Positions 1 through 64,000 of a stretch of DNA of 64,000 bases are shown in pieces. A program made the position numbers and the translations under genes. Each line of letters starts with the position of its first letter. Positions within the stretch are counted from its first letter, which is position 1. Below the pieces are notes generated by a model that made no database searches, had not been told where the DNA came from, and saw nothing but the letters and a program-made list of their open reading frames with translations. The DNA lies in the IMG/VR virus record IMGVR_UViG_3300046321_000098, positions 1 through 64,000 of that record. One strand, given 5' to 3'. The stretch is from a virus.

Positions 1-1311
1 CCTCGAACAAGGGGTGTGATATTCCGTAAGACAACAAAACAACTTAGTAACAGTGGCGGTCTTTTTGATGCAGCTATCCAACTATATAAAAAAGTTGACC
101 CAAATTTAAAGATTAGAAACCGTGACTTAGAGATCATATTCAGTTCTGGTGCTACACTTAAATTTGCATATCTGGATAATCCCTCTGATAAGTACAATTG
201 GCAGGGCGCAGAGCTGAACTTTCTTGGTTTTGACGAAATTCAGCAGCTTTCCAGAGCTAACGTAGTCTATCTTTTCAGTAGATTACGGTCAACATCTGTG
301 GACTTCAAGAAGCAAATCTTTGCTACAGGCAACCCTGACTACGATTCATTCATTCGTGAATGGGTTGAATACTCTTTAGACGAAAGAGGTATTCCTATCT
401 TGAAGGACGAATATCCTAATAGATACTTTGTTCAGGTATCAGGTGGTGGAATGGAGTGGTCAGATTCAAGAGAAGAGTTGGAGAAGATACACGGTGAAGG
501 CGGTGAGTCAGGTATTATGAGCTTCAAGTTTGTACCTGGGAATATATACAGTAATCCTGTATTAATGAAGAATGACCCCAGCTATATCTCTAAGTTAAAA
601 GCTCTTCCCTTGGTAGAAAAAGAGCGTCTACTTTATGGCTCTTGGTACGCACGAGAAAGTGCATCAGGTTATTGGAAAGAACACTGGACGACCGAAGTTC
701 TTTATCCACCAGCTAGGGTCTTAAAACGAGTTCGTTGTTGGGATTTGTCTTTCACAAAACCAAATGAATCGAGTTCAAAGAACCCTGACTACACAGCGGG
801 TGTACTGATGTCAAAAGACACAAAAGCACTGTACACCGTTGAGGATGTTGTCCGTATCCGAGACAGAGCGCACGTTGTTGAGGAGCTTATTCTTAACACA
901 GCAAAAGCAGACGGTAACAACGTAATTGTCGGGTTACCGCTCGACCCCGCTGGTGGTGGAGCTTATGCAAAAGGCTTACAGAAACGCCTACTTGAAGCTG
1001 GTTTCATCTGCAGATTGGTTAAACCTGTGAAAGCGAAGGTTCAACGTTTCGCACCGTTCGCAGCAGTAGCAGAGGGCGGTTTTGTGAGTATTGTAAAGGG
1101 TGATTGGAACTCGGAATATCACCGTGAACTAGAAACATTTGATGGTTCTAATAAATTTAAGGACGATCAAGCCGATGCCTCTAGTGATTGTTTTGCTTTG
1201 TTAAACAAGCAACAAAACCTCCCCTCCTTCCAACTCCCCAACCTAACCCAATCCACCCAATTCGGCTTCCAATCTTCACAAATCCCATCCGACCTAGTAA
1301 CACCCCTCTAG
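1..1311 (+). CDS. terL: Terminase large subunit (5'-partial)
   Basis: Walker B LGFDE, ATGNP coupling motif, C-terminal RNase H-like nuclease (WDLS...DYTAG...DDQADA); frame open from base 1. Confidence 0.95.
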   Translation, partial: PRTRGVIFRKTTKQLSNSGGLFDAAIQLYKKVDPNLKIRNRDLEIIFSSGATLKFAYLDNPSDKYNWQGAELNFLGFDEIQQLSRANVVYLFSRLRSTSVDFKKQIFATGNPDYDSFIREWVEYSLDERGIPILKDEYPNRYFVQVSGGGMEWSDSREELEKIHGEGGESGIMSFKFVPGNIYSNPVLMKNDPSYISKLKALPLVEKERLLYGSWYARESASGYWKEHWTTEVLYPPARVLKRVRCWDLSFTKPNESSSKNPDYTAGVLMSKDTKALYTVEDVVRIRDRAHVVEELILNTAKADGNNVIVGLPLDPAGGGAYAKGLQKRLLEAGFICRLVKPVKAKVQRFAPFAAVAEGGFVSIVKGDWNSEYHRELETFDGSNKFKDDQADASSDCFALLNKQQNLPSFQLPNLTQSTQFGFQSSQIPSDLVTPL

Positions 1312-1334
1312 GCTTAAAACATTCAGGTTATTAA

Positions 1335-2795
1335 ATGACAAGAAAACAAATAAAAAAAGCTCAATCATCATTAGATAAACCTGAACCGTTTCAACTAGGT
1401 GAGATGGGAATATCTGGTGCTCCAATCTTTGCAGGCATTCCAGCCAACGAGATTAAGCGAGAGCTGAATTTTCCTACTAACTTGACAACGTTTAAAAAGA
1501 TGATGTTGCATCCAGCAGTGAATGCAAGTATGTCATTGCATAAATCAATGTTAAGCAAGGCAACCTTCCGTGTCTTACCTTGCAAGAATCCTACAGCAAA
1601 AGAGAAGTTCCAAGCTAAGAAGATTGAAGAAATGCTTACTGACATGGATACACCTTTGGAGGATGTTGTTTCCTCCAGCTTGTCAGCATTGGAATATGGT
1701 TTCGCCCCACTTGAAAAAGTGTTTCGCTTACGGGAAAAAGCCTTTGGGTCTAAATACAGTGATGGATTGATTGGTGTCAAAAAGTTAGCCTTACGACACC
1801 AAGAGTCAATTGACACCTTCATCTTCGATGATGAAGGTAACGAAGTCCTCGGTTTGAAACAAAGCTTGACGAATGTAAATGACCCAATGGGGCGTTACAC
1901 TAAATGTGCCAAGGGTGACATTGTGTTACCCCGTGAGAAGTTCATGCTTTTTACCGTAGGTAACGACAAGAGTAATCCTTATGGAACTAGCCCTTTGAGG
2001 AATGTTTTTTTACCGTGGAAGTATTTGCAAGCGATTGAGGAACTTGAGGCAAGTGGCATTGCCAAGGATCTAGCTGGACTACCTTTTATTCGCATCCCTG
2101 CTCAAATGATGTCAGCCGATGCAAGTACAGAGCAGAAGCTTGCTTTTGAGCAATTCAAAGCAATCGGACGTAATCTACAAAACAACGCACAAGCTTGTGT
2201 AATCTTACCAAGTGATTGTGACCCTGATACACGTCAACCTTTGTTCAGTTTAGAGTTACTGGAAAACGTATCAAAGAAGAGTTTCAACACTACCGATGTG
2301 AAGTCCTACTACCGTGAGATGATTTTCATTGGGTTGAGTGCTGATTTGTTGCTGATGGGAAACACAACCACAGGTTCATTTGCATTGGGTGCAATTAAGC
2401 AATCCTTGACAGGTGCAACCGTCGAAGGCTACCTCAAAAACATTGTTCAAACATTCAACCTTGATTTGATTAAACACTTGTACGAGTTGAACAGCTGGGA
2501 TGTCAGCCGCATGTGCGAACTGGATTTTGAGGGGTTCGAAGATGTGGATTTAGACTCCTTTAGTAAGTCAATCCAACGAATTGGGTCTGTAGGTTATCTC
2601 CCACGTACACTAGATGTCGTCAACGACATTCTAAGAAAGCACGGATTAGACGCACTGCCAGAAGGTACTGAACTGGATGATATTTTACCAGAGAAAACAT
2701 CGAAAGCCTCAGAAGGCATGAAAACTGCTGCTGACGGTACAGCCAATGAAGTTACTGGTAAAGACTCTGCTAGTTTGAATACCGAGAATAGTTGA
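1335..2795 (+). CDS. Portal protein
   Basis: 486 aa directly after terL; YGFAPLEKVF and NPYGTSPLR motifs typical of DUF935/Mu gp29-like portals. Confidence 0.9.
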   Translation: MTRKQIKKAQSSLDKPEPFQLGEMGISGAPIFAGIPANEIKRELNFPTNLTTFKKMMLHPAVNASMSLHKSMLSKATFRVLPCKNPTAKEKFQAKKIEEMLTDMDTPLEDVVSSSLSALEYGFAPLEKVFRLREKAFGSKYSDGLIGVKKLALRHQESIDTFIFDDEGNEVLGLKQSLTNVNDPMGRYTKCAKGDIVLPREKFMLFTVGNDKSNPYGTSPLRNVFLPWKYLQAIEELEASGIAKDLAGLPFIRIPAQMMSADASTEQKLAFEQFKAIGRNLQNNAQACVILPSDCDPDTRQPLFSLELLENVSKKSFNTTDVKSYYREMIFIGLSADLLLMGNTTTGSFALGAIKQSLTGATVEGYLKNIVQTFNLDLIKHLYELNSWDVSRMCELDFEGFEDVDLDSFSKSIQRIGSVGYLPRTLDVVNDILRKHGLDALPEGTELDDILPEKTSKASEGMKTAADGTANEVTGKDSASLNTENS

Positions 2796-2820
2796 TATTT
2801 GTAACATTTCGTGTTACAAT
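2792..2820 (+). promoter_or_regulatory. Sigma70-like promoter with embedded TGTAAC..GTTACA palindrome
   Basis: TTGATA-17nt-TACAAT; TGTAACA-N5-TGTTACA overlaps spacer and -10. Confidence 0.65.
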
Positions 2821-2828
2821 TGTAGATT

Positions 2829-2916
2829 GACAACGGCTAGGGTCATTCCCGAAAAGAAGATTAGTTACCTTCCTGCCTGTTGTTTTATTAGTAACTTCCA
2901 TTAACTAAGGAATACA
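2829..2916 (+). ncRNA. Structured RNA leader (three-way junction, anti-RBS loop), copy 1
   Basis: P1 2829-2837/2875-2884, GGG-TCATT-CCC, GAAG-loop-CTTC; similar to 14288-14376. Confidence 0.7.
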
Positions 2917-3510
2917 ATGACAAAGATACTTAAGAAATATGAGTTAAATAGGGAGTATGTAGTTCAGATATTAGAGTATGAACCACAAACTGGTGAATTT
3001 TTCTGGCTAGTACCCAAGGCAATGAGAGTTAACATTGGAGACTTAGCGGGTAACTATCGTAAGCAAAGTGGATATGTAACAATTAGTATTGATAATGTAG
3101 ACTACAAAGCGCATCACTTAGTCTGGTTGTACCATTATGGAGTTTTCCCTGTACTAGAGATTGACCACATAGACGGTAATCGAGCGAATAATAGGGTGGA
3201 TAATCTAAGAGAGGTCACATCCTCTACCAACGCAATGAATCGTAAAATGAGGGAAGATTGTTCATCAGGGGTCACTGGGGTAAGCCTGAGAAGAGGAAAA
3301 GGGAGAAACGGGAATCCATATCACGCATGGGTGGCGTTCTGGTGTGATTCAGACGGTAAACAGCGGTTTAAGAATTTTGCTGTAATCAAATACGGGTTTG
3401 ATACCGCCAAGCAAATGGCAATATCCTACAGAGAAGCACGTATACGTGAACTAAACACAGCAGGCGCTGATTACACAGAAAGACATGGAAAGCAATGTTC
3501 ACAGCATTAA
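2917..3510 (+). CDS. HNH homing endonuclease with AP2-like C-terminal domain
   Basis: YKAHHLVW...IDHIDGNRANNRVDNLR; SSGVTGVS. Confidence 0.92.
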   Translation: MTKILKKYELNREYVVQILEYEPQTGEFFWLVPKAMRVNIGDLAGNYRKQSGYVTISIDNVDYKAHHLVWLYHYGVFPVLEIDHIDGNRANNRVDNLREVTSSTNAMNRKMREDCSSGVTGVSLRRGKGRNGNPYHAWVAFWCDSDGKQRFKNFAVIKYGFDTAKQMAISYREARIRELNTAGADYTERHGKQCSQH

Positions 3511-4148
3511 ACACTCTCCCCTCATTAGAGGGGAAACCTAGAGACATTCGTGTACTCTTTGCAGACACAGCTAATACAGCCTTAAATTCAGGACGCTCGG
3601 AAGATGAAGCAATTTTTAAGGGTTTAGCTGTCGTAAAGCAAGCAGAGCAGTTCAGTATTAAAAAATACACCAGACCTGTTATCCCTTTGCACTTACAAGC
3701 AATACTAGACCTCAAGAATGCTCCTAAACCCTCTAAAGAAGAGCTACAAGAGCTTGAAAAAGCAAATGAACCTGTAAGTAGCTTACAAGCTGGAAAAGAG
3801 ATTGTTAGTGCTGAATTTGACTATCAAGGACGTTTAACATTAAAGTTCAAGGATGGTAAGAAAATCATCAGCAATGTTGCCCCTGTTACAGCGGTGCAGA
3901 ACACAGTTGTTGTTACAGCCTCAGGTGGCACGGGAACAATCAGTACTGAAACAGAGGGACTTGATGAGCTTACCTACAGCGGAGAGGATTTACAAAGAGT
4001 GGACTACGCAGATGGTACATATAAGCTCTTGTATTGGACGAATGGCGTCTTGGAGTATGTAGACCACTTCCAAACAGACCAAACAGTTCGTAAGACTCTT
4101 AACTACACACTTGGGGTATTGACCTCGGTTTTAACAGAAATATTATAA
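3495..4148 (+). CDS. Probable head-associated protein, ChaB-like N-terminus plus beta-rich C-terminal extension
   Basis: LPSL...LFADTANTAL...EDEAIFKGLAVVK resembles the ChaB helical motif; position after portal. Confidence 0.5.
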   Translation: MFTALNTLPSLEGKPRDIRVLFADTANTALNSGRSEDEAIFKGLAVVKQAEQFSIKKYTRPVIPLHLQAILDLKNAPKPSKEELQELEKANEPVSSLQAGKEIVSAEFDYQGRLTLKFKDGKKIISNVAPVTAVQNTVVVTASGGTGTISTETEGLDELTYSGEDLQRVDYADGTYKLLYWTNGVLEYVDHFQTDQTVRKTLNYTLGVLTSVLTEIL

Positions 4149-4149
4149 A

Positions 4150-6744
4150 ATGACAGCATATACTCTAGCAGCTAACGCAAATTTGAGACAGGTGGGTACT
4201 GCAGGTGTATGGGGTGTGGTAACTGCGAGAACTGGCGGTGATACAGTAGATAGTAATGGATTCAATTTAACAATAGACCAAGACACAAGGTACGGTTTTA
4301 GTGGTACAACTTCTACAAGTTTTGGCTCTATAACCATTAACGCAAACAAAGGTGGTCAATTAAATATTGATGCTAGGTTTGTTCGTATGATACCGTTTAC
4401 AGGTGGCTCTGGGACAATTACTGCAGGTACGACAATTACTTGCGGCTCAGGTACTGGGGCAGTCATTGGGTTATATTCCTCATTAACAACTGCTCCAGTG
4501 TTAACAGGAGTGGCATCAGGTTGGATTAAAGTAACCGCTTGGAACGGTATATCTTTTCCTACCAGTGGTACATTTACTCAGGCAGGTTATACATTCACAA
4601 TCTCAGGTGCAAGCATTGTAGGGTTTATTGAGGTGGTGGGAGATGAAGCTGGGACGATTGTAGCAAATCGATTAGGTTCAGTGAACATCACAGGGGAGTG
4701 GTTTGAGGTTGGCACAACATCAGGCTCCTCTGCTACGACTTACCAGCTTCCCACCAATGGTGCTATTCAATACTACCCATCATTATGGGTGGAGACAGGT
4801 GTAGGTACAGGTGTATATGAATCTTATCCGAACTCTGGCTCTTTGGTTGCAGCAAGTTCTACACCAACAGACGCAGTACGTGGTAAGTTCTGCTGGACAA
4901 CTACAGCAGGGGTGCTACGATTCGGCTCAGACGGAACAAACACTGTAGGTTATCTCCCACCAGCAGGGTTAAAAATCCGCTTACCAAATATCCTTTTAAA
5001 CAATTGCACCACGGCAGCAAGGACTGCAAATGTCTTACCAAACGCTACCTTAGCAACAAGGTACGATTTTACCTGTACTGGCGGTGGCGTTGTAAACATC
5101 AACAAAGCTAACTGTAACTGGTATCCAAGTTTTAACCAAGCATTTTCTGTAAATCTTAGCTACACAGGCATCGCAGAGCAACTACTTGTTTCTGAGATTG
5201 CTCAACCTTGCATTTGGGATAATGTTGCTGTGGGACAATCCGCAGCACAGGCTCAAATTGCTTTATCCATGTCCTTGTGCTTTGCAGGTGGAACAATTAG
5301 TAATTGTAATTTTACTCGTGCAACTCAGGCTACAGCTCTGGCTGTACGGACACTTACAGATATTTCAGATTTTGTGTTCACTGGGAATCGTTGGAGGTCT
5401 AGGGTTCTTCGTGCTGCTGCGAATACAATGATGGCAACTGATACTAGGGTTGCAGATTGTACGTTCACAAATGAAGTGACTATGGGGCAGATTAACCTTG
5501 TGACCTGTACTAATGTAACGTACACAAACCGCGTTTACTATGACCAACTTATAGCAACTACAGCAACCAATCCTTTAAGTGCTTGGGCTTTGTCTTCAAA
5601 CTGCGTAAATATTAAATTAGATGGTTTAACTTTTGGAGGGTTGACAAATGCTCACCCTTACACAGCTATCCTAAGTATTGCTGCTGCAGGGTGTACAGGT
5701 ATTAAATTAAGAAACATCGGCACAAGCCTTGTGCCGTTGAGTCTAGGTTCTGCAAATGCAACAGGTTTGATATACACCCTTGCCGCTGGTGCTGCTGCCT
5801 CTGATGTTAAAGTACAAAGGGTTTACTGCTCGAACACTAGAATAGGTGTTATGACAGGAGACAACTCCAGTACACGAGTGGTGGAAGAGAGTGTTTTTGG
5901 GGACTATGCTAATGCAGCTGTTGTTGCCGCTGTTTTAAACTACACTAGAAAAGGTAGAGGCGGTACGATAGCTGTTACAGCACAAACTGCTATTTACGGT
6001 ACACATTGGTACGACTGCTACACAAGCACAACAGCAGGACGTATTGGTTTAATGATGAATGAGGCAACATCATTAACCTCGTCTCAGATTACTTTGACAA
6101 ACGGTGCAGCGTTTACTTCAACAGGTGGTTTGTACATGCCAACAATAGGTATGACAGCCCTCTTTGAGATACCTTATTACCTAATTGGTCATACTGGGTT
6201 TCAGAACTCACCTGCTATTATGGCAGGGGGTACATCTACTAACTACACGTATGGTTTTCAGATAGATAAGAATGACGGTGCTGGTTGGAGTACATTAACT
6301 TCTGGTTCTACGACTACAACTCTTGCAACTGCTTTAAATGCTTTAACAGGTATTAATGCATTACTGGGGTTTAAGCTGAGAATCAAGATTACAACTACAG
6401 TTGCAAACACTACAGCTATAACCTCATTCTATTTACTCACCAGCTCAACTACAACAACTCAGGGTTATCAGTATCCATTAGAGACTAATACTTTCACCTT
6501 GACTGGGTTAGTATCAGGGTCAGATATTGTGATAAAGACAAGTGATACAAACACAGCATTGGTTAACGTAGACCAGAACCTGACAGACTCTTACGGCTAT
6601 GTTTATACTTTCACTCCGAGTACTTATGTGGATATAAAAGTGATAAAAGCTGGTTATATCCCTTATCAAGTCTATGACTACCTTCTCAGTAGTGCCGATG
6701 CTTCACTACCTATCGCTCAAGTTATAGACAGGAATTATGTATGA
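4150..6744 (+). CDS. Large Thr/Gly-rich beta-helix-like probable virion protein
   Basis: 864 aa, T/G/S/A-rich, central repeats like GTISNCNF/DCTFTN/TNVTYTN, ends DRNYV. Confidence 0.6.
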   Translation: MTAYTLAANANLRQVGTAGVWGVVTARTGGDTVDSNGFNLTIDQDTRYGFSGTTSTSFGSITINANKGGQLNIDARFVRMIPFTGGSGTITAGTTITCGSGTGAVIGLYSSLTTAPVLTGVASGWIKVTAWNGISFPTSGTFTQAGYTFTISGASIVGFIEVVGDEAGTIVANRLGSVNITGEWFEVGTTSGSSATTYQLPTNGAIQYYPSLWVETGVGTGVYESYPNSGSLVAASSTPTDAVRGKFCWTTTAGVLRFGSDGTNTVGYLPPAGLKIRLPNILLNNCTTAARTANVLPNATLATRYDFTCTGGGVVNINKANCNWYPSFNQAFSVNLSYTGIAEQLLVSEIAQPCIWDNVAVGQSAAQAQIALSMSLCFAGGTISNCNFTRATQATALAVRTLTDISDFVFTGNRWRSRVLRAAANTMMATDTRVADCTFTNEVTMGQINLVTCTNVTYTNRVYYDQLIATTATNPLSAWALSSNCVNIKLDGLTFGGLTNAHPYTAILSIAAAGCTGIKLRNIGTSLVPLSLGSANATGLIYTLAAGAAASDVKVQRVYCSNTRIGVMTGDNSSTRVVEESVFGDYANAAVVAAVLNYTRKGRGGTIAVTAQTAIYGTHWYDCYTSTTAGRIGLMMNEATSLTSSQITLTNGAAFTSTGGLYMPTIGMTALFEIPYYLIGHTGFQNSPAIMAGGTSTNYTYGFQIDKNDGAGWSTLTSGSTTTTLATALNALTGINALLGFKLRIKITTTVANTTAITSFYLLTSSTTTTQGYQYPLETNTFTLTGLVSGSDIVIKTSDTNTALVNVDQNLTDSYGYVYTFTPSTYVDIKVIKAGYIPYQVYDYLLSSADASLPIAQVIDRNYV

Positions 6745-6941
6745 AATCACCTCCTAAAATTACACTCCGTATAACGGACTCTACTGATGGTAAAAATATC
6801 GGATATGAGTTTGTTTTCTTAACAAATCAGATTGTCTTTGGAGATGGTGTAACCATTGACTTTGATAAAACAATTCCCTTGACGGACGGTATCCGTTTTG
6901 CATCTAGTTCTTATATCATCGACACTATACAGGTAAAATAA
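6741..6941 (+). CDS. Hypothetical protein
   Basis: ATGA overlap with upstream gene, fills operon gap. Confidence 0.6.
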   Translation: MKSPPKITLRITDSTDGKNIGYEFVFLTNQIVFGDGVTIDFDKTIPLTDGIRFASSSYIIDTIQVK

Positions 6942-6942
6942 A

Positions 6943-8619
6943 ATGGCAAAAATCACAAACCGCGCTCAACTAAATATAGGTACAGAGCTAACAGTAGATG
7001 TAGGTACTAGGACTATTACATTAAATGTTGCAGGTAACCTTGTAGCAAAAGATGGTGTATCTTGGCAAGCACTTTATTCTAAGTTAATTCAACTTTGGGA
7101 ATCCTCTGCATATAATGAACACCCTTTTCCGTTCTATACAATTGACGCTCTGTCAGGTCAGTTTAATATAGGTTTTGATGGTACTAGATACAACAACTGG
7201 GTATTTGGTGGAACTTTGGCTACAGGTACACGTCTGTATCTGCGTGATGGTGGTTGGAATGAGTACACCCCCACAGGTGCAGGTGCTGACGGTACGGCGG
7301 CAGCGGGATCGATTTCAAGCACCTTTGCAGGTGTAGTGTCCCTAGGTTCTGTTTCAACCGCTGCACAACTTTATTATCAAAAAGTAGCGGCAGGTGCTGC
7401 GATTGACTTTACTTACACAGATGCTGCTAACTTAGGTGTGCAAGTTTATGGTGACGCTGCAAACGGTAACTTCACTAATAACACTTACATGAAGGGTTAT
7501 TGCCGTATTTACGCTAAGAAGTACACTGACTCTGTTTTAGCGGATACAGGTAAGACAGGTACTGGTGCATATCTTGTTAATTTGTTGCTATCTAACTCTG
7601 ACGACTTAGACATTGTTAACACCGATACGGACGTTATTACAACACCTATTACACCCTATAATAAGATGCGTATCAACTATTTCTCTGGTGCTTTCCAGAA
7701 GGACGTTGACCTTGTGGGTACGCCTCGTAGTTTTGGTATTGTCGTGGATGTAGGCACTCACTCAGGTATTGATGGTTCTGGCACTTCTGGTGCACCTGTA
7801 TTTACTTCCACAGTAGGAGGTATCACAGGTGCAAATTTCACAGGTGGTACACTACGCATTCACACCGGCGCTGCGAAAGGTCTGTATACGATTAGTGGTT
7901 CTCCTACAAGTACAGTGGTAACTTTAACAACTAACTTATTAGGTGCTGCCTCTGGAGCAAGTTTTACGCTTTCACCTGCTACACCTGTTACAGCAACACT
8001 GAAGCAAGTTTACACATTCGTACAAGCCAAGTTACGTCAAGCTACTACAATTAATAATGTCAACGGTGGTACTTCCGTAATCGGTAAAACAGCTTCGTTG
8101 CTGATGAACTGGACAGCTAAACTTGTTTGTGGATTTTATGCCCCAACAAACCCCGCTGGAGGTGGCACAGGTGTAATTGTTGAAGGTCTAGCAGATGCAG
8201 ATATTAATACAATTCAGTTCTTCGATAATTCCGCAGCTCAACGTGAGTACCCTTTTGCTTCTGCAGGTACACTAGATTTCTCTGCTAATTTAGTAGGTGG
8301 CTGGTACGTATTGTATTATTCCGATTTATCTTCTACGAACGACTGGGGTACTACCAACGCTGTTATTGTTAAAAACAAAGCAGGAGTAGATATTGCGGGG
8401 ACAGTTGGTGCAGCGTCTATACCTTTCAATTATGACTACACCAATGACACAGCAGGTGGATTACGCACAGGAAGTACAGACACTGCTGTTACCCTAGTAG
8501 CAGGTAAGTCTGGTTCTGCTAAACCTGTTGTTGTGGCAACATCTCCTAGTGGTGGTTTAACTGCCTCAAAAGGAATTAAAATTGCAGCAGTTGCCGAAAC
8601 TGACCGAGCCTACGCATAA
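6943..8619 (+). CDS. Thr/Gly-rich probable virion protein
   Basis: 558 aa beta-rich; N-terminus resembles 8632-9114; ends DRAYA. Confidence 0.6.
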   Translation: MAKITNRAQLNIGTELTVDVGTRTITLNVAGNLVAKDGVSWQALYSKLIQLWESSAYNEHPFPFYTIDALSGQFNIGFDGTRYNNWVFGGTLATGTRLYLRDGGWNEYTPTGAGADGTAAAGSISSTFAGVVSLGSVSTAAQLYYQKVAAGAAIDFTYTDAANLGVQVYGDAANGNFTNNTYMKGYCRIYAKKYTDSVLADTGKTGTGAYLVNLLLSNSDDLDIVNTDTDVITTPITPYNKMRINYFSGAFQKDVDLVGTPRSFGIVVDVGTHSGIDGSGTSGAPVFTSTVGGITGANFTGGTLRIHTGAAKGLYTISGSPTSTVVTLTTNLLGAASGASFTLSPATPVTATLKQVYTFVQAKLRQATTINNVNGGTSVIGKTASLLMNWTAKLVCGFYAPTNPAGGGTGVIVEGLADADINTIQFFDNSAAQREYPFASAGTLDFSANLVGGWYVLYYSDLSSTNDWGTTNAVIVKNKAGVDIAGTVGAASIPFNYDYTNDTAGGLRTGSTDTAVTLVAGKSGSAKPVVVATSPSGGLTASKGIKIAAVAETDRAYA

Positions 8620-8631
8620 TGGAGTAAATTA

Positions 8632-9114
8632 ATGGCATTAACAATCGACCCTGCTACAAAAAGATTTGTACTGGATAGCAACAATGTCACAGTTCAAAGC
8701 ATATACTCAGCTTGGGTTGATTGGCTAGCTGTCGGGGACAATAGTAAATATTTACCTGCTTTTTCTACTGTAGGTGGTGACACTTTAGGAGGGGGGTTGT
8801 CAATACCTCCTTATTACTTTTTAATAAATGGCTGGCGTGTTCGCCCAATGGAAGCTAATCAGACACTGGTTCTTACGGGTAACCTGTTTGTGGATGGTGG
8901 TGGTGATCCCATTGTACCAACACTCGGTGTATTCAATGTTTTGGTGAAGTCCGTTGTTCCTGTCCAAGCTCAAGGTATCTCTACTGGTGGTGCAGCAGAC
9001 CCTGCAGTTGTAGCACAAGCAGTACGTGACGCTCTAGCTGTTGAACTAGCAAGAATAGATAAAAAGATTTCATCAAGAGCCACTGCTGCTGATATTGTGG
9101 CACTATCTAGGTAG
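8632..9114 (+). CDS. Probable virion protein, paralogous to N-terminus of 6943-8619
   Basis: GGAG RBS; shared (I/V)D..T.....V..Q.(I/L)YS...W pattern. Confidence 0.6.
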   Translation: MALTIDPATKRFVLDSNNVTVQSIYSAWVDWLAVGDNSKYLPAFSTVGGDTLGGGLSIPPYYFLINGWRVRPMEANQTLVLTGNLFVDGGGDPIVPTLGVFNVLVKSVVPVQAQGISTGGAADPAVVAQAVRDALAVELARIDKKISSRATAADIVALSR

Positions 9115-9191
9115 TAATTGAATATAAATATCTGATATAACATAAAATAGTGATAAAGTCCAGAATTATTTTAATAATACTTACTTTTCCC

Positions 9192-9220
9192 TTGATTTTT
9201 ATGTAACAATATGTTATAAT
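9192..9220 (+). promoter_or_regulatory. Sigma70-like promoter with TGTAAC box
   Basis: TTGATT-17nt-TATAAT with extended TG; TGTAAC-N5-GTTATA. Confidence 0.7.
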
Positions 9221-9242
9221 TGAATATAAGTACAGGAAAATA

Positions 9243-10028
9243 ATGAATAATAAATTTAAACCCACGGATGCTGTACTAGATAACATCCAAAGAGGTATTG
9301 CTCTTAGTAAGAAATATGAGCGAAACTCTTTTGCTGGTCAGCACCGCAAACAGCAAGTTGATATTACTAAGTCCTACTTAGTCAACGGCTTTGACATTAA
9401 AGCTGTGAGTAATATCTATCACACACTGTCTAAATTAGAGAAATCAATTAAACCTGATACTCGTTTGTGGGATGGTGGTTGTACTGATGACGTGATTAAA
9501 TATTATGCTCATGGTGGTAAGGCGGGACTTGCTTGGTCAAGGTTAGTCTTAAAAGAACAAGGAATGCTTGACTCTTATAAAAGAGATGTTACTACGGCTG
9601 AAACAGAAGAAACTGAAAACGACTCTATTGGAAGCATCGGAGTTCTGAAGTCAGTCGATGAGATGCAACGGATGGCAACCTTTGTTGTACTGGAGCCTCA
9701 AGATGATTCAGGCATGACGAGTGACTTGCATGGAGATTACTATGACGCACAGACTGTAGAAAAAGCTTGTAGGAGTTTTAATAACCAGTGCAAAAAAGCT
9801 AATCTTTTTCATGCTGTTGAAACCACAGCATTCACCTTCGTAGAGTCATATATAACACCTGCTGACATGATTATCAATGAAACTTTCATTAAGAAAGGAA
9901 CGTGGTTAGCAACAATCCAAGTAAGTGAAGAACCTGAGTACGAATTTATCTGGCAAGGTATCCTTTCTGGCGAGTTCAATGGGTTATCTATTCAAGCTAT
10001 GGGGACAGTAGAACAACTCACAGATTAA
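9243..10028 (+). CDS. Prohead protease, XkdF-like
   Basis: VLEP...DLHGD...NLFH...VESYI...KGTW...FNGLSI motifs; precedes scaffold and capsid. Confidence 0.85.
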   Translation: MNNKFKPTDAVLDNIQRGIALSKKYERNSFAGQHRKQQVDITKSYLVNGFDIKAVSNIYHTLSKLEKSIKPDTRLWDGGCTDDVIKYYAHGGKAGLAWSRLVLKEQGMLDSYKRDVTTAETEETENDSIGSIGVLKSVDEMQRMATFVVLEPQDDSGMTSDLHGDYYDAQTVEKACRSFNNQCKKANLFHAVETTAFTFVESYITPADMIINETFIKKGTWLATIQVSEEPEYEFIWQGILSGEFNGLSIQAMGTVEQLTD

Positions 10029-10035
10029 GGAACAC

Positions 10036-11058
10036 ATGACAAAAATTAAAGCAACAAAAAAACTTACTGATATTGACTTCAGCGGCAAGAATGCTGCTGT
10101 AGCACTTGTCGGAAAAGCAAACGGTGGAGCAGCCAACGGTTTCACTTCATTATTAGTCAAGTCGGCTAAATATACTGATGAGCATGTTGAGAAGGCTGCA
10201 AAGATACGTATCACTATGAGTATCGAGGACTTCTTGGTCAAGTTTTATGGGCTGTGGCACGACGAAGCTGAGGTACTAGCCAGAGCACTTGGGTTTGATA
10301 CCAAGTCTGACGAGGAAATTCCAGACACTTACGAAGACTACATTGCCTCGCAAGTAGCAGCAATTGAGGTCTTAAAGGGTTTAGAACAATCTGAGGATGT
10401 TAATAAGTCCCTATCAGAACTTGAACCCGACGATTACTTAGCACTTTTGAAGTCACAAGAACTCTTGGAAAAGGCGTTCAAGAAGATTGACAAAGGTGCA
10501 ACAAATTCTAAGCCAACTGTTAAGACGGTTAGCAGCGAAGAAGGCACTTCTATTGCCGTGGCATCTGCCAAAGAAGTAGAAAAAGCAAAAGCTGAAGACG
10601 TGTCTTCTAGCGAAACAAAACCAACGGAGAAATCTAAGATGACAGTTAAAACAGTCGAACAAGAAGTGATTGTGGAAATGGTCGAGAAGTCCCAATTTGA
10701 GAGCATTGAAAAAGCGCTCAAAGAACAGGCTGTAGCTCTTGAAAAAGCCCTCGAAACAGTAAAACAATTTGAAAAAGAAAAAGCCGAAGCAGTCCAGAAG
10801 TCCCGCAAAGATTTGTTGACAGCAACAGTAAAGGATGCAGACAAGGTGGAGGCTTTGTTTAAAGGCTTTGCAAATGTTGAGTCTCAGGAGATTTTTGAAA
10901 GTGCCATTAAAGCCCTAGAAGGCATGATGACAGCACAAACAAATTCAGACTTGTTCAAAGAATTAGGTGCTAGCACTCAAGCTCTAAAACAAGATGAAGA
11001 TACACCCTTGATGAAAGCAGCTAAGGCTGCCGCCGCACAAGCCAAGTCTACAAAATAA
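10036..11058 (+). CDS. Capsid scaffolding protein
   Basis: Charged helical 340 aa between protease and capsid genes. Confidence 0.7.
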   Translation: MTKIKATKKLTDIDFSGKNAAVALVGKANGGAANGFTSLLVKSAKYTDEHVEKAAKIRITMSIEDFLVKFYGLWHDEAEVLARALGFDTKSDEEIPDTYEDYIASQVAAIEVLKGLEQSEDVNKSLSELEPDDYLALLKSQELLEKAFKKIDKGATNSKPTVKTVSSEEGTSIAVASAKEVEKAKAEDVSSSETKPTEKSKMTVKTVEQEVIVEMVEKSQFESIEKALKEQAVALEKALETVKQFEKEKAEAVQKSRKDLLTATVKDADKVEALFKGFANVESQEIFESAIKALEGMMTAQTNSDLFKELGASTQALKQDEDTPLMKAAKAAAAQAKSTK

Positions 11059-11078
11059 TTTAATTAAGGAATAACAAG

Positions 11079-11474
11079 ATGTCTGTAATCGCAACTTCGA
11101 CGCATACAAAGTCAAATGTGCTCAAAAAAGAAATTTGGGCGGGTGAGGGTTTCGCTGAAACTGTTATCGTAATCAATGATACCGCTGGTACTCTCTTGGT
11201 AGGTACAGTTCTCGGTAAAGTAACTGCCACTGGTAAGTACAAACGTGCAGTTCAAACAGCAGTAGACGGTTCAGCAGTAGCTGCAGCTATCGTGATGAAT
11301 GAACAAACAATTCTCGGCGCTACGGATACTAAAGCTGTTGCCCTGACTCGGGGCTTCGCTAAAGTCTCTAAAGCAGGTCTAGTTCTGGATGCAACTTATG
11401 ACTTGCAAGCAGAAAAAGATGTTATCTATGCGTCTCTTGAAGCCCTAGGTATTCAAGTTTTGGACACTATCTAA
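11079..11474 (+). CDS. Head decoration protein (lambda gpD-like)
   Basis: GTVLGKVTATGKY...DGS.VA.AI motif, immediately before MCP. Confidence 0.85.
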   Translation: MSVIATSTHTKSNVLKKEIWAGEGFAETVIVINDTAGTLLVGTVLGKVTATGKYKRAVQTAVDGSAVAAAIVMNEQTILGATDTKAVALTRGFAKVSKAGLVLDATYDLQAEKDVIYASLEALGIQVLDTI

Positions 11475-11495
11475 TAATTAAGGAAAATATATAAC

Positions 11496-12518
11496 ATGAC
11501 AACCCGCAGCTTTACAAATAGCTTTGAAGTAGTTGATAGCACTCGTGAACTTAACACCTTGCCTCAGACATGGACACTCTTAAGTGATTCTGGTTTGTTC
11601 AAGGATGAGTTCTTGTCGCAAAACGTAGTCACCTTCCAAGAAACCAAAGGTTCTATTGCAATAGTTAAAGACCAAATCCGTGGTTCAAAACCACAGACTA
11701 CCTCCAACGATTTGCGTAAGATTCACTCTTACTCTTTGACTCACCACCCTCTGACGGATGCCTTGTACCCTGACGATATTGCTGGTAAGTCAGCTTATGA
11801 TGATTTGAACTCCGCTGACACTGAAGCAAAAGCTTTGTTGCGTAAAATGCAAAAGATTCAAAAGTCGTTCGATGTGACTAAAGAGATTGCACGTTTCCAG
11901 ACTATTACAACTGGTGCAGCTTGGGCACCGAATGGTACAGTAGTCGCTAACTACTACACGGACTTTGGTTTCACTCGTAATGAGGTTGACTATGTGTTTG
12001 GTACATCCACGACAGACATTGCAGCTAAGTGCGAAGCAATCATCCGTGGCTTCCAAGATTCAGCGACAGACGGTGTAATTATCAATTCTGTTACTGCATA
12101 TTGCAGCCCTGTGTTCTTTGCTAAACTGATTAACCACGCCCGTGTTCAGACAGCTTACACTTACTTCACATCTACAACTGGTCAAAATGTGTTGCGTGAA
12201 CGTGCTGGTGGTATGGGTCTGTATCGTCGCTTCACTTATGCCAATATCAACTTCGTTGAAGTGCCGACAGTCTTGGCAGGTCAGGCGCTTATTCCAAGTG
12301 GTGATGCGTATTTTATAGCTGAGTCAGATGATGACTCATTCGTTACAGTGTATGGCCCTGCAAACCGTTTCGGCTTGGTTAACACTATTGCAATGCCTCA
12401 GTATTTGTGGCAATTCCGTGACCCTCGTGGCACAGAAATCACGCTTGAAGCTGAGTGCAATATGCTCTCCCTGTTGAAGCGTCCTAACTTTGTTGCTCGT
12501 GGCTTTAGCTCCACTTAA
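11496..12518 (+). CDS. Major capsid protein (lambda gpE-like)
   Basis: 340 aa; YYTDFG, CSPVFFAKLINH, YGPAN motifs; followed by terminator. Confidence 0.92.
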   Translation: MTTRSFTNSFEVVDSTRELNTLPQTWTLLSDSGLFKDEFLSQNVVTFQETKGSIAIVKDQIRGSKPQTTSNDLRKIHSYSLTHHPLTDALYPDDIAGKSAYDDLNSADTEAKALLRKMQKIQKSFDVTKEIARFQTITTGAAWAPNGTVVANYYTDFGFTRNEVDYVFGTSTTDIAAKCEAIIRGFQDSATDGVIINSVTAYCSPVFFAKLINHARVQTAYTYFTSTTGQNVLRERAGGMGLYRRFTYANINFVEVPTVLAGQALIPSGDAYFIAESDDDSFVTVYGPANRFGLVNTIAMPQYLWQFRDPRGTEITLEAECNMLSLLKRPNFVARGFSST

Positions 12519-12535
12519 TACAGAGTAATAAGATT

Positions 12536-12559
12536 GCCCTCTTTATTGAGGGCTTTCTT
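12536..12559 (+). terminator. Intrinsic terminator
   Basis: GCCCTC-loop-GAGGGC followed by T-rich tract. Confidence 0.7.
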
Positions 12560-12620
12560 CTAAGGCTACCTTTGTTGTTGGTTTTAGAAGAGATACAAAC
12601 AAAAAGAAAAGAGAAACACC

Positions 12621-13037
12621 GTGGCTTTAAACCTTATTCAGCAAGTACGTCTTTTGACACAAGACAACGCCGTGGGCTTTTACTTTGTGACAGATGAAGA
12701 AATTCAGTTCTTCCTAGACCGCAATAATCAAAACGTAAACAAGACAGCGTTAGAAGTAGCTAAAGTTATTCTGTTGCAACTGAGCATGTGGAGTGCTAAT
12801 GAAACTGTAGACATCTTCTCCGTAACAGGTGGAAGTAAATCAGCAGAACAGTACCGACTCTCCTTGCAAATGTTTCTACGCTCTCCTGAACTCAATCCAG
12901 TATTTGCAAATGTAAATGCTTATGCAGGTGGGATTAGTCTAATTGATATGCAAGCTAATGTAGATAACTCAGATAACAACTACATTTGCACTCCTAACAG
13001 TTCAACTGCACAGACTGTACAAAACTTTGGAGTCTAG
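12621..13037 (+). CDS. Head-tail adaptor
   Basis: VRLLTQD...TDEEIQFFL motif; position after MCP. Confidence 0.75.
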   Translation: MALNLIQQVRLLTQDNAVGFYFVTDEEIQFFLDRNNQNVNKTALEVAKVILLQLSMWSANETVDIFSVTGGSKSAEQYRLSLQMFLRSPELNPVFANVNAYAGGISLIDMQANVDNSDNNYICTPNSSTAQTVQNFGV

Positions 13038-13039
13038 TA

Positions 13040-13399
13040 ATGGCTAACAGATTTCTACTAGCAAGCATTGACGCTGTGAAACGCAATGGACTATCTTGCA
13101 ACTACATAAAAGTTCAAACTGGTGTTTACAATGTCGAGACTGGATCGGTTACTAATACTGAGACGACTTATCCTGTAGTGATGTATAAAAAACACATTAA
13201 GACAAGTCAGTACAATTACCCAAACTTAATAGGTAAAGATGTTGGTGTATTTTACTTAGCTAACTATCAATTAACTTTTACACCTTCTGTTAAAGATAAA
13301 ATTTTCTACGATAACCAGACTTATATTGTAGAGTCCTTCGAGAACTGTGTAGCTCACTCACAGACCGTCCTATTCAAAATTCTAGCTGTGAGGACTTAG
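13040..13399 (+). CDS. Head closure / head-tail joining protein
   Basis: GVYNVETG motif; size and position. Confidence 0.7.
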   Translation: MANRFLLASIDAVKRNGLSCNYIKVQTGVYNVETGSVTNTETTYPVVMYKKHIKTSQYNYPNLIGKDVGVFYLANYQLTFTPSVKDKIFYDNQTYIVESFENCVAHSQTVLFKILAVRT

Positions 13400-13400
13400 T

Positions 13401-13862
13401 GTGATTACCGCTGATGAGAGTGAATGCAGTAAATCCCTGCAGGAGTACAGAATTGAAGTAGAACGTAAACTCAAAGCGATGGTTTCAGGGTTTGCAAGAG
13501 AGATAGCTGAGACAGCTTCCTCAAAGACTACTATTGGCGATGAAACTAAGCTCTATGACTTATACGCCGCGCGTGAACTAGCCAGAGGTATCGACGCAAA
13601 AGCAGGCTTCCACAAAGGAGCTTGGGTATACACCGAAGGTGGTCTAACCTTTGACCCTAAAATTTACTCCACAGGTATGATGGCAAACGAAGTTGAATAC
13701 CAAGCCCAAGCTAACTACAAGATTGGTGATAGCTTTTCAATCGGTGCAGAAGGTACAGCTTATGAGATGCTTCAAGAGCGTGATGATATTGAAGGTGAAA
13801 CCCTTTCAGCCATTCAGACCGCCCACAAAGTGGATTTGAAGCGTTTTTACGATGAAGGATAA
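13401..13862 (+). CDS. Neck / tail completion protein (HK97 gp10-like)
   Basis: Position; G.HKGAW motif. Confidence 0.6.
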   Translation: MITADESECSKSLQEYRIEVERKLKAMVSGFAREIAETASSKTTIGDETKLYDLYAARELARGIDAKAGFHKGAWVYTEGGLTFDPKIYSTGMMANEVEYQAQANYKIGDSFSIGAEGTAYEMLQERDDIEGETLSAIQTAHKVDLKRFYDEG

Positions 13863-13864
13863 CT

Positions 13865-14281
13865 ATGCCTATATTGGCAACAAAAAGAGCGTTAGAACGC
13901 CGTTTAACAGCTTTAACCCCCACTGTACCGACAGCCTTTGAGGGTGTGAGTTTTGAGCCACCTACAACTCTATATCAGCGATGTCAGTTTCGTATTGATT
14001 CACCAGAGGACACAACATTAAGTGCAGGTACTGGCATTGGATATTACAGAGAACGGATTCAATTTCAAGTCTTTGTAATTGCAGAACCAAACCAAGGTAC
14101 AGCCGCAGCACTTACCCGTGCCGAACTGATTAGAAATCTCTTTAAAAAAGGTACAACCCTTTTAGAAGGTAGTTACAGAATATATGTTCTAACTACACCA
14201 AAGGTGGGGTCTACAGCACAGATTGGTACGAGGTCTATTGTGCCTGTGATGGTTGATGTGATTACAGAAGTCTATTCGTAG
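13865..14281 (+). CDS. Tail terminator protein
   Basis: TAFEGVSFEPP...FQVFV...GT motif; precedes tail tube. Confidence 0.7.
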   Translation: MPILATKRALERRLTALTPTVPTAFEGVSFEPPTTLYQRCQFRIDSPEDTTLSAGTGIGYYRERIQFQVFVIAEPNQGTAAALTRAELIRNLFKKGTTLLEGSYRIYVLTTPKVGSTAQIGTRSIVPVMVDVITEVYS

Positions 14282-14287
14282 GTTTAT

Positions 14288-14376
14288 AAACAGGCTAGGG
14301 GTTGCTCCCGAAACAGAAGAGTCATTACCTTCTCTTGCCTTGTTTTCTTTTTAGTAATGTTCTTTAATGGAGAAGT
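14288..14376 (+). ncRNA. Structured RNA leader (three-way junction, anti-RBS loop), copy 2
   Basis: GGCTAGGG..CCCGAAA.AGAAGA..TTACCTTC..TGCCT core shared with 2829-2916. Confidence 0.7.
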
Positions 14377-15147
14377 ATGCTTTTATTAACAAAAGACAAA
14401 TTGAACCAAATACTTAAGCAAAATCGTGGAAAATCTTACACTTATGGGCTGTGTCGTGGTTCAGGGGATTTATTCTATGTGGGTGTAGGGATACGCCAAA
14501 GAGTTCTTAATCATACCTATGAACATGAACTAAATCGTGGTGGGAATAAGCATAAAATAAGTATTATTAAAAGAAAATAAAACATACTTTAGACTGTTAT
14601 TTTTTAATTCTCTTTTAATAAGGATAGAGCAGTTTGTCTTGAGGTGGAAAAAGATTTAATAAGAAAGTTTGGACGTTCAGATATCCAAACAGGCTCACTG
14701 ACAAACTTGACAAATGGCGGTGAAATTGGCGCAAACGGTGTGGTTGTTTCTGCTGAAACTAGATTAAAACTCTCCGAAAAAGTACAGGAAAGAGTTGAAG
14801 TAATAAGAGAACAACAACGCGAACGCTGGAAAATTTTAACAGAGGATGAGAAACTGCAACGCATCCTTAACATGACGCGCGGCAGTGGTACTCCTGAGCA
14901 TCTTGCTAAGTTATCAAAGGCACAACTGAAAAAGTGGAGTAATCCAGAGTACAAAAAACGTCTCTCGAAGATACAAGTAACAGCCCAAGGTGCTCTTGCA
15001 GAAGACCATAGAAGAAGAACAACAGCTTACTGGGCAAACCCAGAAAACAAAGAAAAACGATTAGAACAGAATAGGTTACGAAGGGCTGCAAAGTTAAGTA
15101 ACCCTGTCTTGAGTCCGATAGAAGAACGGGTTGCTGTACCCACTTAA
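14377..15147 (+). pseudogene. GIY-YIG-like homing endonuclease, interrupted
   Basis: YTYGL...FYVGVG..R...H and E..LI...GR.D...G.LTNLTNGGE are in the same frame but separated by three in-frame stops at 14578-14607. Confidence 0.75.
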
Positions 15148-15197
15148 AAACAGGACATTTTGCAAAATGTATTTTATAAGTAAACAAGGAATCAATA

Positions 15198-16409
15198 ATG
15201 CCATCAATTTCACGTGGAACGGCGAAAGTAATCGCCTACAAAAAAGAAACAACATTCGGTGTCTTAGCAGGCGCTGCCTCTGGTAAACAACTTCGCCGTG
15301 TTACAGGTAATTTCAATTTAAGCAAAGAAACTTACGAGTCAAACGAAATTCGCTCAGACCGCCAATTAGCGGATTATCGTCACGGTGTTCGTAGTACAGA
15401 GGGTTCATTGAACGGTGAACTGTCGCCTAATTCTTACTCTGATTTTATCCAAGCAATTCTTGCTAGGGACTTTACAACTGGAGCTATCGCTACAGGCTTG
15501 ACAGTAACTATTGCAGCTTCTGGTTTGTTGTGGACAGTCACTCGTACTGCAGGCTCATGGTTGACAGATGGTATGACTGTTGGTAAAGTTATTGCTCTTA
15601 CAGGTGGGACACTAAACGTACTGACTACAGGTAAGAATTTATTGATTGTAGCTACGACAGCTCTGGTATTAACTGTCAAGGTTCTTAACAACACAGCCCT
15701 CTTTACAGATACAGCGGTAGCATCTGTTACCGCAACAGTGCGAGGTAAAGACACTTTTGTTCCTGCTACTGGACATACCGACCAATCTTTCACCGTAGAA
15801 GAGTGGTACTCCGATATTGCTCAGTCAGAGGTGCATACAGGTTTAAAAGTAGGCTCAATGAACACGCAGCTACCTGCCACTGGTTTAGCCACTGTGGACT
15901 TCTCTTTCCAAGGGAAGGACTTGACACAGACAGGTACTGCTCAGTATTTCACTACTCCTACAGCACAAGGTACAAATGGTATTTTTGCTGCAGTACAAGG
16001 TGCAGTCATTGTAAATGGACAACCTGTGGCACTGATTACTTCAGCGGATTTCTCAATCGAACGTGCTCTGGAAAATGCTGTTGCGGTGGGTTCAAACTCA
16101 GTTGCAGATATTTTCACAGGACGTATTAAGGCAATGGGTAACCTCAGTGTTTACTTCCAAGACGCTGTGTTCCGTGACTACTTTAAAGATGAGACTGTTG
16201 TTTCTTTAGTTTTTGCAATGACCACATCTGATGCAGCAAATGCGGATTTTGTAAGTTATGTTTTACCTAAAGTAAAACTTGGGTCATTCACCAAAGATGA
16301 CCAAGAGCTAGGTTTAGTCGCCAGTACTTCGTTCCAAGCGTTACTTAATGACATTTCAACAGGTGGTCTACCCTTGACCACTGTTGCAGTACAAGACAGT
16401 ACACTGTAA
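15198..16409 (+). CDS. Tail tube (major tail) protein
   Basis: 403 aa; SNEIRSDRQ..D.RHG motif; no sheath gene; followed by terminator. Confidence 0.88.
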   Translation: MPSISRGTAKVIAYKKETTFGVLAGAASGKQLRRVTGNFNLSKETYESNEIRSDRQLADYRHGVRSTEGSLNGELSPNSYSDFIQAILARDFTTGAIATGLTVTIAASGLLWTVTRTAGSWLTDGMTVGKVIALTGGTLNVLTTGKNLLIVATTALVLTVKVLNNTALFTDTAVASVTATVRGKDTFVPATGHTDQSFTVEEWYSDIAQSEVHTGLKVGSMNTQLPATGLATVDFSFQGKDLTQTGTAQYFTTPTAQGTNGIFAAVQGAVIVNGQPVALITSADFSIERALENAVAVGSNSVADIFTGRIKAMGNLSVYFQDAVFRDYFKDETVVSLVFAMTTSDAANADFVSYVLPKVKLGSFTKDDQELGLVASTSFQALLNDISTGGLPLTTVAVQDSTL

Positions 16410-16427
16410 TTAAACTCTAGTGAGTTC

Positions 16428-16460
16428 AACCCCCTCAGAGCAATCTGTAGGGGGTTTTTT
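16428..16460 (+). terminator. Intrinsic terminator
   Basis: AACCCCCT...AGGGGGTTTTTT. Confidence 0.8.
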
Positions 16461-16497
16461 ATTGCTTATCTTCTACCCTAATTCCTGCATCTTTCAC

Positions 16498-16526
16498 TTG
16501 ACAATTTTGTAACCTTATGTTACAAT
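16498..16526 (+). promoter_or_regulatory. Sigma70-like promoter with TGTAAC-N5-GTTACA palindrome
   Basis: TTGACA-17nt-TACAAT, extended TG. Confidence 0.75.
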
Positions 16527-16625
16527 AGATTATGTGCGATTAATAATATCTATAACAATTGCACAAGACCAAGGTTCAATTCTGAGCCTTTTTAATTTAC
16601 TCACTAGAACATAAAGGAACTAAAT

Positions 16626-17057
16626 ATGTCGTTTGATCTAATAAAACATGACCCCGCCAAACTCGCAGAGGCTGGTTACACCTTCCCAATCGTCACGCCA
16701 GACGGTAACATTCAGGAAGCTACCCTCACCGTCCGTGGCGCACATTCAGCTAAAGTACGCACCTTTCAACGCAGCATCCAAAACCAATGGCAACAGCGTG
16801 ATGCAGCAGCTAAGCGACGTGGAAAAGAAAAAGCGGACGAGTTGACTCCAGAGGAGTATGACGAACTCGGTGTTCGTTCAGCTTGTGCCCGTCTGATTGG
16901 GTGGACTGGACTTGTTGAGAACGGCAAAGAGGTTGTCTACTCAGAGTCTGAAGCAGAACGCTTAATGACTGCACATCAGTTCTTACGGGAGTTGGTGGTC
17001 AGTGAAAGCGAGAACTCAGGAAATTTTACCCAAAAGAAGACATCGCTCAAACCTTAG
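16626..17057 (+). CDS. Tail assembly chaperone (G)
   Basis: Between tail tube and TMP; slippery A AAT TTT at 17021-17027. Confidence 0.85.
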   Translation: MSFDLIKHDPAKLAEAGYTFPIVTPDGNIQEATLTVRGAHSAKVRTFQRSIQNQWQQRDAAAKRRGKEKADELTPEEYDELGVRSACARLIGWTGLVENGKEVVYSESEAERLMTAHQFLRELVVSESENSGNFTQKKTSLKP

Positions 17058-17407
17058 AATACTGCAAGCAAGAATTTGAGGGCAGTGTGTCTGGTTCCAA
17101 CGGGTCTAGTATCCGTGATCAGTTGATGAATGTCTGGAAACAAACAGGGCACAAACCTAAAGAGTTAGAAAATCTAACTGAAATACCTAGTTCTTGTATT
17201 GAGGTTTGGCAATGGTTTCTACAACTCAATGAAACAAGGTCTTCAAATGGTTTCGGGTTTGACCCTATTGGATACGGGGACATCTGTGCTTTTTTCCAAT
17301 TGATTCAAATAGTGCCTGAGATGTGGGAACTAGATTTGATTAGGGGATTGGACAGGACTGTACTTGGGGTATACGCTGCAAAGCAAAAAGCAGACAGTAA
17401 AAAATAG
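17021..17407 (+). CDS. Tail assembly chaperone frameshift extension (T part of GT)
   Basis: Open -1 frame from slippery site through VWQWFLQLNETRSSNGFG..PI motif; no own RBS. Confidence 0.8.
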   Translation, partial: KFYPKEDIAQTLEYCKQEFEGSVSGSNGSSIRDQLMNVWKQTGHKPKELENLTEIPSSCIEVWQWFLQLNETRSSNGFGFDPIGYGDICAFFQLIQIVPEMWELDLIRGLDRTVLGVYAAKQKADSKK

Positions 17408-17414
17408 TAAGATT

Positions 17415-17503
17415 AACAGCGTCAGTCGTAGGCATACGCGCAAGTGAAGTTCTGCTCCAACAGAGACTCATCTGATGTTTGTTTTAAAATGTTTTGGAGG
17501 ACA
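17415..17503 (+). ncRNA. Structured RNA leader with anti-SD loop, different sequence family
   Basis: P1 17415-17425/17472-17483, CGTA-GGCA-TACG, loop CTCCAA complementary to TTGGAG at 17494-17499. Confidence 0.6.
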
Positions 17504-18019
17504 ATGGTGGAAATTAATAAGAACAAAGCACTTTCACAAGACGAGTGGAAAGCATTGGTAGACTACAACCCAGACACAGGTGTCTTTGTTTGGAAAGTTA
17601 ATCGTTATCGCACACAAGCTGGTGACATTGCAGGTTACCGTAAACCTAACGGGTATATCTCTATTCGTACAAACAAGAAGCATCATCCATGTCACCGAAT
17701 AGCTTGGATAATTACGTATGGTGTTGATACTGATGGGTTCATAGACCACATTAACGGTGACAAAAGTGACAACAGAATTGTAAATTTACGTGTAGCTAAT
17801 AAGTCCGCGAATGGGTTTAATACTACAAAACGTGCTAACAATACATCAGGTTACAAAGGTGTCACTTGGCACAAACAAATTGGTAAGTGGGCAGCTCGTG
17901 CAAAAGTAAACTATGAGTGTTATCACTTAGGGTTATTTGATGACGTACTAGAAGCTGCTAAAGCATACGACGATTTTGCGAAAGCAAACCACGGCGAATT
18001 TTACAAAGATAATCTATAA
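17504..18019 (+). CDS. HNH-AP2 homing endonuclease
   Basis: HRIAW...IDHINGDKSDNRIVNLR; NTSGYKGV...HLGLF; start reassigned to ATG after GGAGG. Confidence 0.92.
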   Translation: MVEINKNKALSQDEWKALVDYNPDTGVFVWKVNRYRTQAGDIAGYRKPNGYISIRTNKKHHPCHRIAWIITYGVDTDGFIDHINGDKSDNRIVNLRVANKSANGFNTTKRANNTSGYKGVTWHKQIGKWAARAKVNYECYHLGLFDDVLEAAKAYDDFAKANHGEFYKDNL

Positions 18020-18024
18020 ATTAT

Positions 18025-18048
18025 AGCCTCCTCGTGAGGCTTTATTTT
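18025..18048 (+). terminator. Intrinsic terminator
   Basis: AGCCTC-loop-GAGGCT then TTATTTT. Confidence 0.65.
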
Positions 18049-18095
18049 CAAATATCAATCATCTGGTATTTCAAAATAATGACAGGATAAAAGAA

Positions 18096-21000
18096 ATGTT
18101 TGAACTCTCCTCCCTAAAGTTTAACGTAAACACAGAAAAGCTCAAAGAAGCTATCGAGATGGTAGATGAATTAGGCACGTCTGTTAACAAACTTAAAACA
18201 CCCCTAAAAGGTTTAGAGACAGCGGCAACAACAGCAGGTGATGCTGTTGTTAAAGGAGCAGGTGCAGGGACAACCGCACTGCAGAAACAGACAAAACAAA
18301 CGGACATGATGGGTCACGCTGTAGAACGCTTTTATAAAGAGAAAGAAAAAGCAGCAAAAGCAGACGAGATTGTTCAGAAACGCAGTCAAAGTATTCTTGA
18401 GAAACAGGTATCCGTCCTCAGTATTATGGGCGACGGTTGGTCAAAAGGTCAAGCAGGTGTTCTTGCCGCAGCTCAGGCTGCTGGTATAGCTAACAATGAG
18501 TTTCAGAAACTAAAAGACACACTGGCTTCCCAAAGAAGACTTGTTGGTGGTGATCCATTTGACAAAAGTGCAAGCGGTCTTGTTGGTTTGAAACAAGGTC
18601 TAGGAGAGGCTCGTGAAGGCTACCGTCAACTCACAGTTTACGAAAAAGAATACGCAAGATTAAAAGCGGAGGGCAATGGTGTAGAGATGCGACTGGTTGC
18701 CCTTAATCGTAAAGAAACTGACAGTCTGTATCGTGACAAGCAACGAATGATTGAGCAATACAAAATGCTCAAAACAGCTCAGTTTGACTCTAGCGACACT
18801 GCGATGATTGAGAAGCAAAAGAACGCTTACAAGGACTTAGTATCTAATGTTAAGAACCTCGAAAATACATACAAAGAAGTAGCCACTGCCAAGCGCCCAC
18901 TGGATAATATTCGCACAGTTGATGCGACGAAACGCCGCGACCAGTTAAACTACATTGCTCGTGGCACTTCCGTACAATTAGGTGATATTGGTGTCTCACT
19001 AGCAGGTGGTCAGAATCCTATCACTGTAGCGATCCAACAATTTGACCAGTTGCGTAGTATTCTTGGTGGTGTTGGCAACGACACCAAGGCTATGCAGGAA
19101 GTGATGCAAAATGCATTCACCCAAATTGTGCAGGGATTTGCATACGTTGCAACTGCAATGGGGCAGTTTGTTGTTGGTGCTGTTGTCAATACATCAAAGG
19201 CACTTCTAACATTCGCAAGCGACATCACAGGTACAACCTATGTTTTAGCAACTTTACGCAAAGCCTTGGTTAGTCTTTCAGGTAGTGAAGCATCAGGTGT
19301 TGTTAAAACCTTTGACAGCATAGGTAAAGTTATTGTAGGAATCTCAGCTACACTCGTAGCATCACTCACCGTAGGTTTAATCGGCGTAGCCCTAGCCTAC
19401 AAAGAAATCATCCAGACATCTCAAGACCTCTCAGTAGCTCTTGCAATGTCAGGCGGTGCAATCGCCATCAACAAAGACGAAGCCTTAAAAATGTCAGCAG
19501 CACTGGCAAGTACATCAGGCACGTCTATGCAAGTCGTAGGTGTTATCACTGAGATTGCTAAAGCAGGTAACTTAGGTAAAGACTCAATAGCTGGTATCAC
19601 CAAAGCCTCTTTGGACTTGCAAAAGTACGGTGGTATTGCTGTTAAAGACACAGTGGCTTTGTACGCTAAATTAGCTGATGACCCTGTAAAGGGTTTGACT
19701 GAACTCGCCTTGAAAACAGGTGATGTATCTCAAGCGACTCTTGACCATATTGGAAAACTTGTTGCACAAGGCGACTCCGTTAATGCGGTGACATTAGCCA
19801 TTGAAGAGATGAACCGTGTGAATGGTTTAGCTTCACAGCAAATGCTTGCTGATATGAGTCCATTAGAAGTGCTCTGGTCTGAAATGAAAGGTCAATTAAC
19901 CTCTTTGAAAGAAGAGTTTTACGCGATAGCAGGTTCATCTGAACTTGTTAACGTCTTTGCAACAGCTTGGAGAACTGTTTCTGTAATGGTGTCCGAAGTT
20001 TGGTTTGTAATTAAAGGTGTAGGTAAAGAGATAGGCGGTTTAGCTGCACAATTAGGTGCTCTTGCATCTGGAGATTTCAAAGGCGCTTCCAACATCAGAG
20101 GCATGATGGTAGAGGACGCTAAAGCAGCAAGAACGGCACAAGATGCGTTAACTAAATCTATTGTAGAAGGAACAAGTTCAAGGTCTAGTGCAGAAAAGCA
20201 GTACATCAACGTAATGCAAGCTGGTGCTATTGTTCGCCGTGAAATGACTGAAGCTGATAAAGCTCAGAATATCGCAGGAATCAAAGCAGGAGAATCTTTA
20301 AAGAAAGAAGCTGAAAAATACAACAACGTATCTAACCTAGATGGTGCAGGACGTGAAAAAGCTAAACAAGCGGCAATAGATAAAGTGCGTAAGTTAACCG
20401 TAGAAAGTATGAAAGCTCATGGTGCTGATGTTGTAGCCATTGAGAAAAAATTAGCTGAAACTACAGCAAACATTGAGGAGCAGTACAAGCCTAAGAAAGA
20501 AAAGTCCAATTCGTCAGGTATTAACGACTCAATTAAAGCAGAACAAAAGACAATTGAGGATGCCCGTAAAGGTATTCAGCGAAGTGCAAACATGCAAATG
20601 GACGCACTTAACAGCTTGCACAAACGTGAGTTAGTTAATGATGTTGATTTCTTTAATCAGAAGTTCCTGATTGAAAAAGAAAGCATCGACAACTCCATTG
20701 ATCTACTCAAGCAAGAGCAATCTATTGCAAGCAAGAAAAAGAATAGCCTAGCAGAAGTACAAGCCTTCCAAGGCAAGATAAGGGACGAGCAGGATAAGCT
20801 CAAGGACAAAGAATTAGAACGTAACTATGCCTTGCTGGACTTACAAGACAAGCTCGCTAAGGCTAGTATCAAAGCGTCCTTGACTGAAATAACAGCACTG
20901 CAAGAAAAGAACAAAGCTCAAAAGTTAGACAACGAATTGATCGGTTTAACTATTCAAGAGACTCAAGCCTTGAAAGCAGTAAGAGCAGACAGTGTTATTG

Positions 21001-23750
21001 CTTTACAAGCAGAGCATGTTGCTTATATGGAAAAGTACGGTTTGTCTGAATCAAGTGCAACAGCTTATGAGCTTGAGAAGCAAAAGCTGAACGCACTCAG
21101 AGAAGCACGTAACCTTGACACTGATGCAATCGCTCGTCACACAGAAGCAGAGCGTAAGAAGTTGAATGAAACTGTCAACGAAGGCTTTAGAAAAGATGGG
21201 TTAAATCTTGAAGATGCTCAAGCTGAGTTGAACTTTAGAGAGTCTTTGATTGGAACCTACGGTGTTCAAAAAGAAGAGGCTAAACAAGCCTACGAACTTG
21301 AGAAGCAGATGCTGCAAGTTAACCGCAAGCAGACCGAGGATTTAATCAGTGTTAGAAAACAGTACAACGCTTTATTAACCAACAACCCAGAGCAGAATAG
21401 TAAGACACTTAGTGATTTAGCTGCTGTTGAAGCAGTTATCAATTCCAACGCTGAAAAACAAATCCAACAGATTCAAAAGGGTGCGAAGATTGCACAGAAG
21501 GAACTATTGGATGGTAAATTTGACAAGGTAGCAGAGGGTCTAGCGGATGCCTTGGTAACAGGTATGACTAAGGGGGCTAAAGCGGGTCGTAAAAAGTTAC
21601 GTGACCTGATTGTTGCAGAACTTGAAAAGACAATTACTCTTTCTATTACAGCAAACATCAAGGGGTTGCTTGGTGGGGGGCAAGGTGGTGGATTGCTGGA
21701 TAGTTTATTTGGTAAGGTCACTGACAGTCTTTTCTCAAAAGGTGCGGATTTACTTGGAGGCTTGTTTGGTAGCAGCGGAGCGGCAGGAGCGTTTGGTGCT
21801 TCGTCAACTTTTGGTGTAGCTACTGGTACAATAGGTACTGGTGGCTTGAGCGCGGCTGGTGGTACTGGTGCGGCGGCACTGGCTGAACTGAGCACAGGCA
21901 TTGCTGGATTAGGAACAGCGGCAACCACAACCGCTGCCGCTGCAGCATCTGGAGCAGTAGCTACAGGCGGTTTAGGTGCTTCTATTTTAGGAGCAATTCC
22001 TGGCGTTGGCTGGTTAGCACTAGGTATTGGGGCTTTGATAGGAATTTTCGGCTCTGGAAAAGATAAGATTCCTACGGTATTAAACGACCTAGCTTTATTT
22101 AATAACTCTCTTATTGGCTTACCTTTTCTTGAACTTGCGATAGGCAGTGATGAGGCGGCACAAGGCTTGCGTGATGTGATGTATGGTTTAGAGAACTCAT
22201 CCCCTACCATGCGTAAACTTGCTGGTGAAACTTTAAGTCTAAGTGTCGAGTTGCTAAGAGCGACTGGAGATATTGCAGGTGCTGCAAATCTAGCTAGAAA
22301 CATTGGTACAAGGGGAATGTCTGAAAAAGAAATTGCTGTATATGACTACAACGAGAAACTACGCAGTCAAATCGAAGCAGCAAGAGCAGGTGCAAGTGCA
22401 GCCCAAGCAGCAGCCCAAGCTGAAGAGCAGTTAGCTAAGACTCGTTGGGATTTAGCGGGTAAGTTGAACATCCTCCTAGGGCGTACAACACAGAAGGAGT
22501 TTGACCGTGCTACACAGTTAGCTGGTACAACAGATGCTGCATCTCTTAGTATGTTGAATTTAATCTTTCAAATGGAAGACCTGCATTTAGCGGTAGATGC
22601 CGCCTACGGTGTGCTTGAAAGAAGTGTAGCTGCTGAACGTAAACTTGGTGAAGTGCGTTTAAAGGCTGCTACAGACCTCCAAACATTGCTTAAAGCATCG
22701 AAAACAGCTAACACTGTAGAAGTATCTAGGAAAGCAGCCCAAGCGCAGTTAAGTATGTTCTTGGCAGTGGCTAAGGCAAGTGGCTTCTTGCCATCTGCGG
22801 AAACGTTAAAACCTTTGCTAGATTCAATTGGCAAACCTTCCGAGGACTTGTTTAGTACTTTTGAGGATTATCAAAGAGACTTCCTAAAGACTTCTAGGAA
22901 TATTGCAGAAATGTCTGGACTAGCAGATAAGCAAGTGACAATGGAGCAAAAAACTCTTGACGCTTTAGATGCACAACTAGCGAATGCTAAGGCACAGTTA
23001 GACGCGCTGAAAGGTGTAGATAATTCAGTCAAGGATGTTTCAACAGCTGTTAATGATTTTAGTGCAGTAATGCAAGCTTTATCTGCCGCGCAGAGTTCAG
23101 CCGCAACCTTTAGTTACCCTGCTCCGTCCTCTGGCGGCGGAGGTGGCGGTAGTTCAGGTTCTGGTGGTTCATCCTCTGCAGCATCTACACCTACGTTTGA
23201 AGATATTATCGGTCAAGATAATAAGGACATTGTTGACGCATACAGAGAGTACTACAACCGCAACCCTGATCCCACTGGCTACAAGGGGTTTTTGGATTCA
23301 AAACTAACTGGAGATAAGTTGTCACAAGCGATTTTAGGTGCTTCTGCATCTAATACAGCAAGTGCGGATTATCGTATGGCAGTCTCAAGGAGTTATGACC
23401 CGCTAGACCCTATTAAGAAGTTTTGGAAAAGCAAAACCTCAACTAATACAGATATAGAGGGTTCATTCGCACAAGGTATTAATAGTGTGCCTTACGACAT
23501 GACTGCACAGATACACAAAGGTGAAAGAATTTTACCTGCTGCAGACAACACCGAACTGTTTGCAAGATTGCAAAGTCCTCAAGACAACGCTGTTGTTATG
23601 GCAGCAGCTATTGCAAGATTAACAGAGGAAGTAAAGATGCTGAGAAGTGAAACACGTCAGGGTGTTGTTAATACAGGGAAAGCTGCAGAAAGTTTAAGAA
23701 ATATGACAAATGAAAATGGAACAGCTTTTAATGTTGTAATGGAAACATGA
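18096..23750 (+). CDS. Tape measure protein
   Basis: 1884 aa Ala-rich helical; QLGDIGVSLAGGQNP...QQ lambda-type TMP motif; follows chaperones. Confidence 0.95.
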   Translation: MFELSSLKFNVNTEKLKEAIEMVDELGTSVNKLKTPLKGLETAATTAGDAVVKGAGAGTTALQKQTKQTDMMGHAVERFYKEKEKAAKADEIVQKRSQSILEKQVSVLSIMGDGWSKGQAGVLAAAQAAGIANNEFQKLKDTLASQRRLVGGDPFDKSASGLVGLKQGLGEAREGYRQLTVYEKEYARLKAEGNGVEMRLVALNRKETDSLYRDKQRMIEQYKMLKTAQFDSSDTAMIEKQKNAYKDLVSNVKNLENTYKEVATAKRPLDNIRTVDATKRRDQLNYIARGTSVQLGDIGVSLAGGQNPITVAIQQFDQLRSILGGVGNDTKAMQEVMQNAFTQIVQGFAYVATAMGQFVVGAVVNTSKALLTFASDITGTTYVLATLRKALVSLSGSEASGVVKTFDSIGKVIVGISATLVASLTVGLIGVALAYKEIIQTSQDLSVALAMSGGAIAINKDEALKMSAALASTSGTSMQVVGVITEIAKAGNLGKDSIAGITKASLDLQKYGGIAVKDTVALYAKLADDPVKGLTELALKTGDVSQATLDHIGKLVAQGDSVNAVTLAIEEMNRVNGLASQQMLADMSPLEVLWSEMKGQLTSLKEEFYAIAGSSELVNVFATAWRTVSVMVSEVWFVIKGVGKEIGGLAAQLGALASGDFKGASNIRGMMVEDAKAARTAQDALTKSIVEGTSSRSSAEKQYINVMQAGAIVRREMTEADKAQNIAGIKAGESLKKEAEKYNNVSNLDGAGREKAKQAAIDKVRKLTVESMKAHGADVVAIEKKLAETTANIEEQYKPKKEKSNSSGINDSIKAEQKTIEDARKGIQRSANMQMDALNSLHKRELVNDVDFFNQKFLIEKESIDNSIDLLKQEQSIASKKKNSLAEVQAFQGKIRDEQDKLKDKELERNYALLDLQDKLAKASIKASLTEITALQEKNKAQKLDNELIGLTIQETQALKAVRADSVIALQAEHVAYMEKYGLSESSATAYELEKQKLNALREARNLDTDAIARHTEAERKKLNETVNEGFRKDGLNLEDAQAELNFRESLIGTYGVQKEEAKQAYELEKQMLQVNRKQTEDLISVRKQYNALLTNNPEQNSKTLSDLAAVEAVINSNAEKQIQQIQKGAKIAQKELLDGKFDKVAEGLADALVTGMTKGAKAGRKKLRDLIVAELEKTITLSITANIKGLLGGGQGGGLLDSLFGKVTDSLFSKGADLLGGLFGSSGAAGAFGASSTFGVATGTIGTGGLSAAGGTGAAALAELSTGIAGLGTAATTTAAAAASGAVATGGLGASILGAIPGVGWLALGIGALIGIFGSGKDKIPTVLNDLALFNNSLIGLPFLELAIGSDEAAQGLRDVMYGLENSSPTMRKLAGETLSLSVELLRATGDIAGAANLARNIGTRGMSEKEIAVYDYNEKLRSQIEAARAGASAAQAAAQAEEQLAKTRWDLAGKLNILLGRTTQKEFDRATQLAGTTDAASLSMLNLIFQMEDLHLAVDAAYGVLERSVAAERKLGEVRLKAATDLQTLLKASKTANTVEVSRKAAQAQLSMFLAVAKASGFLPSAETLKPLLDSIGKPSEDLFSTFEDYQRDFLKTSRNIAEMSGLADKQVTMEQKTLDALDAQLANAKAQLDALKGVDNSVKDVSTAVNDFSAVMQALSAAQSSAATFSYPAPSSGGGGGGSSGSGGSSSAASTPTFEDIIGQDNKDIVDAYREYYNRNPDPTGYKGFLDSKLTGDKLSQAILGASASNTASADYRMAVSRSYDPLDPIKKFWKSKTSTNTDIEGSFAQGINSVPYDMTAQIHKGERILPAADNTELFARLQSPQDNAVVMAAAIARLTEEVKMLRSETRQGVVNTGKAAESLRNMTNENGTAFNVVMET

Positions 23751-25165
23751 GTAACAATGTAAAAATTATTAAACCGATAACTGTAACTAATTCAATGATA
23801 GTTAGTACAAATCTTTTTGATACTCCTTTAAATGGTTGGTACTCTGGAGGTACATATAACACAGGGGATTATGTAAGTATTCCAGAAGATGGGGGCTACT
23901 CTTTCTACAAGTCCCTTCAGAATAGTAATACTAATCATCCACCAAGCACTTCTCCGACTTGGTGGGTTTTCAGTAACTTTAATTATTCGACTTATGTACA
24001 AGGTGCAGGGTATGCTCTTGGCGCACGAGTATTAGACCCAGTAACTAACTACGTTTACGAGAGTCTAACAGCAAATAATAATGGCGTACTAGACCCAGTT
24101 GCTACACCTCCTTGGTTAAACATTGGGGTAAATGCTTCTATATTGCCAGCTTTTTGGCTTCCTAGCACTACTTACGCACTAGGGGAGAAGATATTGTATA
24201 TACAAAGCACCCTTGGTGGAACTTTTGGACAACCTGACACAATTGTTCGTCAAATTGTCTACACTTCTCTTCAAGCGGGAAATATCGGTAACGACCCCTT
24301 CACGACACCAGCTTTTTGGGCTACAGATGTAACTTACCCTGTACCTTGGTTAAGTAGTGTTAATTATGTAAGTCAAAGAGTTGTATACACTCCAGACGGA
24401 AACCTTTGGCAGACTCCGTTTGGATGTAGGGGGATATTGCCAGCTGCTGAATATCCAGTTAACTGGTTTAAAGTTAAACCTAATAACCGTACCGCTATGT
24501 TCGATGACTTAAGCTCATCAGGCACTGAAGCTAATAAGCAAATACTGGTGACAGTGGCAAGCGGTGTAGTTACATCTATCGGTTTAGTTGCTGTTAACGC
24601 CGATGTAGCAAAAATAACGGTAAGAGACGGTTTAGCTGGTGCTATTGTATTTCAGAAAACAATAGGTTTATCTGGGGGCAATGCTTCAAATGGGTGGGAT
24701 TATTATTTTAGTGACCCAACAATAAGAAAAAGACAAGCATACATAAGTGGGATACCTCCTTATCTAAATTCCCATGTGACTTTAGAATTGACTGGAACAG
24801 GTGCTATTAGTATTGGGAATTTCATTCTAGGTGTCACAAAAGAGCTAGGTCTACCAGAGTACGGCGTAACTTCTGAAATCCTAGATTTTAGCAAAAAAAC
24901 GACAGATGATTTTGGTAGAACAACCTTTGTCAGACGAGGTTTTAAAAGAACAATGGATTGTAACATGTTCATTGAGAAATCTCAGTTATCTAGGATAGAG
25001 AATTTACTAGAGGATGTTCGCTCTACTCCAATTTTAGTTATTGCATCAGAAGACCCTGCTTACTCTGAGACAGCTATTCGATACTGCTTCTATAAATCAT
25101 TTAGAACAGAAATAAACTACCCTACATTTTCATTTTGTAGTATTCAATTTGAAGGATTAATTTAA
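23747..25165 (+). CDS. Tail tip protein with repeated carbohydrate-binding-like modules
   Basis: Repeats W...TY..G..V...Y.SL...N...P....W; C-terminal DFSKKTTDDFG..TFVRRGF. Confidence 0.7.
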   Translation: MSNNVKIIKPITVTNSMIVSTNLFDTPLNGWYSGGTYNTGDYVSIPEDGGYSFYKSLQNSNTNHPPSTSPTWWVFSNFNYSTYVQGAGYALGARVLDPVTNYVYESLTANNNGVLDPVATPPWLNIGVNASILPAFWLPSTTYALGEKILYIQSTLGGTFGQPDTIVRQIVYTSLQAGNIGNDPFTTPAFWATDVTYPVPWLSSVNYVSQRVVYTPDGNLWQTPFGCRGILPAAEYPVNWFKVKPNNRTAMFDDLSSSGTEANKQILVTVASGVVTSIGLVAVNADVAKITVRDGLAGAIVFQKTIGLSGGNASNGWDYYFSDPTIRKRQAYISGIPPYLNSHVTLELTGTGAISIGNFILGVTKELGLPEYGVTSEILDFSKKTTDDFGRTTFVRRGFKRTMDCNMFIEKSQLSRIENLLEDVRSTPILVIASEDPAYSETAIRYCFYKSFRTEINYPTFSFCSIQFEGLI

Positions 25166-25166
25166 T

Positions 25167-26525
25167 ATGACACTCGCAACTTACACAGGTAATATACCAA
25201 ATCGCTTAACAGGAGCTGACACTTTTAGTTCTGACGTGGATTATTATCATGCTTATTTTACACCGTTTATTGCTCAATTTAACGCTGATGTGGCAGCTCT
25301 GAATTTAAACTCCGTTATTGACACAAGTGCTTCAAGTGTCTTAATTGGTACAGGAACAAAGAGTTTCACAGTCAGCCTCAATAAAAGTTTTCAAGCTGGA
25401 CAGTTTCTAATTTTTGCTGACAGTGCCGCGCCTTCGACTAACAGCATGGTTGTACAAGTTACTAGCTATAATACAAGCTCTGGTGCTATTGTAGTTAACT
25501 CCCTTTCTGTGTATGGCTCAGGGACAAAGACTGCATGGGTAATATCTCTTACTGGAGCACCTGCACAATTACCAAGTGGTCAAGCTGGACGAGCTGCGCT
25601 AGATATTAAACAGCAAGAGAGTGTTGATTATTCTTTTGCTTCAGGTTCGTTAACATTAAAACTAAACCCAACCAATCTCGATTTTAGATCCACTACAACT
25701 TCTAGTGGTGTACCTGTTAATATTGTCGCAGCCGGTCAATTAACGACAGTAATTAGTTCAGGTTCTACTGCAGGAATGGTATCAGGTGTATCAGGGGATA
25801 TTTTATTACTCGCTATTAATAATGCGGGGACTATGGAGTTAGCTTGGAGCAACACAGTAAACCCTTTTATTTTTGACGAGACTAGCTTAATCAACACTGT
25901 TGCCGAAGGAGGAGCAGGCGCTGCAGATTCAGCTTCTACAATATACTCTACAACAGCTAGAACAGGGGTAGCTTATAGGGTTGTAGGTTTATTTAGAAGC
26001 ACTCAAACAACTGCAGGTACTTGGGCGCAGACTCCTACGCTTGTACAAGGCGCAGGGTTTGCAACACTAGGTATATTCAATAAAAGAAGTCTAGTAGATA
26101 TACCCTTACCAGCTTTTAGCGCTTACGCTAACACTAACCAATCTGTTGCTACAAGCACTTTCACAAAAGTGCAGCTACAAGTTAAAGAGTACGACACTTC
26201 CAACAGTTTTGATAATACATCGTTATACAGGTTTACACCACAAGTTGCAGGATATTATCAAGTTAATGGCGGCACTAACTATGTATTACCTGCTGCTAGT
26301 ATGCTTTGTGTTCTTTACAAGAATGGTGTTATTTATAAACGTGGAACTCAAAGTGGTTCTGCAGCTTCTGCAGGCTACGGGTCAACAGTTCACTCCTTAA
26401 TCTACTTAAATGGCACATCGGATTATATTGAATTGTACACTTATCAAGCCTCTGGAGGCACAATAGGCACACTTGGAACTATAGATGGAACTTATTTCAA
26501 CGGTGTTTTGTTAAAGGCAGGTTAA
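25167..26525 (+). CDS. Tail fibre / receptor-binding protein with C1q-like C-terminal domain
   Basis: PAFSAY...FTP.VAGYYQV...YLNG..DYIELY. Confidence 0.75.
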   Translation: MTLATYTGNIPNRLTGADTFSSDVDYYHAYFTPFIAQFNADVAALNLNSVIDTSASSVLIGTGTKSFTVSLNKSFQAGQFLIFADSAAPSTNSMVVQVTSYNTSSGAIVVNSLSVYGSGTKTAWVISLTGAPAQLPSGQAGRAALDIKQQESVDYSFASGSLTLKLNPTNLDFRSTTTSSGVPVNIVAAGQLTTVISSGSTAGMVSGVSGDILLLAINNAGTMELAWSNTVNPFIFDETSLINTVAEGGAGAADSASTIYSTTARTGVAYRVVGLFRSTQTTAGTWAQTPTLVQGAGFATLGIFNKRSLVDIPLPAFSAYANTNQSVATSTFTKVQLQVKEYDTSNSFDNTSLYRFTPQVAGYYQVNGGTNYVLPAASMLCVLYKNGVIYKRGTQSGSAASAGYGSTVHSLIYLNGTSDYIELYTYQASGGTIGTLGTIDGTYFNGVLLKAG

Positions 26526-26984
26526 ATGTTAGATACTATTCTATTTCTTTATCCGAGTGCTATACCATTAACTGATTTTATATTGGAAGACTCAGGGAAC
26601 GGTGTAGAAATAAAAAACTGGAATACAGGTAAACTAGGTGATACTCCTGCTCTAGCTACTTTAGCCTCTACAATAGTACCACCCAAGACACAAGCGGAGT
26701 TAGACTATCTTCGCTATGTTAAACGCAGCCAAGCTAAGGATAAAATACTAGACGAGTTTGCTGCAGAAAACATGGGACGCATTAGGGCAGGTACTTGGAC
26801 TGTTCCTAATCTAATTGCCTTGACGCAAGATGCTCAGTTGACAACCCTTCTCAGTAATATTAATACACTAAGTTTTGAGTTAGCAATTAGTTCTGTTCAG
26901 TCTTTAACAAACCCCTTAATCACCCCTGTCATTAAAACATCTTGGATTTCAAAACTCCAAGCTAACTTGTTCTTAACACCATGA
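26526..26984 (+). CDS. Tail fibre assembly protein (XkdW-like N-terminus)
   Basis: LYP.A....DF.LED.G.G..I..WN motif. Confidence 0.55.
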   Translation: MLDTILFLYPSAIPLTDFILEDSGNGVEIKNWNTGKLGDTPALATLASTIVPPKTQAELDYLRYVKRSQAKDKILDEFAAENMGRIRAGTWTVPNLIALTQDAQLTTLLSNINTLSFELAISSVQSLTNPLITPVIKTSWISKLQANLFLTP

Positions 26985-27421
26985 AAATCGGATTTAAAAA
27001 GGGGCATAAATTCTATAGCCCAATTGTAAGAACCTTTACTACTTCACAATGGTCACATGCTGCTGTGTGGATTGGTGATAACCTTTATGAGTCTACGGCT
27101 TTAAAAGGTGATAAATACAAATCTGGTGTGAGGTGCTACCCAATTTCACAAGAAATTAGTGATGAGTATGAGTGGTTTGATTGTAATGTTCCTGATAAGC
27201 TAGCACTTGAAAGGTTTAATCAAATTAGCGGCTGCTCCTACGACTACTTCAGTTTACTCTCTTTCTTGACTTTAAAAGTACGAGATTCTAAGCGGTATTA
27301 TTGCTATGAATTAGTTTTGTACATGATGACAGGAAATGTAAATGAAAGAGCAACAGGTGAAGTCTTATTAACCCATCTTGCAAGACTTCAGAAAGCACAA
27401 AATGGAACAAACATTATTTGA
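26981..27421 (+). CDS. Permuted papain-like amidase (YiiX/YaeF, C92)
   Basis: S.WSHAA...YD...YYCYELV: His before Cys. Confidence 0.75.
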   Translation: MKIGFKKGHKFYSPIVRTFTTSQWSHAAVWIGDNLYESTALKGDKYKSGVRCYPISQEISDEYEWFDCNVPDKLALERFNQISGCSYDYFSLLSFLTLKVRDSKRYYCYELVLYMMTGNVNERATGEVLLTHLARLQKAQNGTNII

Positions 27422-27593
27422 AAAATACCTTGCGAGAGAGTATACACAGACTACAGGGGTAATCATTCTGGGTTTTGTATCTTTGTGGTTGGGCTTTCTT
27501 GAGTCCACAGCATTGGTAACACTGGTTGGGCTTGCCCTTGGTGTGTATGGCGCTAGTAAATATGCCGAAAAGAAATTGGAGTTAGAAAAATGA
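27402..27593 (+). CDS. Small two-TM membrane protein (holin/antiholin candidate)
   Basis: Two hydrophobic segments, charged C-terminus, lysis region. Confidence 0.55.
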   Translation: MEQTLFEKYLAREYTQTTGVIILGFVSLWLGFLESTALVTLVGLALGVYGASKYAEKKLELEK

Positions 27594-27793
27594 AATTAGA
27601 AATCAAAGAGGTGTTTTGGTTAACTGTCGTGATAACAGGTTTACTGTTCTTTACAGGAATAGCTGTTGTGCCATTCACGACGAGTTTAACCACAGACCCC
27701 TACACACAGAACATTATGTACGCGATTGGGAGGTTACCTGTAGTGTTTACTGCTATTTATTTTTATTTGAGTCTATTAGGGGAAAAGCGATGA
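27590..27793 (+). CDS. Small two-TM membrane protein
   Basis: Hydrophobic 67 aa, ATGA-coupled. Confidence 0.55.
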   Translation: MKLEIKEVFWLTVVITGLLFFTGIAVVPFTTSLTTDPYTQNIMYAIGRLPVVFTAIYFYLSLLGEKR

Positions 27794-28053
27794 ATGAAAC
27801 AGGGTATGAACTGTTTGGTTTTAAGGTGTCAATGACTGGAGGTATTACTTGGTTTGCTTCAATGATGCAGGGAATTGATTTAACACAGGTACTTGGTTTT
27901 GTGGCTTTAGTGGTAGGTGTGTTTATCCAAATCGTTTCACACATTAGGAATAAGAAAGCAGATGAACGTGCGAAGCAGCAACACACCCTTGAGATGAAAT
28001 TGTTAACTAAGCAACTGGAAGAACTGGAGGAGAAGGATGGACGCGAATCGTAA
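27790..28053 (+). CDS. Holin candidate
   Basis: TM segment plus highly charged tail directly before endolysin. Confidence 0.65.
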   Translation: MNETGYELFGFKVSMTGGITWFASMMQGIDLTQVLGFVALVVGVFIQIVSHIRNKKADERAKQQHTLEMKLLTKQLEELEEKDGRES

Positions 28054-28570
28054 GTCGATAGCAGCACTGACCATTACTGCTGCTCTTCTGTTGGGCGTTT
28101 CTCAGCACGAAGGGTTTAGGGATACCGCTTACATTCCAATCAAAGGTGATGTACCGACTATTGGTTTTGGTAGTACCGTTCACCCTGATGGGACTCCTGT
28201 AAAACTTGGCGACACAATCTCAAGAAAGACAGCGGAGTCTTACCTGAAGGGTGATTTAGATAAGTTCAAGGTGGGGTTAATGAAATGCGTTAAAGCACCG
28301 TTGTACGAGAATGAGTTCAATGCTTATATGGAGTTAACCTACAACATCGGAGCGAGTGCTTTCTGTAATAGCTCTATTCCTCGTAAGTTAAATACGGGGC
28401 AGTACGAAGAAGCTTGTAAGACAATTTTACAGTTCAATAAGATGAGGGACACCTCTAAACCGATGGTGCGAAATGCTCAGGGTAAGATGGTTTATCAACT
28501 GAAAGTCATTAAAGGTCTTGACAATCGCCGCAAGAGTGAACACCGTGAATGCATAGGAGGGTCTGTATGA
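28037..28570 (+). CDS. Endolysin, GH24 lysozyme with probable SAR domain
   Basis: HEG...Y....DVPTIGFGST catalytic triad; hydrophobic N-terminus; GLDNRR. Confidence 0.93.
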   Translation: MDANRKSIAALTITAALLLGVSQHEGFRDTAYIPIKGDVPTIGFGSTVHPDGTPVKLGDTISRKTAESYLKGDLDKFKVGLMKCVKAPLYENEFNAYMELTYNIGASAFCNSSIPRKLNTGQYEEACKTILQFNKMRDTSKPMVRNAQGKMVYQLKVIKGLDNRRKSEHRECIGGSV

Positions 28571-29085
28571 TACTAAATCCATTAAACGGTGTCTATGGTA
28601 GCTTGATAAAGTTTGGGCTTGTTGTTACCCTTCTAGCAGGGCTTTACGGGGGTTACAAATATCAACTACATAGTGCGTACAAAGAGGGCGTAACAGTGAC
28701 CCAAACACAGCACGAAGCTGAACGCCTAGCTGCTAATGAGGTCTTGCACTTGAAGAAACTAGCAGCAGATAAAGACCTTCAACGAGAATTAGAAAAACAA
28801 AGGATTAAGTACAATGAACAACTCGCTACTATTAACGCTAATGCTAACAGTCTCATTAACAGCCTGTCAGACCGCGCCAGTCGTCCAGAACCAAGCAGTT
28901 CAAGTGCAGATACCGTTGCAACAGAAAGTTCCAGAGGCGCTTACCCAAGCCAGCTTTTTAGAGAAGATGCAGCAGCTTTTATCAATCTCGCACGAGACGC
29001 TGAGGAAGTGAGATTAGCCCTTTTGCAATGTTACAAAGATTATGACACTGTAAAACAAGCTGTCGAATCCTTTAATCAGAAATAA
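28567..29085 (+). CDS. Inner-membrane spanin (Rz-like)
   Basis: N-terminal TM, coiled coil, C-terminal Cys. Confidence 0.85.
   Translation: MILNPLNGVYGSLIKFGLVVTLLAGLYGGYKYQLHSAYKEGVTVTQTQHEAERLAANEVLHLKKLAADKDLQRELEKQRIKYNEQLATINANANSLINSLSDRASRPEPSSSSADTVATESSRGAYPSQLFREDAAAFINLARDAEEVRLALLQCYKDYDTVKQAVESFNQK
28814..29011 (+). CDS. Outer-membrane spanin lipoprotein (Rz1-like), nested in +1 frame
   Basis: Lipobox LTAC, embedded within i-spanin. Confidence 0.75.
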   Translation: MNNSLLLTLMLTVSLTACQTAPVVQNQAVQVQIPLQQKVPEALTQASFLEKMQQLLSISHETLRK

Positions 29086-29167
29086 GCCCCACACCCCATC
29101 GGCTCACACCTTTGGGGTATTTTTACGCCTGTAGTTTTTACACAACAAAGTATTTTTGCCATAGTGC

Positions 29168-29196
29168 TTGCAAACCTAAATCTTGTGTGCTATACT
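29168..29196 (+). promoter_or_regulatory. Sigma70-like promoter
   Basis: TTGCAA-17nt-TATACT with extended TG. Confidence 0.75.
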
Positions 29197-29225
29197 TCGT
29201 TATCTAAACAACATACAGGAGTAAA

Positions 29226-29621
29226 ATGATGAATTGGGACGACCGTAGAGATTTTAATGTGCTGTTAGGGCAAACACTTACAAGCGTAGAAATCAACGAT
29301 TTACGTGACGAGATTACATTCACAACAGATGAAGGTGTTGTCTATAAGATGCTGCACGATCAAGATTGTTGTGAGTCTGTCGATATTGAAGACATTTGTG
29401 GAGACTTAGAGGACTTAATTGGAACGCCTATTTTGGTTGTAGAAGAATCCTCTAGTAAAGAGTATCAGGCTCATCAGGTTAAATCAGGGGAGGAGTCCTT
29501 TACTTGGACTTTCTATAAACTTGCTACAATTAAAGGGTGGGTTGATATTCGTTGGTTTGGTTCAAGCAATGGGTACTATTCCGAAGGTGTGGACTTATAC
29601 GAGGTGACAAACGATGAGTGA
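29226..29621 (+). CDS. Conserved phage protein (HxQDCCExV...SNGYYS family)
   Basis: Recognisable motifs; strong AGGAG RBS. Confidence 0.75.
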
Positions 29622-29902
29622 TTGCGAGAAATTCTATGCAGCAATCGTAGCCAAGTTAGGCGGTACAAGAAATTGGGAGCAATTGTCCCCAATGGAGCAG
29701 CATAACTTCGTGCAGGCTTTGAACATCATTTTACAGGTCTGTAGCCAATGATAGATTTTAAGAACTTAACCCACGAAGAACTAGTCAAAGTAGTGGAGGC
29801 ATTAGCTGGTGAGCTTGGTGTTTACTTTGATAAACATACTCTTATCAATGGAGAGTATGTTATAACCCTTCACCGTTACACAGACTCAGATTAAGGCTAC
29901 AA

Positions 29903-30417
29903 ATGACAAAAGTAAAAACAGGCTTCACACACGAATCACAAGCAGCTAAGAGTGTTGAGTGGTACACACCTCCAAGTATATTTCAAGGGTTAAGCACACA
30001 ATTTTCAATGGACACATGCGCTCCAGAGGGGGGTCTACCTTGGATTCCAGCCTTGCACTCACTATCTGTCAAGGATAATGGTTTAACTGCGCCTTGGTAC
30101 GGTTTTGTGTGGTGTAATCCGCCATACGGAAAAGAGACACCTTTGTGGTTGAAAAAGATGCTGGAGCACAACAACGGTATTGCTTTAGTATTTAGCAGGA
30201 CTGATTGCAAATGGTTTTACGATTATGTGGTAAAAGCAGGTGCTGTGTTATTCCTAAAGGACGAGTAAAGTTCGTAGATGGTAACGGTGACTCTGGAAAC
30301 AGTGGAGCAGGTAACGGGAGTATGTTAGTTGCTTACGGCGAAGAGGCTAAGGAAGTTTTAGAAAGGTGCAGCCTTCGGGGTGCTTTATATTATCCAACTA
30401 AGGAGAATCAAATATGA
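29903..30417 (+). pseudogene. Phage Dam-type N6-adenine methyltransferase, frameshifted
   Basis: EWYTPP, WCNPPYG; LFLK|GRVKF continues in -1 frame at 30256-30260. Confidence 0.8.
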
Positions 30418-30707
30418 CAAACAAACCTGACCACAACCTCCCACAACAGATTAGTCTTCGCTATGCTATTCCAAACAGGTATCTTGATCGTTCCCTTAGT
30501 TTTAGTAAGGCTGAGGCAGTCAGAAAGTTGGAGTTTCAATTGGCACATTGTCTGACAGGGGATATGTTTTCTGAGCGACAAAGTTTTGACCAAACAACAG
30601 TTTTTGAATTGAATGGTTACTTTGTAACACCTCAAGCACTTGAAAAACTTGTGCAAGATAGGGTACATAAGGTACAATGTGGCTACCCTATTGTGGCTTT
30701 TTATTAA
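30414..30707 (+). CDS. Hypothetical protein
   Basis: AAGGAG RBS, ATGA coupling. Confidence 0.65.
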   Translation: MTNKPDHNLPQQISLRYAIPNRYLDRSLSFSKAEAVRKLEFQLAHCLTGDMFSERQSFDQTTVFELNGYFVTPQALEKLVQDRVHKVQCGYPIVAFY

Positions 30708-30717
30708 GGAGAGAAAA

Positions 30718-30912
30718 ATGAAGAAATATCTTATAGCAGCAGTAATTATGTTTTCATTAATAGGTTGCTTCCATCAAACAATAAACTCAAACGACATCCA
30801 CCGAGCACAGACTTTTTATTTAGAGAAAGGTCTACAGGTTGTGCAAATCAAGGCAGTTTTCGGAGGTACAGAGACTGTGACCTGTTCGGACGACAAGGAG
30901 AGTCAAATATGA
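30718..30912 (+). CDS. Small lipoprotein
   Basis: MKK-hydrophobic-LIGC lipobox; AAGGAG RBS. Confidence 0.6.
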   Translation: MKKYLIAAVIMFSLIGCFHQTINSNDIHRAQTFYLEKGLQVVQIKAVFGGTETVTCSDDKESQI

Positions 30913-31280
30913 TAGTCTTAATTAAACACCTCATCCCCTTTGTTGAGAGGAGACTTTGTGCCTTACTTCGTCAAATAGAAGAGGACGTAGTGGAAAATTT
31001 AAAACTTGAAAAAGAGTTTAATGATAAGTTCTTTAATAAGCTACTTAACAATAAGTACCAGTCAAATAAGTATCCCTGGAGTAAATCGCCATCACAGGAT
31101 TTTAAGGATACACTGACTTTTCTGAGAGGAATGGTTTACCACTCAAATAATAATATTAAGGATACAGTAAACCTTGGTGAGTTTTGTTCAAGGTACAGTT
31201 CTATGTACTCATCAATTGAAGCTGCTATCCTGACACAACACGCAGGGGATTACTCGATAAAGGAGAAGACGAATGATTAA
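30909..31280 (+). CDS. Hypothetical protein
   Basis: AAGGAG RBS, operon packing. Confidence 0.6.
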   Translation: MIVLIKHLIPFVERRLCALLRQIEEDVVENLKLEKEFNDKFFNKLLNNKYQSNKYPWSKSPSQDFKDTLTFLRGMVYHSNNNIKDTVNLGEFCSRYSSMYSSIEAAILTQHAGDYSIKEKTND

Positions 31281-31539
31281 GATTACCCCCCTCACAAAAG
31301 AACGAATCAAGAAGTTCAACGTATTTGGTGCTGATGTGTCAATTGGTTTTGCTAAGTACGTCCTTGAGAAAGCAACGCTACGAGCTTGTTATACAATAGG
31401 TGTAGGATGGCACTCGCAACCTATTAACTACCTCTACGACCACGAAGAACTTGATGGTATAATCACGCATAGATTTATTTTGTGGCGTGTAAAGATTGAG
31501 GTTAAGACTGCGATAGAATATACTTATTCGTTTACTTAA
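31273..31539 (+). CDS. Hypothetical protein
   Basis: AAGGAG RBS. Confidence 0.6.
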   Translation: MIKITPLTKERIKKFNVFGADVSIGFAKYVLEKATLRACYTIGVGWHSQPINYLYDHEELDGIITHRFILWRVKIEVKTAIEYTYSFT

Positions 31540-31548
31540 AGGAGAGAT

Positions 31549-31947
31549 ATGGAAGAAGTTCTTTATAAAAAAGTAGGCAAGAAGTACATCCCTGTTCGGC
31601 AAACATTCGGCGCTTATGCTTTACCGACAATGAAGTTAGGGTCTTTTGTTTTGACTTACGCTTATACCGATGGTGGGCAATCTTACACTTATGAAGTCAC
31701 TCCAGATACTGCTTCATTTATTGCAGCATCAAAGGTGGCACAAAAAGCAATGGAAGAAGTCATTCAAGAGAAGTGTAGATATGTACCTGAGCGCGTTAAG
31801 TTCACAAAGAAGCAGCAAGCTATTATGGAGGACTTTCAAAATCAGATGTTCAAGGCTGGTGGTAACATGCCTACATGGTGGACAAGTGCTTCAGGATACG
31901 AGATAGCTCAAGCAGGTATTGATGCTGTGCGGAATTATAAACCATAA
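31549..31947 (+). CDS. Hypothetical protein
   Basis: AAGGAG RBS; LYKKVGKKYIPV N-terminus. Confidence 0.7.
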   Translation: MEEVLYKKVGKKYIPVRQTFGAYALPTMKLGSFVLTYAYTDGGQSYTYEVTPDTASFIAASKVAQKAMEEVIQEKCRYVPERVKFTKKQQAIMEDFQNQMFKAGGNMPTWWTSASGYEIAQAGIDAVRNYKP

Positions 31948-31954
31948 GGAAATT

Positions 31955-33613
31955 ATGACATACAATACAAAGGGTAAAATGAAAAAAGAAGATAATTATG
32001 TAGCAAAAGAAAAGGTAACAGAAGTTGAGAAATTTCCAATCCTTGAGTGCAAAGAACGGGGGATTCGTCAAGAGACTTTAGACATCTTTGGAGTACGGGC
32101 AGGTCTTTCTCAGGTTGATGGAAAAACTGTAGAGGCTTACTATTTCCCTTCCTTCAATAAGAAGGGGAAAATTGTTGGTTACATGAAACAGGACTTGACT
32201 AAATCCAAAGATGAAAAAGGTCACTGGTCTGCTGTTGGGTCAGTCTCTCTAAATAACAAATTGTTTGGGCAAGATGTTGCTGAAACCGTAGGACGAAAGC
32301 GGAATAATCTGGTTGTTACTGAGGGACAGTGGGATACTCTTTCTGTTTATCAATCAATGGTTGACAGTGTAAAAGGTACACCCTATAGCGGTATTGAACC
32401 TTTTGTTTGCAGTATTCCCCTTGGTACAGGTAATGCTGTAGAGGCACTGCTACACAACGAGGATTTTGCTAAATCTTTTACAGGATTGACTATCTTTTTT
32501 GATGATGATTATTGCACACCTGCTGAGGCTAAAAAGGGTATTTTAAAAGGGCATGAGGCGCGTGAAGCTGTAGCCAATGCCTTCGTAGGGTCTAAGCTTT
32601 CTTTGTTCACTGTGTACCCATCTAAGGGATACAAAGATGCTTCTGACTACATGCAGAATGAGGACTCAAAACTTCTAGCTAAGGATGTATCTTTTAACAA
32701 GAAATCCTTTAGTGCCGAAAAGATTGTGAAAGCTTCAGACATATCCGTTGATGAATTGATTGCACCACGTCCAGAAGGTGTGTATGTAGATAGTTTCCCT
32801 CTCTTGATGGAGAAGATACACGGCTTCCGTAAACGAGAGTTGGTACTATTGACAAGTCCCAGTGGTGTCGGTAAATCAACGGTTACATCTTTCTTTGCAA
32901 ATGCTTTTGTGGAGAAGGGTGAAAAAGTTGGAATGATTTACCTTGAAGAAACAAAGGTTGAAACACTTCAACGTGTTATTGCAAGTAAACTAAAAGTGAA
33001 CTACTTGAAGTTTAAAAACAACCCCTTGAGCCTAGCCACACGAGAACAAATTGAACAAGCAAAACGTGAAGTTGACGAAGGTGATAAACTTGTTATGCTT
33101 GACCACTTTGGGTCTTTACCTATCAGTCAGTTGATGCAAAAAATTAAACACATGCATTTTGTAGAAGGATGTAATTATATTTTACTTGACCATCTTTCTG
33201 TGGTAATATCAGGTTCTGATATTGCAAACGAACGTAAGGAACTGGATATTGTTATGACCGAGCTTGCCGCATTCTGTGCAGCTAATGATGTTTGCATTAT
33301 TGCAGTATCGCACATTAACCGTGATTCGATTTCAGACCAATTGAAACCTAAGAAGGGTGAAGAAGATAAGCCTTTTTGGATTCGGGTGGGAAAAGAAAGT
33401 ATGAGGGGAAGTGCCTCTTTAGAGCAACTGAGCTTTATTGTGTTAGCATTAGAGCCTGAGATTATGCCTAACCGTAAACGAGGAAGAGTGCGCTTAGTTG
33501 TACTGAAGAACCGTCCTTGGGGTTTCTTGGGGCAGTGTGACACATTCTCAGTTGACGATAACACATGGGAAGTTGTTCTTTCAGATTTGGAAGAGGAACA
33601 GAAAGGGTTTTAA
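31955..33613 (+). CDS. Primase-helicase (T7 gp4-like)
   Basis: TOPRIM VTEGQWD, FFDDD, KDASD; Walker A SPSGVGKST; LDHLS, VSHINR, RGSASLEQ, LKNR. Confidence 0.95.
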   Translation: MTYNTKGKMKKEDNYVAKEKVTEVEKFPILECKERGIRQETLDIFGVRAGLSQVDGKTVEAYYFPSFNKKGKIVGYMKQDLTKSKDEKGHWSAVGSVSLNNKLFGQDVAETVGRKRNNLVVTEGQWDTLSVYQSMVDSVKGTPYSGIEPFVCSIPLGTGNAVEALLHNEDFAKSFTGLTIFFDDDYCTPAEAKKGILKGHEAREAVANAFVGSKLSLFTVYPSKGYKDASDYMQNEDSKLLAKDVSFNKKSFSAEKIVKASDISVDELIAPRPEGVYVDSFPLLMEKIHGFRKRELVLLTSPSGVGKSTVTSFFANAFVEKGEKVGMIYLEETKVETLQRVIASKLKVNYLKFKNNPLSLATREQIEQAKREVDEGDKLVMLDHFGSLPISQLMQKIKHMHFVEGCNYILLDHLSVVISGSDIANERKELDIVMTELAAFCAANDVCIIAVSHINRDSISDQLKPKKGEEDKPFWIRVGKESMRGSASLEQLSFIVLALEPEIMPNRKRGRVRLVVLKNRPWGFLGQCDTFSVDDNTWEVVLSDLEEEQKGF

Positions 33614-34128
33614 TGGGTAAAGTTTTAACACAAGAGTACTTGAAAGAGATATTAGAGTATAATCCTGAGAGTGGATTGTTTATTTGGAAGGTGCGAAAGT
33701 CTCGCCGATCTGCCATCGGCTCTGGTGCAGGAACTAGAAGTAAGAAGGGGTACTTCAGTATTTCTATTGATTCAAAAGTTTACCGCAGTCATCGTTTAGC
33801 TTGGTTATACGTTTATGGAAAGTTCCCTGAGAACGGGATTGACCATATCAACGGAAATCCATCTGATAATTCGATACATAACTTACGGATTGCAAGTCAG
33901 CAGAGCAATAATAAGAACGTAACAACAAGGTGCAACAATAGTTCTGGTTATAAGGGTGTGAGTTTTGATAAGAACACAGGTAAATGGAAAGCTCAGGCGC
34001 AAGTGAATGGTAAGAAAAAACATCTAGGGTTGTTTACAACTCCAGAAGAGGCTTCAGTGGTGTATAACGAGTATACAAAGGAGCACTTTAAAGAGTTCTA
34101 TAGGAATACTATAAATAAAGGAAAATAA
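33613..34128 (+). CDS. HNH-AP2 homing endonuclease
   Basis: HRLAW...IDHINGNPSDNSIHNLR; TAATG overlaps on both sides. Confidence 0.92.
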   Translation: MGKVLTQEYLKEILEYNPESGLFIWKVRKSRRSAIGSGAGTRSKKGYFSISIDSKVYRSHRLAWLYVYGKFPENGIDHINGNPSDNSIHNLRIASQQSNNKNVTTRCNNSSGYKGVSFDKNTGKWKAQAQVNGKKKHLGLFTTPEEASVVYNEYTKEHFKEFYRNTINKGK

Positions 34129-37100
34129 TGATTTTAAACGGATGGTGCTTTGACTGTGAAGCAGATAATTTATACCTTCAAGCTAAGAAAATTTGGTACA
34201 TCCGTCTTAAATCCTTAGACGGAACCCGTAGCCTAGCACTGCACCCTTTCAGGTCTTCCAAGGATGAAATCTACAATCAATTTATGGAATGGGTGGACTC
34301 TTTTGAAGACGGTGCTCACGTTGTATTCTTTAACGGACTTGGTTATGACTTATGGCTTATTTGGAAACTGCTAGATATTCAACCTCGTGTTGGGAAGCAA
34401 GGTAAGGACTGGATTGAGGACAAGCACGTCCAATTCATCGACGGTTATGTGCTGAGCATGTACCTCAACCCAAACAACCCTAGGCACTCCCTAGGTGCCC
34501 TATCAGGTTCTGAAAGTGATGATGGTAAGATTGATTACCGTAACAGTCTAATCAAGGCTGGTGCGATGACGGGCTTAGAGCCAAAAGGTCACGAGTTCTC
34601 GTTCTACCACCCTCTCACAGAGCCGTACTGTGACCGAGACGTTGATGCTACCATTCGTGTTGTAAAAGACTTATGGAAGCAGGCTCAAGGTATGTACGGT
34701 GAATCATGGCTTCATCCTAGCTTTCGACAGATGCAAAAAGATTACTGGCTGTACAGCGCACAAGCCTACACTGGTGTCAAATTTGATATAAACAAGGCTA
34801 AGGAATTAGTCATCCATATCGAACAAGAAATGAAGGTACTTAAAGACTACGTAGACCCGTTACTACCATCCAGACCACTGAAGACTGCTGAGTTGAGTTA
34901 CTACAAGCAACCAGCGAAGCCTTTCTCCAAGTCAGGTGAAATATCGTCAAGCATGGAGAAGTTCTTAGTTAAGCACAACGCAACATTAGTTGACCGAATC
35001 ATTACAGCTTATGGCGAGTCCGTGCCTGTTGAGTCCAACGCAGTTTTACCTGTTAAGCTTCCGATGGAAATTGACGACAACGTAGAATTGAAGCAATACT
35101 TCCTAGATAACGGGTGGATACCTAGTGATGATTACTGGAATCATAAAAAAGGTACTGACGGTAAACCAGAGCGAGATGCGAACAATAAGTTTACTAGAAC
35201 TACTCCTAAAATCAATCACGCTGGAAAAATTTGCCCTAATTTACTAAAGCTTGATGGGGACGTGCCGAAGAAAGTTGTTAAGTTTCTAAGCTACCGAAAC
35301 CGATTAGGTGTTGTCACTGGTTGGTTGAACAACTGGAGACTTGAGTTTGATGGTAGACTCAGTGCTGAGATTTCAGGCTATGCTCCAACCTCAAGGGTTA
35401 AGCATAAGTTAGTTGTCAATGTACCAAAGGCTGCAGATGATGTGTTGCTTGGTCACGAGATGAGGGAGTTATTCTGTGTAGATAAGGGTAACTGGTACAT
35501 TGGAACAGACGCTTCTGCTCTTGAAAATCGTACCCTTGCTGGGTACACCTACAAGTACGACAACGGGGAGTTTGCAAGAGTTCAATTAGAGGGTGACCCA
35601 CATTGCTACTCAGAAGATACTGAGATTTTAACACCTAATGGTTGGTCTACTTTTGGTAATCTAACTAAAGGGGAGAAGGTTGCACAGTGGGATAACGGTG
35701 AGATTTCATTTGTTAAGCCAAGCCGTGTTATCTGGCAAGATTACGAAGGAGAAATGGTAAGTCTATCAGGTATGGCTGTTGATTTCCTTGTCACACCTAA
35801 TCATAGAGTACTTGTAACAAACGTAAAAAGCGGGAAAAGCAAGGTAAAACTAGCACATACACTGCACAATCGAAACTCTAATTGGAGATTGCCCACTCAC
35901 GGATTAACAACCTCTAAGGGTCTAGAACTGTCGAACGATGAAATCAGATTTATTGTTGCTCTACAAGCTGACGGTAGTATGAGTAAAACTGCTTTCAGGT
36001 TCGAGTTTGTAAAAGATAGGAAAATAGTTAGGATGCGGAATATTCTGTGCAACTTAGGTATACCTTATACAGAGTCCACTGGTAAAAGTAATACAACTAC
36101 TCGCTTTTACGTGAAGCATGTTGACGCAGGTTTTGTGTTCAAGGGTATAACTATTAATAAAGTATTCTCTAACTTGTTGCTAGGAATGTCTCTAATGCAG
36201 TGTGAGACCTTCATCGAGGAGATTAGGCACTGGGACGGTACTACACTGAGAAGTGGTGACACCGTTTTAGATACGACCTGCGAGGAGAGCTGTGACATGG
36301 TTGCAACTATTGCAGCCCTAGTGGGTAGAAAATCGCGCAGGTCTGTGTTTGACAAACGAGGTGGTTTTGGTGACTGTACAATTCATAGGTGTTATATCTC
36401 TAAGGACAGTTCTTCGATAGGTGCTGCTGTACTTGGAACAAGTATAAAAGCAGTTGAGTATAAGGGTAAGATTGGTTGTGTCAGTGTTCCAAGTACATTC
36501 GTGGTTGTGAGGAGGAATGGTAAAATTCTAATCTCTGGTAATACTTTCAATGCTTTTGCCTTCTTCCCTCACTTGTTGAAGAAGTTTGATACTGATAACC
36601 AAGAGAATAAAGAGAACCCTGAGTTCAAACCTTGGCGAAACAAGGCTAAGACTGGTGCATACCTACTAGCCTTTGGTGGTGGCGCACCTAAGCTTGCCTC
36701 AAGCCTCGGATTATCTAAATCCGATGGTCAAGCTGCTTTTAATAACTACTGGGAGAAGAATAAAGGTCTTGGGTTACTGAAGAAAGCAGTAGAGGGTTAC
36801 TACGACACTACAGGGAATAAGAAATACATTCCTGCAATTGATGGTAGGATTGTTTCGGTACGAGGTAAAAATGTTTTACTATCCTGCCTTGGGCAAGGAT
36901 GTGGAGCAATTGCTATGTCCTATGCAGGTTGCTTAATGGATAATTGGCTAGGAGACTTCTACCTCGACGAATTAGGCAGACCTTACTACGATGTTGATGG
37001 ATACAAGATAAGACGTATATCCTTCTTCCACGACGAATATTCTTGGGAAGTTGAAGACGGCGCACAAGACAGGATTAGGGAGTTAAGTGTAAAAGGTATT

Positions 37101-37190
37101 GTTAAGGCTGGCGAAGTCCTAAAATTAGTATTACCATTAGCAGCAGAGGGTAAAATGGCTTTTGAAGGTACTTGGCAAAATGTGCATTAA
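34128..37190 (+). CDS. polA: Family A DNA polymerase with intein
   Basis: Exo FDCEAD, motif A DASALENR, motif B RNKAKTGAY, motif C FHDEY. Confidence 0.95.
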   Translation: MILNGWCFDCEADNLYLQAKKIWYIRLKSLDGTRSLALHPFRSSKDEIYNQFMEWVDSFEDGAHVVFFNGLGYDLWLIWKLLDIQPRVGKQGKDWIEDKHVQFIDGYVLSMYLNPNNPRHSLGALSGSESDDGKIDYRNSLIKAGAMTGLEPKGHEFSFYHPLTEPYCDRDVDATIRVVKDLWKQAQGMYGESWLHPSFRQMQKDYWLYSAQAYTGVKFDINKAKELVIHIEQEMKVLKDYVDPLLPSRPLKTAELSYYKQPAKPFSKSGEISSSMEKFLVKHNATLVDRIITAYGESVPVESNAVLPVKLPMEIDDNVELKQYFLDNGWIPSDDYWNHKKGTDGKPERDANNKFTRTTPKINHAGKICPNLLKLDGDVPKKVVKFLSYRNRLGVVTGWLNNWRLEFDGRLSAEISGYAPTSRVKHKLVVNVPKAADDVLLGHEMRELFCVDKGNWYIGTDASALENRTLAGYTYKYDNGEFARVQLEGDPHCYSEDTEILTPNGWSTFGNLTKGEKVAQWDNGEISFVKPSRVIWQDYEGEMVSLSGMAVDFLVTPNHRVLVTNVKSGKSKVKLAHTLHNRNSNWRLPTHGLTTSKGLELSNDEIRFIVALQADGSMSKTAFRFEFVKDRKIVRMRNILCNLGIPYTESTGKSNTTTRFYVKHVDAGFVFKGITINKVFSNLLLGMSLMQCETFIEEIRHWDGTTLRSGDTVLDTTCEESCDMVATIAALVGRKSRRSVFDKRGGFGDCTIHRCYISKDSSSIGAAVLGTSIKAVEYKGKIGCVSVPSTFVVVRRNGKILISGNTFNAFAFFPHLLKKFDTDNQENKENPEFKPWRNKAKTGAYLLAFGGGAPKLASSLGLSKSDGQAAFNNYWEKNKGLGLLKKAVEGYYDTTGNKKYIPAIDGRIVSVRGKNVLLSCLGQGCGAIAMSYAGCLMDNWLGDFYLDELGRPYYDVDGYKIRRISFFHDEYSWEVEDGAQDRIRELSVKGIVKAGEVLKLVLPLAAEGKMAFEGTWQNVH
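35604..36542 (+). mobile_element. Intein (313 aa) with LAGLIDADG-type endonuclease
   Basis: H|CYSEDTEILTPNGW, VTPNHR block B, ALQADGS and RHWDGT, ends ISGN|T. Confidence 0.93.
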
Positions 37191-37267
37191 TCTCCACATG
37201 TTGCAAATAAACAACCACAAACACATAACTTTGCGCTATAATTAAGTTTTTAACAAAAGGAGTAAAT

Positions 37268-37450
37268 ATGTTCGGATTTTTAGAAGATGTAGTAAAAACA
37301 GTATCAGCGGTAGTAACTGTACCAGTCGGTATTGTTGCCGATGTCGTTACAATGGGTGGGCAGCTTAATGACAAGGATAAACCCTATACAGCCGAGGCAG
37401 TTGAGGATTTTATGAAGAATCTTAGCAATATTACTAAACCAAGAGGTTAG
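37268..37450 (+). CDS. Hypothetical protein
   Basis: TATAAT and AAGGAG upstream. Confidence 0.7.
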   Translation: MFGFLEDVVKTVSAVVTVPVGIVADVVTMGGQLNDKDKPYTAEAVEDFMKNLSNITKPRG

Positions 37451-37451
37451 G

Positions 37452-37781
37452 ATGCAGCACTACAATTGGAATAAACTAGACGAGATTGCTTGCAAAGCCT
37501 TGAACAAGTACGGTGTTCATATTGCTTACGGCTTAGATGACACACCAGAGGATGATAAAATTGCAGAATTTGTTTGTAAAGAAGTTCGACGCCTTTACGC
37601 AGATAGTGCAACTTATCACAATTTCATGTCAGCAATTGTGTGCGGAGGTTTGTTAACCTTCGACACAAAAGAAGAGGCTTGGGCTTTCTACAAAATCTTT
37701 GAGCAAGATCTCACAGATTCATCAAGTATTTATGCTTGTATTTATTCGCCAACAGAAGGTTGTATGACGGAGAATACTTGA
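37452..37781 (+). CDS. Hypothetical protein
   Basis: GAGG RBS, operon packing. Confidence 0.6.
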   Translation: MQHYNWNKLDEIACKALNKYGVHIAYGLDDTPEDDKIAEFVCKEVRRLYADSATYHNFMSAIVCGGLLTFDTKEEAWAFYKIFEQDLTDSSSIYACIYSPTEGCMTENT

Positions 37782-38059
37782 TGAAACCGATTCTGAATCT
37801 CTATGCCAACAAAAGGCAAGCAGTACAAGCTTTTGAAAAATGCATAGTCGAGGGGCAATACTATAAGGCTTCTTCTCCTTGTATGCGAATAGAGACATTT
37901 GATTCACTGGTGTACTTCATGTATTACACATCTTATGAAAATGCTAGACACAATGAACTTTGCCAAGTGTGGGGTGAAATCAACTTCTTTGTTGAATTAC
38001 CTGAGAATGTAAGGCTGCACTATTTATCGAGGATTCGACAGGTAAAGGAGAGTAATTAA
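37781..38059 (+). CDS. Hypothetical protein
   Basis: TGATG coupling. Confidence 0.55.
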   Translation: MKPILNLYANKRQAVQAFEKCIVEGQYYKASSPCMRIETFDSLVYFMYYTSYENARHNELCQVWGEINFFVELPENVRLHYLSRIRQVKESN

Positions 38060-38475
38060 TGTACGACTACTACACAAAAGACATTGAATCAGTGCATGAC
38101 TTAGATGACGATGGGATTTTTGTTTTTGGTTCTAACTTAGCAGGTAGGCATGGTAAAGGTGCAGCAAAGTTTGCGCGTGATTACTTAATGGCAGACATTG
38201 GAACAGGTTATGGTTTCACAGGCTTTTGTTTCGCCATACCCACAAAAGGTTATAACCTAGAGGTGTTGTCTCTTGAGGATATTGAGGAGTTTGTTAGACT
38301 TTTTAAAATATGTGCAAAAGAAGAACCTAACAACACATTTTATGTGACTAAAATTGGTTGTGGTCTTGCAGGTTACAAAGACCACGAGATTGCACTACTG
38401 TTTAAAGGGTCACCAAGCAATTGTAAGTTTCACATAGACTGGAAGATGTACCTACAAAATCCAGTCTTACGGTAG
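38059..38475 (+). CDS. Macro-like phage protein (IFVFGSN family)
   Basis: IFVFGSNLAGRHGKGAA...AIPTK...FYVTKIGCGLAG. Confidence 0.75.
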   Translation: MYDYYTKDIESVHDLDDDGIFVFGSNLAGRHGKGAAKFARDYLMADIGTGYGFTGFCFAIPTKGYNLEVLSLEDIEEFVRLFKICAKEEPNNTFYVTKIGCGLAGYKDHEIALLFKGSPSNCKFHIDWKMYLQNPVLR

Positions 38476-38544
38476 AGTTCACGATCTTTAAAATCGTCCA
38501 CGGCATATTGCCACAATTTAAATAAACGAAAAAGGAGTTAATAA

Positions 38545-39552
38545 ATGAGTGATTTTACATTTGAAGCCTATGGTGTATCACAGAACGAGGGTAAACAAAA
38601 GAGCACAGTGGACTACGAGGCACTTAATACTTACGTTGTAGAGGCGGTAGGTTGTCAGCAACCAGAGGTGCTGATTGGTACTATCGTCGGTATTGTAGAC
38701 GTTGGTGTACAACGTATGGAAGATGCTGAGATTGTCTTTACTGGCACTGAGGACGAAGAAGCTGATATTATTGCAGACAAGCCTGATACTTACTTCAAGG
38801 ATGGTTTTGATAACGGTAAACCAGTTCGATATAAGTGCTATCCACAACGTGATCAACAATCTGTAGCATTGGTTGTGGACTTCCCATCGGTTATGCTTAA
38901 CAAGGCACAATTCTTTAAGGCTGGTAGCACAGAAGAAAAACCTTTGCGTATGGTGCTTGGCGGTGAGTTCTGGAACAGCAATCTAAAGCAAAAATTGATG
39001 CAACGTCCTACTGCACTCAAGGTTATGAAGAACACCGATGGAAAATGGAGCTTCAACGATAAGCACCTTTTGTACAAGATGGCAATTGCCTCGAAACTGA
39101 TTGAGCCAAAGGGTGTATTCCTTCCTGAGCACATTGGTAAACTGCTTGGTAAGTCATTTCAGTTTGAAGTTCAAATCTTCAATAAAAAAGGTAAGGACAA
39201 TAAAGATTATTACACTGAAAAAGTTGGGTTCAAGGCAGGACTTGGACGTGGTATGACAGCAGAACCTTTACCGACAGAACCATTTGTTGTGCAGTTTAAC
39301 AAAGAGAACAGCCCTGAATCCTTAAAAGAACTGCGTTTTCACGTTGTGAATACAATCAAGAATGCTGTGAATTATGAAGGTTCACCAATCAGTAAGCAGT
39401 TAGACGCTGCTCGTAGTTATACGAAGCCTGTTGAATCAGCTAATGATGATGCACCTGACGATGTGCCATCTACACCACCAGTTAAAGCGCCTGTGCGAAC
39501 ACCACGAGTAGCTAAGGCTGTACCAGAGGAGTCTGAAGATATTCCGTTTTAA
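38545..39552 (+). CDS. Probable single-stranded DNA-binding protein
   Basis: Flexible acidic tail ending EDIPF; replication cluster. Confidence 0.65.
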   Translation: MSDFTFEAYGVSQNEGKQKSTVDYEALNTYVVEAVGCQQPEVLIGTIVGIVDVGVQRMEDAEIVFTGTEDEEADIIADKPDTYFKDGFDNGKPVRYKCYPQRDQQSVALVVDFPSVMLNKAQFFKAGSTEEKPLRMVLGGEFWNSNLKQKLMQRPTALKVMKNTDGKWSFNDKHLLYKMAIASKLIEPKGVFLPEHIGKLLGKSFQFEVQIFNKKGKDNKDYYTEKVGFKAGLGRGMTAEPLPTEPFVVQFNKENSPESLKELRFHVVNTIKNAVNYEGSPISKQLDAARSYTKPVESANDDAPDDVPSTPPVKAPVRTPRVAKAVPEESEDIPF

Positions 39553-39657
39553 ACGGGTTTAACAGAGGCTAGGGCGATTATTTTAAGATTTGGGTATGAA
39601 CGTACTCAGATTGGGAATAATCGTTCGTAGAAGGTTTAATTTAATAAGGAGAAACAT

Positions 39658-39876
39658 ATGGAATCTAAAGAAATTATTGCTAAGATGGTATCAGTGTACG
39701 CAGAGATTGAAGCACACACAGAGCGAATGAAAGAACTTAAAGAAGAGGCTAAGGCTATTGGGACTGATCCAAGTATTCTAGCTACAGTAGCTAAGGCTAT
39801 CTTCGATGGTAAATCAGGTAAACTTCGTGGAAAGTACGAGGAGACCTTGGATATTCTTGATAAACAGGACGAGTAA
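39658..39876 (+). CDS. Small dsDNA-binding protein (GapR/T4 DsbA-like)
   Basis: MKELKEEAKAIG.D..IL..V pattern. Confidence 0.6.
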   Translation: MESKEIIAKMVSVYAEIEAHTERMKELKEEAKAIGTDPSILATVAKAIFDGKSGKLRGKYEETLDILDKQDE

Positions 39877-39877
39877 T

Positions 39878-40087
39878 ATGAGCGTAACTATTACTATTTC
39901 AGTGGACTTGTTTGAGCATATTAAGAAAGTCAGTTCGCAGTTTGAAGAATTACCAGAAGATTTCAATCCTTATGACCAGTTTGGCGGCAATATGGATGAT
40001 TCCTTTTGGGGTGGAGCTACTTACGGAGAGAATGAACTAGCTGCACAGATTATTGGTTCTTATGAAGCAAACAAAGTTCAAGGATAA
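39878..40087 (+). CDS. Hypothetical protein
   Basis: GGNMDDSFWGG motif; operon packing. Confidence 0.6.
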   Translation: MSVTITISVDLFEHIKKVSSQFEELPEDFNPYDQFGGNMDDSFWGGATYGENELAAQIIGSYEANKVQG

Positions 40088-41087
40088 AAAGAAAAGGGTT
40101 GTGCTTGTTGATTCAGATATTTTAATATACCGTGTAGCAGCAGCCTGTGAAGTAAGGTCAGTTGAAGTCAAGCACAACAAATCAGGGCGAGTAAAGGTGT
40201 TCAAGAACAAGACAGCATTTAAAGATTTTCTTAAAGAAAAGTCCTTTGAGTACGTTGAAAATGATTACACCTTTATGGATTTACAACAAGTCAATGAAGA
40301 TATGTCGTGGCAGTTTATTTTAAACAACCAAGTTAAATCTTTCAAAGAGACATTGTGGGGCGATGAGTTAATCTTTTTAATCTCAGGAGAAGGGAACTTC
40401 CGTGATGACTTGCCGTTACCTAAAAAATACAAGGGTAATCGTGATGACATGATGAAACCTCTACTCCGCCAAGACTGTAAGGAGTATTTGAAGGGTAAGT
40501 ACAAAGCTGTTTTGATTAACAACGAGGAAGTTGACGACGCAATCGTTTGGATGGGTTATGAGTATCTTGCAAAAGGTTACGAAGTTATTATTGTAACCTC
40601 AGATAAAGATGCGAACGCTTATTCAGGTTTGAAGTTGTATAACTACACACATGAAAAACCAGGGATTGTTGAGATACCTGAATTTGGGTCTTTGTGGGTG
40701 GATGATAAAGGTGCAGTCAGAGGATTAGGTTTCTTGTGGGGGTGTTTTCAACACGTCAAGGGCGATGTTACCGATGGGTTCAAACCTTGCGAGCTTGCTG
40801 GTGTAAAGTACGGAGATATTTCAGCGTACAATTTGTTAAAAGACTGTCAAAACGAGCAAGAAGCCTTGGTAAAGGTTTGTCAACAGTACCAGTCTTGGTA
40901 TCCGAAGCAAATCGAATACAAGGATTGTTTTGGTGTGAAACACCTTGCAGGTTGGAAATTCTTAGCAGGTTTGTATTTCAAATGCTCACGTATGAAGACT
41001 ACAAAAGATGACAAGGTAGTGTTTTATGACTTTGCGAAAAGTTATGGGCTGGACTTACTAGATTGGGCAGATGAACTTGAAGATTGA
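40062..41087 (+). CDS. 5'-3' exonuclease (T7 gp6-like)
   Basis: LVDSDILIY, NFR...YKGNR, EEVDD, SDKD, GDVTD. Confidence 0.9.
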   Translation: MKQTKFKDKKKRVVLVDSDILIYRVAAACEVRSVEVKHNKSGRVKVFKNKTAFKDFLKEKSFEYVENDYTFMDLQQVNEDMSWQFILNNQVKSFKETLWGDELIFLISGEGNFRDDLPLPKKYKGNRDDMMKPLLRQDCKEYLKGKYKAVLINNEEVDDAIVWMGYEYLAKGYEVIIVTSDKDANAYSGLKLYNYTHEKPGIVEIPEFGSLWVDDKGAVRGLGFLWGCFQHVKGDVTDGFKPCELAGVKYGDISAYNLLKDCQNEQEALVKVCQQYQSWYPKQIEYKDCFGVKHLAGWKFLAGLYFKCSRMKTTKDDKVVFYDFAKSYGLDLLDWADELED

Positions 41088-41580
41088 AACAAAAGACCTC
41101 TACGGTGCTAAGGATGTAAAAGAAGTTCGAGAGCTATTAGTTCAAGAGCAGGAGCAGCTTGATAAGTTAACCCTTTCTTTAATGCATCCCTCTCAGTATG
41201 TACTTGACCACAACCACCAGAACTTATTCGTCCGTGGAGTTTTAAATCGTGCAACTAATTCAATGCTAGGTAAGATTGAAAACGCTTTCAACAGGTACAT
41301 CAAACACTGGTACACAGGAAGCTTGTCAAACTTCCTCAGACAGTGTGCAAGTTATTTAGAGCACCCACCAGATGAAAGGTTTAGACATCCGCAGTGGCAA
41401 AAGCAACTAAAAGTGCAGTTCAACAAACTATCCGAAGGGCAGAAACGAACAGTGCTGGAGACGTTTGAGAAACCAGACGGTAAGAATGGTAAAGAGCGTA
41501 AGGCGATATTCGCTAAACTAATCCTCGATAGAAATCTAGGCTATGAAAAAATCAGTAATATTTTAAAAGGAGTAAATTAA
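41071..41580 (+). CDS. Recombination endonuclease VII-like resolvase
   Basis: VLDHNH...VRGVL...NSMLGKIEN. Confidence 0.8.
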   Translation: MNLKIETKDLYGAKDVKEVRELLVQEQEQLDKLTLSLMHPSQYVLDHNHQNLFVRGVLNRATNSMLGKIENAFNRYIKHWYTGSLSNFLRQCASYLEHPPDERFRHPQWQKQLKVQFNKLSEGQKRTVLETFEKPDGKNGKERKAIFAKLILDRNLGYEKISNILKGVN

Positions 41581-41581
41581 T

Positions 41582-41872
41582 ATGGAAAACCAAGCAAGGA
41601 CTTGTATAGATGTTGTATGTTCAGCGGTGTCGTTCAATAGGGAAGGGTTCATAATTTCAGATGTTAAGCAAATCGAACGAGACAACACTGTCCATCTTTT
41701 GTTTAAGGACATTAAAAATACCAAGACGGTTCAGTGGATGCAAGATTTTCTTAACGCTTTTAAAACAACAGGTGTAGCAATTGAGTTAACACAGAGTGCA
41801 AAAAACTTGGTGCGGCATATTGGGTTAGCAGAGTGCTTAAACGGATTAAATGAACAAAAAGGAGTTAACTAA
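41582..41872 (+). CDS. Hypothetical protein
   Basis: AAGGAG RBS. Confidence 0.6.
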   Translation: MENQARTCIDVVCSAVSFNREGFIISDVKQIERDNTVHLLFKDIKNTKTVQWMQDFLNAFKTTGVAIELTQSAKNLVRHIGLAECLNGLNEQKGVN

Positions 41873-42361
41873 ATGCAAGACAACAACACCCCAACTTGGG
41901 GCTTCACTTACCGAGACATAGACGGCGCAATTAGCACTAAGTCTTTTGAAGCTATTTCATGGACAAGAGCACTACAAGAGTTTGTGTACTTTCTGAAGGG
42001 TGCAGGATTTAGCTTAGATGACGACTCTATCCAAATTAAGCACGAACACTACGATGAATCTCTTTGGTTTGGATACATCTGTCCCAATGTTGACGAAGAA
42101 GAAACTGAAGATTGGAGACACCCTGATGACACAGACCTCTCAATGCACTTCTGCCCTCCGTTTGAAGGTGACCCAACTGATTGTGCTTTTAAACACGATC
42201 CCACTTTAAAAGACCTCAAGGAGTCTGTTGACGCTTTAGTTTTAGAGATTAGTGCTTTGAATTACTACAAAGAGAAAGAGTTGCAAGAGCAAGAAGCATG
42301 GGCAAAGACTATGGACTCTTTCATTGATTCATTACGTTATACACAAGGAGAGAAAGTTTGA
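41873..42361 (+). CDS. Hypothetical protein
   Basis: AAGGAG RBS; F..FLKGAGF motif. Confidence 0.65.
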   Translation: MQDNNTPTWGFTYRDIDGAISTKSFEAISWTRALQEFVYFLKGAGFSLDDDSIQIKHEHYDESLWFGYICPNVDEEETEDWRHPDDTDLSMHFCPPFEGDPTDCAFKHDPTLKDLKESVDALVLEISALNYYKEKELQEQEAWAKTMDSFIDSLRYTQGEKV

Positions 42362-43284
42362 GTTATACAACAGAACAACAAAAAGCAATTACATTTTTAA
42401 AGCAATCAGGGTTATCTAGCCGTGCAATTGCAAATGAGTTAGACATCTCTAAATCTGGAGTTAATTATTTCCTAGCACGAGAAACGGAAGTAGTTGTTAA
42501 AAGCAAAGAACCTAGGATTCTTATCTTAGACTTAGAAACAGCAGCAGCAGTTGCTATGACTTTTGGCAGGTTTAAAATTAACCTCGGGCAAGACAACATT
42601 GTGTCAGAAGGTGGTTGGATTATGTGCGCGAGCTGGCAATGGCTAGGTGAAGACGTGGTTCATAGCATTGCACTCACACCCACTGAAGTCGCTGCATGTG
42701 ATGATTCCCGTATCATTGCAACCTTTTGGGAGCTTTACGAGCAAGCCGATGCTATTGTGGCGCACAATGCGCTTCAGTTTGACCATAAAGTTTTACAAGC
42801 TCGTACAGCATTCAATGGCTTCCCTCCTTTACCGACTGTCAAGGTGCTAGACACACTGGTGCTTGCAAAGAAGCATTTACGCTTACCAAGTAACAAACTG
42901 GACTCAATAGGAGAATATTTTGGTCTTGGACGTAAAATCGACAACGGTGGAATCTCCCTCTGGAAGCGAGTTCAAAGCGGCGAGAAGGCAGCAATGAAGG
43001 AGATGGTGGAATACTGCGAACAGGACACACGATTGCTTACAGAGGTTTATTTACGCTTACGTGCGATAGGTCACGCTGGTTCGGACTTCAATGCAGGGTT
43101 GTATCACGATGATGATAAGAAACGGTGCCGACGCTGTGGTTCTGAGCATGTGCATGAAACAGGGCGAACCAGTAATACATCTTTAAGTGTGTTTACTGAG
43201 TACCGTTGTAATGATTGTGGTGCGACACAGAGGGACAGAGTTTCAATAACAACAAAAGCTAAACGTGCTGTGTTATTAATGTAA
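42358..43284 (+). CDS. HTH plus RNase H-like DEDDy exonuclease with C-terminal zinc ribbon
   Basis: ILDLET, AHNALQFD, SNKLD, YCEQD, CxxC...CxxC. Confidence 0.85.
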   Translation: MSYTTEQQKAITFLKQSGLSSRAIANELDISKSGVNYFLARETEVVVKSKEPRILILDLETAAAVAMTFGRFKINLGQDNIVSEGGWIMCASWQWLGEDVVHSIALTPTEVAACDDSRIIATFWELYEQADAIVAHNALQFDHKVLQARTAFNGFPPLPTVKVLDTLVLAKKHLRLPSNKLDSIGEYFGLGRKIDNGGISLWKRVQSGEKAAMKEMVEYCEQDTRLLTEVYLRLRAIGHAGSDFNAGLYHDDDKKRCRRCGSEHVHETGRTSNTSLSVFTEYRCNDCGATQRDRVSITTKAKRAVLLM

Positions 43285-43348
43285 ATTATGATGTAGTAAC
43301 TCCTGTAAATTATGATTTTCACAGGAGTTTTAATTTTAGGAGTTAAAT

Positions 43349-43864
43349 GTGCTTACACAGAATTACTTAAAAGAGGTCTTGGAGTACAACGCAGGACAAG
43401 GGCAGTTTTACTGGATAAAGAAAACCTCTTCAAAAAGTAGAATAAAAGTCGGAGTTATTGCGGGTAATTTAAACATAGATGGTTATAGACGAATTAAGAT
43501 TTGTGGTAAGAAGTACCAAGAACATCTTCTTGTATGGTTCTATAACTACGGATATTTCCCTATTAAGGTACTTGACCATATTGACGGTAATCCATCTAAT
43601 AACAGACTGGAAAATCTAAGAGAGTGTTCCCAAAGTGAGAATAATAGGAATAAAGGAATAGCTGTTAACAACACAACAGGTTTCAGAGGAGTAACTTACT
43701 GCAAGAAGAAGAAAAAGTTCAAGTCTACGGCTTGCTTAAATGGTAAAAAGATTCATCTTGGTTATTTCTCCACTGGTGAGGAAGCCTCTCTCGTTTGTGA
43801 AGCCGCAACAAAGGATCTACACGGAGAATTTTACAGAGATACAACAAAAGATGTAAAAATCTGA
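43349..43864 (+). CDS. HNH-AP2 homing endonuclease
   Basis: LDHIDGNPSNNRLENLR; NTTGFRGV...HLGYF. Confidence 0.92.
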   Translation: MLTQNYLKEVLEYNAGQGQFYWIKKTSSKSRIKVGVIAGNLNIDGYRRIKICGKKYQEHLLVWFYNYGYFPIKVLDHIDGNPSNNRLENLRECSQSENNRNKGIAVNNTTGFRGVTYCKKKKKFKSTACLNGKKIHLGYFSTGEEASLVCEAATKDLHGEFYRDTTKDVKI

Positions 43865-43928
43865 TATAATACACTCCATCGAGCGAAAGCTCTTTGGAGT
43901 TTTAATTTTATTAAAAAGGAGAAACAAC

Positions 43929-44294
43929 ATGATAGAACGTAAAACAGTTAGACAAAAACTAATATCTTTTGACACAGACGAACTTCGTTGCTTTTTTGAC
44001 GAAGTTGAAGTCAAGGAAGCATTACAAAAGTTCACAGCAAGTATTGAGCGACAACTAAACACCCTTGCAGCTAAAAACGCAGACAAGTGCATATTCTATC
44101 TTGAAACTTCATGTGATGATTACGGCAAGGATGTTATAGACGGAATTTATTTGAGTGCAGAGCGCCCTGAAACAGATGAAGAAGTACAACTACGTATTAA
44201 CAAAGAGAATATTCAAGCGGAGTGGAACTTAGTCTACGAGCAACAAGAGTACCGACGATTGAAACAGAAGTTTGAGGGAACAAGTAATGACTGA
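43929..44294 (+). CDS. Hypothetical protein
   Basis: RPETDEE motif; AAGGAG RBS. Confidence 0.7.
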   Translation: MIERKTVRQKLISFDTDELRCFFDEVEVKEALQKFTASIERQLNTLAAKNADKCIFYLETSCDDYGKDVIDGIYLSAERPETDEEVQLRINKENIQAEWNLVYEQQEYRRLKQKFEGTSND

Positions 44295-44461
44295 AATCCA
44301 AATCAAGTCCTGTAAAGACTCGCTTCTCTGGTACAATAGCCAAGTTGGACAAACCTTCACCTCTTACCGTGAATACGATGACTCGTACTTAGTGCGCTGT
44401 CCAGATGGTTTGTCAAACATTATATACAAAGTAGATTGTGAAATTATTAAAGGAGAAATGA

Positions 44462-44980
44462 ATGAATAAAATGCAAGAGTTATACGAGCTAACTAAACGG
44501 TTTAATGACATCTCAGGAGCAACAAAAGAGGTGAGCGAGAAATCACTGATTGAGCAGTACACTTACATTCGAGAAGAGTTCAAGGAGATGGCAGATACTT
44601 TTGGTGATGATGTTTACTACGACAGTTCTCAGTTGAGCCTTGAAACACGGATGGTTGAACCACTGTTGGATGATTGCTTGGACGTGCTCATAACTGTCTT
44701 TGGAATGCTGCAAAAGCTCGAAACACTTGGAGTAGATGTAAACGGTGCAGCTATCGCTACAGCAGAAAACAACCTATCTAAGTACCCTGCAGCACCAGCG
44801 GTGGCACACGAGACTGTTGAGCGTAGAGCTCGTGAAGGTATGGAAGTTCTAACTAAGTTTAATGAAGAATATGGTGTCTATACACTTCGCAATGCTGTTA
44901 CAATGAAGGTTGTCAAACCTTATAATTTTGTCAGTAATGATTTGAGGGTTTTTGTTCCTAAAGATTTGGAGATTAAATAA
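44462..44980 (+). CDS. MazG-like NTP pyrophosphohydrolase
   Basis: EEFKE...LLDDCLD...NNLSKY. Confidence 0.75.
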   Translation: MNKMQELYELTKRFNDISGATKEVSEKSLIEQYTYIREEFKEMADTFGDDVYYDSSQLSLETRMVEPLLDDCLDVLITVFGMLQKLETLGVDVNGAAIATAENNLSKYPAAPAVAHETVERRAREGMEVLTKFNEEYGVYTLRNAVTMKVVKPYNFVSNDLRVFVPKDLEIK

Positions 44981-45477
44981 TGGAAAATACAGATAAAATT
45001 GTGAATGGTGTGACTTATGAAAGAGTACCCATCACTGTACTACATGGACAAATATCTTGTGTTGGTTGTGCTCACAAAACTAACCCTGACAGAGGCTTAT
45101 GCGGTAGTTTAACAACAGCAGATTGTGCAAAAGAATACGTATGGCAAGTTAAGGATGTTACTAAATCTTCGGTTCAAGGTGTCAAAACAGACACAGGTAA
45201 GCCCCGCTACACCCTTATCCCCCCGTTTGCCTTAGAACAAGTAGCTATCTGTTTAACAGAGGGTTTAAAGACACATCCTGCAAAAGATAATTGGAAACTT
45301 GTTGAGAAAGGTAAGGAGCGATTCTTGGACTCGTTGTATCGACATTGGAACCAGTATCAAATGGGTGAAATTTTTGACAGGGATAACCCGAATGTTCGGA
45401 ACTTGGCTGCAATAATTGTGAATGCGTTATTTGTGCTTGAATTTGAAACTAATCCAGAATTGAAAGGAAATAAATAA
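44980..45477 (+). CDS. dATP/dGTP diphosphohydrolase-domain protein (DUF5664-like) with Cys-rich N-terminus
   Basis: GVKTDTGKPRYTLIP...NW...SLYRH. Confidence 0.75.
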   Translation: MENTDKIVNGVTYERVPITVLHGQISCVGCAHKTNPDRGLCGSLTTADCAKEYVWQVKDVTKSSVQGVKTDTGKPRYTLIPPFALEQVAICLTEGLKTHPAKDNWKLVEKGKERFLDSLYRHWNQYQMGEIFDRDNPNVRNLAAIIVNALFVLEFETNPELKGNK

Positions 45478-46140
45478 TTGGAATTTATTAAAGCAAAAAT
45501 AATTGGTTATACCCAACCATCAGAGGAGTTCAAAGACTCCTTCTCAAACCTAAAAGAATTGGTTGCATACTGTAGCCGTGTATCTAACCCAAGTAATCAG
45601 TTCAATAATGACACTGCAGATAAGTTAATTAATTACTTGGTTAAGAATAAACACTGGTCACCATTAGAAATGTGTAGTTTGACTTTAGAACTGGAATGCC
45701 CACGAGACATTGCACGACAGCTTTTACGTCACCGTTCATTTAGTTTTCAGGAGTTTAGTCAAAGATATGCAGACCCTACTAAAGATATGCACTTCATTCT
45801 CCGTGAAGCACGTCTACAGGACTCTAAGAACCGTCAGAACAGTATTGAATCCAGTGATAGAGAACTTCAAAACCTTTGGGAAGAAAAGCAGCAAGAGGTT
45901 ATTCATGCGGCTAAGGAAGCCTACGAGTGGGCTGTGATCAACGGTATTGCAAAAGAACAAGCTCGTGTAGTTCTTCCAGAGGGCAACACTATGTCCCGAT
46001 TATATGTACAAGGTACTTTAAGATCTTGGATTCATTATATTGAAGTGCGTAAAGATATTAGCACACAGAAAGAACACAGAGAACTTGCACTAAAGATAGC
46101 TGAAGTAATATCTAGAGTATTTAGTTTAAGTAATCTGTAA
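45478..46140 (+). CDS. thyX: FAD-dependent thymidylate synthase
   Basis: HWSPLE, QLLRHRSFSFQEFSQRY, TQKEHR. Confidence 0.95.
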   Translation: MEFIKAKIIGYTQPSEEFKDSFSNLKELVAYCSRVSNPSNQFNNDTADKLINYLVKNKHWSPLEMCSLTLELECPRDIARQLLRHRSFSFQEFSQRYADPTKDMHFILREARLQDSKNRQNSIESSDRELQNLWEEKQQEVIHAAKEAYEWAVINGIAKEQARVVLPEGNTMSRLYVQGTLRSWIHYIEVRKDISTQKEHRELALKIAEVISRVFSLSNL

Positions 46141-46191
46141 CAATTGTTACAAAACGTGGTATAATAGTAAGTCCAAATTAACAGGAGAATT

Positions 46192-46551
46192 ATGAAAACA
46201 AAACAGGAAAAGATTACTACATCTAGCATTATCGCTTTGTGCTATGTGTCAGCAATGGATATTGCAGAAATTAAACCAGATTACACATATAAATGGGGGG
46301 ACGAAAATCCTGAATTATTCAATGATATTTTGTATCAGTTCGGGATGGACACAACCAGTTTCATTGAGCGTCAGGAAAGTGTGACACACCGTTCACGCCT
46401 GAATCGGCTAGTAACAGCAGACCGTTGGGTTGGTAACGAACGAATTGACGACGATTGGATAAAGTCTAGTTATGCTAGCCGTGAAGCGAGAGATAAGGCG
46501 AGTGGAAGTAAATTATTGAATGATATTTATCGTATGAAGGGTTTAAGTTAA
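46192..46551 (+). CDS. Hypothetical protein
   Basis: TG-TATAAT promoter and AGGAG RBS upstream. Confidence 0.7.
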   Translation: MKTKQEKITTSSIIALCYVSAMDIAEIKPDYTYKWGDENPELFNDILYQFGMDTTSFIERQESVTHRSRLNRLVTADRWVGNERIDDDWIKSSYASREARDKASGSKLLNDIYRMKGLS

Positions 46552-47540
46552 TGAGTGAACAACTTGCACAACATTTAATTCCGATTGATGAATTTCAAGA
46601 GCCTATTGATTTTGCAAAGACACAGCTTAAAATCATGTGGTTTCCAGACGAGATTAAAGTAGAAAAAGATATTCAAGATGTGTTGGTTAACTTCTCTGAA
46701 GCTGAAAAAGAAGCGGTCATTACAACTTTAAAACTTTTTAGTCTTTACGAGACCCATGCTGGTGATGAGTACTGGGGGGGACGTTTTAAGAAAATGTTCA
46801 CTGGTGCGGAGTTTCACAGGTTAGCCAGTGTCAACTCAATGGTAGAACTTGCAGTACATGCTCCGTTCTACAAGAAGATTAATGAACTACTTCATATTGA
46901 CAACCCAGAATTTTATTTATCCTATGTAAATAACCCAGTATTAAATGCACGGATAAAACACATCGGTGAAATTATAGACCATCCGAATGACCTAGTATCA
47001 CTTGGTGCTTTCTCCATGATAGAAGGGGCTGTGCTTTATAGTAGTTTTGCTTTTTTAAAGCACTTTCAATCTGAAGGTAAAAATAAACTTATGAGCACAG
47101 TTCGAGGTATTAATTTCAGTGTTCGAGATGAGAATTTACATTCGATGTCAGGTGCTTGGTGTTTTAAGCATAAAGTAAAGATTAACAAGGTATCTGAGAT
47201 TGAGTTAAAAAAAGTAGAGGTAATTTTACGCGAGACAGCACATAAGTTACTTGAACACGAGAAAGAGATTATCGCGCTCACATTTAGTAAAGGAAAAATT
47301 GAAGGTATCACAGCGCATCAGTTAGAGAACTTCACAATGTCACGTCTAAATGAGTGCCTGAAGAACTTAGGTTTTGCTAAGGAATTTGATGTGAAATATG
47401 ACCCAATAAGTTCTTGGTTTTATAAGGGTATTAACAGCTACCAAATGAATGATTTCTTTTCTGGACAAGGAAGAGAGTACAGTCGAGAGTGGGATGAGCA
47501 TGGTTTTGTATGGAAATTAGAAAAGGAAACAACAAAATGA
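46551..47540 (+). CDS. nrdB: Ribonucleotide reductase class I beta subunit
   Basis: E..VH...Y, IEGAVLYSSF, RDENLH. Confidence 0.93.
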   Translation: MSEQLAQHLIPIDEFQEPIDFAKTQLKIMWFPDEIKVEKDIQDVLVNFSEAEKEAVITTLKLFSLYETHAGDEYWGGRFKKMFTGAEFHRLASVNSMVELAVHAPFYKKINELLHIDNPEFYLSYVNNPVLNARIKHIGEIIDHPNDLVSLGAFSMIEGAVLYSSFAFLKHFQSEGKNKLMSTVRGINFSVRDENLHSMSGAWCFKHKVKINKVSEIELKKVEVILRETAHKLLEHEKEIIALTFSKGKIEGITAHQLENFTMSRLNECLKNLGFAKEFDVKYDPISSWFYKGINSYQMNDFFSGQGREYSREWDEHGFVWKLEKETTK

Positions 47541-49240
47541 CAGATAACTTATATCGCCGTTTAAGCGAAGAACGAAAGACACTCCAAGGACAGGATTTAA
47601 TTCCAGAATGGTATACAACTGCAGGTTGGCAGCTATTTAAAGAGAAGTACCTCTACGAAACTGACCGAGCGGTACGAGGACAATTTGAACGAATTGCAAC
47701 CACTGCTGCAAAACACTTAAAAGGGACTAAGTTTGAATCTCAAGCTGAATCCAAGTTCTTCGAGTTATTTTGGAAGGGTTGGTTGTCACCATCCACGCCT
47801 GTGCTTGCTAACATGGGTACAACTAGAGGTTTACCAGTGTCGTGTTCTGGTACGTTCGTAGATGACAGCATTGACGGTTTCTACAGCAACCGCCGTGAAG
47901 TAGCTATCCTAACCAAGCACGGTTTTGGTACAGCAAGCTACTTAGGTGCAATTCGACCTCGTGGTGCTGTAATTAGTAAAGGCGGTAAAGCATCTGGTGT
48001 ACTACCTGTATTAAAAGGTCACATCCAAGACATGAGAGATGTAGCACAAGGTACGGCGCGGCGTGGTGCTTGGGCAGGTTATATTGAAATTGACCATGAC
48101 GCATTTGACGAGATTGCAGATTTTGTAGAGGCAGAACCAGATGATGCGAACATTGGTTGGATCATTAAAGATTCTTTTGTAGCTAAATTAGATGCAGGTG
48201 ATAACGAGTCCACACGAAGATTTCAGAAAGCTTTGAAGTTGAAAATGCTGACAGGTAAAGGTTATTTTATGTTCATGGACAAGATTAATCGCAAGCGTCC
48301 TGAAAGTTATTTGAAAAATAACCTTGAGGTTGTCACGAGTCAACTTTGCAGCGAGATCACACTTTTTTGTGATAAAGAGCATACATTTACTTGTGTCTTA
48401 TCCTCAATGAACGTATCAAAATATGACGAGTGGAAAGACACGGATGCTGTACAGTGGGCAACTATTTTCTTAGACTGTGTTGCTTCTGAGTTTATCGAAC
48501 AAGCGAAGGACATTTCAGGCTTAGAGAAAGCAGTCTTGTACACTGTAAAAGGAAGAAGTTTAGGGTTAGGGCAATGTGGTTTTCACACTTACCTTCAGGA
48601 GAAGATGATTCCTTTTGAAGCCTTTGAAGCCCACATGATTAATTTAGATGTTGCAGCACACATTGATAAGGAATCCTTGGTTGCGTCGAAATTACTAGCA
48701 ACTGAGCTTGGTGAACCAGAGTGGTGTAAAGGGTTAGGTATCAGGAATACTCACCGTATCGCTGTTGCTCCGACAAAATCCACAGCTTTAATTATGGGGG
48801 GTGTATCTGAGGGAATCAGTCCAGACCCTGCAATGAGTTTTACACAGCTTACTGCAGCGGGTGAAGTTGATAGATTGAACCCTGTACTCCTTAACTTAAT
48901 GAAAAGTAAAGGTATTTATAGTGTTCACAAGGTTAAAGAAATCACAGACAAACAAGGAAGTGTACAACATGTGGATTGGTTGACTCAAGAAGAGAAGGAT
49001 GTATTTAAAACAGCTTTTGAAATCAACATGAAATCAGTGCTGCGTTTAGCTGCAACAAGGGGTCGTTATGTTGATCAGTGGCAGTCTCTAAACCTGTTTT
49101 TCTCAGCAGAAGCTGCGCCTGAGTGGATAGCTGAAGTGCATCAAGAGGCGTTTACTAATCAAGATATTCTTGGGTTGTACTATATTTATACTCAAGCAGG
49201 CGTTCAATCGGCTGACGGTGAATGTATTGCTTGTCAATAA
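47537..49240 (+). CDS. nrdA: Ribonucleotide reductase class I alpha subunit (no ATP cone)
   Basis: PVSC, QG..RRG, QLCSE, APT.S, LYY, C-terminal CIAC. Confidence 0.95.
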   Translation: MTDNLYRRLSEERKTLQGQDLIPEWYTTAGWQLFKEKYLYETDRAVRGQFERIATTAAKHLKGTKFESQAESKFFELFWKGWLSPSTPVLANMGTTRGLPVSCSGTFVDDSIDGFYSNRREVAILTKHGFGTASYLGAIRPRGAVISKGGKASGVLPVLKGHIQDMRDVAQGTARRGAWAGYIEIDHDAFDEIADFVEAEPDDANIGWIIKDSFVAKLDAGDNESTRRFQKALKLKMLTGKGYFMFMDKINRKRPESYLKNNLEVVTSQLCSEITLFCDKEHTFTCVLSSMNVSKYDEWKDTDAVQWATIFLDCVASEFIEQAKDISGLEKAVLYTVKGRSLGLGQCGFHTYLQEKMIPFEAFEAHMINLDVAAHIDKESLVASKLLATELGEPEWCKGLGIRNTHRIAVAPTKSTALIMGGVSEGISPDPAMSFTQLTAAGEVDRLNPVLLNLMKSKGIYSVHKVKEITDKQGSVQHVDWLTQEEKDVFKTAFEINMKSVLRLAATRGRYVDQWQSLNLFFSAEAAPEWIAEVHQEAFTNQDILGLYYIYTQAGVQSADGECIACQ

Positions 49241-49259
49241 CAAACAAAGGAGAAACAAA

Positions 49260-49514
49260 ATGAAAGACAAAATCGTAACCATCTTCCGCACGAAACAGTG
49301 CAAGAACGGTAAAGCGCTAACAGAAGCAGTACGATTACTGCCTGTTGATCAAGAGTCAGTCCAAGTGGTGTACGTCAACGAGGAACCAGCTATAGCAACG
49401 TTTTTCAGAATTATCGAATCACCTACCGTCCTGATGTTCGAAGATGGCGAGGAAACTGTCCGACACGAAGGTGCAGTACCTCCTGAAATCATTCTTGCTT
49501 TCCTAAACAGCTAA
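49260..49514 (+). CDS. Thioredoxin-like protein (CxxG)
   Basis: After nrdA; PT.LMFEDGEE..R..G; active site CKNG. Confidence 0.75.
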   Translation: MKDKIVTIFRTKQCKNGKALTEAVRLLPVDQESVQVVYVNEEPAIATFFRIIESPTVLMFEDGEETVRHEGAVPPEIILAFLNS

Positions 49515-49520
49515 CCAAAC

Positions 49521-49556
49521 GAAAACCTCCTTGTTTAACCACTCGGGGGTTTTCTC
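49521..49556 (+). terminator. Probable intrinsic terminator
   Basis: GAAAACCTCC...GGGGGTTTTC. Confidence 0.55.
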
Positions 49557-49598
49557 TCGCCTTTACAAACTGTTACAAAAATATTTCTTATAAATCTG

Positions 49599-49626
49599 TT
49601 GACACAGTAATCAACTCTGCTACAAT
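49599..49626 (+). promoter_or_regulatory. Sigma70-like promoter
   Basis: TTGACA-16nt-TACAAT, extended TG; TTTACA-N4-GTTACA upstream at 49562. Confidence 0.75.
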
Positions 49627-49657
49627 CCAAACATCATCAACAACAAAGGAGTAAACC

Positions 49658-50020
49658 ATGCTATACATCACACCATCACAACGAGCACAAATCAAGCAAC
49701 GAGCAGTTCAAATTCGCCAGACTGTAGGTCAAGGAAAGCAAGACAACGCCGCTGCGAAACTAAAAGTAAAGAAAGAATTAACACAAGGGGAAACACAGCA
49801 ACTGTTGCACATTCTCCACGGAGAATTAGAGTGTACAACGTCTAATAAAGAACGTGAAAACGAAACGGCAAGTGAAATGTGGATAGGTGCAAACAAAGAC
49901 GACGAGGAAGGTCAAAACTACTTCGAGGAGTTTTCGTTCTACAATTCTCTTGCTAAGAAAAGTAAACAAAAAGAGAAAACCCTTGTCAACCTTATCACCA
50001 AGCTCAAAGGAATGCGCTAG
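49658..50020 (+). CDS. Hypothetical protein
   Basis: AAGGAG RBS after promoter. Confidence 0.65.
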   Translation: MLYITPSQRAQIKQRAVQIRQTVGQGKQDNAAAKLKVKKELTQGETQQLLHILHGELECTTSNKERENETASEMWIGANKDDEEGQNYFEEFSFYNSLAKKSKQKEKTLVNLITKLKGMR

Positions 50021-50495
50021 TGAAAGCAGTAGATTTAACTAACCTACACAATTGGCAACGAGTCAAGACATTGACCAATGCTTTACACATGGAAAAAGAT
50101 TATGACTGTGAACTGTCACCTTACGCTAAAGTCCTCCTTGCGAACTTGACTAAATTAACAATAGAAGCACTAGAATACGCGAAAGGGAATGAATATGATA
50201 ACTAAGGATTATGTAGAAGCACACCCTGAACTGTGGCAAGATATTCTAGTACCTCATGTTGTTCACGGCTGGATGTGGGATTTTGCTAAGACAGCGGAGC
50301 ATCTAGGTTATAAATTCTTCCTGTGGAACGATGTTGTGTACCTTTCGACAACAGGACGCATGGCAACACTGGGAGAGGTACAACCCCTAACGTTTACAAC
50401 ACCTAGTTACCACCGTATCAAGATTGTTACATCAACGAAAGCGGGTATAGGTATGGTGTTAAAAGACACATTTCTAAAGAATTGCCACAATTAAA

Positions 50496-50924
50496 ATGAA
50501 GCAAAAGTACAAAACCGCGTACTTAGACATGGCTGAGCGATTCGGTCAGACATCAGAAGCTACACGCCTTAAAGTTGGTGCTCTGATTATCAGGGACGAT
50601 ACCATCATCGCTCAGGGTGTAAATGGAACTCCAAGGGGTTGGTTGACAAATTTGTGCGAGGACGCAGACAGTAGTACCAACAGTGTAGTACGACACGCTG
50701 AAGTAAACGCTTTAAACAAGCTCAGACGCTCTAACAGCTCATCAAATGGTGCTACTATGTTCTGCAGTCACGCTTGCTGCTTACCGTGTGCTATAGAGCT
50801 TGTGGATGCTGGTATCAAGGAATTCTATTTCAAGCACGAATACAGGGACATGAGTGGATTGGATTATTTAGAGTCTAAAGGTGTCAAAGTTGAATGGCTA
50901 GACCAAGAGTGTAAATCTTTGTAA
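50496..50924 (+). CDS. dCMP deaminase
   Basis: KVGA, NG.P.G, HAE.NA, CxxC. Confidence 0.92.
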   Translation: MKQKYKTAYLDMAERFGQTSEATRLKVGALIIRDDTIIAQGVNGTPRGWLTNLCEDADSSTNSVVRHAEVNALNKLRRSNSSSNGATMFCSHACCLPCAIELVDAGIKEFYFKHEYRDMSGLDYLESKGVKVEWLDQECKSL

Positions 50925-50985
50925 AATCGGCACAACCTTTGGATTTCTGTGTATAATCTACGTATCTAAACAAAAGGGAACGAAC

Positions 50986-51507
50986 TTGTTAGTATCTATC
51001 ACGGATCAAAGACTTATTCAAGAAACTATTCAATCTTGTCTTAATAAGATTCTGGGTGAAACTATAGCGAATTACTTCAAGATTGTTGTAGAATTTAAAA
51101 ATAAACTAGGAACTGTGGCTGGACTAGCTTACCGAGCAGAGCAAAGGATTGTACTAAACGAAGCGTTGTTCCTGAACAACAAAGAGCACTTTTTCAGTGA
51201 TATAATTCCACATGAAGTTGCTCACATCTTGCAGTACGTTCTTTACCCAGATGAGCGACTACATCACGGTAAAAAGTGGAGATTAATTATGCAACAATTT
51301 GGATTACAACCTAATGCCTATCACGACTTAGATGTGTCAAAAGTGGATAATAAGGTACATCGCTACACCTGTAACTGTGAAGGTGGTTACAAGTATCATC
51401 AAATACTTGATAATGAACATAGAAAGTTACAAAGTGGTCAAGCAAGAAAGTGTGGAACTTGCGAGACTAGGATTATTCATTTTCCACGAGGAGATTCAGT
51501 ATGGTAG
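50986..51507 (+). CDS. SprT-like zinc metalloprotease
   Basis: PHEVAH, HGKKW...M, Y.C.C. Confidence 0.88.
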   Translation: MLVSITDQRLIQETIQSCLNKILGETIANYFKIVVEFKNKLGTVAGLAYRAEQRIVLNEALFLNNKEHFFSDIIPHEVAHILQYVLYPDERLHHGKKWRLIMQQFGLQPNAYHDLDVSKVDNKVHRYTCNCEGGYKYHQILDNEHRKLQSGQARKCGTCETRIIHFPRGDSVW

Positions 51508-51887
51508 GTGATAAATTAGAAATTAAAGAATTTGACGGTGAAAGACTTCAAGCTGTTGGATCAGACGGCTCGTGTATTGGTTGTGAATATGAAGAAGGCT
51601 GGAATTGCGTCGATATTTTGAAGACTCACCCATGCTCCTCTACAAAACGCTATGACGGGAAGGAAGTTATATGGTTGAAAATTCAACACGGTAAAGACCC
51701 TAGACTAACTTCAGTTAAAGAAGTAAAAGACAAGGTTAAGGCTCTACAACAAACAATCCAAGAGCTTATAAGCACTTTTGAAGGTGAGACAGCTACAAGG
51801 GTAAGTGCTGTTGATTTCACGGCTTGTCAAGAGACAAGTGGTGCTCATTGTACCTACGACGTAGCAATTACAGTTACCTTGAATTAA
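51501..51887 (+). CDS. Hypothetical Cys-rich protein
   Basis: CIGC...C...C...R.DG..VIW. Confidence 0.6.
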   Translation: MVGDKLEIKEFDGERLQAVGSDGSCIGCEYEEGWNCVDILKTHPCSSTKRYDGKEVIWLKIQHGKDPRLTSVKEVKDKVKALQQTIQELISTFEGETATRVSAVDFTACQETSGAHCTYDVAITVTLN

Positions 51888-51896
51888 AGGAAATAC

Positions 51897-52061
51897 ATGA
51901 TTAAGTACTTTAGCAAAAACACACAAGGCAAGGATTACTTTACTGGGGACACACCCTTACAGAAACCTACTAAACTTGGGAATGTGTATTACATTGATAT
52001 AGGGGCATGTTTTGGTAAGGATTTGACGCTTCTGAGCACAGAAGAATTAATAAGGATTTGA
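51897..52061 (+). pseudogene. Ser/Thr phosphatase (lambda NinI/PphA-like) remnant with internal deletion
   Basis: 54 aa: NTQGKDYFTGD joined to TPLQKP..LGNVYYIDIGACFG..LTL. Confidence 0.7.
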
Positions 52062-52140
52062 ACTTTACAAAGAGTTACAAAATTCAGTGAAAACAGGTAG
52101 AGATTTAATATAGAATACATCTATTGAAACAAAGGAGTAA

Positions 52141-53262
52141 ATGATGAAAACAGTACCAAAGATTACACGCGAAATATGGAACACTGCAAGCTGCACAATA
52201 GGATGTGCTGGAGGTGCATGGGAAATCTGCAACAAAGCCATTGAAATAGCCCTAGCAGAGCAGCAAGAGCAAAATCTAAAGAATGAGATTGAAGGGATGA
52301 GTACACCGGCTCTGAAAGCATACCTAAATTTATTGACTGAAAAACAAGAGCAATACATCACAGCAGCACAGGCGCGACGGCTAGGTTTTGGAAAAGTTTT
52401 AGTGAGACAAAAAGGTGAAAAATACTGGCAAGGTGTTACAGATGGTTTTTATTACTCGCCACAATTTGAATACCGCGCCATCAAGCAAGCACAGCCCGAG
52501 CCAGTTCAACCAGCCGTCGATGTAGACAAGGTACATCCGGAATGGGAGTTTGGGTCAGCACCGTTCAAGGATTGGTGCGGAAAATGGTTCGGCTCAGATT
52601 CCGATGAAACGTATCTGGCTAAAGCTGTCTTGTCTCTACCCATCAAAGCACAACCTGAGCCAACCGACAAACATACCGACGTTCGCGCTGAGTATGCCAA
52701 GCAAGTCAGAGACGATACTAGACATTTTTATTTGTGGAAACATAAAGCACCCTTACTGCCGCTCATTAATTGCTACGGCGCTCCTGAATTTCACCCTGAA
52801 TACGAATACCGCTGCACAGACATAAGCTGCTACGTTTCAAAAGACGGTGAGTCTGCTATCAGGATGTTGCGGACTGAGGCGCAGGAGTTGCAAGCCAAGA
52901 CTAGAGATGAGTGCGACTGGTTTACTCCGTTCAGCAGTCAACTTGACGTCGATGATGACTTTTTTAGCTTTGGCAGTAAAGGCACTTACACCTACCGCAC
53001 CAAAGCCACCATCAAACTAGACGGGCGCAGGGTCACACCTGAGCAGGCAGCGGCTGAGTGGGATGCTAAGAAAGAGACGCATGTAATGTGGTTTAAGTTT
53101 GCCAACATTGATTGGACAGACGTTATCGTATACCCCGAGGATTATGTTGAATACTTCGCTAATACTGCTAACTGCGAATACGAACTCCGCCCCAAGCAAC
53201 CAACATGGACAGGTAGCCGTGAAGATGTGATTGCTTTGCTTAAAGAAGTGGGGGTGCTATGA
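52141..53262 (+). CDS. Mosaic hypothetical protein
   Basis: 373 aa, AAGGAG RBS, repeated AQPEP linker. Confidence 0.7.
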   Translation: MMKTVPKITREIWNTASCTIGCAGGAWEICNKAIEIALAEQQEQNLKNEIEGMSTPALKAYLNLLTEKQEQYITAAQARRLGFGKVLVRQKGEKYWQGVTDGFYYSPQFEYRAIKQAQPEPVQPAVDVDKVHPEWEFGSAPFKDWCGKWFGSDSDETYLAKAVLSLPIKAQPEPTDKHTDVRAEYAKQVRDDTRHFYLWKHKAPLLPLINCYGAPEFHPEYEYRCTDISCYVSKDGESAIRMLRTEAQELQAKTRDECDWFTPFSSQLDVDDDFFSFGSKGTYTYRTKATIKLDGRRVTPEQAAAEWDAKKETHVMWFKFANIDWTDVIVYPEDYVEYFANTANCEYELRPKQPTWTGSREDVIALLKEVGVL

Positions 53263-53878
53263 ACGAACAACGCGCTTTTACTGTAGTGACAGTGATTCGG
53301 GGCTGTAAAACACCATGCCCGCATTACGATGGCGACGATATGTGTGATAGAGAATTTATTCGACCTGAGAACTTTAGACGCGCTATGAAGTTGTTCGTAG
53401 AAAACCAGCACACCCTTACCCCCACCTGCCCGATGTGGAATGAAGCTAAACCTATTGGAGAATTGAAATGAAATCTCAAGTAAAAATATGTAAAGTTTGG
53501 CACTTAGTAATGCCCAATGGAGCAATGCGATTGTTCTCTGGCGTTAAAAAATACAAGCACATGAACTTGAAAAAGATTTGCATCATGAAGATGAACTTAG
53601 AGGCGAGAAAATGACTCCATCACCAGAACAAATAGCAGAGTTAAATTGGGACGCAGCTAATACGTTAGTAGCGCAAGCCACCGAGATAGCCGAGCTAAAA
53701 GCAAAGCTAGCAGAGCTTATGCCGCTTGCGAAGTTTGGGGCGATGGTTATGTGTGATTTTTCGGCTTTGACCGTCACAAAAATAAACAATCATGCACTAT
53801 CGCAAGACCTTATCGGCAACGGCAGCGAAGTTAAACCAAGCATCGAAGCCACTATTGCCAAAATATTGAAGGACTAAC

Positions 53879-54382
53879 ATGCAGTACATAATCACAGCCC
53901 AAAGAATTGCAGAAATTATTGCTTATGCAAAAATCTACGATGGTGAAAAAATATCAACTTTGCTTCAATCCCTCCCAGTCTTAGAGGGTGAGCCAGTGGG
54001 GATAGTGGTTTACAAGCCAAAAATGCTCAGGGTTGGCGCGTTAAATCAAGTAGGCTTGGCGTTGCCAGACCGTACAAAGCTCTATACCCACTCCGCACCA
54101 TTCACACCCAAATCCATTGTAGAAAAGTGCGCCCAAATCTGTGAGAGCAGGTTTAGATCACTTATGTCCGACAACAATATTACCGCAGGAAATGAGGCTA
54201 AGAAGTGTGCAAGTGCCGTACGTCATCACGGGTTAACTTATCCCATCACACCTATTACAGCGGATATGGTTACGGATGAGATGGTTGCAGCTTACGGCGC
54301 GAATTTTAATAGCTGGGACACGCCAACGTATTCGGAACAAATAGAGGCCGCTGTCAACGCATACATAGGATCAAAGAAATGA
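53879..54382 (+). CDS. Hypothetical protein (EPV...KLYT module)
   Basis: AAGGA RBS; modules common in phage early genes. Confidence 0.6.
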   Translation: MQYIITAQRIAEIIAYAKIYDGEKISTLLQSLPVLEGEPVGIVVYKPKMLRVGALNQVGLALPDRTKLYTHSAPFTPKSIVEKCAQICESRFRSLMSDNNITAGNEAKKCASAVRHHGLTYPITPITADMVTDEMVAAYGANFNSWDTPTYSEQIEAAVNAYIGSKK

Positions 54383-54606
54383 AAATAAAAACACTTTACA
54401 CCGCAATAAATCATGTGGTCGCATCAATCGGCATGAACGGTGCAATTGACAGCAGAAGCGAGTTAATAGAGGAGCTAAAAGACGCACTGTTTGCCATTGA
54501 CGGTGGCGTTTACAAGCCCGAATTATTCGATGAAACACAATCAAAATTCACCCAGCTACAAGCCGAAGTGGAAGCGCTACAGGAGATATTAAATTATGCC
54601 AAGTAA
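54379..54606 (+). CDS. 5' half of a gene interrupted by an HNH cassette
   Basis: Coiled coil LQAEVEAL breaks at 54580. Confidence 0.6.
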   Translation: MKIKTLYTAINHVVASIGMNGAIDSRSELIEELKDALFAIDGGVYKPELFDETQSKFTQLQAEVEALQEILNYAK

Positions 54607-55489
54607 AAAGGAGTTAGCTCTCACAAGAGAGCAAGTGTTAGGTATTCTTGAACTGAGGTTTCCTGAGTACGAGTTTTACTGGAAAGTAGCTATAGCTCGC
54701 AACGTCAAAGCTGGAAGCAAAGCTGGGCGATTGAACAAAGATGGATACACTGTAATCACTATAGATGGGAGCAAATTCAAGGCTCACCGTTTAGTCTGGT
54801 TTGTTACTTACGGGGAATTTCCTGATAATCAAATTGACCACCTTGACGGTAACCCCTCTAACAACAGGATTGAGAACCTTAGAGATGTTTCTAACAAAAC
54901 TAACGGGCAGAACCGCAAGAAGCGCAAACGACTTGATGAGGGTTTACCTACAGGAATCAAAGTCGGTAAGCGAAACAAGATTGGCGAAATTATTGGTTAT
55001 TACGCCTCTTGGTATGACATTAACGGCAAAAGGCAGGATATATATTTTGGGATTAAAAAGTGGTTAACTTTGGGGGCAGCGTTAGCTGCTTCTATAGCTA
55101 GACGCGAACTTGAAATGACTAATCTGCTTGACCTAGGCGCAGCATATACTGATAGACACGGGTGTGAAACTGCTAAGAACCACTGTAAGGATGCTGAGTG
55201 GCAACCTATTGAGACAGCGCCGAAGGACTACGTTACCGAGTTTGACGGATGGAATGGGGAGCGAGTTACAAATATCAGTTGGGAACATCCCGCTTATTCA
55301 CCCAAAGGACACTTTGCATGGTGCGTCAGTGAATATGTCGCCCATCACGGACACGACAATGTAGAAGTAAAAGGGTTAACCCACTGGATGCCTTTACCCA
55401 AGCCACCCGCTGCAATAGCTAAAGACACTCAGCTAACCGCACTTAGTGAAATGGTAAAACTTAGTCAGGAAATGGGGTTGTATAATTGA
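54596..55489 (+). CDS. HNH endonuclease fused to DUF551-like domain
   Basis: IDHLDGNPSNNRIENLR...YTDRHG then WQPIETAPKD...THWMPLPKPP. Confidence 0.85.
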   Translation: MPSKKELALTREQVLGILELRFPEYEFYWKVAIARNVKAGSKAGRLNKDGYTVITIDGSKFKAHRLVWFVTYGEFPDNQIDHLDGNPSNNRIENLRDVSNKTNGQNRKKRKRLDEGLPTGIKVGKRNKIGEIIGYYASWYDINGKRQDIYFGIKKWLTLGAALAASIARRELEMTNLLDLGAAYTDRHGCETAKNHCKDAEWQPIETAPKDYVTEFDGWNGERVTNISWEHPAYSPKGHFAWCVSEYVAHHGHDNVEVKGLTHWMPLPKPPAAIAKDTQLTALSEMVKLSQEMGLYN

Positions 55490-56016
55490 GCCTATGTTAC
55501 ACTTGTTTAAAACAGTTCAACGGATAGAAAATTCAAAGGTTCCCTACTCAAAATGGGGAAATAACACATATATCGACGATAATCATAGTAAATTTAATAT
55601 TAAAGTGGAGGTCTGATGCATAGCGAAATTAAAATTGAAGAATGGAAGTGCAGTGACGAGGTTGTTAGACTTTACGAAGTTGAACGTAACTCTGTTGTCT
55701 CTGTTGTCGGAGACAACAATTGGGTACTACTCTTTGATCACATTGATGGAGCATACAGTTACTGCTTGGATTTACTATCAGGTGACGTAGTTCACCTTGC
55801 TGCTTATACGGACGTTAATTTATGGAACAAGAAAAATGCTTGAGTCCTTTCATTTAACCCCCCTTGAACTTGCAGAGGTCAACGAGCTTTGTGACTTTTA
55901 TAGTGTGAACAACCTTTACGATTTAATTCATACTCAGCAAACACAGATTGAGAGACTTCAAGAAAAACTCAACGAGTATCAGGTTCGTTATTCATCTAAA
56001 GTTAGGTACGCCTAGG

Positions 56017-56427
56017 ATGAGCATAGAAAAGACTAAGCTTCGTCTCAAAGACTTGGTACGCTTGACGGCAGATGAGTGCGATTATCACATTTACGAAGTT
56101 GAAGATGTACTTTCTACGTTTATAAGCGTATTACGCCACGAGTTGTACAAAGGGAACAGTGTGCTTATTGAAAAATTATGCAAGTTGCAAATTTACAAGC
56201 CTAAACCAAGGCGGCTTTACAACTTCAAGACAAAACGCTTGAAACTGTCACCGTCTCACCCAAAGCTTAAAGTCACACCAACTATAGGCTTACTTGACTA
56301 TATACGTGAACAAGAGGGTACTGGACTTGAAGTTAAAAAAGACACAGCTAACAAACGTCTTCAACACCATCAACACACCGAACAAGGAAAATATTATGAG
56401 CAAAACAAACCGCAACCAGTTCAGTAA
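56017..56427 (+). CDS. HU/IHF-like DNA-binding protein
   Basis: EL.KG.SV.I..L..L....KPRR.YN..T....L. Confidence 0.65.
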   Translation: MSIEKTKLRLKDLVRLTADECDYHIYEVEDVLSTFISVLRHELYKGNSVLIEKLCKLQIYKPKPRRLYNFKTKRLKLSPSHPKLKVTPTIGLLDYIREQEGTGLEVKKDTANKRLQHHQHTEQGKYYEQNKPQPVQ

Positions 56428-56619
56428 GAAGAGTTCCCAGAACCAGTATGATACTCAAGAATGGGACGAGGAAAACTTGAATTATCTTGAAGACATTTCA
56501 TCTGAATTTGGAAATCTTCCTCAGCTTCAGAGGTGGTCAATGAGTAGTGATGGAGAAGAGTAACAATTTGTAACAGTGCTTGCTTGGTTAAATATTTGAT
56601 GTAGAATTGGTTCATAGAC

Positions 56620-56742
56620 GCAACAGTGGTGGAATTGGTAGACACAGGTGACTAGGGGGATTTATCTTAGAGTAAGGCGCTCAGAGCTTACCTACCCGAA
56701 ATCGCAGAGCAGGTGAAGGTTCAAATCCTTCCTGTTGCACCA
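56620..56742 (+). ncRNA. tRNA-like RNA with enlarged (50-nt) anticodon loop region
   Basis: Acceptor GCAACAG/CTGTTGC-A-CCA, Leu-type D arm GTGGAATTGGTAGACAC, T arm GAAGG-TTCAAAT-CCTTC. Confidence 0.8.
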
Positions 56743-56768
56743 AGTTAATTAAACAAAAGGAATAAACA

Positions 56769-57035
56769 ATGTTAACAATTCACAAATATGATTTATATAG
56801 ACACGTAGGACGTGTTGCAATGCCTGTTGGTGCTACGGTTCTCTGTATTCAATATTAAGACAACAAACCTTCTCTGTGGGCTAAAGTAGACACGGATAAA
56901 CCTCTAAGTCCCCGCCAGTTTGTCCGATACGGTACAGGTTGGGAAATTGAAAATGATGATTACTACGCCGATGTCTATATTTCTACAGTGCAAGACAAAG
57001 ATGGACTTGTGTGGCACTGGTTTGAGGTTGTTTAA
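56769..57035 (+). pseudogene. Conserved small phage protein with internal TAA
   Basis: IHKY...MPVGA.VL.IQY*D...LWA.VD...GTG...LVWH.FE; AAGGA RBS. Confidence 0.65.
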
Positions 57036-57036
57036 C

Positions 57037-57393
57037 ATGTTTAAACACTCCCTAAAAAGCAAGACTGCACCAGCATCTTACAACGAGTCCAAAGACTGTT
57101 CAGTACGTGCTGTAGCTAATGCAAGCGGTAAGTCCTACGAAGATGTGCGTATCATTATGAAGGCTCTAGGGCGCAAGGATGGGCAGTTCATGGACATGAG
57201 AATGTGTGCTGCTGGCTGCATGAAAGCTGGTGGTCAGTTGTTCATTACTGAGTCCTTGAATGATTACAGGTTGAAGCAAGGACGGTATGTTGTATTTGTA
57301 CCACAGCACTGCTATGCATTAGTTGATGGGGAAATTCATGATACAATCAAACCTAATTCAAGTGATAAACTGCTTGGTGTTTTTAAGTTTTAA
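57037..57393 (+). CDS. Hypothetical protein (DCSVRA...H...DG..HD family)
   Basis: Cys/His/Asp pattern; start reassigned. Confidence 0.65.
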   Translation: MFKHSLKSKTAPASYNESKDCSVRAVANASGKSYEDVRIIMKALGRKDGQFMDMRMCAAGCMKAGGQLFITESLNDYRLKQGRYVVFVPQHCYALVDGEIHDTIKPNSSDKLLGVFKF

Positions 57394-57409
57394 ATAAGGA
57401 GTTAGATTA

Positions 57410-57754
57410 ATGTCTAAAGTTAAATTAAAGTGGCATGTCCAATCTGCACCCACAGGGCGTTACCGTAGTTTTGAATCTAGGGGATTTCCTAGTGCAGACT
57501 ATGCTAATCTTCCAAAAGCACTAGCTGCTGTTAGTTTGTCATGTAAAGACGAGTATATCCCCTCAGATGTCAAAATTGGTAAACACTCTGAAATTACAAT
57601 TCATATCGCCTTTTGGCATGAAGACAAGAAAGGTTTTGATTGGAAGCAGTTGAAATCTAAAGCTAAAACTTTAAAAGAGGCGAAAGAGATTGCAGAAGAT
57701 TTTATTAACACATATCCACAGGTTCAACCTAAAGAACATCATTGGAATTATTAA
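57410..57754 (+). CDS. Hypothetical protein
   Basis: PTGRYRSFE.RG.P motif; AAGGAG RBS. Confidence 0.7.
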   Translation: MSKVKLKWHVQSAPTGRYRSFESRGFPSADYANLPKALAAVSLSCKDEYIPSDVKIGKHSEITIHIAFWHEDKKGFDWKQLKSKAKTLKEAKEIAEDFINTYPQVQPKEHHWNY

Positions 57755-58310
57755 AGGAGAATAATTATGGTTACAATTAGTACAGTAGAAATCTTTGCTG
57801 CACTTGGTGCTGTAGCATTAGGCGGTATAATGGGTGGATTGTGTGGGACAATGGTGTTTAAATTATTTAATAAGTAAGGGGAAACTAAATGACTGAATCA
57901 CAAAAGGCTTTTAAAAGATGGTTTGATGCTAACTATGCAGTGTACTATGGTCAACAAGCACCAATAGCTGTCAAGGCGGCATGGCTGGCAGCCGAAGCCT
58001 ACTGGCATGGGCAAGAGCAAAAGGAACTAGAGTCCAAGGAAATAGTTAGCGCACAGTTAAGAGAAAAACAAGAGCGACTACTAGATGCTGTAGTTGATGA
58101 AGCACGTTATCAATAAGGAGTTAAGTAAATGAACAAAGAATACAAACCAGTGAACATCAGCTACCGTGAGCATTTCAAACTTCATGGTTATTTGTCCCTG
58201 ACAATGATTGAAGAGCTTCTTGACAAGGTTGACGAGCTTGAGGGGCGGGTTTCCACGGCAGAGCATGATGCTGAAGAATCTCACAACGAAATGGTTTACT
58301 GGAGGGAGCA

Positions 58311-58805
58311 ATGCGAAAATATGGATTAACCCTTGCTGTGTTGTTAGTTCCTTTCGTTGCAATAGCACAACCCTCTGAGCTTGACTGTCTCACAACTAAT
58401 GTCTTCTTTGAAGCGAGAGGTGAATCTAAGCGCGGTATGCAAGCAGTGGCTGATGTTACACTGAACAGGGTGAAGCACTCAGCTTTCAAGGCTCAAGATA
58501 CAGTGTGTAAGGTAGTGTTTGCACCGTATCAATTTAGCTGGGTGAGTCAGCAACCTAAGAAGCGCATCCAGAAGCTTTTAAACAGGGATTTAAGCGATTT
58601 AAAGGACAAGGACTTAGCTGCATATCAAAAAGCACAAGAAGTTGCTGTAAAGGTTTTAAATGAAGGGTACAAACCTTTGCTACCCTCTTGGGTGATTTCA
58701 TTTCATTCTGTTGGTATTACACCACAATGGGTAAATAGTATGAGAAAATACAGTACAATAGGTGGGCATGTGTTTTACGGTTTTAAACGAAAGGGAATGA
58801 AATGA
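58311..58805 (+). CDS. Cell wall hydrolase (SleB/Hydrolase_2) with signal peptide
   Basis: CL..NVFFEARGE...AVA.V.LNR...C.VV...QFSW...IGGHVFY. Confidence 0.9.
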   Translation: MRKYGLTLAVLLVPFVAIAQPSELDCLTTNVFFEARGESKRGMQAVADVTLNRVKHSAFKAQDTVCKVVFAPYQFSWVSQQPKKRIQKLLNRDLSDLKDKDLAAYQKAQEVAVKVLNEGYKPLLPSWVISFHSVGITPQWVNSMRKYSTIGGHVFYGFKRKGMK

Positions 58806-59306
58806 ATCTACAAGAGTTTAAGGAAGAATACAGCGGAGCGCCAATTAATGTGGTTGAACTTGCTTGTTCAATAATAGACCACTTAGATTTAGATGGAGAT
58901 ATAACTCACGACCTTTATCACAGTGCCTCAAGTTTTATAAGTGCATATAACACCTTCACCCGTACTTTGTTTGATGCTAATATTGAGTTAGGTTAACTAT
59001 GAAACTAACAAAACAACTCTTACTGTCCTGCATCCTAGGTCTAACACTAGGTGCTACATCAGGGCTTGCCAAAGCAGAACCAAACACCAAGGACTTTAAC
59101 CCAGAACCGTTTAAGGTAGTCTGTGTCAAAAACTCCCTGTATCTGGTCTGGGAACATCGTGATCTGGTTGTGCAAATCAAGGGTATATTCTGCAGCAATA
59201 CAGAAGACCTTGTTAAGTTACCAAAAGTTACAAATATTTTGTAGAGATTTCATAAATAACTCAAAATCCATGTACACTCCAAGCATCTAAACAAAAGGAG
59301 GAGTCA

Positions 59307-59600
59307 ATGTCAAACAAGATTAAAATCCAAATTCTTGAGTATGTCCTTGAGAACTTATGGGATGGAGTAGGTGATTACCGCTCAATGTATATTTGTAATC
59401 TAATTGAAAATGCAGATATTGATACAAGGGTACAAGACAAGTTCCGAGATATTATAGCTGAAAGATTGGACTATGCATTTTGCCTGAAAGTTTGGCTGCA
59501 TTCAAACGGTGTTCCATTGATGGACTTAACACCTAAAAATGTTCAAGCACATCGCAGGGCTTGGGTTAAGTTATTGATTAAAGAATTTGGAGGGAAATGA
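59307..59600 (+). CDS. Hypothetical protein, paralog A
   Basis: LWDG..MYIC...VQ.HR..W. Confidence 0.7.
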   Translation: MSNKIKIQILEYVLENLWDGVGDYRSMYICNLIENADIDTRVQDKFRDIIAERLDYAFCLKVWLHSNGVPLMDLTPKNVQAHRRAWVKLLIKEFGGK

Positions 59601-59601
59601 A

Positions 59602-60033
59602 ATGTCAAAGTTATCAAAAGTATTTAGAGATGCTAATAAGTTAGTGTGGGATGGTGGTTGTACTTATACTGATGCACATGAGAATGGTTTTAAAATGTAC
59701 ATTTGTCACAGCATTGAAAAAGTAATCCAAGGGGCTTTGCAAACTAAGGCTAAAACTATTATTCTTTCTCGGTTAGGTGTTAATAACAATGGGGAGTGCC
59801 ACACTGTCGTTAGTTATCTACGTGAGGTGCTAGGAATTTCTTATGAGGACACAACAGATGGTTTTAGAGTACAAAAATACCGTAAAGATTGGTTAACTGC
59901 ACTAGAGCAAGAGTTCAAAGAAATTGAAAATAAGTTCCCGAAAGGAGTGCATCATATTGATGGTAATAAAAATAATTGGGATATGAGTAACCTCGTGAAG
60001 CTAAGAAAACCCAATAATTTTAGCGGATTTTAG
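59602..60033 (+). CDS. Hypothetical protein, paralog B with HNH-like tail
   Basis: VWDG..MYIC...VQ.YR..W then VHHIDGNKNNWDMSNL. Confidence 0.7.
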   Translation: MSKLSKVFRDANKLVWDGGCTYTDAHENGFKMYICHSIEKVIQGALQTKAKTIILSRLGVNNNGECHTVVSYLREVLGISYEDTTDGFRVQKYRKDWLTALEQEFKEIENKFPKGVHHIDGNKNNWDMSNLVKLRKPNNFSGF

Positions 60034-60106
60034 GAGTTATCAGGATTTTATGGTAGAATTGTAAGACTCAATCAGGAGTTAAGTTTTTAACAAAAAGGAG
60101 TGAATT

Positions 60107-60289
60107 ATGGGTAAAATTATCGCAGGGCTTTTATTATACATTACAATTATTATTGGAGGAATCTATGGGTGGATTATGAACATTGTTCAATTAGTTCAGA
60201 ATGATATTGTCTGGACTTCTGGTATGTCAATTGGACGTATCATTGGTATTTTTGTTGCACCTCTTGGTGCTGTGTTGGGTTATTTCTAA
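60107..60289 (+). CDS. Small membrane protein
   Basis: GWIMNI...RIIGIFVAPLGAVLGY. Confidence 0.75.
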   Translation: MGKIIAGLLLYITIIIGGIYGWIMNIVQLVQNDIVWTSGMSIGRIIGIFVAPLGAVLGYF

Positions 60290-60299
60290 AGGAGACTAT

Positions 60300-60812
60300 A
60301 TGAAAAAAGTATTTAAAGGTCTAGCTGTAGTTTTGTTTGCAATGGCTATTACAGCTTGTGGTGATAAACCAACAGTGGAGAGTGTCATGCGTGACGGCGG
60401 AGCAGTGCATAAGGAAAACTCATTTTCGTTTGTAACAGTAGAGGAGCAGCGTAACCAAGGTCGTGCTAATGCCTCTGCAAGCGCAGCGGAATATCAACGT
60501 CAAAACCCTCGTCTACAAGGATGGGACACTATCATCAAAGCGGATACAATGCACAGTAGCACCTGCCCTCAAGGTGATGGTTGGGCAGAGGTTGTATTTA
60601 TGCGAACTGAACGAGAAGAGGGTAAGACAAAGAATCTCCAGATTGAAAAGGCAACAACAATGTGCAGTACAGTCTCAACAGCACAAGGGTGTGTGATGGT
60701 TAGTCCAGTAGATAATTGGTCAAAACATCCAGCTAAAGGCAAGGATGGCGCTTGCCAGAGTACACTTGAAGTCCCATTTCCGCTGCCAAAAGTAGCAGGA
60801 GCTAAGTCTTGA
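60300..60812 (+). CDS. Lipoprotein
   Basis: MKK-hydrophobic-ITAC lipobox; four further Cys. Confidence 0.75.
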   Translation: MKKVFKGLAVVLFAMAITACGDKPTVESVMRDGGAVHKENSFSFVTVEEQRNQGRANASASAAEYQRQNPRLQGWDTIIKADTMHSSTCPQGDGWAEVVFMRTEREEGKTKNLQIEKATTMCSTVSTAQGCVMVSPVDNWSKHPAKGKDGACQSTLEVPFPLPKVAGAKS

Positions 60813-61525
60813 ACACAATTGGATTATTTGCTGGACGTGGTGATGTCATCCTTTCAATGATGATTGCATTTTCAGGTGGAGCATGGGTTGGCTACAAGTT
60901 GAATGATTTTGTAGCTTGGGTGAAGTTTAAATGCAACAAAAAGGAGAAAGTATGATTTTGAATAATTCAGGCGTAAGCCAATTGGTACTAGGGCTAATGG
61001 CTAAGGTGATTTCACCTTTTGCAAGTAAAGAACCAAAGACGTATAACAACCGTAATATGTTAACTAGCTCAGATGAAGTGATTACAGCGCATAATAGCTC
61101 TGTTGAGACTCGTCAAGTAAAGCGAAGTACAGAACGCTTAAACAAGAAATTGGGTAAGTAATCTTTCTGAGGTGTTTTCGTAAGAGGGCATCTTGGAAAG
61201 AAAATTTGAAAATCTTGTAGCTATTTTGTAAAGATTTCAGAAATTTTACAGGATTTTTGGTGACATTCTGAAAATTATGTGGATAATTTATAGGTATTTT
61301 GAATAATTTAGGAGATTTTATGGAAAACACTGGAGACTTAGTTTATCGCCTAAGAGAACGTGCTAGAATACGTAGGCAGATACCGACAAAGAGGAGTGTA
61401 TTACTTGGTGAAACTGATAGACTTGCTGACCTACTTGAAGAAGCTGCTTATGAGATCGAGAGAATACGTTTCATTGAGAAACAGGTAACTCTTATGGAAC
61501 ATTTAGAATTTGAAAGGAGTAATTA

Positions 61526-61843
61526 ATGGATATCTATAGTATTGGTGAAGAGAAATGCATTGACGGCGTTTGGGGGCGTGAAGTGAATGGGAGGTTTTAC
61601 GATTGGGTATCTCAAAATGACGGAGAGGGTTTATACCGTAAATTAGATATTGATAGTTTGTTTTATCAGCCCTATGCTGCTTATGATGCTAAGGTTAGCC
61701 TTAACGGAGAGACTGTGTACGTGCAAAGTAAAGAGTATTTAAAAGCATACACACCTAAACATATCAAAGACCTTGAGAACCTAAAGCGTGGCGATATTGT
61801 TTGGGTTATAACCGGTGGTGCTTGGTCAGTAATGACATTCTGA
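61526..61843 (+). CDS. Hypothetical protein
   Basis: AAGGAG RBS. Confidence 0.6.
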   Translation: MDIYSIGEEKCIDGVWGREVNGRFYDWVSQNDGEGLYRKLDIDSLFYQPYAAYDAKVSLNGETVYVQSKEYLKAYTPKHIKDLENLKRGDIVWVITGGAWSVMTF

Positions 61844-61973
61844 GGATACGGATATAGTAAAGGTACTTTCTAATGCGTAGATAAGTTCAGTTTTTCAGGT
61901 CTTGTTCACCTAAATAATGTATTGGAAGTGAAGGAAGTGCATATTAAACGTCCCTTTAACATCTAACCTCTAA

Positions 61974-62048
61974 ACGCCTATAGCTCAATGGACAGAGCCT
62001 CAACCTTCTAAGTTGATTATCCAAGTTCGATTCTTGGTAGGTGTACCA
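61974..62048 (+). tRNA. tRNA-Arg(TCT)
   Basis: Full cloverleaf; TCAAC-CT-TCT-AA-GTTGA; encoded CCA. Confidence 0.93.
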
Positions 62049-62182
62049 GAATTAATAACCCAAGGAATGCTTACAAAGCTCTCCAAGAGATTTTATAAAC
62101 CCCCAGTAAGGCTAACCCCTTCTGGGGTTAATTTTCGTCTGTAAGCCTTAGCTACGCAGTAGTGGGTGTTAAGTAGGATTCG

Positions 62183-62322
62183 ATTTAAAAAGTCGTATCG
62201 GAGTAAATGGTTTTGATTTGAAAAGCCGTGGGTGGTGCAATGGTTCAAAGCGAAAAAGCCGCTACGGGTCTTATGGATAGAGTTTGTTTTCTTTCAAAGA
62301 TATTCAATTTGGAAAGCCGTGG
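62183..62322. repeat. Four imperfect ATTTnAAAAGCCGT repeats
   Basis: Copies at 62183, 62216, 62249, 62307. Confidence 0.6.
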
Positions 62323-62462
62323 AGGGGTTTAAGGCTACAGCAGTGGGTACTGCAGCAAAGGTTACAATTTGTAGCAGTTGTAAGGTTTGTAACAAATTGT
62401 TTCAAAGTGTAAGTAAGGTTACTTTAAGGCTATGTTGTGACTGGTTAGTAAGTTATAGGTGT

Positions 62463-62485
62463 AAAAAAGCCCGCTAATGCGGGCT
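62463..62485 (-). terminator. Intrinsic terminator on minus strand
   Basis: GCCCGC-loop-GCGGGC with T6 on minus strand, downstream of the two minus-strand ORFs. Confidence 0.75.
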
Positions 62486-62538
62486 AATTAGGCAGCTTAA
62501 AAACTCTAAGGTTTAACTAATTAAATACATTTTAAGCC

Positions 62539-62694
62539 TTAATTAATCAAAGTAGCTGAAATCGAGTGTATCCATTTGTTACCCTCTAAGAATAAAAGAG
62601 AACCGTTGGAACTGACACGGAGGATTTTACCCGTTTTTAATTCGCCATATGAAATATATTGCACAGTATCCCCTATTTGAAATAATGCCCTCAT
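62539..62694 (-). CDS. Small hypothetical protein (51 aa, SH3/KOW-like)
   Basis: MRALFQIGDTVQYISYGELKTGKILRV...; ATGA-coupled to upstream ORF. Confidence 0.55.
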   Translation of the reverse strand: MRALFQIGDTVQYISYGELKTGKILRVSSNGSLLFLEGNKWIHSISATLIN

Positions 62695-62846
62695 TTTTCA
62701 GTTAATCCTAGACATCTGGCTAATTGGGTTAATGTAGTATTAATCGTTTCACAATTTTTGAACTGTATTTGTACACTATCAGAGTGGACATTTGTTGTAT
62801 TGACTGTTTCAGCATCTGCAAAATATTGAGTATTAGTTTGCCCCAT
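62691..62846 (-). CDS. Small hypothetical protein (51 aa)
   Basis: AGGGGGG RBS; TG-TATAAT on minus strand near 62915-62923. Confidence 0.5.
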   Translation of the reverse strand: MGQTNTQYFADAETVNTTNVHSDSVQIQFKNCETINTTLTQLARCLGLTEK

Positions 62847-63090
62847 AATGATCCCCCCTATGCCTGTAATGTGCTAATCAACTACTGACTAGCTTTCAAT
62901 ATTACATAAGTAAGATTATACACATAAAGCAAGTAATGCAATAAAATAATTATTTGAATTGTAACAATCTGTAATGATTGTAGCATAAAACCAACACGTC
63001 AAAACGGCTTACAATGTGTTATTTTAGAGATTTAATACTAGGGTAGCCAAACTTAGAATAATCGCTCTAAGGACTTATAAATTGAATAGC

Positions 63091-63391
63091 TGTAACAAAG
63101 TACTTTAATTTGTAACTATTTGTAATATTACTTGACACCTTAGAATTTATGTGCTAGTCGGTTACTTATTGTTACAACTTATTTATTGACAAACTGCAGA
63201 TAATGTACTAATAAAATATATTACAAACAGTTACACCTGAAACCATTGACAACCCTTTGATTTTATGCTAGCAAGTCTATTACATTTAGTAACAATATTA
63301 ATTTGACAGTATTAAAATTTTGTGCTGCAGCTCTGATATATGTTCTAATTGCCTAGCATAAAATACAATTTTAGGTGTAACAAGGTGTAAT
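63091..63391. repeat. Array of TTGACA pseudo-promoters and 10-bp-phased TGTAAC/GTTACA pairs
   Basis: TTGACA at 63132, 63186, 63246, 63303, each preceded by a box pair. Confidence 0.7.
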
Positions 63392-63625
63392 AATTCGTTG
63401 TTTATTAGAGACAAAACGCACAGAATCGCTCAGATAAATTTTTTGATACTAGGACAGCTTGAACGTCAAATAATCTGTTTAAATCGCCCTATTCCATAAT
63501 CTGTAACATTAGACAGCTAATTTGTAACAATTCAATGTATTACCTTGATTAATGAAATATTAACGTATTTAAGAACATAATTTGGTTGTGCCTGATTTTA
63601 AGCACTAACTTATAAAGGTTTAAAA

Positions 63626-63802
63626 ATGTTTACTTATATTGCATTGTATCGTGGCAAACAAATTGAGCACACGGCAGCAACGTCTTACGCTGCACAATTA
63701 GTCGCGGTTAAACAATTTAAAGCGAAAAAATCTTATGAAGTAGATGTTTATTTAGTAGCAAAGCCAAACAGTGAAACTGTAACGCAAGTTATTACTAATT
63801 AA
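63626..63802 (+). CDS. Small early protein (58 aa)
   Basis: AAGGT RBS; YIALYRGKQIE..A.TSY.AQ..A...FKAKKSY. Confidence 0.65.
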   Translation: MFTYIALYRGKQIEHTAATSYAAQLVAVKQFKAKKSYEVDVYLVAKPNSETVTQVITN

Positions 63803-64000
63803 TTGTAAAACATTGTAACGGTCAACAAAAATAGCCAATTTACAGATACAATCTAAACATCAACAAAACGGGAAACTAATATGCACAATCGTTCAGAGTT
63901 TACAGCAAGTCAACAATTGCAAGCTACAATCAAGCATCATAATTTCAAGGTGTCAAAAAATGAAACTAAGCCGTCAATTGTAGCATGGTTCATTTTGATT

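Follow-up and report, generated by a model that had tools for sequence, protein, structure and literature searches.

In the phage genome studied here, a small structured leader RNA precedes an HNH homing-endonuclease-type gene, and the apical loop of its third stem is complementary to two sites shortly before the start codon, the second of which overlaps the Shine-Dalgarno (SD) sequence. The predicted RNA is a divergent int-alpA-type RNA that scores below the formal cut-off of its Rfam family, and in related leaders the loop and its target sites change together. The leader probably throttles translation of the HNH gene through pairing of the loop with the SD region, with the distal site as a competing decoy, and mainly within read-through RNA. 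Both the lowering of translation by this pairing and its action in cis are inferences.

The window, by which we mean the whole 64,000-nucleotide stretch that was analysed, covers the first 64 kb of a virus record that is 82 kb long and has direct terminal repeats. Near-identical DNA is present in freshwater metagenome runs, and contigs from an RNA run that are about 90% alike match window positions 1000-2452; a blastn search of 2300-4200 against phage records returned zero matches. The genes and spacings of the locus, together with a tRNA gene found elsewhere in the window, are as follows.

Ending at 1311: terminase large subunit gene
1335-2795: portal gene, Mu-type, with its stop codon TGA at 2793-2795
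Portal stop to HNH start: gap of 121 nt
2917-3510, + strand: HNH_3 and AP2 homing-endonuclease-type gene, 197 aa (Pfam HNH_3 1.6e-16, AP2 6.5e-9; PHROG 99 'HNH endonuclease' 3e-44)
From ATG 3495: orf217 (217 aa), starting within the 3' end of the HNH gene, the last HNH codons overlapping
61974-62048: tRNA-Arg, anticodon TCT

The gap between portal and HNH gene is filled by a candidate promoter, the leader and a 32-nt spacer that carries both target sites.

2792-2820, + strand: sigma-70-like promoter TTGATA-17-TACAAT with extended TG, 10 of 12 consensus matches
2830-2883, + strand: three-way-junction RNA (int-alpA match, own model R1, MFE fold)
2830-2837/2875-2883: stem P1, with U2878 bulged
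2838-2839: junction strand J12, UA
2840-2850: stem P2, GGG/CCC, with loop UCAUU
2851-2855: junction strand J23, GAAAA
2856-2872: stem P3, GAAG/CUUC
2860-2868, + strand: P3 loop AUUAGUUAC, 9 nt, the variable 'address' loop
2873-2874: junction strand J31, CU
2884-2890, + strand: U-rich tail UUUAUUA after P1
2891-2896, + strand: site 1, distal, candidate decoy, GUAACU, complement of loop bases 2863-2868
2902-2908, + strand: site 2, proximal, UAACUAA, complement of loop bases 2861-2867, overlapping the SD
2907-2911: SD, AAGGA
2917: start codon ATG of the HNH gene

The portal stop falls within the -35 hexamer of the candidate promoter, and the predicted RNA start, at about 2826-2829, lies at the foot of P1, as the original prediction from the letters of the DNA had it; the spacing of -10-like boxes in related leaders agrees with this start. 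In a strain variant (run X4) the sequence upstream of 2826 differs: it has a consensus TATAAT box, and the palindrome described below is altered; the leader is unchanged in the contigs aligned. That a loop faces two downstream targets, the second on the SD, is likewise borne out by the sequence. Each site is perfectly complementary to a part of the loop, and the two parts overlap, so that one loop holds one site at once. The copy-1 pairings are short and AU-rich, at about -5 kcal/mol each, and one 7-nt plus a separate 6-nt loop complement occurred in 22 of 20,000 shuffles of the 32-nt spacer.

The three-way junction proposed at the outset is the MFE fold (RNAfold) and is also supported by a full-length int-alpA alignment. 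Its fold energy is ordinary relative to shuffled sequence (z of -0.89 and -1.27), and the z-scores are not significant for this copy, for the second copy in the genome, for the leader of a related phage (L203) or for a further structure at 17412-17510. Since the junction is energetically no better than shuffles, thermodynamics by itself proves nothing here. The MFE structure of 2826-2925 also includes a local hairpin at 2885-2920, in which UUCC pairs with the GGAA of the SD. Loop pairing could conceivably activate or time translation, either by opening this hairpin, which would hide the SD and AUG, or by building a ribosome standby platform; pairing at the distal site would indeed disrupt the hairpin, and IsrK activates its target according to the excerpted text of PMC4825925. 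However, the hairpin comes from a single MFE of ordinary energy, and in the window, as commonly among its relatives, the proximal site overlaps the SD or directly adjoins it, so that pairing there should block the ribosome. Hence, we find activation quite unlikely and favor throttling.

A permissive cmscan returned one credible match for the leader, int-alpA (RF02996) at 2831-2896 with 26.8 bits, and E values of 6.5e-4 to 2.5e-3 for the stretch searched and 6.9e-5 for the genome. The match does not reach the RF02996 gathering cut-off of 35.8 bits and is absent from the gathering-threshold scan of the window. All of the model is aligned (positions 1-71 of 71, with P1, P2 and P3 covered), the consensus junction bases CUAG, CGAAAAG and CCUG are all identical, and UUUUAUUA aligns with the consensus u run 3' of P1. 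Shared with int-alpA are the junction bases (C-G closing pair, UA, G-C, GAAAA, G-C, CU), a variable, roughly 9-nt P3 loop and the U-rich tail, whereas the window leader differs in its AU-rich P1 and P3, its 3-bp P2, its sub-threshold score and its context, a portal/HNH junction in a lytic-type structural module. Our own model R1, which excludes the window and rests on 113 leaders of a set retrieved by a window-derived pattern, gives the window leader 44.0 bits (E 2e-12). Among 17 loci tested with leaders from the window's junction pattern, 6 leaders exceed the Rfam int-alpA cut-off, including L057, which precedes an HNH_3 relative, and L215, from a phage with a portal 54% identical. The putative RNA at 2830-2883 is, on these grounds, a divergent int-alpA-type RNA below the formal cut-off. 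The identity suggested earlier, C4 or c4-2, did not hold: no C4, c4-2 or c4-a1b1 match was found at E<=10 over 2500-3200 or at E<=1 over 2780-2960, and the Rfam search gave the sub-threshold int-alpA match instead.

The int-alpA RNA motif reportedly originates from the survey of Weinberg et al. 2017, and its name derives from an integrase/alpA gene neighborhood. No such neighborhood was found here, the neighbors being the terminase, portal and HNH genes and orf217. The name int-alpA does not occur in the main text of the 2017 survey (PMC5737381). Rfam types the family as 'Gene; sRNA', and our literature search found no published int-alpA function, the name being used for gene order or as a table entry without a mechanism. 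The reading of loop, decoy and SD is an addition to the family, for which no function was found in the literature.

The junction pattern is present in 2 of 80 loci encoding HNH relatives, and in both the P3 loop matched two downstream sites. A tighter junction pattern yielded at least 120 viral stretches, and among the matches listed 123 leaders were parsed, 116 of them distinct. Conservation of the junction bases in this set is by construction, because the retrieval pattern fixes them, and the five stem pairs that it also fixes are uninformative for covariation. Across the 116 leaders listed, 87.9% of stem cells are paired compared with 66.7% in shuffles, and two-sided stem changes are found in 338 cells compared with 118.5 in shuffles and 29-80 with slid partners. 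R1 also recovers leaders with altered junctions, beyond the reach of the fixed pattern, in which the two-site signature is kept. Of 120 pattern matches in genome contigs, 42 have a valid structure, and their sources span many bacterial phyla, with Planctomycetota, Bacillota and Saccharibacteria among them; the other 78 are such as chance would be expected to give in 596 Gb.

An open frame starts within 140 nt in 120 of the 123 leaders listed, and in 107 of these 120 the start codon lies 20-49 nt after P1; a start codon and open frame at so short a distance are in keeping with a leader rather than an independent sRNA gene. In 48 of the 116 leaders listed, the end of a -10-like box lies 15-16 nt upstream of the C of CUAG (17 nt in the window), and a U-rich tract lies 3' of P1 in 61 of the 116, compared with 5 of 116 control stretches. 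In the window, the corresponding tail at 2884-2890 would be a linker or else a weak terminator tract. The 113 distinct downstream products of the leaders listed fall into 34 Pfam families, among them DUF1376 (36), HNH_3 (9), HNH (3) and HNH_5 (2), and also Rha, Dam and antirepressors; Phage_integrase accounts for 1 of the 113 downstream proteins, counted among the first 25 of the 34 families. The downstream genes show that the int-alpA-type element travels with selfish nuclease genes and with early/replication genes (DUF1376). Portability had been part of the original prediction, and it agrees both with the 34 families and with the position of the window leader in an inserted cassette (see below).

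Loop-target covariation, on which the pairing idea had been staked beforehand, is found in the family. The P3 loop is hypervariable, with 79 distinct loops among 102 leaders listed. A loop match of at least 6 nt is present in 72 of 116 cognate pairs (62%) compared with 6.4% of 13,260 non-cognate pairs, and a second, separate site of at least 5 nt in 56 of 116 (48%) compared with 3.3%, both among the leaders listed. With one representative for each of the 79 loops, the distal duplex energy is -5.79 compared with -2.81 +/- 0.19 for permuted loops and UTRs, and the proximal energy is -7.59 compared with -4.50 +/- 0.21; neither observed value was reached in 2000 permutations (0/2000). The complementarity is found only in the antisense orientation and only within the 5'UTR, and none is seen in the 70 nt upstream or in the first 70 nt of coding sequence in the family.

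Relative to the start codon, site positions are bimodal, with clusters at about -23 to -19 and -10 to -3. Among 108 leaders listed, a distal site of at least 5 nt is found in 83 (25 are without one; 10.8% in non-cognate pairs), a proximal site of at least 5 nt in 64 (44 are without one; 14.5% in non-cognate pairs) and both in 48 (2.7% in non-cognate pairs). The two pairings share at least 4 loop bases in 49 of 53 two-site leaders, and in 30 of the 53 the proximal pairing is shifted by +1, the same shift as in the window. Neither site is generally the stronger (distal in 41, proximal in 43, similar in 18 of 102 leaders). Joint change is seen in leader L216, the loop of which, AUUAGUCAC, is one base off the window loop, with the matching base altered in both of its sites, GTGACT and GACTA. 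Mismatch counts, compared so as to tell RNA pairing from DNA repeats, do not separate the two (53 observed and 38 expected for G-U, and 87 and 74 for A-C).

One further motif lies beside the leader. Between the -35 and -10 boxes there is a perfect palindrome, TGTAACA-TTTCG-TGTTACA at 2800-2818, which has GTAAC/GTTAC in common with the P3 loop and both sites; it may be an operator or a coincidence. As a third target of the loop, in the manner of seqA of P4, the palindrome was rejected, given that the family is without enrichment upstream of the leader. GTAAC or GTTAC occurs five times in 2800-2908, so the three short repeats (one inverted, two direct) could, together with the palindrome, be DNA sites for a protein. 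This is highly improbable: the repeats are only 5-7 nt long, the inverted copy is always in the apical loop of a hairpin with a covarying stem, and there is no cognate enrichment upstream of the leader in the family, which makes the palindrome peculiar to the window copy.

The arrangement at the portal junction differs between related phages, which were found with a profile of 24 portal homologs; exact peptide patterns confirmed none. In two of them, L202 and L205 (portals 70% and 66% identical), a homolog of orf217 begins no more than about 15-25 nt from the portal stop, with no HNH gene and no leader. In two others, L203 and L204, the same junction holds a promoter-like TTGAAA-17-TATAAT, a three-way junction with J23 GACA(A) and a different HNH gene, 46% identical; the loop CUUCGUAAA of this leader has the sites TTACG and TTACGAAG, and the second of these continues into GAAGGA. 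The empty junction in the first pair and the other cassette in the second show that the following segment of the window is an insertion that includes the leader.

2796-3494, + strand: inserted cassette of promoter, leader and HNH gene, between the portal stop and the orf217 start

By comparison of these junctions, promoter, leader and HNH gene make up one inserted cassette, and the loop and both of its targets differ together between the two cassettes.

The genome carries a second, more divergent leader.

14284-14354, + strand: leader copy 2 (R1 32.0 bits, E 4e-8), with J23 GAAAC and a 3-nt J31
14320-14328: P3 loop of copy 2, AGUCAUUAC
14354-14359: first site, GTAATG
14365-14370: second site, TAATGG
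14377: start codon ATG

The site starts are 11 nt apart, as in copy 1. Copy 2 is located between the tail terminator and tail tube genes and is without a promoter-like site directly upstream. Downstream of it, one frame (in 14284-15147) holds ORFs of 67 aa and 167 aa with three in-frame stops between them, and the 167-aa ORF has a weak PHROG 'homing endonuclease' match, so that the whole looks like a decayed nuclease gene with its leader retained. GIY-YIG was rejected as the identity of the ORF after copy 2, with no Pfam GIY-YIG match genome-wide and none for the 67-aa ORF. The cognate loop-site duplexes of copy 2 have energies of -3.8 and -3.3 kcal/mol; cross-copy duplexes have -0.1 to -1.9 kcal/mol compared with -3.3 to -5.1 for cognate ones over both copies. 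When the genome was scanned with relaxed structural rules, copy 1 alone was recovered; copy 2, with its J23 GAAAC and 3-nt J31, escaped the scan.

Eight HNH_3 matches lie in the 82-kb genome, six of them above the cut-off (positions 3103, 17690, 33784, 43523, 54779, 59935, 76868 on the minus strand and 78980), and the phage appears, by these matches, to be heavily colonized by nuclease genes. Among these, only the gene at 2917 has an int-alpA-type leader, which means that such a leader is not required for carrying an HNH_3 gene. Two other structures were noted before HNH genes. At 17412-17510, a three-way junction with a GGCA tetraloop has a loop, CUCCAA, that complements the sequence UUGGAG, located at the SD of the 17504 HNH gene; it has one site only, a z of +1.0 and is undetected by R1. 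At 43270-43350, before another HNH_3 gene, a simple hairpin, AACUCCUG...CAGGAGUU, has a U/A-rich run after it, and its 5' arm also complements AGGAGUU at the SD, a decoy/SD logic without a three-way junction.

In the throttling mechanism that we favor, the conserved three-way junction would present the P3 loop, which would pair with one or the other of its matched sites in the 32-nt spacer that precedes the start codon. Proximal pairing would cover the SD region and block 30S binding, whereas distal pairing would leave the SD free as a decoy, and the balance between the two would set a low level of HNH translation. The original prediction also had the leader keep a toxic nuclease quiet in a highly expressed late operon, and this part of it is an inference. 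The main rival, which we regard as rather unlikely, is that many transcripts stop at the P1/U-tract and release a free RNA of about 60 nt, the loop of which binds and represses read-through mRNAs in trans and copy-specifically. A promoter positioned for an RNA start at P1, the U-rich tract in 61 of the 116 leaders listed, the diversity of loops on near-identical scaffolds, the orthogonality by duplex energy of the two copies in this genome and the Rfam type 'Gene; sRNA' would all suit such an antisense RNA, and two sites per loop would suit two RNA molecules bound per mRNA. There are also precedents in IsrK and in P4 CI with seqA and seqC (PMC4825925, excerpted text). However, a simple terminator scan reported no terminator at the leader, copy 2 is without a promoter-like site directly upstream, and nearly all leaders listed have a gene downstream at a short, fixed distance. 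Moreover, both copies lie inside strings of structural genes, where an efficient terminator would cut off the genes downstream, and this argues for action in read-through RNA. Activation and DNA sites for a protein are both less likely than the trans-acting RNA.

A broader version of the trans-acting idea is speculative and, in our judgment, unlikely: the int-alpA scaffold could be a universal programmable riboregulator of mobile genes, with a fixed junction, an evolving loop and two addresses in its own 5'UTR (decoy and SD), from which free RNAs of about 60 nt silence their own read-through mRNA in trans. If so, each selfish cassette would have a private, host-independent dose control of the C4/CI/IsrK type.

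Throttling within the leader has parallels in known systems. In T4-type endonuclease genes, RNA structure over the SD limits translation (I-TevI, I-TevII, I-TevIII, segB and mobE), and a late promoter inside the inhibitory hairpin yields a shorter, relieved RNA, as described in the excerpted text of PMC2988022. The window locus resembles these in having a selfish nuclease gene amid phage genes and a predicted RNA structure over the SD. However, the T4 elements are simple local hairpins, whereas the window leader is a conserved three-way junction with a loop that has two alternative sites. The T4-type scheme that had been drawn on earlier does not carry over in its promoter, given that no promoter was found inside the putative inhibitory structure and that the sole promoter-like site, 2792-2820, precedes the entire leader.

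The other parallel is with phage immunity-type RNAs. C4 uses two loops, and the targets of P4 CI flank the RNA on either side. In contrast, the window leader gives no match to the C4 model of P1/P7, has one loop with two downstream sites and is without a link to immunity. What it has in common with C4, CI and IsrK, as these are presented in the excerpted sources, is a small, structured, leader-encoded RNA with a loop that complements sites on the same transcript. In the excerpted text of PMC4825925, P4 CI has two targets, seqA and seqC, and IsrK of Gifsy-1 acts on its own read-through mRNA. According to that of PMC8198154, C4 is a repressor of the icd/ant operon.

The int-alpA locus and its relatives offer a testable mechanism, in which one loop has two mutually exclusive targets of similar strength, one of them on the ribosome-binding site. 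If confirmed, it would provide a compact natural part for setting translation levels, and it would help to explain how homing endonuclease cassettes are tolerated in essential structural operons.

Among the related phages, the terminase match is in two pieces in several, and group I introns (RF00028, 65-70 bits) were found just upstream of or within the terminase region, at 1805-2050 in L203 and at 2024-2328 in L215. The isrJ RNA is located in the IsrK locus of Gifsy-1. At 5951-6101 in L052, an isrJ match (RF01393, 60.8 bits) stops 8 nt short of an int-alpA leader scoring above the cut-off.

Follow-up and report, generated by a model that had tools for sequence, protein, structure and literature searches.

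The closest described parallels to the leader analysed here come from two groups of phage RNAs. In T4-type phages, expression of homing endonuclease genes is kept low by RNA structures that make the ribosome-binding site inaccessible (PMC2988022). The second group consists of antisense RNAs: c4 of P1 and P7, which determines heteroimmunity, prevents translation by base-pairing around a ribosome-binding site (PMC12197685), and the CI RNA of P4, excised from its leader transcript, has two pairing sites on that same transcript (PMC4825925). That a single loop can bind two places on its own transcript, one of them at the ribosome-binding site, is already known from these c4/CI RNAs of P1/P7 and P4, and no new principle is involved here.

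The window, by which we mean the whole stretch of DNA analysed (64,000 nucleotides; positions 1–64,000 of IMG/VR record IMGVR_UViG_3300046321_000098), holds at positions 14288–14376 what is likely the untranslated leader of a mobile homing-endonuclease cassette, which in this freshwater phage separates the tail terminator gene from the tail tube gene (Table 1). The leader is predicted to fold as a three-way junction of the int-alpA type, in which a closing stem (P1) encloses two hairpins, the second presenting a variable loop; the same scaffold recurs as copy 1, which comes after a Mu-type portal gene. The minimum-free-energy fold recovers the three-way junction in both window copies. Because these folds are no stabler than those of shuffled sequences (z of −0.94 for copy 2 and −1.27 for copy 1), the case for the leader rests on conservation and not on energy. 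The window has two matches to the core pattern GGCTAGGG-N3-8-CCCGAAA-N1-3-GAAG, and 100 dinucleotide shuffles have none. A covariance model (R1), made from 19 relatives with copy 1 in the seed and copy 2 excluded, recovers copy 2 at 30.5 bits (E 5e-7), and its matches in the whole 82,011-bp genome are exactly two, copies 1 and 2.

Stem P1 of copy 2 begins 6 nt past the stop codon of the tail terminator gene, and a consensus scan called no promoter-like site upstream of this copy; the promoter-like site at copy 1 would start its transcript at approximately the first base of stem P1. A U-rich tract lies 3′ of stem P1 in both window copies, at neither of which was a terminator called in a consensus terminator scan. 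Searches of cultured-phage DNA gave no match to window positions 2000–16000 (megablast), to the copy-2 leader (blastn, E up to 0.01) or to a typical relative (L008).

Table 1. Features of the two leader copies, the genes behind them and the genes flanking copy 2, in window coordinates.
Feature	Position	Strand	Basis or remark
Promoter-like site TTGATA-17-TACAAT with upstream TG	2792–2820	+	10/12 positions match
Leader copy 1 with T1 and T2	2829–2916	+	Rfam int-alpA 26.8 bits, E 9e-4; R1 66.5 bits (copy 1 is in the R1 seed)
Copy 1 loop ATTAGTTAC	2860–2868	+	Sequence read
Copy 1 T1, GTAACT	2891–2896	+	Sequence read
Copy 1 T2, TAACTAA	2902–2908	+	Sequence read
HNH_3+AP2 gene behind copy 1	2917–3510 (ATG 2917)	+	Pfam
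Tail terminator gene, left flank	13865–14281	+	PF13554, E 1.3e-17
Leader copy 2, three-way junction	14288–14345	+	Rfam int-alpA 28.5 bits, E 3e-4; own covariance model R1 30.5 bits, E 5e-7; minimum-free-energy fold gives the same three stems
Copy 2 closing stem P1, AAACAGGC with GCC(U)UGUUU, one bulged U	14288–14295 with 14337–14345	+	Sequence read
Copy 2 hairpin 1, GGG with CCC	14298–14309 (GGG 14298–14300, CCC 14307–14309)	+	Sequence read
Copy 2 junction GAAACA	14310–14315	+	Sequence read
Copy 2 hairpin 2, GAAG with CTTC	14316–14332 (GAAG 14316–14319, CTTC 14329–14332)	+	Sequence read
Copy 2 variable loop of hairpin 2 (the 'code'), AGTCATTAC, 9 nt	14320–14328	+	Pairs with T1 and T2 in 7/7 related leaders
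Copy 2 U-rich spacer after stem P1, TCTTTTTA	14346–14353	+	Sequence read
Copy 2 T1, GTAATG, first loop complement	14354–14359	+	20 nt past the 5-bp hairpin 2 of the script; RNAduplex −5.2 kcal/mol
Copy 2 T2, TAATGG	14365–14370 (T2 with Shine-Dalgarno 14365–14372)	+	Overlaps Shine-Dalgarno GGAG 14369–14372; duplex −3.3 kcal/mol
Copy 2 start codon ATG	14377	+	Sequence read
Broken GIY-YIG-type homing endonuclease gene	14377–15147	+	phrog_314 match, intact relatives
N-terminal piece, 67 aa	14377–14580	+	Translation
In-frame stops of the GIY-YIG gene	TAA 14578–14580, TAG 14590–14592, TAA 14605–14607	+	Translation
Remnant ORF, 167 aa	14644–15147	+	Translation; on record from 5 contigs
Tail tube gene, right flank	15198–16409	+	PF18906, E 5.8e-38

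In both window copies the loop of hairpin 2 is complementary to two sites further along the same transcript, T1 and T2, the latter at the ribosome-binding site, an arrangement also found in C4-type RNAs. The two loops differ at three positions. T1 and T2 start 11 nt apart in both copies (offsets 18/29 and 20/31), and the shared target cores lie 10 nt apart when set in register. For copy 2 the calculated duplexes are weak, at −5.2 kcal/mol with T1 and −3.3 kcal/mol with T2 (RNAduplex). We aligned copies 1 and 2 with five leaders of related phages. In all seven sequences both helices, loop:T1 and loop:T2, are 100% paired, with three of the six pairs of each helix changed on both sides; the observed covariation score was reached by none of 500 shuffles, and sliding the partner by 1–3 columns lowered the pairing to 6–70%. 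The clearest single compensatory case is L124, which has the same insertion site as copy 2 and a homologous nuclease: its loop reads CATCAC where copy 2 reads CATTAC, a change of one base, and its targets GTGATG and TGATGG match that change.

A wider comparison came from a scan of IMG/VR for the exact core GGCTAGGG-N3-8-CCCGAAA, which is present in at least 120 contigs; requiring the exact core biases the sample to close relatives. The 122 matches comprise 120 loci and the two window copies, L121 being omitted as a duplicate of copy 1, and removal of 7 with less than 120 nt downstream, 13 without hairpin 2 by rule, 5 without the closing GCC and 5 duplicates left 92 non-redundant loci. Each loop was compared with the 70 nt downstream of it and, as a control, with the downstream sequence of another locus. 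Among the matches listed, 58 of these 92 loci have, at two distinct places, an exact complement (5 nt or longer) of their own loop, against 3.3% of the 7,892 cross-locus pairings; the 34 that fail include some chance pattern matches and others with a short second site. Geometry was counted in the 84 loci with an ORF start within 70 nt. Among the matches listed, T1 starts 15–18 nt past hairpin 2 in 55 of 66 loci and forms the stronger duplex in 51 of 66, and for 77 of 82 the distance from the end of the start-proximal site to the start codon is 0–12 nt (6–12 nt for 54).

The comparative evidence for the predicted complementarity of the loop to T1 and T2 is strong, and we treat the fold, the two-site complementarity with its covariation and the overlap of T2 with the ribosome-binding site as established. 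An earlier note on this DNA had described a second leader copy at 14288–14379 on the scaffold of that at 2829, the 11-nt spacing of target starts in both copies, a loop change matched in both targets and covariation indicative of real pairing. Sequence, fold and R1 bear out the first of these, and the offsets the second; the third is evident in the sequence, with six related leaders likewise compensated, and the fourth agrees with both the seven-leader alignment and the comparison of listed loci with cross-locus pairings.

The fixed distance to T1, and its greater strength in 51 of 66 loci among the matches listed, could also mean that the junction and a loop:T1 pseudoknot are chiefly a structural or processing element by which translation is not lowered. 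Such an element would stabilise or delimit the cassette transcript or insulate the late operon, with T2 a by-product or a means of opening the ribosome-binding site; that the Rfam model of the family extends over the T1 region (positions 58–71) and that the cassette sits inside an essential late operon are compatible with it. We nonetheless consider this improbable. It leaves unexplained both the covariation of T2 with the loop and the second complement on the ribosome-binding site in 58 of the 92 loci (among the matches listed), and a switch of this type would need a local hairpin sequestering that site. A hairpin of this sort was rejected as a family feature, the paired fraction of the site being 0.415 in 66 relatives (among the matches listed) against 0.40 in shuffled-upstream controls (Wilcoxon p 0.47). 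In the minimum-free-energy fold of both window copies, the ribosome-binding site is paired with a run of pyrimidines that lies between T1 and T2.

At gathering thresholds Rfam yields just a tRNA in the window, and neither leader copy. A local scan by E-value matches both copies to int-alpA (RF02996) over the full length of the model (positions 1–71), its scores of 28.5 bits for copy 2 and 26.8 bits for copy 1 lying below the family cut-off of 35.8 bits. The cut-off is passed by orthologues at the same site (L128, 45.2 bits; L138, 37.6 bits) and by 5 of 12 tested core-bearing IMG/VR loci (among the matches listed). Both window copies form the int-alpA junction of a closing stem and two hairpins (cmscan and minimum-free-energy fold), and share with the family a U-rich tail and the conserved letters CUAG/CGAAA/UGCC, which as junction letters CUAG, CGAAA(A)G and CUGCC are present in both: the junction reads GGCUAGGG...CCCGAAACAG...CUUGCC in copy 2 and GGCUAGGG...CCCGAAAAG...CCUGCC in copy 1. 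Since the match is full-length, L128 and L138 exceed the cut-off and L128 is 81% identical to copy 2, copy 2 is a weak-scoring, sub-threshold member of the int-alpA lineage. In addition to their lower scores, the window copies differ from the catalogued family in their surroundings: the integrase/alpA neighbourhood of the name was not found, and both copies stand in a structural operon, before homing endonuclease genes and not between int and alpA.

Rfam types int-alpA as 'Gene; sRNA'. We take the family to be one of the candidate motifs of Weinberg et al. (2017, NAR 45:10811), whose main text (PMC5737381) does not name int-alpA. A literature search, limited for this paper to its main text, found neither a published test of function nor a report of two-site loop complementarity for the family, and no literature was found under RF02996. 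The term 'int-alpA' itself occurs as an entry in a table of Rfam hits and, elsewhere, as a gene order. The earlier note had proposed an undescribed system, to be given up if the motif proved to be a catalogued Rfam family whose function had been shown. The motif is a relative of a catalogued family; a function shown for it was not found in the literature.

The site of copy 2 was compared in 60 loci collected by their tube protein and one by its nuclease family; with the window, 59 loci have both flanking genes. The gap between the terminator and tube genes measures 30–145 nt in 51 of the 59, in none of which R1 detects a leader, and 761–1104 nt in 8, of which six carry the leader directly after the terminator gene. 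Among the filled sites, the leader of L181, read by eye and undetected by R1 and Rfam, is three-armed and divergent and has a matching target pair of its own, and L182 has an unrelated insert without a leader. A filled locus (L128) and an empty one (L129) have their flanks in common, and therefore promoter, leader and nuclease lie inside the insert; promoter-like sites that would start transcription at stem P1 were found by eye in L128 and L138.

The nuclease behind the leader is of a GIY-YIG type homologous to the window gene in L124 and L138, of a GIY-YIG+NUMOD3 type in L125, L128 and behind the variant leader of L181, and of an HNH_3+AP2 type in L127. Over the 90 nt before the ATG, identity to copy 2 is 88% for L125 and 81% for each of L127 and L128; the first 150 nt of their reading frames are 51–52% identical to that of the window, which is the level of unrelated sequence, and the break in similarity falls at the start codon. 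The leaders of L124 and L138, whose nucleases are homologous, are just 63–65% identical to copy 2, have hairpin 1 flipped and carry another code. That leaders 81–88% identical precede three unrelated nucleases at the same site supports a modular reading, and with it the earlier suggestion that the module moves among endonuclease families. We take as established that the leader lies within the cassette and that the reading frames downstream of it are swapped; from this new evidence the leader seems to belong to homing-endonuclease cassettes and to be exchanged among them.

In the wider sample the genes behind the motif are varied. Among the matches listed, 88 of the 92 loci have a first ORF (4 lack one by rule), and these include DUF1376 (16), HNH_3 (6), DUF927 (5), HTH_36 (4), HNH (3), NUMOD4 (2) and HNH_5 (2). 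Given this diversity, the leader looks to be a general front end, often of nuclease genes but not exclusively so. Literature searches joining DUF1376 to antisense RNA, small RNA or prophage found nothing that included DUF1376.

These genes also bear on a reading at the level of DNA, in which the loop, T1 and T2 would be one inverted and two direct repeats bound by a protein. I-TevI provides a precedent, since it represses itself via an operator that resembles its own homing site (PMC2988022). The proteins encoded behind the leader are, however, unrelated to one another (DUF1376 16, DUF927 5 and HTH_36 4 of the 88 first ORFs among the matches listed), and three unrelated nucleases follow the same leader and code. 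Stems around the loop show the covariation of RNA helices, and G-U is tolerated, with column pair 40/93 being U-G in six of the seven leaders. We regard protein-bound repeats as very improbable.

We propose instead that the 9-nt loop of hairpin 2 pairs, on its own transcript, with either of the two short downstream sites. T1, held at a fixed distance past the junction, would usually be the stronger partner and would compete for the loop with T2, pairing of which would hide the ribosome-binding site. As T2 lies on that site, loop pairing should block initiation, and T1 and T2 would jointly keep translation of the nuclease low, mainly in cis. Throttling in cis is the most likely explanation of how the leader limits nuclease translation, and we consider it probable, with appreciable doubt. 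It is favoured because the leader sits on its own target, the distance to T1 is fixed, and copy 2 is promoterless and 6 nt past a stop codon. We infer three points: the pairing forms in vivo, its effect on translation is negative rather than positive, and the leader acts in cis. Since T1 usually forms the stronger duplex and is made before T2, the resting state may leave the ribosome-binding site open, so that the default would be ON rather than OFF. The many distinct codes are easier to explain if specificity in trans matters, which suggests some caution towards a cis reading. Because the loop and both sites change together, each leader lineage would have its own code, and the leader would be passed among nuclease genes as a ready-made expression control.

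In this proposal the leader resembles the T4-type hairpins of I-TevI, I-TevII, I-TevIII, segB and Aeh1 mobE, in which leader RNA occludes the ribosome-binding site and nuclease output is low (PMC2988022). Those hairpins are simple and local and are relieved by late promoters inside the hairpin, whereas the window leader is a conserved three-way junction that offers its loop to two distant sites, and the element represents a family common to many phages and gene types.

The leader is also like the C4 family (RF01695) in design. Shared are a topology in which a closing stem leads to one small hairpin and to another whose large loop is the antisense element; the complementarity of that loop to two sites of the same transcript, with pairing at the ribosome-binding site blocking translation in the case of c4; and the joint change of loop and targets among relatives, which gives distinct specificities (PMC12197685 and PMC4825925). 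Stem P1 is of 8 bp here and 17 in C4 and the junction sequences differ, and whereas the P4 targets lie on either side of the RNA, here both are downstream of it. Nuclease genes are the targets in the window, not immunity or replication functions, and processing and action in trans are hypothetical here. RF01695 is not among the Rfam matches of either copy at E up to 10, although the control, P4 CI RNA, scores 74.9 bits; membership of the C4 family was rejected on this ground. Because the window copies do not match the C4 model, we say that the leader may work like a C4 RNA, not that it is one.

This resemblance raises the prospect that the leader is itself a trans-acting, code-specific antisense RNA like c4 and CI. 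A short RNA, freed by processing or by termination at the U-run after stem P1, would accumulate and pair with T1 and T2 on full-length transcripts of the same code from any genome in the cell, silencing the nuclease; different codes would separate the two cassettes of this phage from each other and from those of co-infecting phages. Besides the topology shared with P4 CI RNA, and the fact that CI RNA is cut from a leader transcript with two of whose sites it pairs (PMC4825925), several observations fit such a role: the 70 distinct loops carried by the 92 loci (among the matches listed) and the three loop positions at which the window copies differ, the U-rich tract after stem P1 in both copies, the promoter-like sites that would begin the RNA at stem P1 in copy 1, L128 and L138 (the latter two by eye), and the sRNA-gene typing of int-alpA. 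L027, again by eye, has a leader and T1 followed by a terminator-like hairpin, without a ribosome-binding site. The free RNA species is, however, only hypothetical, copy 2 has no promoter of its own and follows the upstream stop codon by 6 nt, the constant placement of T1 suggests an intramolecular pseudoknot, and the C4 model is unmatched at E up to 10 by either copy. Termination is also at issue: the spacer is 38% T family-wide, against 25% further downstream, but T runs of at least 4 occur in only 18 of 66 spacers (both among the matches listed), and no terminator was called at either copy. An intrinsic terminator made of stem P1 and the U-run was rejected as a family feature on these grounds; it is possible for the two window copies only.

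We therefore judge action in trans to be unlikely, though the main rival to throttling in cis. The suggestion that different loop codes prevent cross-talk presumes action in trans and is not supported. The earlier reading as a whole is thus sound as observation; as interpretation it keeps the pairing and the modularity and loses the uncatalogued motif and the cross-talk.

Taken further, the int-alpA-type leader would be a programmable address label, from which a freed sRNA silences in trans all nuclease cassettes of the same code in the cell; we think this unlikely. Were it true, the cassettes of co-infecting phages would tell kin from rivals by a code of 6–9 nt, as in c4/CI immunity, new nuclease genes would gain regulation by recombining behind an existing leader, and an uncharacterised Rfam family would represent widespread orthogonal antisense control of phage mobile elements. 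More immediately, int-alpA, catalogued without a tested function, gains a hypothesis that can be taken to the bench, in which a single loop has two targets and the downstream one overlaps the ribosome-binding site, and the RNA belongs to mobile homing-endonuclease cassettes, where it is kept as one nuclease gene gives way to another behind it. The mechanism, if confirmed, would extend antisense control of the c4/CI type from the immunity regions of a few temperate elements to the selfish nucleases of many environmental phages, and would provide a small, naturally orthogonal set of translational control parts.

The gene directly behind copy 2 is interrupted. Its read-through translation, with each stop written as X, has a match to phrog_314, 'homing endonuclease' (E 3e-9), over residues 7–218, a span that crosses the break; against Pfam the window gene itself gives only PF22945 at E 0.16. 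Five intact relatives of 244–264 aa (P0002–P0006) are 37–55% identical over 93–99% of the read-through, and one of them (P0004) carries PF01541, to which the orthologue in L124 gives a sub-cut-off match (E 0.006). All three in-frame stops sit at columns where the five intact relatives have residues, and the gene is a pseudogene in this genome. The earlier description of the downstream gene as GIY-YIG-like rather than HNH agrees with phrog_314 and the PF01541 relatives, with the correction that the gene is not intact. As the nuclease gene is broken, selection on the copy 2 leader may be relaxed.

Contigs of one metatranscriptome library span positions 14284–14866; being assembled contigs, they reveal neither transcription nor strand nor RNA ends, DNA carry-over is possible, and no meaning attaches to stretches that they leave uncovered. 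A variant among the RNA-library contigs replaces all three stops (14579 A>T; 14591 A>C with 14592 G>T; 14606 A>T), and intact alleles of the gene therefore probably circulate. The same variant has two 1-nt insertions and two 1-nt deletions, with a net change of zero, and leaves the loop, T1 and T2 unchanged.

The nuclease gene behind copy 2, the int-alpA-type leader inserted with it between the tail terminator and tail tube genes, has all three of its in-frame stops packed inside 30 nt. Against a variant contig from an RNA library, this tract carries approximately 15 differing positions and four 1-nt indels, with few differences in the sequence on either side; the pattern suggests replacement or hypermutation of a small stretch rather than scattered decay.

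The right boundary of the cassette is marked by a perfect palindrome, a near-identical version of which lies at the matching position in those related loci inspected, both filled and empty, and which may be a late regulatory site. Two of the related loci filled with a leader have an extended −10 promoter-like sequence in a position that would put the RNA 5′ end near P1, the closing stem; by eye, none was seen at copy 2 or at L125, also leader-filled. The terminator-tube site is occupied in L182 by an unrelated, leaderless insert, the ORF of which has a signal-peptide-like sequence at its beginning.

Features in the window and in related IMG/VR loci
Feature	Locus	Positions	Placement or detail
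Stop-codon tract	window	14575-14610	in nuclease gene
Perfect palindrome ACATTTTGCAAAATGT	window	15155-15170	~27 nt upstream of tail tube start
Candidate third leader	window	17415-17506	before gene 17444-18019
Extended −10 promoter-like sequence TGGTATAAT (by eye)	L128	1481-1525	immediately 5′ of leader
Extended −10 promoter-like sequence TGGTATAAT (by eye)	L138	1586-1623	immediately 5′ of leader
Unrelated leaderless insert, ~1.1 kb	L182	1387-2495	terminator-tube site
Int-alpA-type junction and T1 (by eye)	L027	4565-4680	directly followed by GC-rich hairpin and T-run
CRISPR-DR4 repeats (n = 3)	L022	4245-4392	42.1 bits each

The earlier note had also flagged a third leader in the window. By eye, a single loop, CTCCAA, lies opposite TTGGAG at the ribosome-binding site, and no first target site is obvious; there is no match at E up to 1 to R1, our covariance model of the leader built without copy 2.

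Among other contigs with the motif, L027 has the junction and T1 (the first downstream complement of the hairpin-2 loop) with, by eye, no ribosome-binding site after them, and may represent a stand-alone small-RNA form of the int-alpA family. L022, a viral contig also bearing the leader motif, contains CRISPR-DR4 repeats.

What the first reader, a model, noticed from the sequence alone, without database searches (positions are those of the whole stretch)
56620..56742. tRNA-like RNA with a 43-nt structured insertion in the anticodon loop
Seen: perfect acceptor and T arms, Leu-type D arm, A73 and encoded CCA, with a promoter-like TAGAAT upstream. The anticodon stem GGTGA/TCGCA encloses 50 nt. 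The extra part (56655-56697) folds on itself (GGG/CCC; TAG-A-GTAAG/CTTAC-CTA). Removing it leaves a canonical 7-nt loop CTAGAAA. It is too short for a group I or II intron. Known: bacterial LeuRS largely ignores the anticodon, and host anticodon nucleases target tRNAs in defence. Inference: a protein-spliced tRNA intron, or a non-decoding tRNA mimic or decoy.
Basis: partly seen in the sequence, partly recalled or inferred. Interest (0 to 1): 0.7.

Follow-up and report, generated by a model that had tools for sequence, protein, structure and literature searches.

The report
Phage tRNA look-alike, anticodon arm replaced
A freshwater phage carries a gene shaped like a leucine tRNA whose anticodon loop is replaced by a folded 50-base piece, so it probably does not read codons; the base of that piece is a small hairpin the phage also uses between its late genes, so it looks like a working RNA of unknown role rather than a broken tRNA.

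Summary
Window 56620-56742 (+) has a 7/7 acceptor stem, a Leu-type D arm, a 5/5 T arm, A73 and encoded CCA. About 50 nt sit where a 7-nt anticodon loop belongs.

- **Detection:** default ARAGORN and Rfam miss it. ARAGORN with introns allowed finds it at exactly these ends, against 0 hits in 30 shuffled genomes.
- **The fold is not settled:**
- **Against an intron:** there is no bulge-helix-bulge. The complete 82-kb phage has no RtcB, RNA ligase or splicing endonuclease. Removing the insert gives an anticodon (AGA or AGG) that does not fit the Leu-type body.
- **For a functional module:** the insert's base, (N)UAG-GGG...CCC-GAA(N), recurs in three unrelated phage tRNA look-alikes (L093, L003, L143). 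Only 1 of these 4 elements would regain a 7-nt loop. The same hairpin opens two conserved intergenic elements of this phage and of its nearest relative found.
- **Accessory:** that relative lacks the tRNA look-alike itself.

Best reading (0.45): a non-decoding, tRNA-shaped RNA that displays a recognition hairpin. Rivals: spliced mini-intron (0.2) and decaying accessory tRNA (0.2).

Nothing shows expression. This scan has noted phage tRNA-Leu inserts on other DNA before, and Devoto 2019 reported 'enigmatic' phage tRNA introns.

The parts
56620..56742 (+). whole tRNA-shaped gene, 123 nt
   Evidence: ARAGORN -i gene at exactly these ends; parsed
56620..56626 (+). acceptor stem, 5' strand (pairs with 56732-56738, 7 of 7)
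56629..56645 (+). Leu-type D arm: 3-bp stem GTG/CAC and 11-nt loop with GG
56647..56651 (+). closing helix 5' strand GGTGA.
56652..56658 (+). 5' half of the conserved module: C-UAG then GGG
   Evidence: shared with L093, L003 and L143 and with the intergenic hairpins at 2838 and 14296
56659..56694 (+). variable 36-nt cap of the module. It has two competing hairpins: TAG-A-GTAAG/CTTAC-CTA with a 10-nt loop, or TCT..GAGT/GCTC.AGA with a 5-nt loop
   Evidence: the cap is 3, 8 and 33 nt in L003, L143 and L093
56695..56701 (+). 3' half of the conserved module: CCC then GAA-A
   Evidence: Rfam's tRNA model uses the equivalent stem in L093
56707..56714 (+). 8-nt variable region ending in U (possible partner of A15)
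56715..56731 (+). T arm GAAGG-TTCAAAT-CCTTC
56732..56742 (+). acceptor 3' strand, A73, encoded CCA
56567..56607 (+). upstream bipartite motif TTTGTAACA ... TGTAGAAT (promoter-like)
   Evidence: this pair occurs only here and at 2799-2826 in the genome; also at the syntenic site of L180; not listed by the generic scan
2832..2905 (+). intergenic element E1 (portal to HNH-AP2 gene). It opens with the same C-UAG-GGG/CCC-GAA-A hairpin and is a paralogue of the tRNA-like locus
   Evidence: hairpin identical in relative G001
14290..14365 (+). intergenic element E2 (tail terminator gene to a small ORF), same hairpin
   Evidence: hairpin identical in relative G001

Best explanation
It is a non-decoding, tRNA-shaped small RNA.

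**Shown:** it keeps every part that the tRNA maturation machinery and the elbow-recognising factors read. These are the acceptor stem, A73, encoded CCA, the Leu-type D arm and the T arm. The anticodon loop is replaced by an irregular arm of about 60 nt. The base of that arm is a conserved module: a closing helix, then (N)UAG, then a GGG/CCC helix, then GAA(N). The distal cap of the module varies freely.

**Inferred:**
- It is transcribed from the conserved TTTGTAACA...TGTAGAAT motif about 12 nt upstream, or as part of the + strand operon.
- RNase P cuts it free at 56620, and it ends at its own CCA.
- It folds into the L shape and accumulates as a stable RNA that cannot pair with a codon.
- It acts through the module. 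The same hairpin opens two conserved late-gene intergenic RNAs of this phage. The tRNA-shaped RNA would therefore offer a stable extra copy of that hairpin to whatever protein or RNA reads it, as a competitor, sponge or carrier.
- With A73 and an intact Leu-type elbow it may also be charged by LeuRS.

The partner and the direction of the effect are unknown.
For: - **Intact tRNA shell:** 7/7 acceptor, 3/3 D stem, 5/5 T stem, canonical T loop, A73 and CCA. ARAGORN -i finds it, with 0 hits in 30 shuffled genomes.
- **The module is shared:** 2 of 72 other unique long Leu-type phage elements (L093, L003) carry TAGGGG...CCCGAA. The expected number is 0.0076, and 0 of 20,000 shuffle sets had two or more. 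A fourth element, L143, came from a motif scan.
- **The closing helix covaries:** all four have one, with different sequences: GGTGA/TCGCA, AGCGG/CCGCT, GGCGC/GTGCC and, in L003, CTAGC/GCTGG with CGTGA/TCACG just inside it by eye. Cap lengths are 36, 33, 8 and 3 nt. Rfam's tRNA model aligns L093 with that stem and a 53-nt loop insertion (39.9 bits).
- **Removing the module is not a general repair:** taking out GGG...CCC plus one base leaves loops of 7, 15, 9 and about 14 nt, so only 1 of 4 is canonical (from; for L003 counted by eye on its inner helix CGTGA/TCACG, not on the outer helix the script chose).
- **The hairpin recurs in this genome:** TAGGG-N-CCCGAA occurs 4 times against 0.76 in shuffles. 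Two of these open intergenic elements at 2838 and 14296 on the coding strand.
- **The intergenic hairpins are conserved:** both are letter-identical in the relative G001. In a four-sequence alignment of the intergenic elements, 3 of 9 predicted pairs keep pairing through changes on both sides.
- **Paralogy:** the E1 region aligns to the tRNA-like locus with score 51.6 against 25.7 +/- 4.9 in shuffles (0 of 1000 reach it). E2 scores 40.2 against 26.4 +/- 4.5 (5 of 1000).
- **Shared upstream motif:**
- **No splicing enzymes** in the complete genome.
- **The wider class looks selected:** A73 is present in 53 of the 73.
Against: - No expression data of any kind.
- The motif family has only four independent members, and their layouts differ. 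In L003 the module sits on a side branch. L093 has 12 nt on the 3' side of the internal loop.
- Ours has the weakest closing helix (4 of 5 pairs), and energy slightly prefers ARAGORN's fold (-30.1 against -28.6 to -29.1 kcal/mol).
- The whole RNA folds no better than shuffles.
- The element is absent from the closest relative found, both at the syntenic site and anywhere in its 87 kb at 93% completeness.
- The gene next to it carries an in-frame TAA, so the cassette could be decaying.
- The four members share no neighbouring protein family, so no partner is indicated.
- The discriminator is A in only 2 of the 4, which weakens a common LeuRS-dependent role.
Confidence: 0.45

Rival explanations
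1. It is a decoding tRNA with a mini-intron. The insert is cut out, for instance by RNase P and a 3' tRNA-trimming enzyme acting on the GGG.../...CCC-G hairpin as on a mini-tRNA. A host ligase then joins the halves. The product has loop CUAGAAA, or CUAGGGC in ARAGORN's fold with the intron at the canonical 37/38 site.
For: - Removing 56655-56697 leaves exactly 7 nt.
- ARAGORN finds an intron solution even with the intron fixed at 37/38.
- Other long Leu-type phage genes in the same scan do restore a sensible CTTAAAA loop (Leu-UAA) when their insert is removed. Some of these inserts end in ACCA like a mini-tRNA (L066 and the L094 group, L009/L035/L099, junctions read by eye).
- 'Enigmatic' introns in phage tRNAs are in print (Devoto 2019; preprint passages read).
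- Earlier notes of this scan propose the RNase P/Z route. These are leads only.
Against: - The restored anticodon (AGA or AGG) reads Ser or Pro codons on a Leu-type, A73 body.
- The insert has no T-loop-like loop and no ACCA.
- Only 1 of the 4 elements sharing the insert ends regains a 7-nt loop.
- The same ends occur as a plain hairpin in intergenic RNAs where nothing needs splicing.
- No RNA ligase, RtcB or splicing endonuclease in the complete phage genome.
- No bulge-helix-bulge.
- No uninterrupted homologue was found.
Confidence: 0.2
2. It is a decaying accessory tRNA gene. A Leu-type tRNA picked up by this lineage suffered an insertion in its anticodon loop and now has no function. It sits in a dispensable cassette that is being lost.
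For: - It is absent, together with the neighbouring DUF7352 gene, from the syntenic site of the closest relative found, and from the rest of that genome.
- The DUF7352 gene next to it has an in-frame TAA at codon 30. Another population reads CAA there.
- It is not recognised by default tRNA finders.
- Its fold is no better than shuffles.
- The outer pair of the closing helix is mismatched.
Against: - All three remaining arms are perfect and CCA is encoded. Decay would not spare them while placing 43 nt exactly in the loop.
- The ends of the insert are a motif shared far beyond chance with three unrelated phages and with conserved intergenic RNAs of this phage.
- The contigs laid from other freshwater runs list no difference inside the element, while they list differences in both flanks. 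Cover was partial, and one unlisted difference in the X8 contig could lie at its end.
Confidence: 0.2
3. It is a cis-acting 5' leader or punctuation signal. The tRNA shape is there only so that RNase P cuts the transcript at a fixed place, giving the downstream DUF7352 mRNA a defined 5' end. The released RNA is a by-product.
For: - It sits about 12 nt after the conserved promoter-like motif and 26 nt before the next start codon.
- That is the position the paralogous E1 and E2 hairpins hold in their own intergenic regions.
Against: A punctuation signal needs no conserved module and no Leu-type elbow, A73 or encoded CCA. The other three motif-bearing members sit in quite different gene contexts.
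Confidence: 0.1

Closest known systems
'Enigmatic' introns in tRNA genes of Lak megaphages (Devoto et al. 2019, Nat Microbiol, PMC6784885; I read passages of the preprint 10.1101/356790; Table S6 with the sequences is a supplement that I could not open)
   Same: Phage tRNA-shaped genes longer than normal. Bacterial tRNA finders miss or cannot type them. They carry a short insertion in the anticodon region that is neither a group I nor a group II intron, and the mechanism is unknown.
   Different: The Lak cases were reported for Phe, Gly, Thr and Tyr tRNAs of phages of about 540 kb. There, alignment with uninterrupted copies defines the excision points. Here the body is Leu-type, no uninterrupted copy was found, the restored anticodon does not fit the body, and the insert's base is a motif that also occurs outside tRNA genes.
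Phage tRNA-Leu genes with tRNA-shaped or hairpin mini-inserts
   Same: The same Leu-type D arm, the same overall length (112-141 nt), and phage origin. Both came up in the same pattern scan.
   Different: Those restore CTTAAAA (Leu-UAA), keep a normal Leu variable arm and CCA, and often lie in tRNA arrays. Ours has an 8-nt variable region, stands alone, and restores no Leu anticodon.
T4 RNAC and RNAD (species 1 and 2 RNAs; annotated in NC_000866 at 70908-71171)
   Same: Stable small phage RNAs of 119-139 nt beside tRNA genes. RNAC has a T-arm-like hairpin near its 3' end. Their roles are still called unknown in the passages I read in PMC3014915 and PMC9697503.
   Different: No sequence similarity: the best BLAST match is 8 nt. 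They have no Leu-type D arm and lie inside a tRNA cluster.
Group I intron of cyanobacterial and plastid tRNA-Leu(UAA) (Rfam RF00028)
   Same: An insertion in the anticodon loop of a Leu-type tRNA.
   Different: Those introns are about 200-300 nt with a catalytic core. Here the insert is 29-43 nt and matches no Rfam intron or ribozyme family.
Engineered 'tRNA scaffold' RNAs and bacterial YrlA/Y RNAs (both recalled, neither tested)
   Same: A tRNA-like shell used for processing and stability, carrying a foreign functional arm in place of the anticodon arm.
   Different: The scaffold is a laboratory design. YrlA has its own Rfam family, which did not match here. This is a resemblance of principle only.

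Membership tests
Canonical tRNA (Rfam RF00005) | 7-bp acceptor stem, discriminator, 3' CCA site | tested here: met
   7 of 7 pairs, A73, encoded CCA
Canonical tRNA (Rfam RF00005) | D arm and T arm with conserved loop residues | tested here: met
   GTG/CAC with GG in an 11-nt loop; GAAGG-TTCAAAT-CCTTC; T arm matched locally by Rfam
Canonical tRNA (Rfam RF00005) | 5-bp anticodon stem closing a 7-nt loop | tested here: not met
Canonical tRNA (Rfam RF00005) | score at or above the gathering cut-off of 29 bits | tested here: not met
   No match at gathering. The best local match is 15.6 bits. No global match even on 161 nt with lax filters. By contrast L093 scores 39.9 and L143 scores 41.7 bits.
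Archaeal/eukaryal protein-spliced tRNA intron | intron at position 37/38 | tested here: inconclusive
   ARAGORN -if gives such a solution, but only with the alternative stem GGTGA/TTACC. The two folds differ by 1-1.5 kcal/mol.
Archaeal/eukaryal protein-spliced tRNA intron | bulge-helix-bulge motif at the splice sites | tested here: not met
   None of the optimal or suboptimal folds has two 3-nt bulges 4 bp apart (read by eye)
Archaeal/eukaryal protein-spliced tRNA intron | splicing endonuclease and ligase available | tested here: not met
   PF01974, PF01139 and PF09414 are absent from the complete 82-kb genome, with the control genomes positive. The host is unknown, so its enzymes could not be checked.
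Group I intron in tRNA-Leu | catalytic core matching RF00028 | tested here: not met
   No match.
Phage tRNA mini-introns (Devoto 2019; this scan's notes) | removal restores a 7-nt loop | tested here: met
   CTAGAAA after removing 56655-56697
Phage tRNA mini-introns (Devoto 2019; this scan's notes) | the restored anticodon fits the identity of the body | tested here: not met
   AGA or AGG on a Leu-type, A73 body. That this body type means Leu is established knowledge, not tested here.
Phage tRNA mini-introns (Devoto 2019; this scan's notes) | the same rule holds in relatives carrying the same insert ends, or an uninterrupted copy exists | tested here: not met
   1 of 4 regains a 7-nt loop. No uninterrupted copy in four pattern scans.
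tmRNA | tag reading frame and tRNA-Ala-like ends | tested here: not met
   ARAGORN -m finds none in the genome. The only Rfam tmRNA hit is 9.3 bits against a cut-off of 84.
T4 RNAC/RNAD-like stable RNAs | sequence or structural homology to rnaC or rnaD | tested here: not met
   The best BLAST match is 8 nt

The most novel reading that the evidence does not exclude
Phages carry a large, unrecognised class of natural 'tRNA scaffold' RNAs. The Leu-type acceptor, elbow and A73 are kept, so the RNA is matured, stabilised and perhaps leucylated like a tRNA. The anticodon and variable region are swapped for interchangeable functional modules.

In this lineage the module is a recognition hairpin (UAG-GGG/CCC-GAA) that also heads conserved late-gene leader RNAs. 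The tRNA-shaped RNA would then be a trans-acting regulator or sponge for the factor that reads those leaders. The leaders themselves look like worn-down copies of the same tRNA-shaped gene.
Probability: 0.25. Interest if true: 0.8.

Novelty: new variant of a known kind. Interest (0 to 1): 0.58.

Why it matters
Over-long tRNA genes in phages have been reported once as 'enigmatic introns' and never explained. T4's tRNA-cluster RNAs C and D have had no known role for fifty years.

This element is a case where the intron reading can be argued against from sequence alone. It also ties a tRNA-shaped RNA to a motif the phage uses elsewhere. That gives a concrete experiment: find what binds the UAG-GGG/CCC-GAA hairpin.

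If such RNAs are non-decoding tRNA mimics, they bear on three questions:
- how phages deal with tRNA-directed host defences;
- how tRNA genes give rise to new regulatory RNAs;
- how tRNA counts in phage genomes should be read.

Tried and rejected
**Ideas tested and rejected**
- *Ochre suppressor.* The gene just downstream (DUF7352) has an in-frame TAA, and the insert contains UUUA. But that stretch lies in a bulge, not a 7-nt hairpin loop. The genome uses all three stops as terminators. Another population has CAA at that codon. Rejected.
- *Global stop-codon recoding.* ORF statistics do not need it.
- *Antisense role within the phage.* The central 67 nt has no complementary match of 11 nt or more elsewhere in the genome. 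It has four direct 11-12-mers, against 2.1 such hits (both strands together) expected from shuffles.
- *Self-cleaving ribozyme or riboswitch in the insert.* No Rfam match at E up to 10.
- *Known motif for the module.* I compared the internal loop by eye, from memory, with the kink-turn, the sarcin-ricin/loop E motif and the GAAA-tetraloop receptor. None fits cleanly. A loose likeness to the receptor is only a recalled lead.
- *Shared neighbouring protein.* None among the four motif-bearing loci.

**Searches that found little or nothing**
- *Close relatives through neighbouring proteins.* Two single-protein scans found none. A profile scan found L180.
- *Isolated phages.* blastn found nothing. 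tblastn with a neighbouring protein gave only matches under 60% identity, and 16 of the 20 records are phages of Serratia, Erwinia, Escherichia, Enterobacter or Shigella of about 153-164 kb.
- *Metagenome scan for the D arm plus CTAGGGG.* It gave 16 stretches. None is an insert-bearing look-alike. Two (L121, L131) are a normal-size tRNA.
- *Genome scan.* It gave 26 stretches. Only L174 is real, and it is the L093 prophage again.
- *MAFFT alignment of the four members.* It misaligned the centre, so I built no covariance model and ran no model search.
- *Short-word BLAST.* It did not pick up the E1/E2 likeness. A gap-tolerant local alignment did.
- *Sequencing runs.* No RNA holder was listed. 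The laid contigs left parts of the stretch uncovered in three of the four runs. Neither says anything about expression or absence.
- *Literature.* Searches turned up only Devoto 2019 for inserts in phage tRNAs. My statement that the module is not in print rests on those three searches and on Rfam.
Full report
**What is there.** The window is the first 64 kb of an 82,011-bp phage record with direct terminal repeats, rated complete. At 56620-56742 on the + strand the sequence reads as a tRNA in everything but its middle:
- Acceptor GCAACAG/CTGTTGC, 7 of 7 pairs.
- U8.
- A 3-bp D stem GTG/CAC with the 11-nt loop GAATTGGTAGA typical of class II, Leu-type tRNAs.
- T arm GAAGG-TTCAAAT-CCTTC.
- A73 and encoded CCA.

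Between the D and T arms lie 69 nt instead of about 21. Default ARAGORN and Rfam do not call it: the window's only call is tRNA-Arg at 61974, and Rfam sees only the T arm at 15.6 bits.

**The fold is ambiguous.** There are two candidate folds.
Inside it sit GGG/CCC and a hairpin.
- ARAGORN pairs GGTGA with TTACC (5 of 5). That gives loop CTAGGG|C, anticodon AGG, a 29-nt intron at the canonical 37/38 site and a 22-nt variable arm.

With the three tRNA arms fixed, the two folds score -28.6 to -29.1 and -30.1 kcal/mol. The free fold is no better than shuffles (z -0.49). Energy cannot decide, so I turned to comparison.

- 87 of the hits had at least 6 of 7 acceptor pairs. They collapse to 73 unique elements of 110 nt or more.
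- The discriminator is A in 53 of the 73, and CCA is encoded in 14.
- Rfam's tRNA model scores many of them at 38-45 bits.
- Of the 117 loci, 54 hold at least one ordinary tRNA and 33 hold three or more.

Some are plainly tRNA-Leu(UAA) with an insert. Their loop reads CTT...AAAA, they keep a Leu variable arm and CCA, and some inserts end in ACCA like a mini-tRNA (L066, the L094 group, L009/L035/L099, junctions read by eye). In L075 and L114 the insert extends the anticodon helix with compensatory changes. Many others have no anticodon stem at all.

The only paper my three searches found on inserts in phage tRNAs is Devoto 2019, on 'enigmatic introns' in Lak megaphages (preprint passages read). 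Earlier notes of this scan describe tRNA-shaped mini-introns in phage tRNA-Leu on other DNA. I took the RNase P/Z idea from them as a lead and tested it against this element.

**The insert's base is a shared module.**
- Two of the 72 other unique elements, L093 and L003, carry TAGGGG ... CCCGAA as ours does. The expected number is 0.0076, and 0 of 20,000 shuffle sets had two or more.
- A motif scan added L143.
- D-arm-anchored scans found no further true member: 3 true of 6 stretches in IMG/VR and 1 true of 26 in 185,579 genomes. The genome hit is L174, an Allopusillimonas ginsengisoli prophage identical to L093.
- Rfam aligns L093 with that stem and a 53-nt loop insertion.

It also argues against an intron. 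Cutting out GGG...CCC plus one base leaves 7 nt only in ours, against 15, 9 and about 14 nt in the others (the L003 figure is counted by eye on its inner helix, not on the outer helix the script chose).

**No splicing apparatus, and no sensible product.**
- The genome has no RtcB, RNA-ligase or splicing-endonuclease domain, with positive controls.
- There is no bulge-helix-bulge.
- No Rfam intron or ribozyme matches.
- The product would read Ser (AGA) or Pro (AGG) codons on a Leu-type body.

**The same hairpin elsewhere in the phage.** TAGGG-N-CCCGAA occurs four times in the genome against 0.76 in shuffles. Two copies, both with the fuller C-TAG-GGG...CCC-GAA-A, open intergenic elements on the coding strand:
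- E1 at about 2832-2905, between the portal gene and an HNH-AP2 gene.
- E2 at about 14290-14365, after the tail-terminator gene.

Both hairpins are letter-identical in the relative G001. In the four-sequence alignment, 3 of 9 predicted pairs keep pairing through changes on both sides. By eye, a local second hairpin also changes its stem while keeping its loop.

E1 with its upstream flank aligns to the tRNA-like locus at 51.6 against 25.7 +/- 4.9 (0 of 1000 shuffles reach it). E2 aligns at 40.2 against 26.4 +/- 4.5 (5 of 1000). The alignment runs through the upstream TTTGTAACA...TGTAGA motif, the module, a hairpin with the T stem's letters, and CTG..TGTTG.

That upstream pair occurs only at these two places in the genome. 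It also stands at the syntenic site of L180. L093's prophage also holds a second small copy of the hairpin.

**It is accessory.** A profile of the downstream neighbour's homologues found L180, in an 87-kb record that is 93% complete, with 64% protein identity. There the same promoter-like motif leads straight into the neighbour gene. Both the tRNA look-alike and the DUF7352 gene are missing. No copy lies elsewhere in that record, which has two ordinary tRNAs.

**Population data.** At least nine freshwater runs hold half or more of the sampled words. Contigs laid from four runs list differences upstream (56331, 56340, 56342) and downstream (56856, 56872, 56906, 56907, 57045...), but none inside the element. 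Cover of the element was partial, and one of the X8 contig's five differences is unlisted and could lie at its end. The change at 56856 turns the in-frame TAA of DUF7352 into CAA.

**Reading.**
- Best (0.45): a non-decoding tRNA-shaped RNA that is matured like a tRNA and displays a recognition hairpin the phage also uses in late-gene leaders. Its role as competitor, sponge or carrier is inferred, and its partner is unknown.
- Rivals: a spliced mini-intron (0.2), a decaying accessory tRNA (0.2) and a cis-acting processing signal (0.1).

Nothing here shows expression.

Noticed in passing
window 56769-57035 (TAA at 56856-56858): The DUF7352 gene just downstream matches its Pfam family over residues 1-87 (E 1.7e-18) but has an in-frame TAA at codon 30. 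A contig from run X8 reads CAA (Gln) there. It is a polymorphic nonsense codon, not recoding.
   Followed up: partly
window 2832-2905 and 14290-14365; L201 and L198 in relative G001: Two paralogous intergenic RNA elements (E1, E2) have an invariant 5' hairpin, GGC-UAG-GGG..CCC-GAAA. They also have a second hairpin whose stem changes while its loop is kept, a long-range helix with compensatory changes, and a U-rich tract. They are conserved in a phage whose one compared protein is 64% identical. They could be leaders or attenuators of late genes.
   Followed up: partly
window 2799-2826 and 56568-56605; L180 about 2890-2935: The bipartite motif TTTGTAACA ... TGTAGA(A/T) occurs only twice in the 82-kb genome. 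It also stands at the syntenic site of the relative. It may be a phage promoter that the generic sigma-70 scan does not list.
   Followed up: partly
L121 1698-1784 and L131 (metagenome contig of 968 kb): A normal-size class II tRNA with a Leu-type D arm, A73, CCA and the loop CTAGGGG. ARAGORN calls it tRNA-Pro(AGG). A Pro anticodon on a Leu-type body would mistranslate if it were charged with Leu.
   Followed up: no
L143 3851-3943: ARAGORN reads this motif-bearing element as a tRNA with an 8-nt loop and a four-base anticodon (atag). Rfam scores it 41.7 bits as tRNA.
   Followed up: partly
L075 and L114: Two phage tRNA-Leu genes have 33-nt inserts that prolong the anticodon helix by 7 bp. The prolonged helix shows compensatory changes: TTAACAC/GTGTTAA against TTAACGG/CCGTTAA.
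   Followed up: no
L066, L094, L026, L058, L061: tRNA-Leu(UAA) genes split after the first anticodon bases by inserts of about 50 nt. The inserts fold like an acceptor stem plus a T-like arm (loop GGCAGCA) and end in ACCA. This matches the 'tRNA-shaped mini-introns' in earlier notes of this scan.
   Followed up: no
window 54596-55489 and 2917-3510: Two HNH endonuclease genes. One has an AP2 domain, right after element E1. The other reads through into a DUF551 segment.
   Followed up: partly
L093 about 3300-5030: About 1.7 kb upstream of the Allopusillimonas prophage's tRNA look-alike has no convincing ORF and no Rfam match.
   Followed up: no
L135, L138, L139, L145, L147, L142: Phage contigs with tmRNA-like 3' ends (T arm followed by ...CTCCACGA). 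They contain TAGGGG...CCCGAAAGGG upstream. They are probably viral tmRNA-like genes and unrelated to this finding.
   Followed up: no
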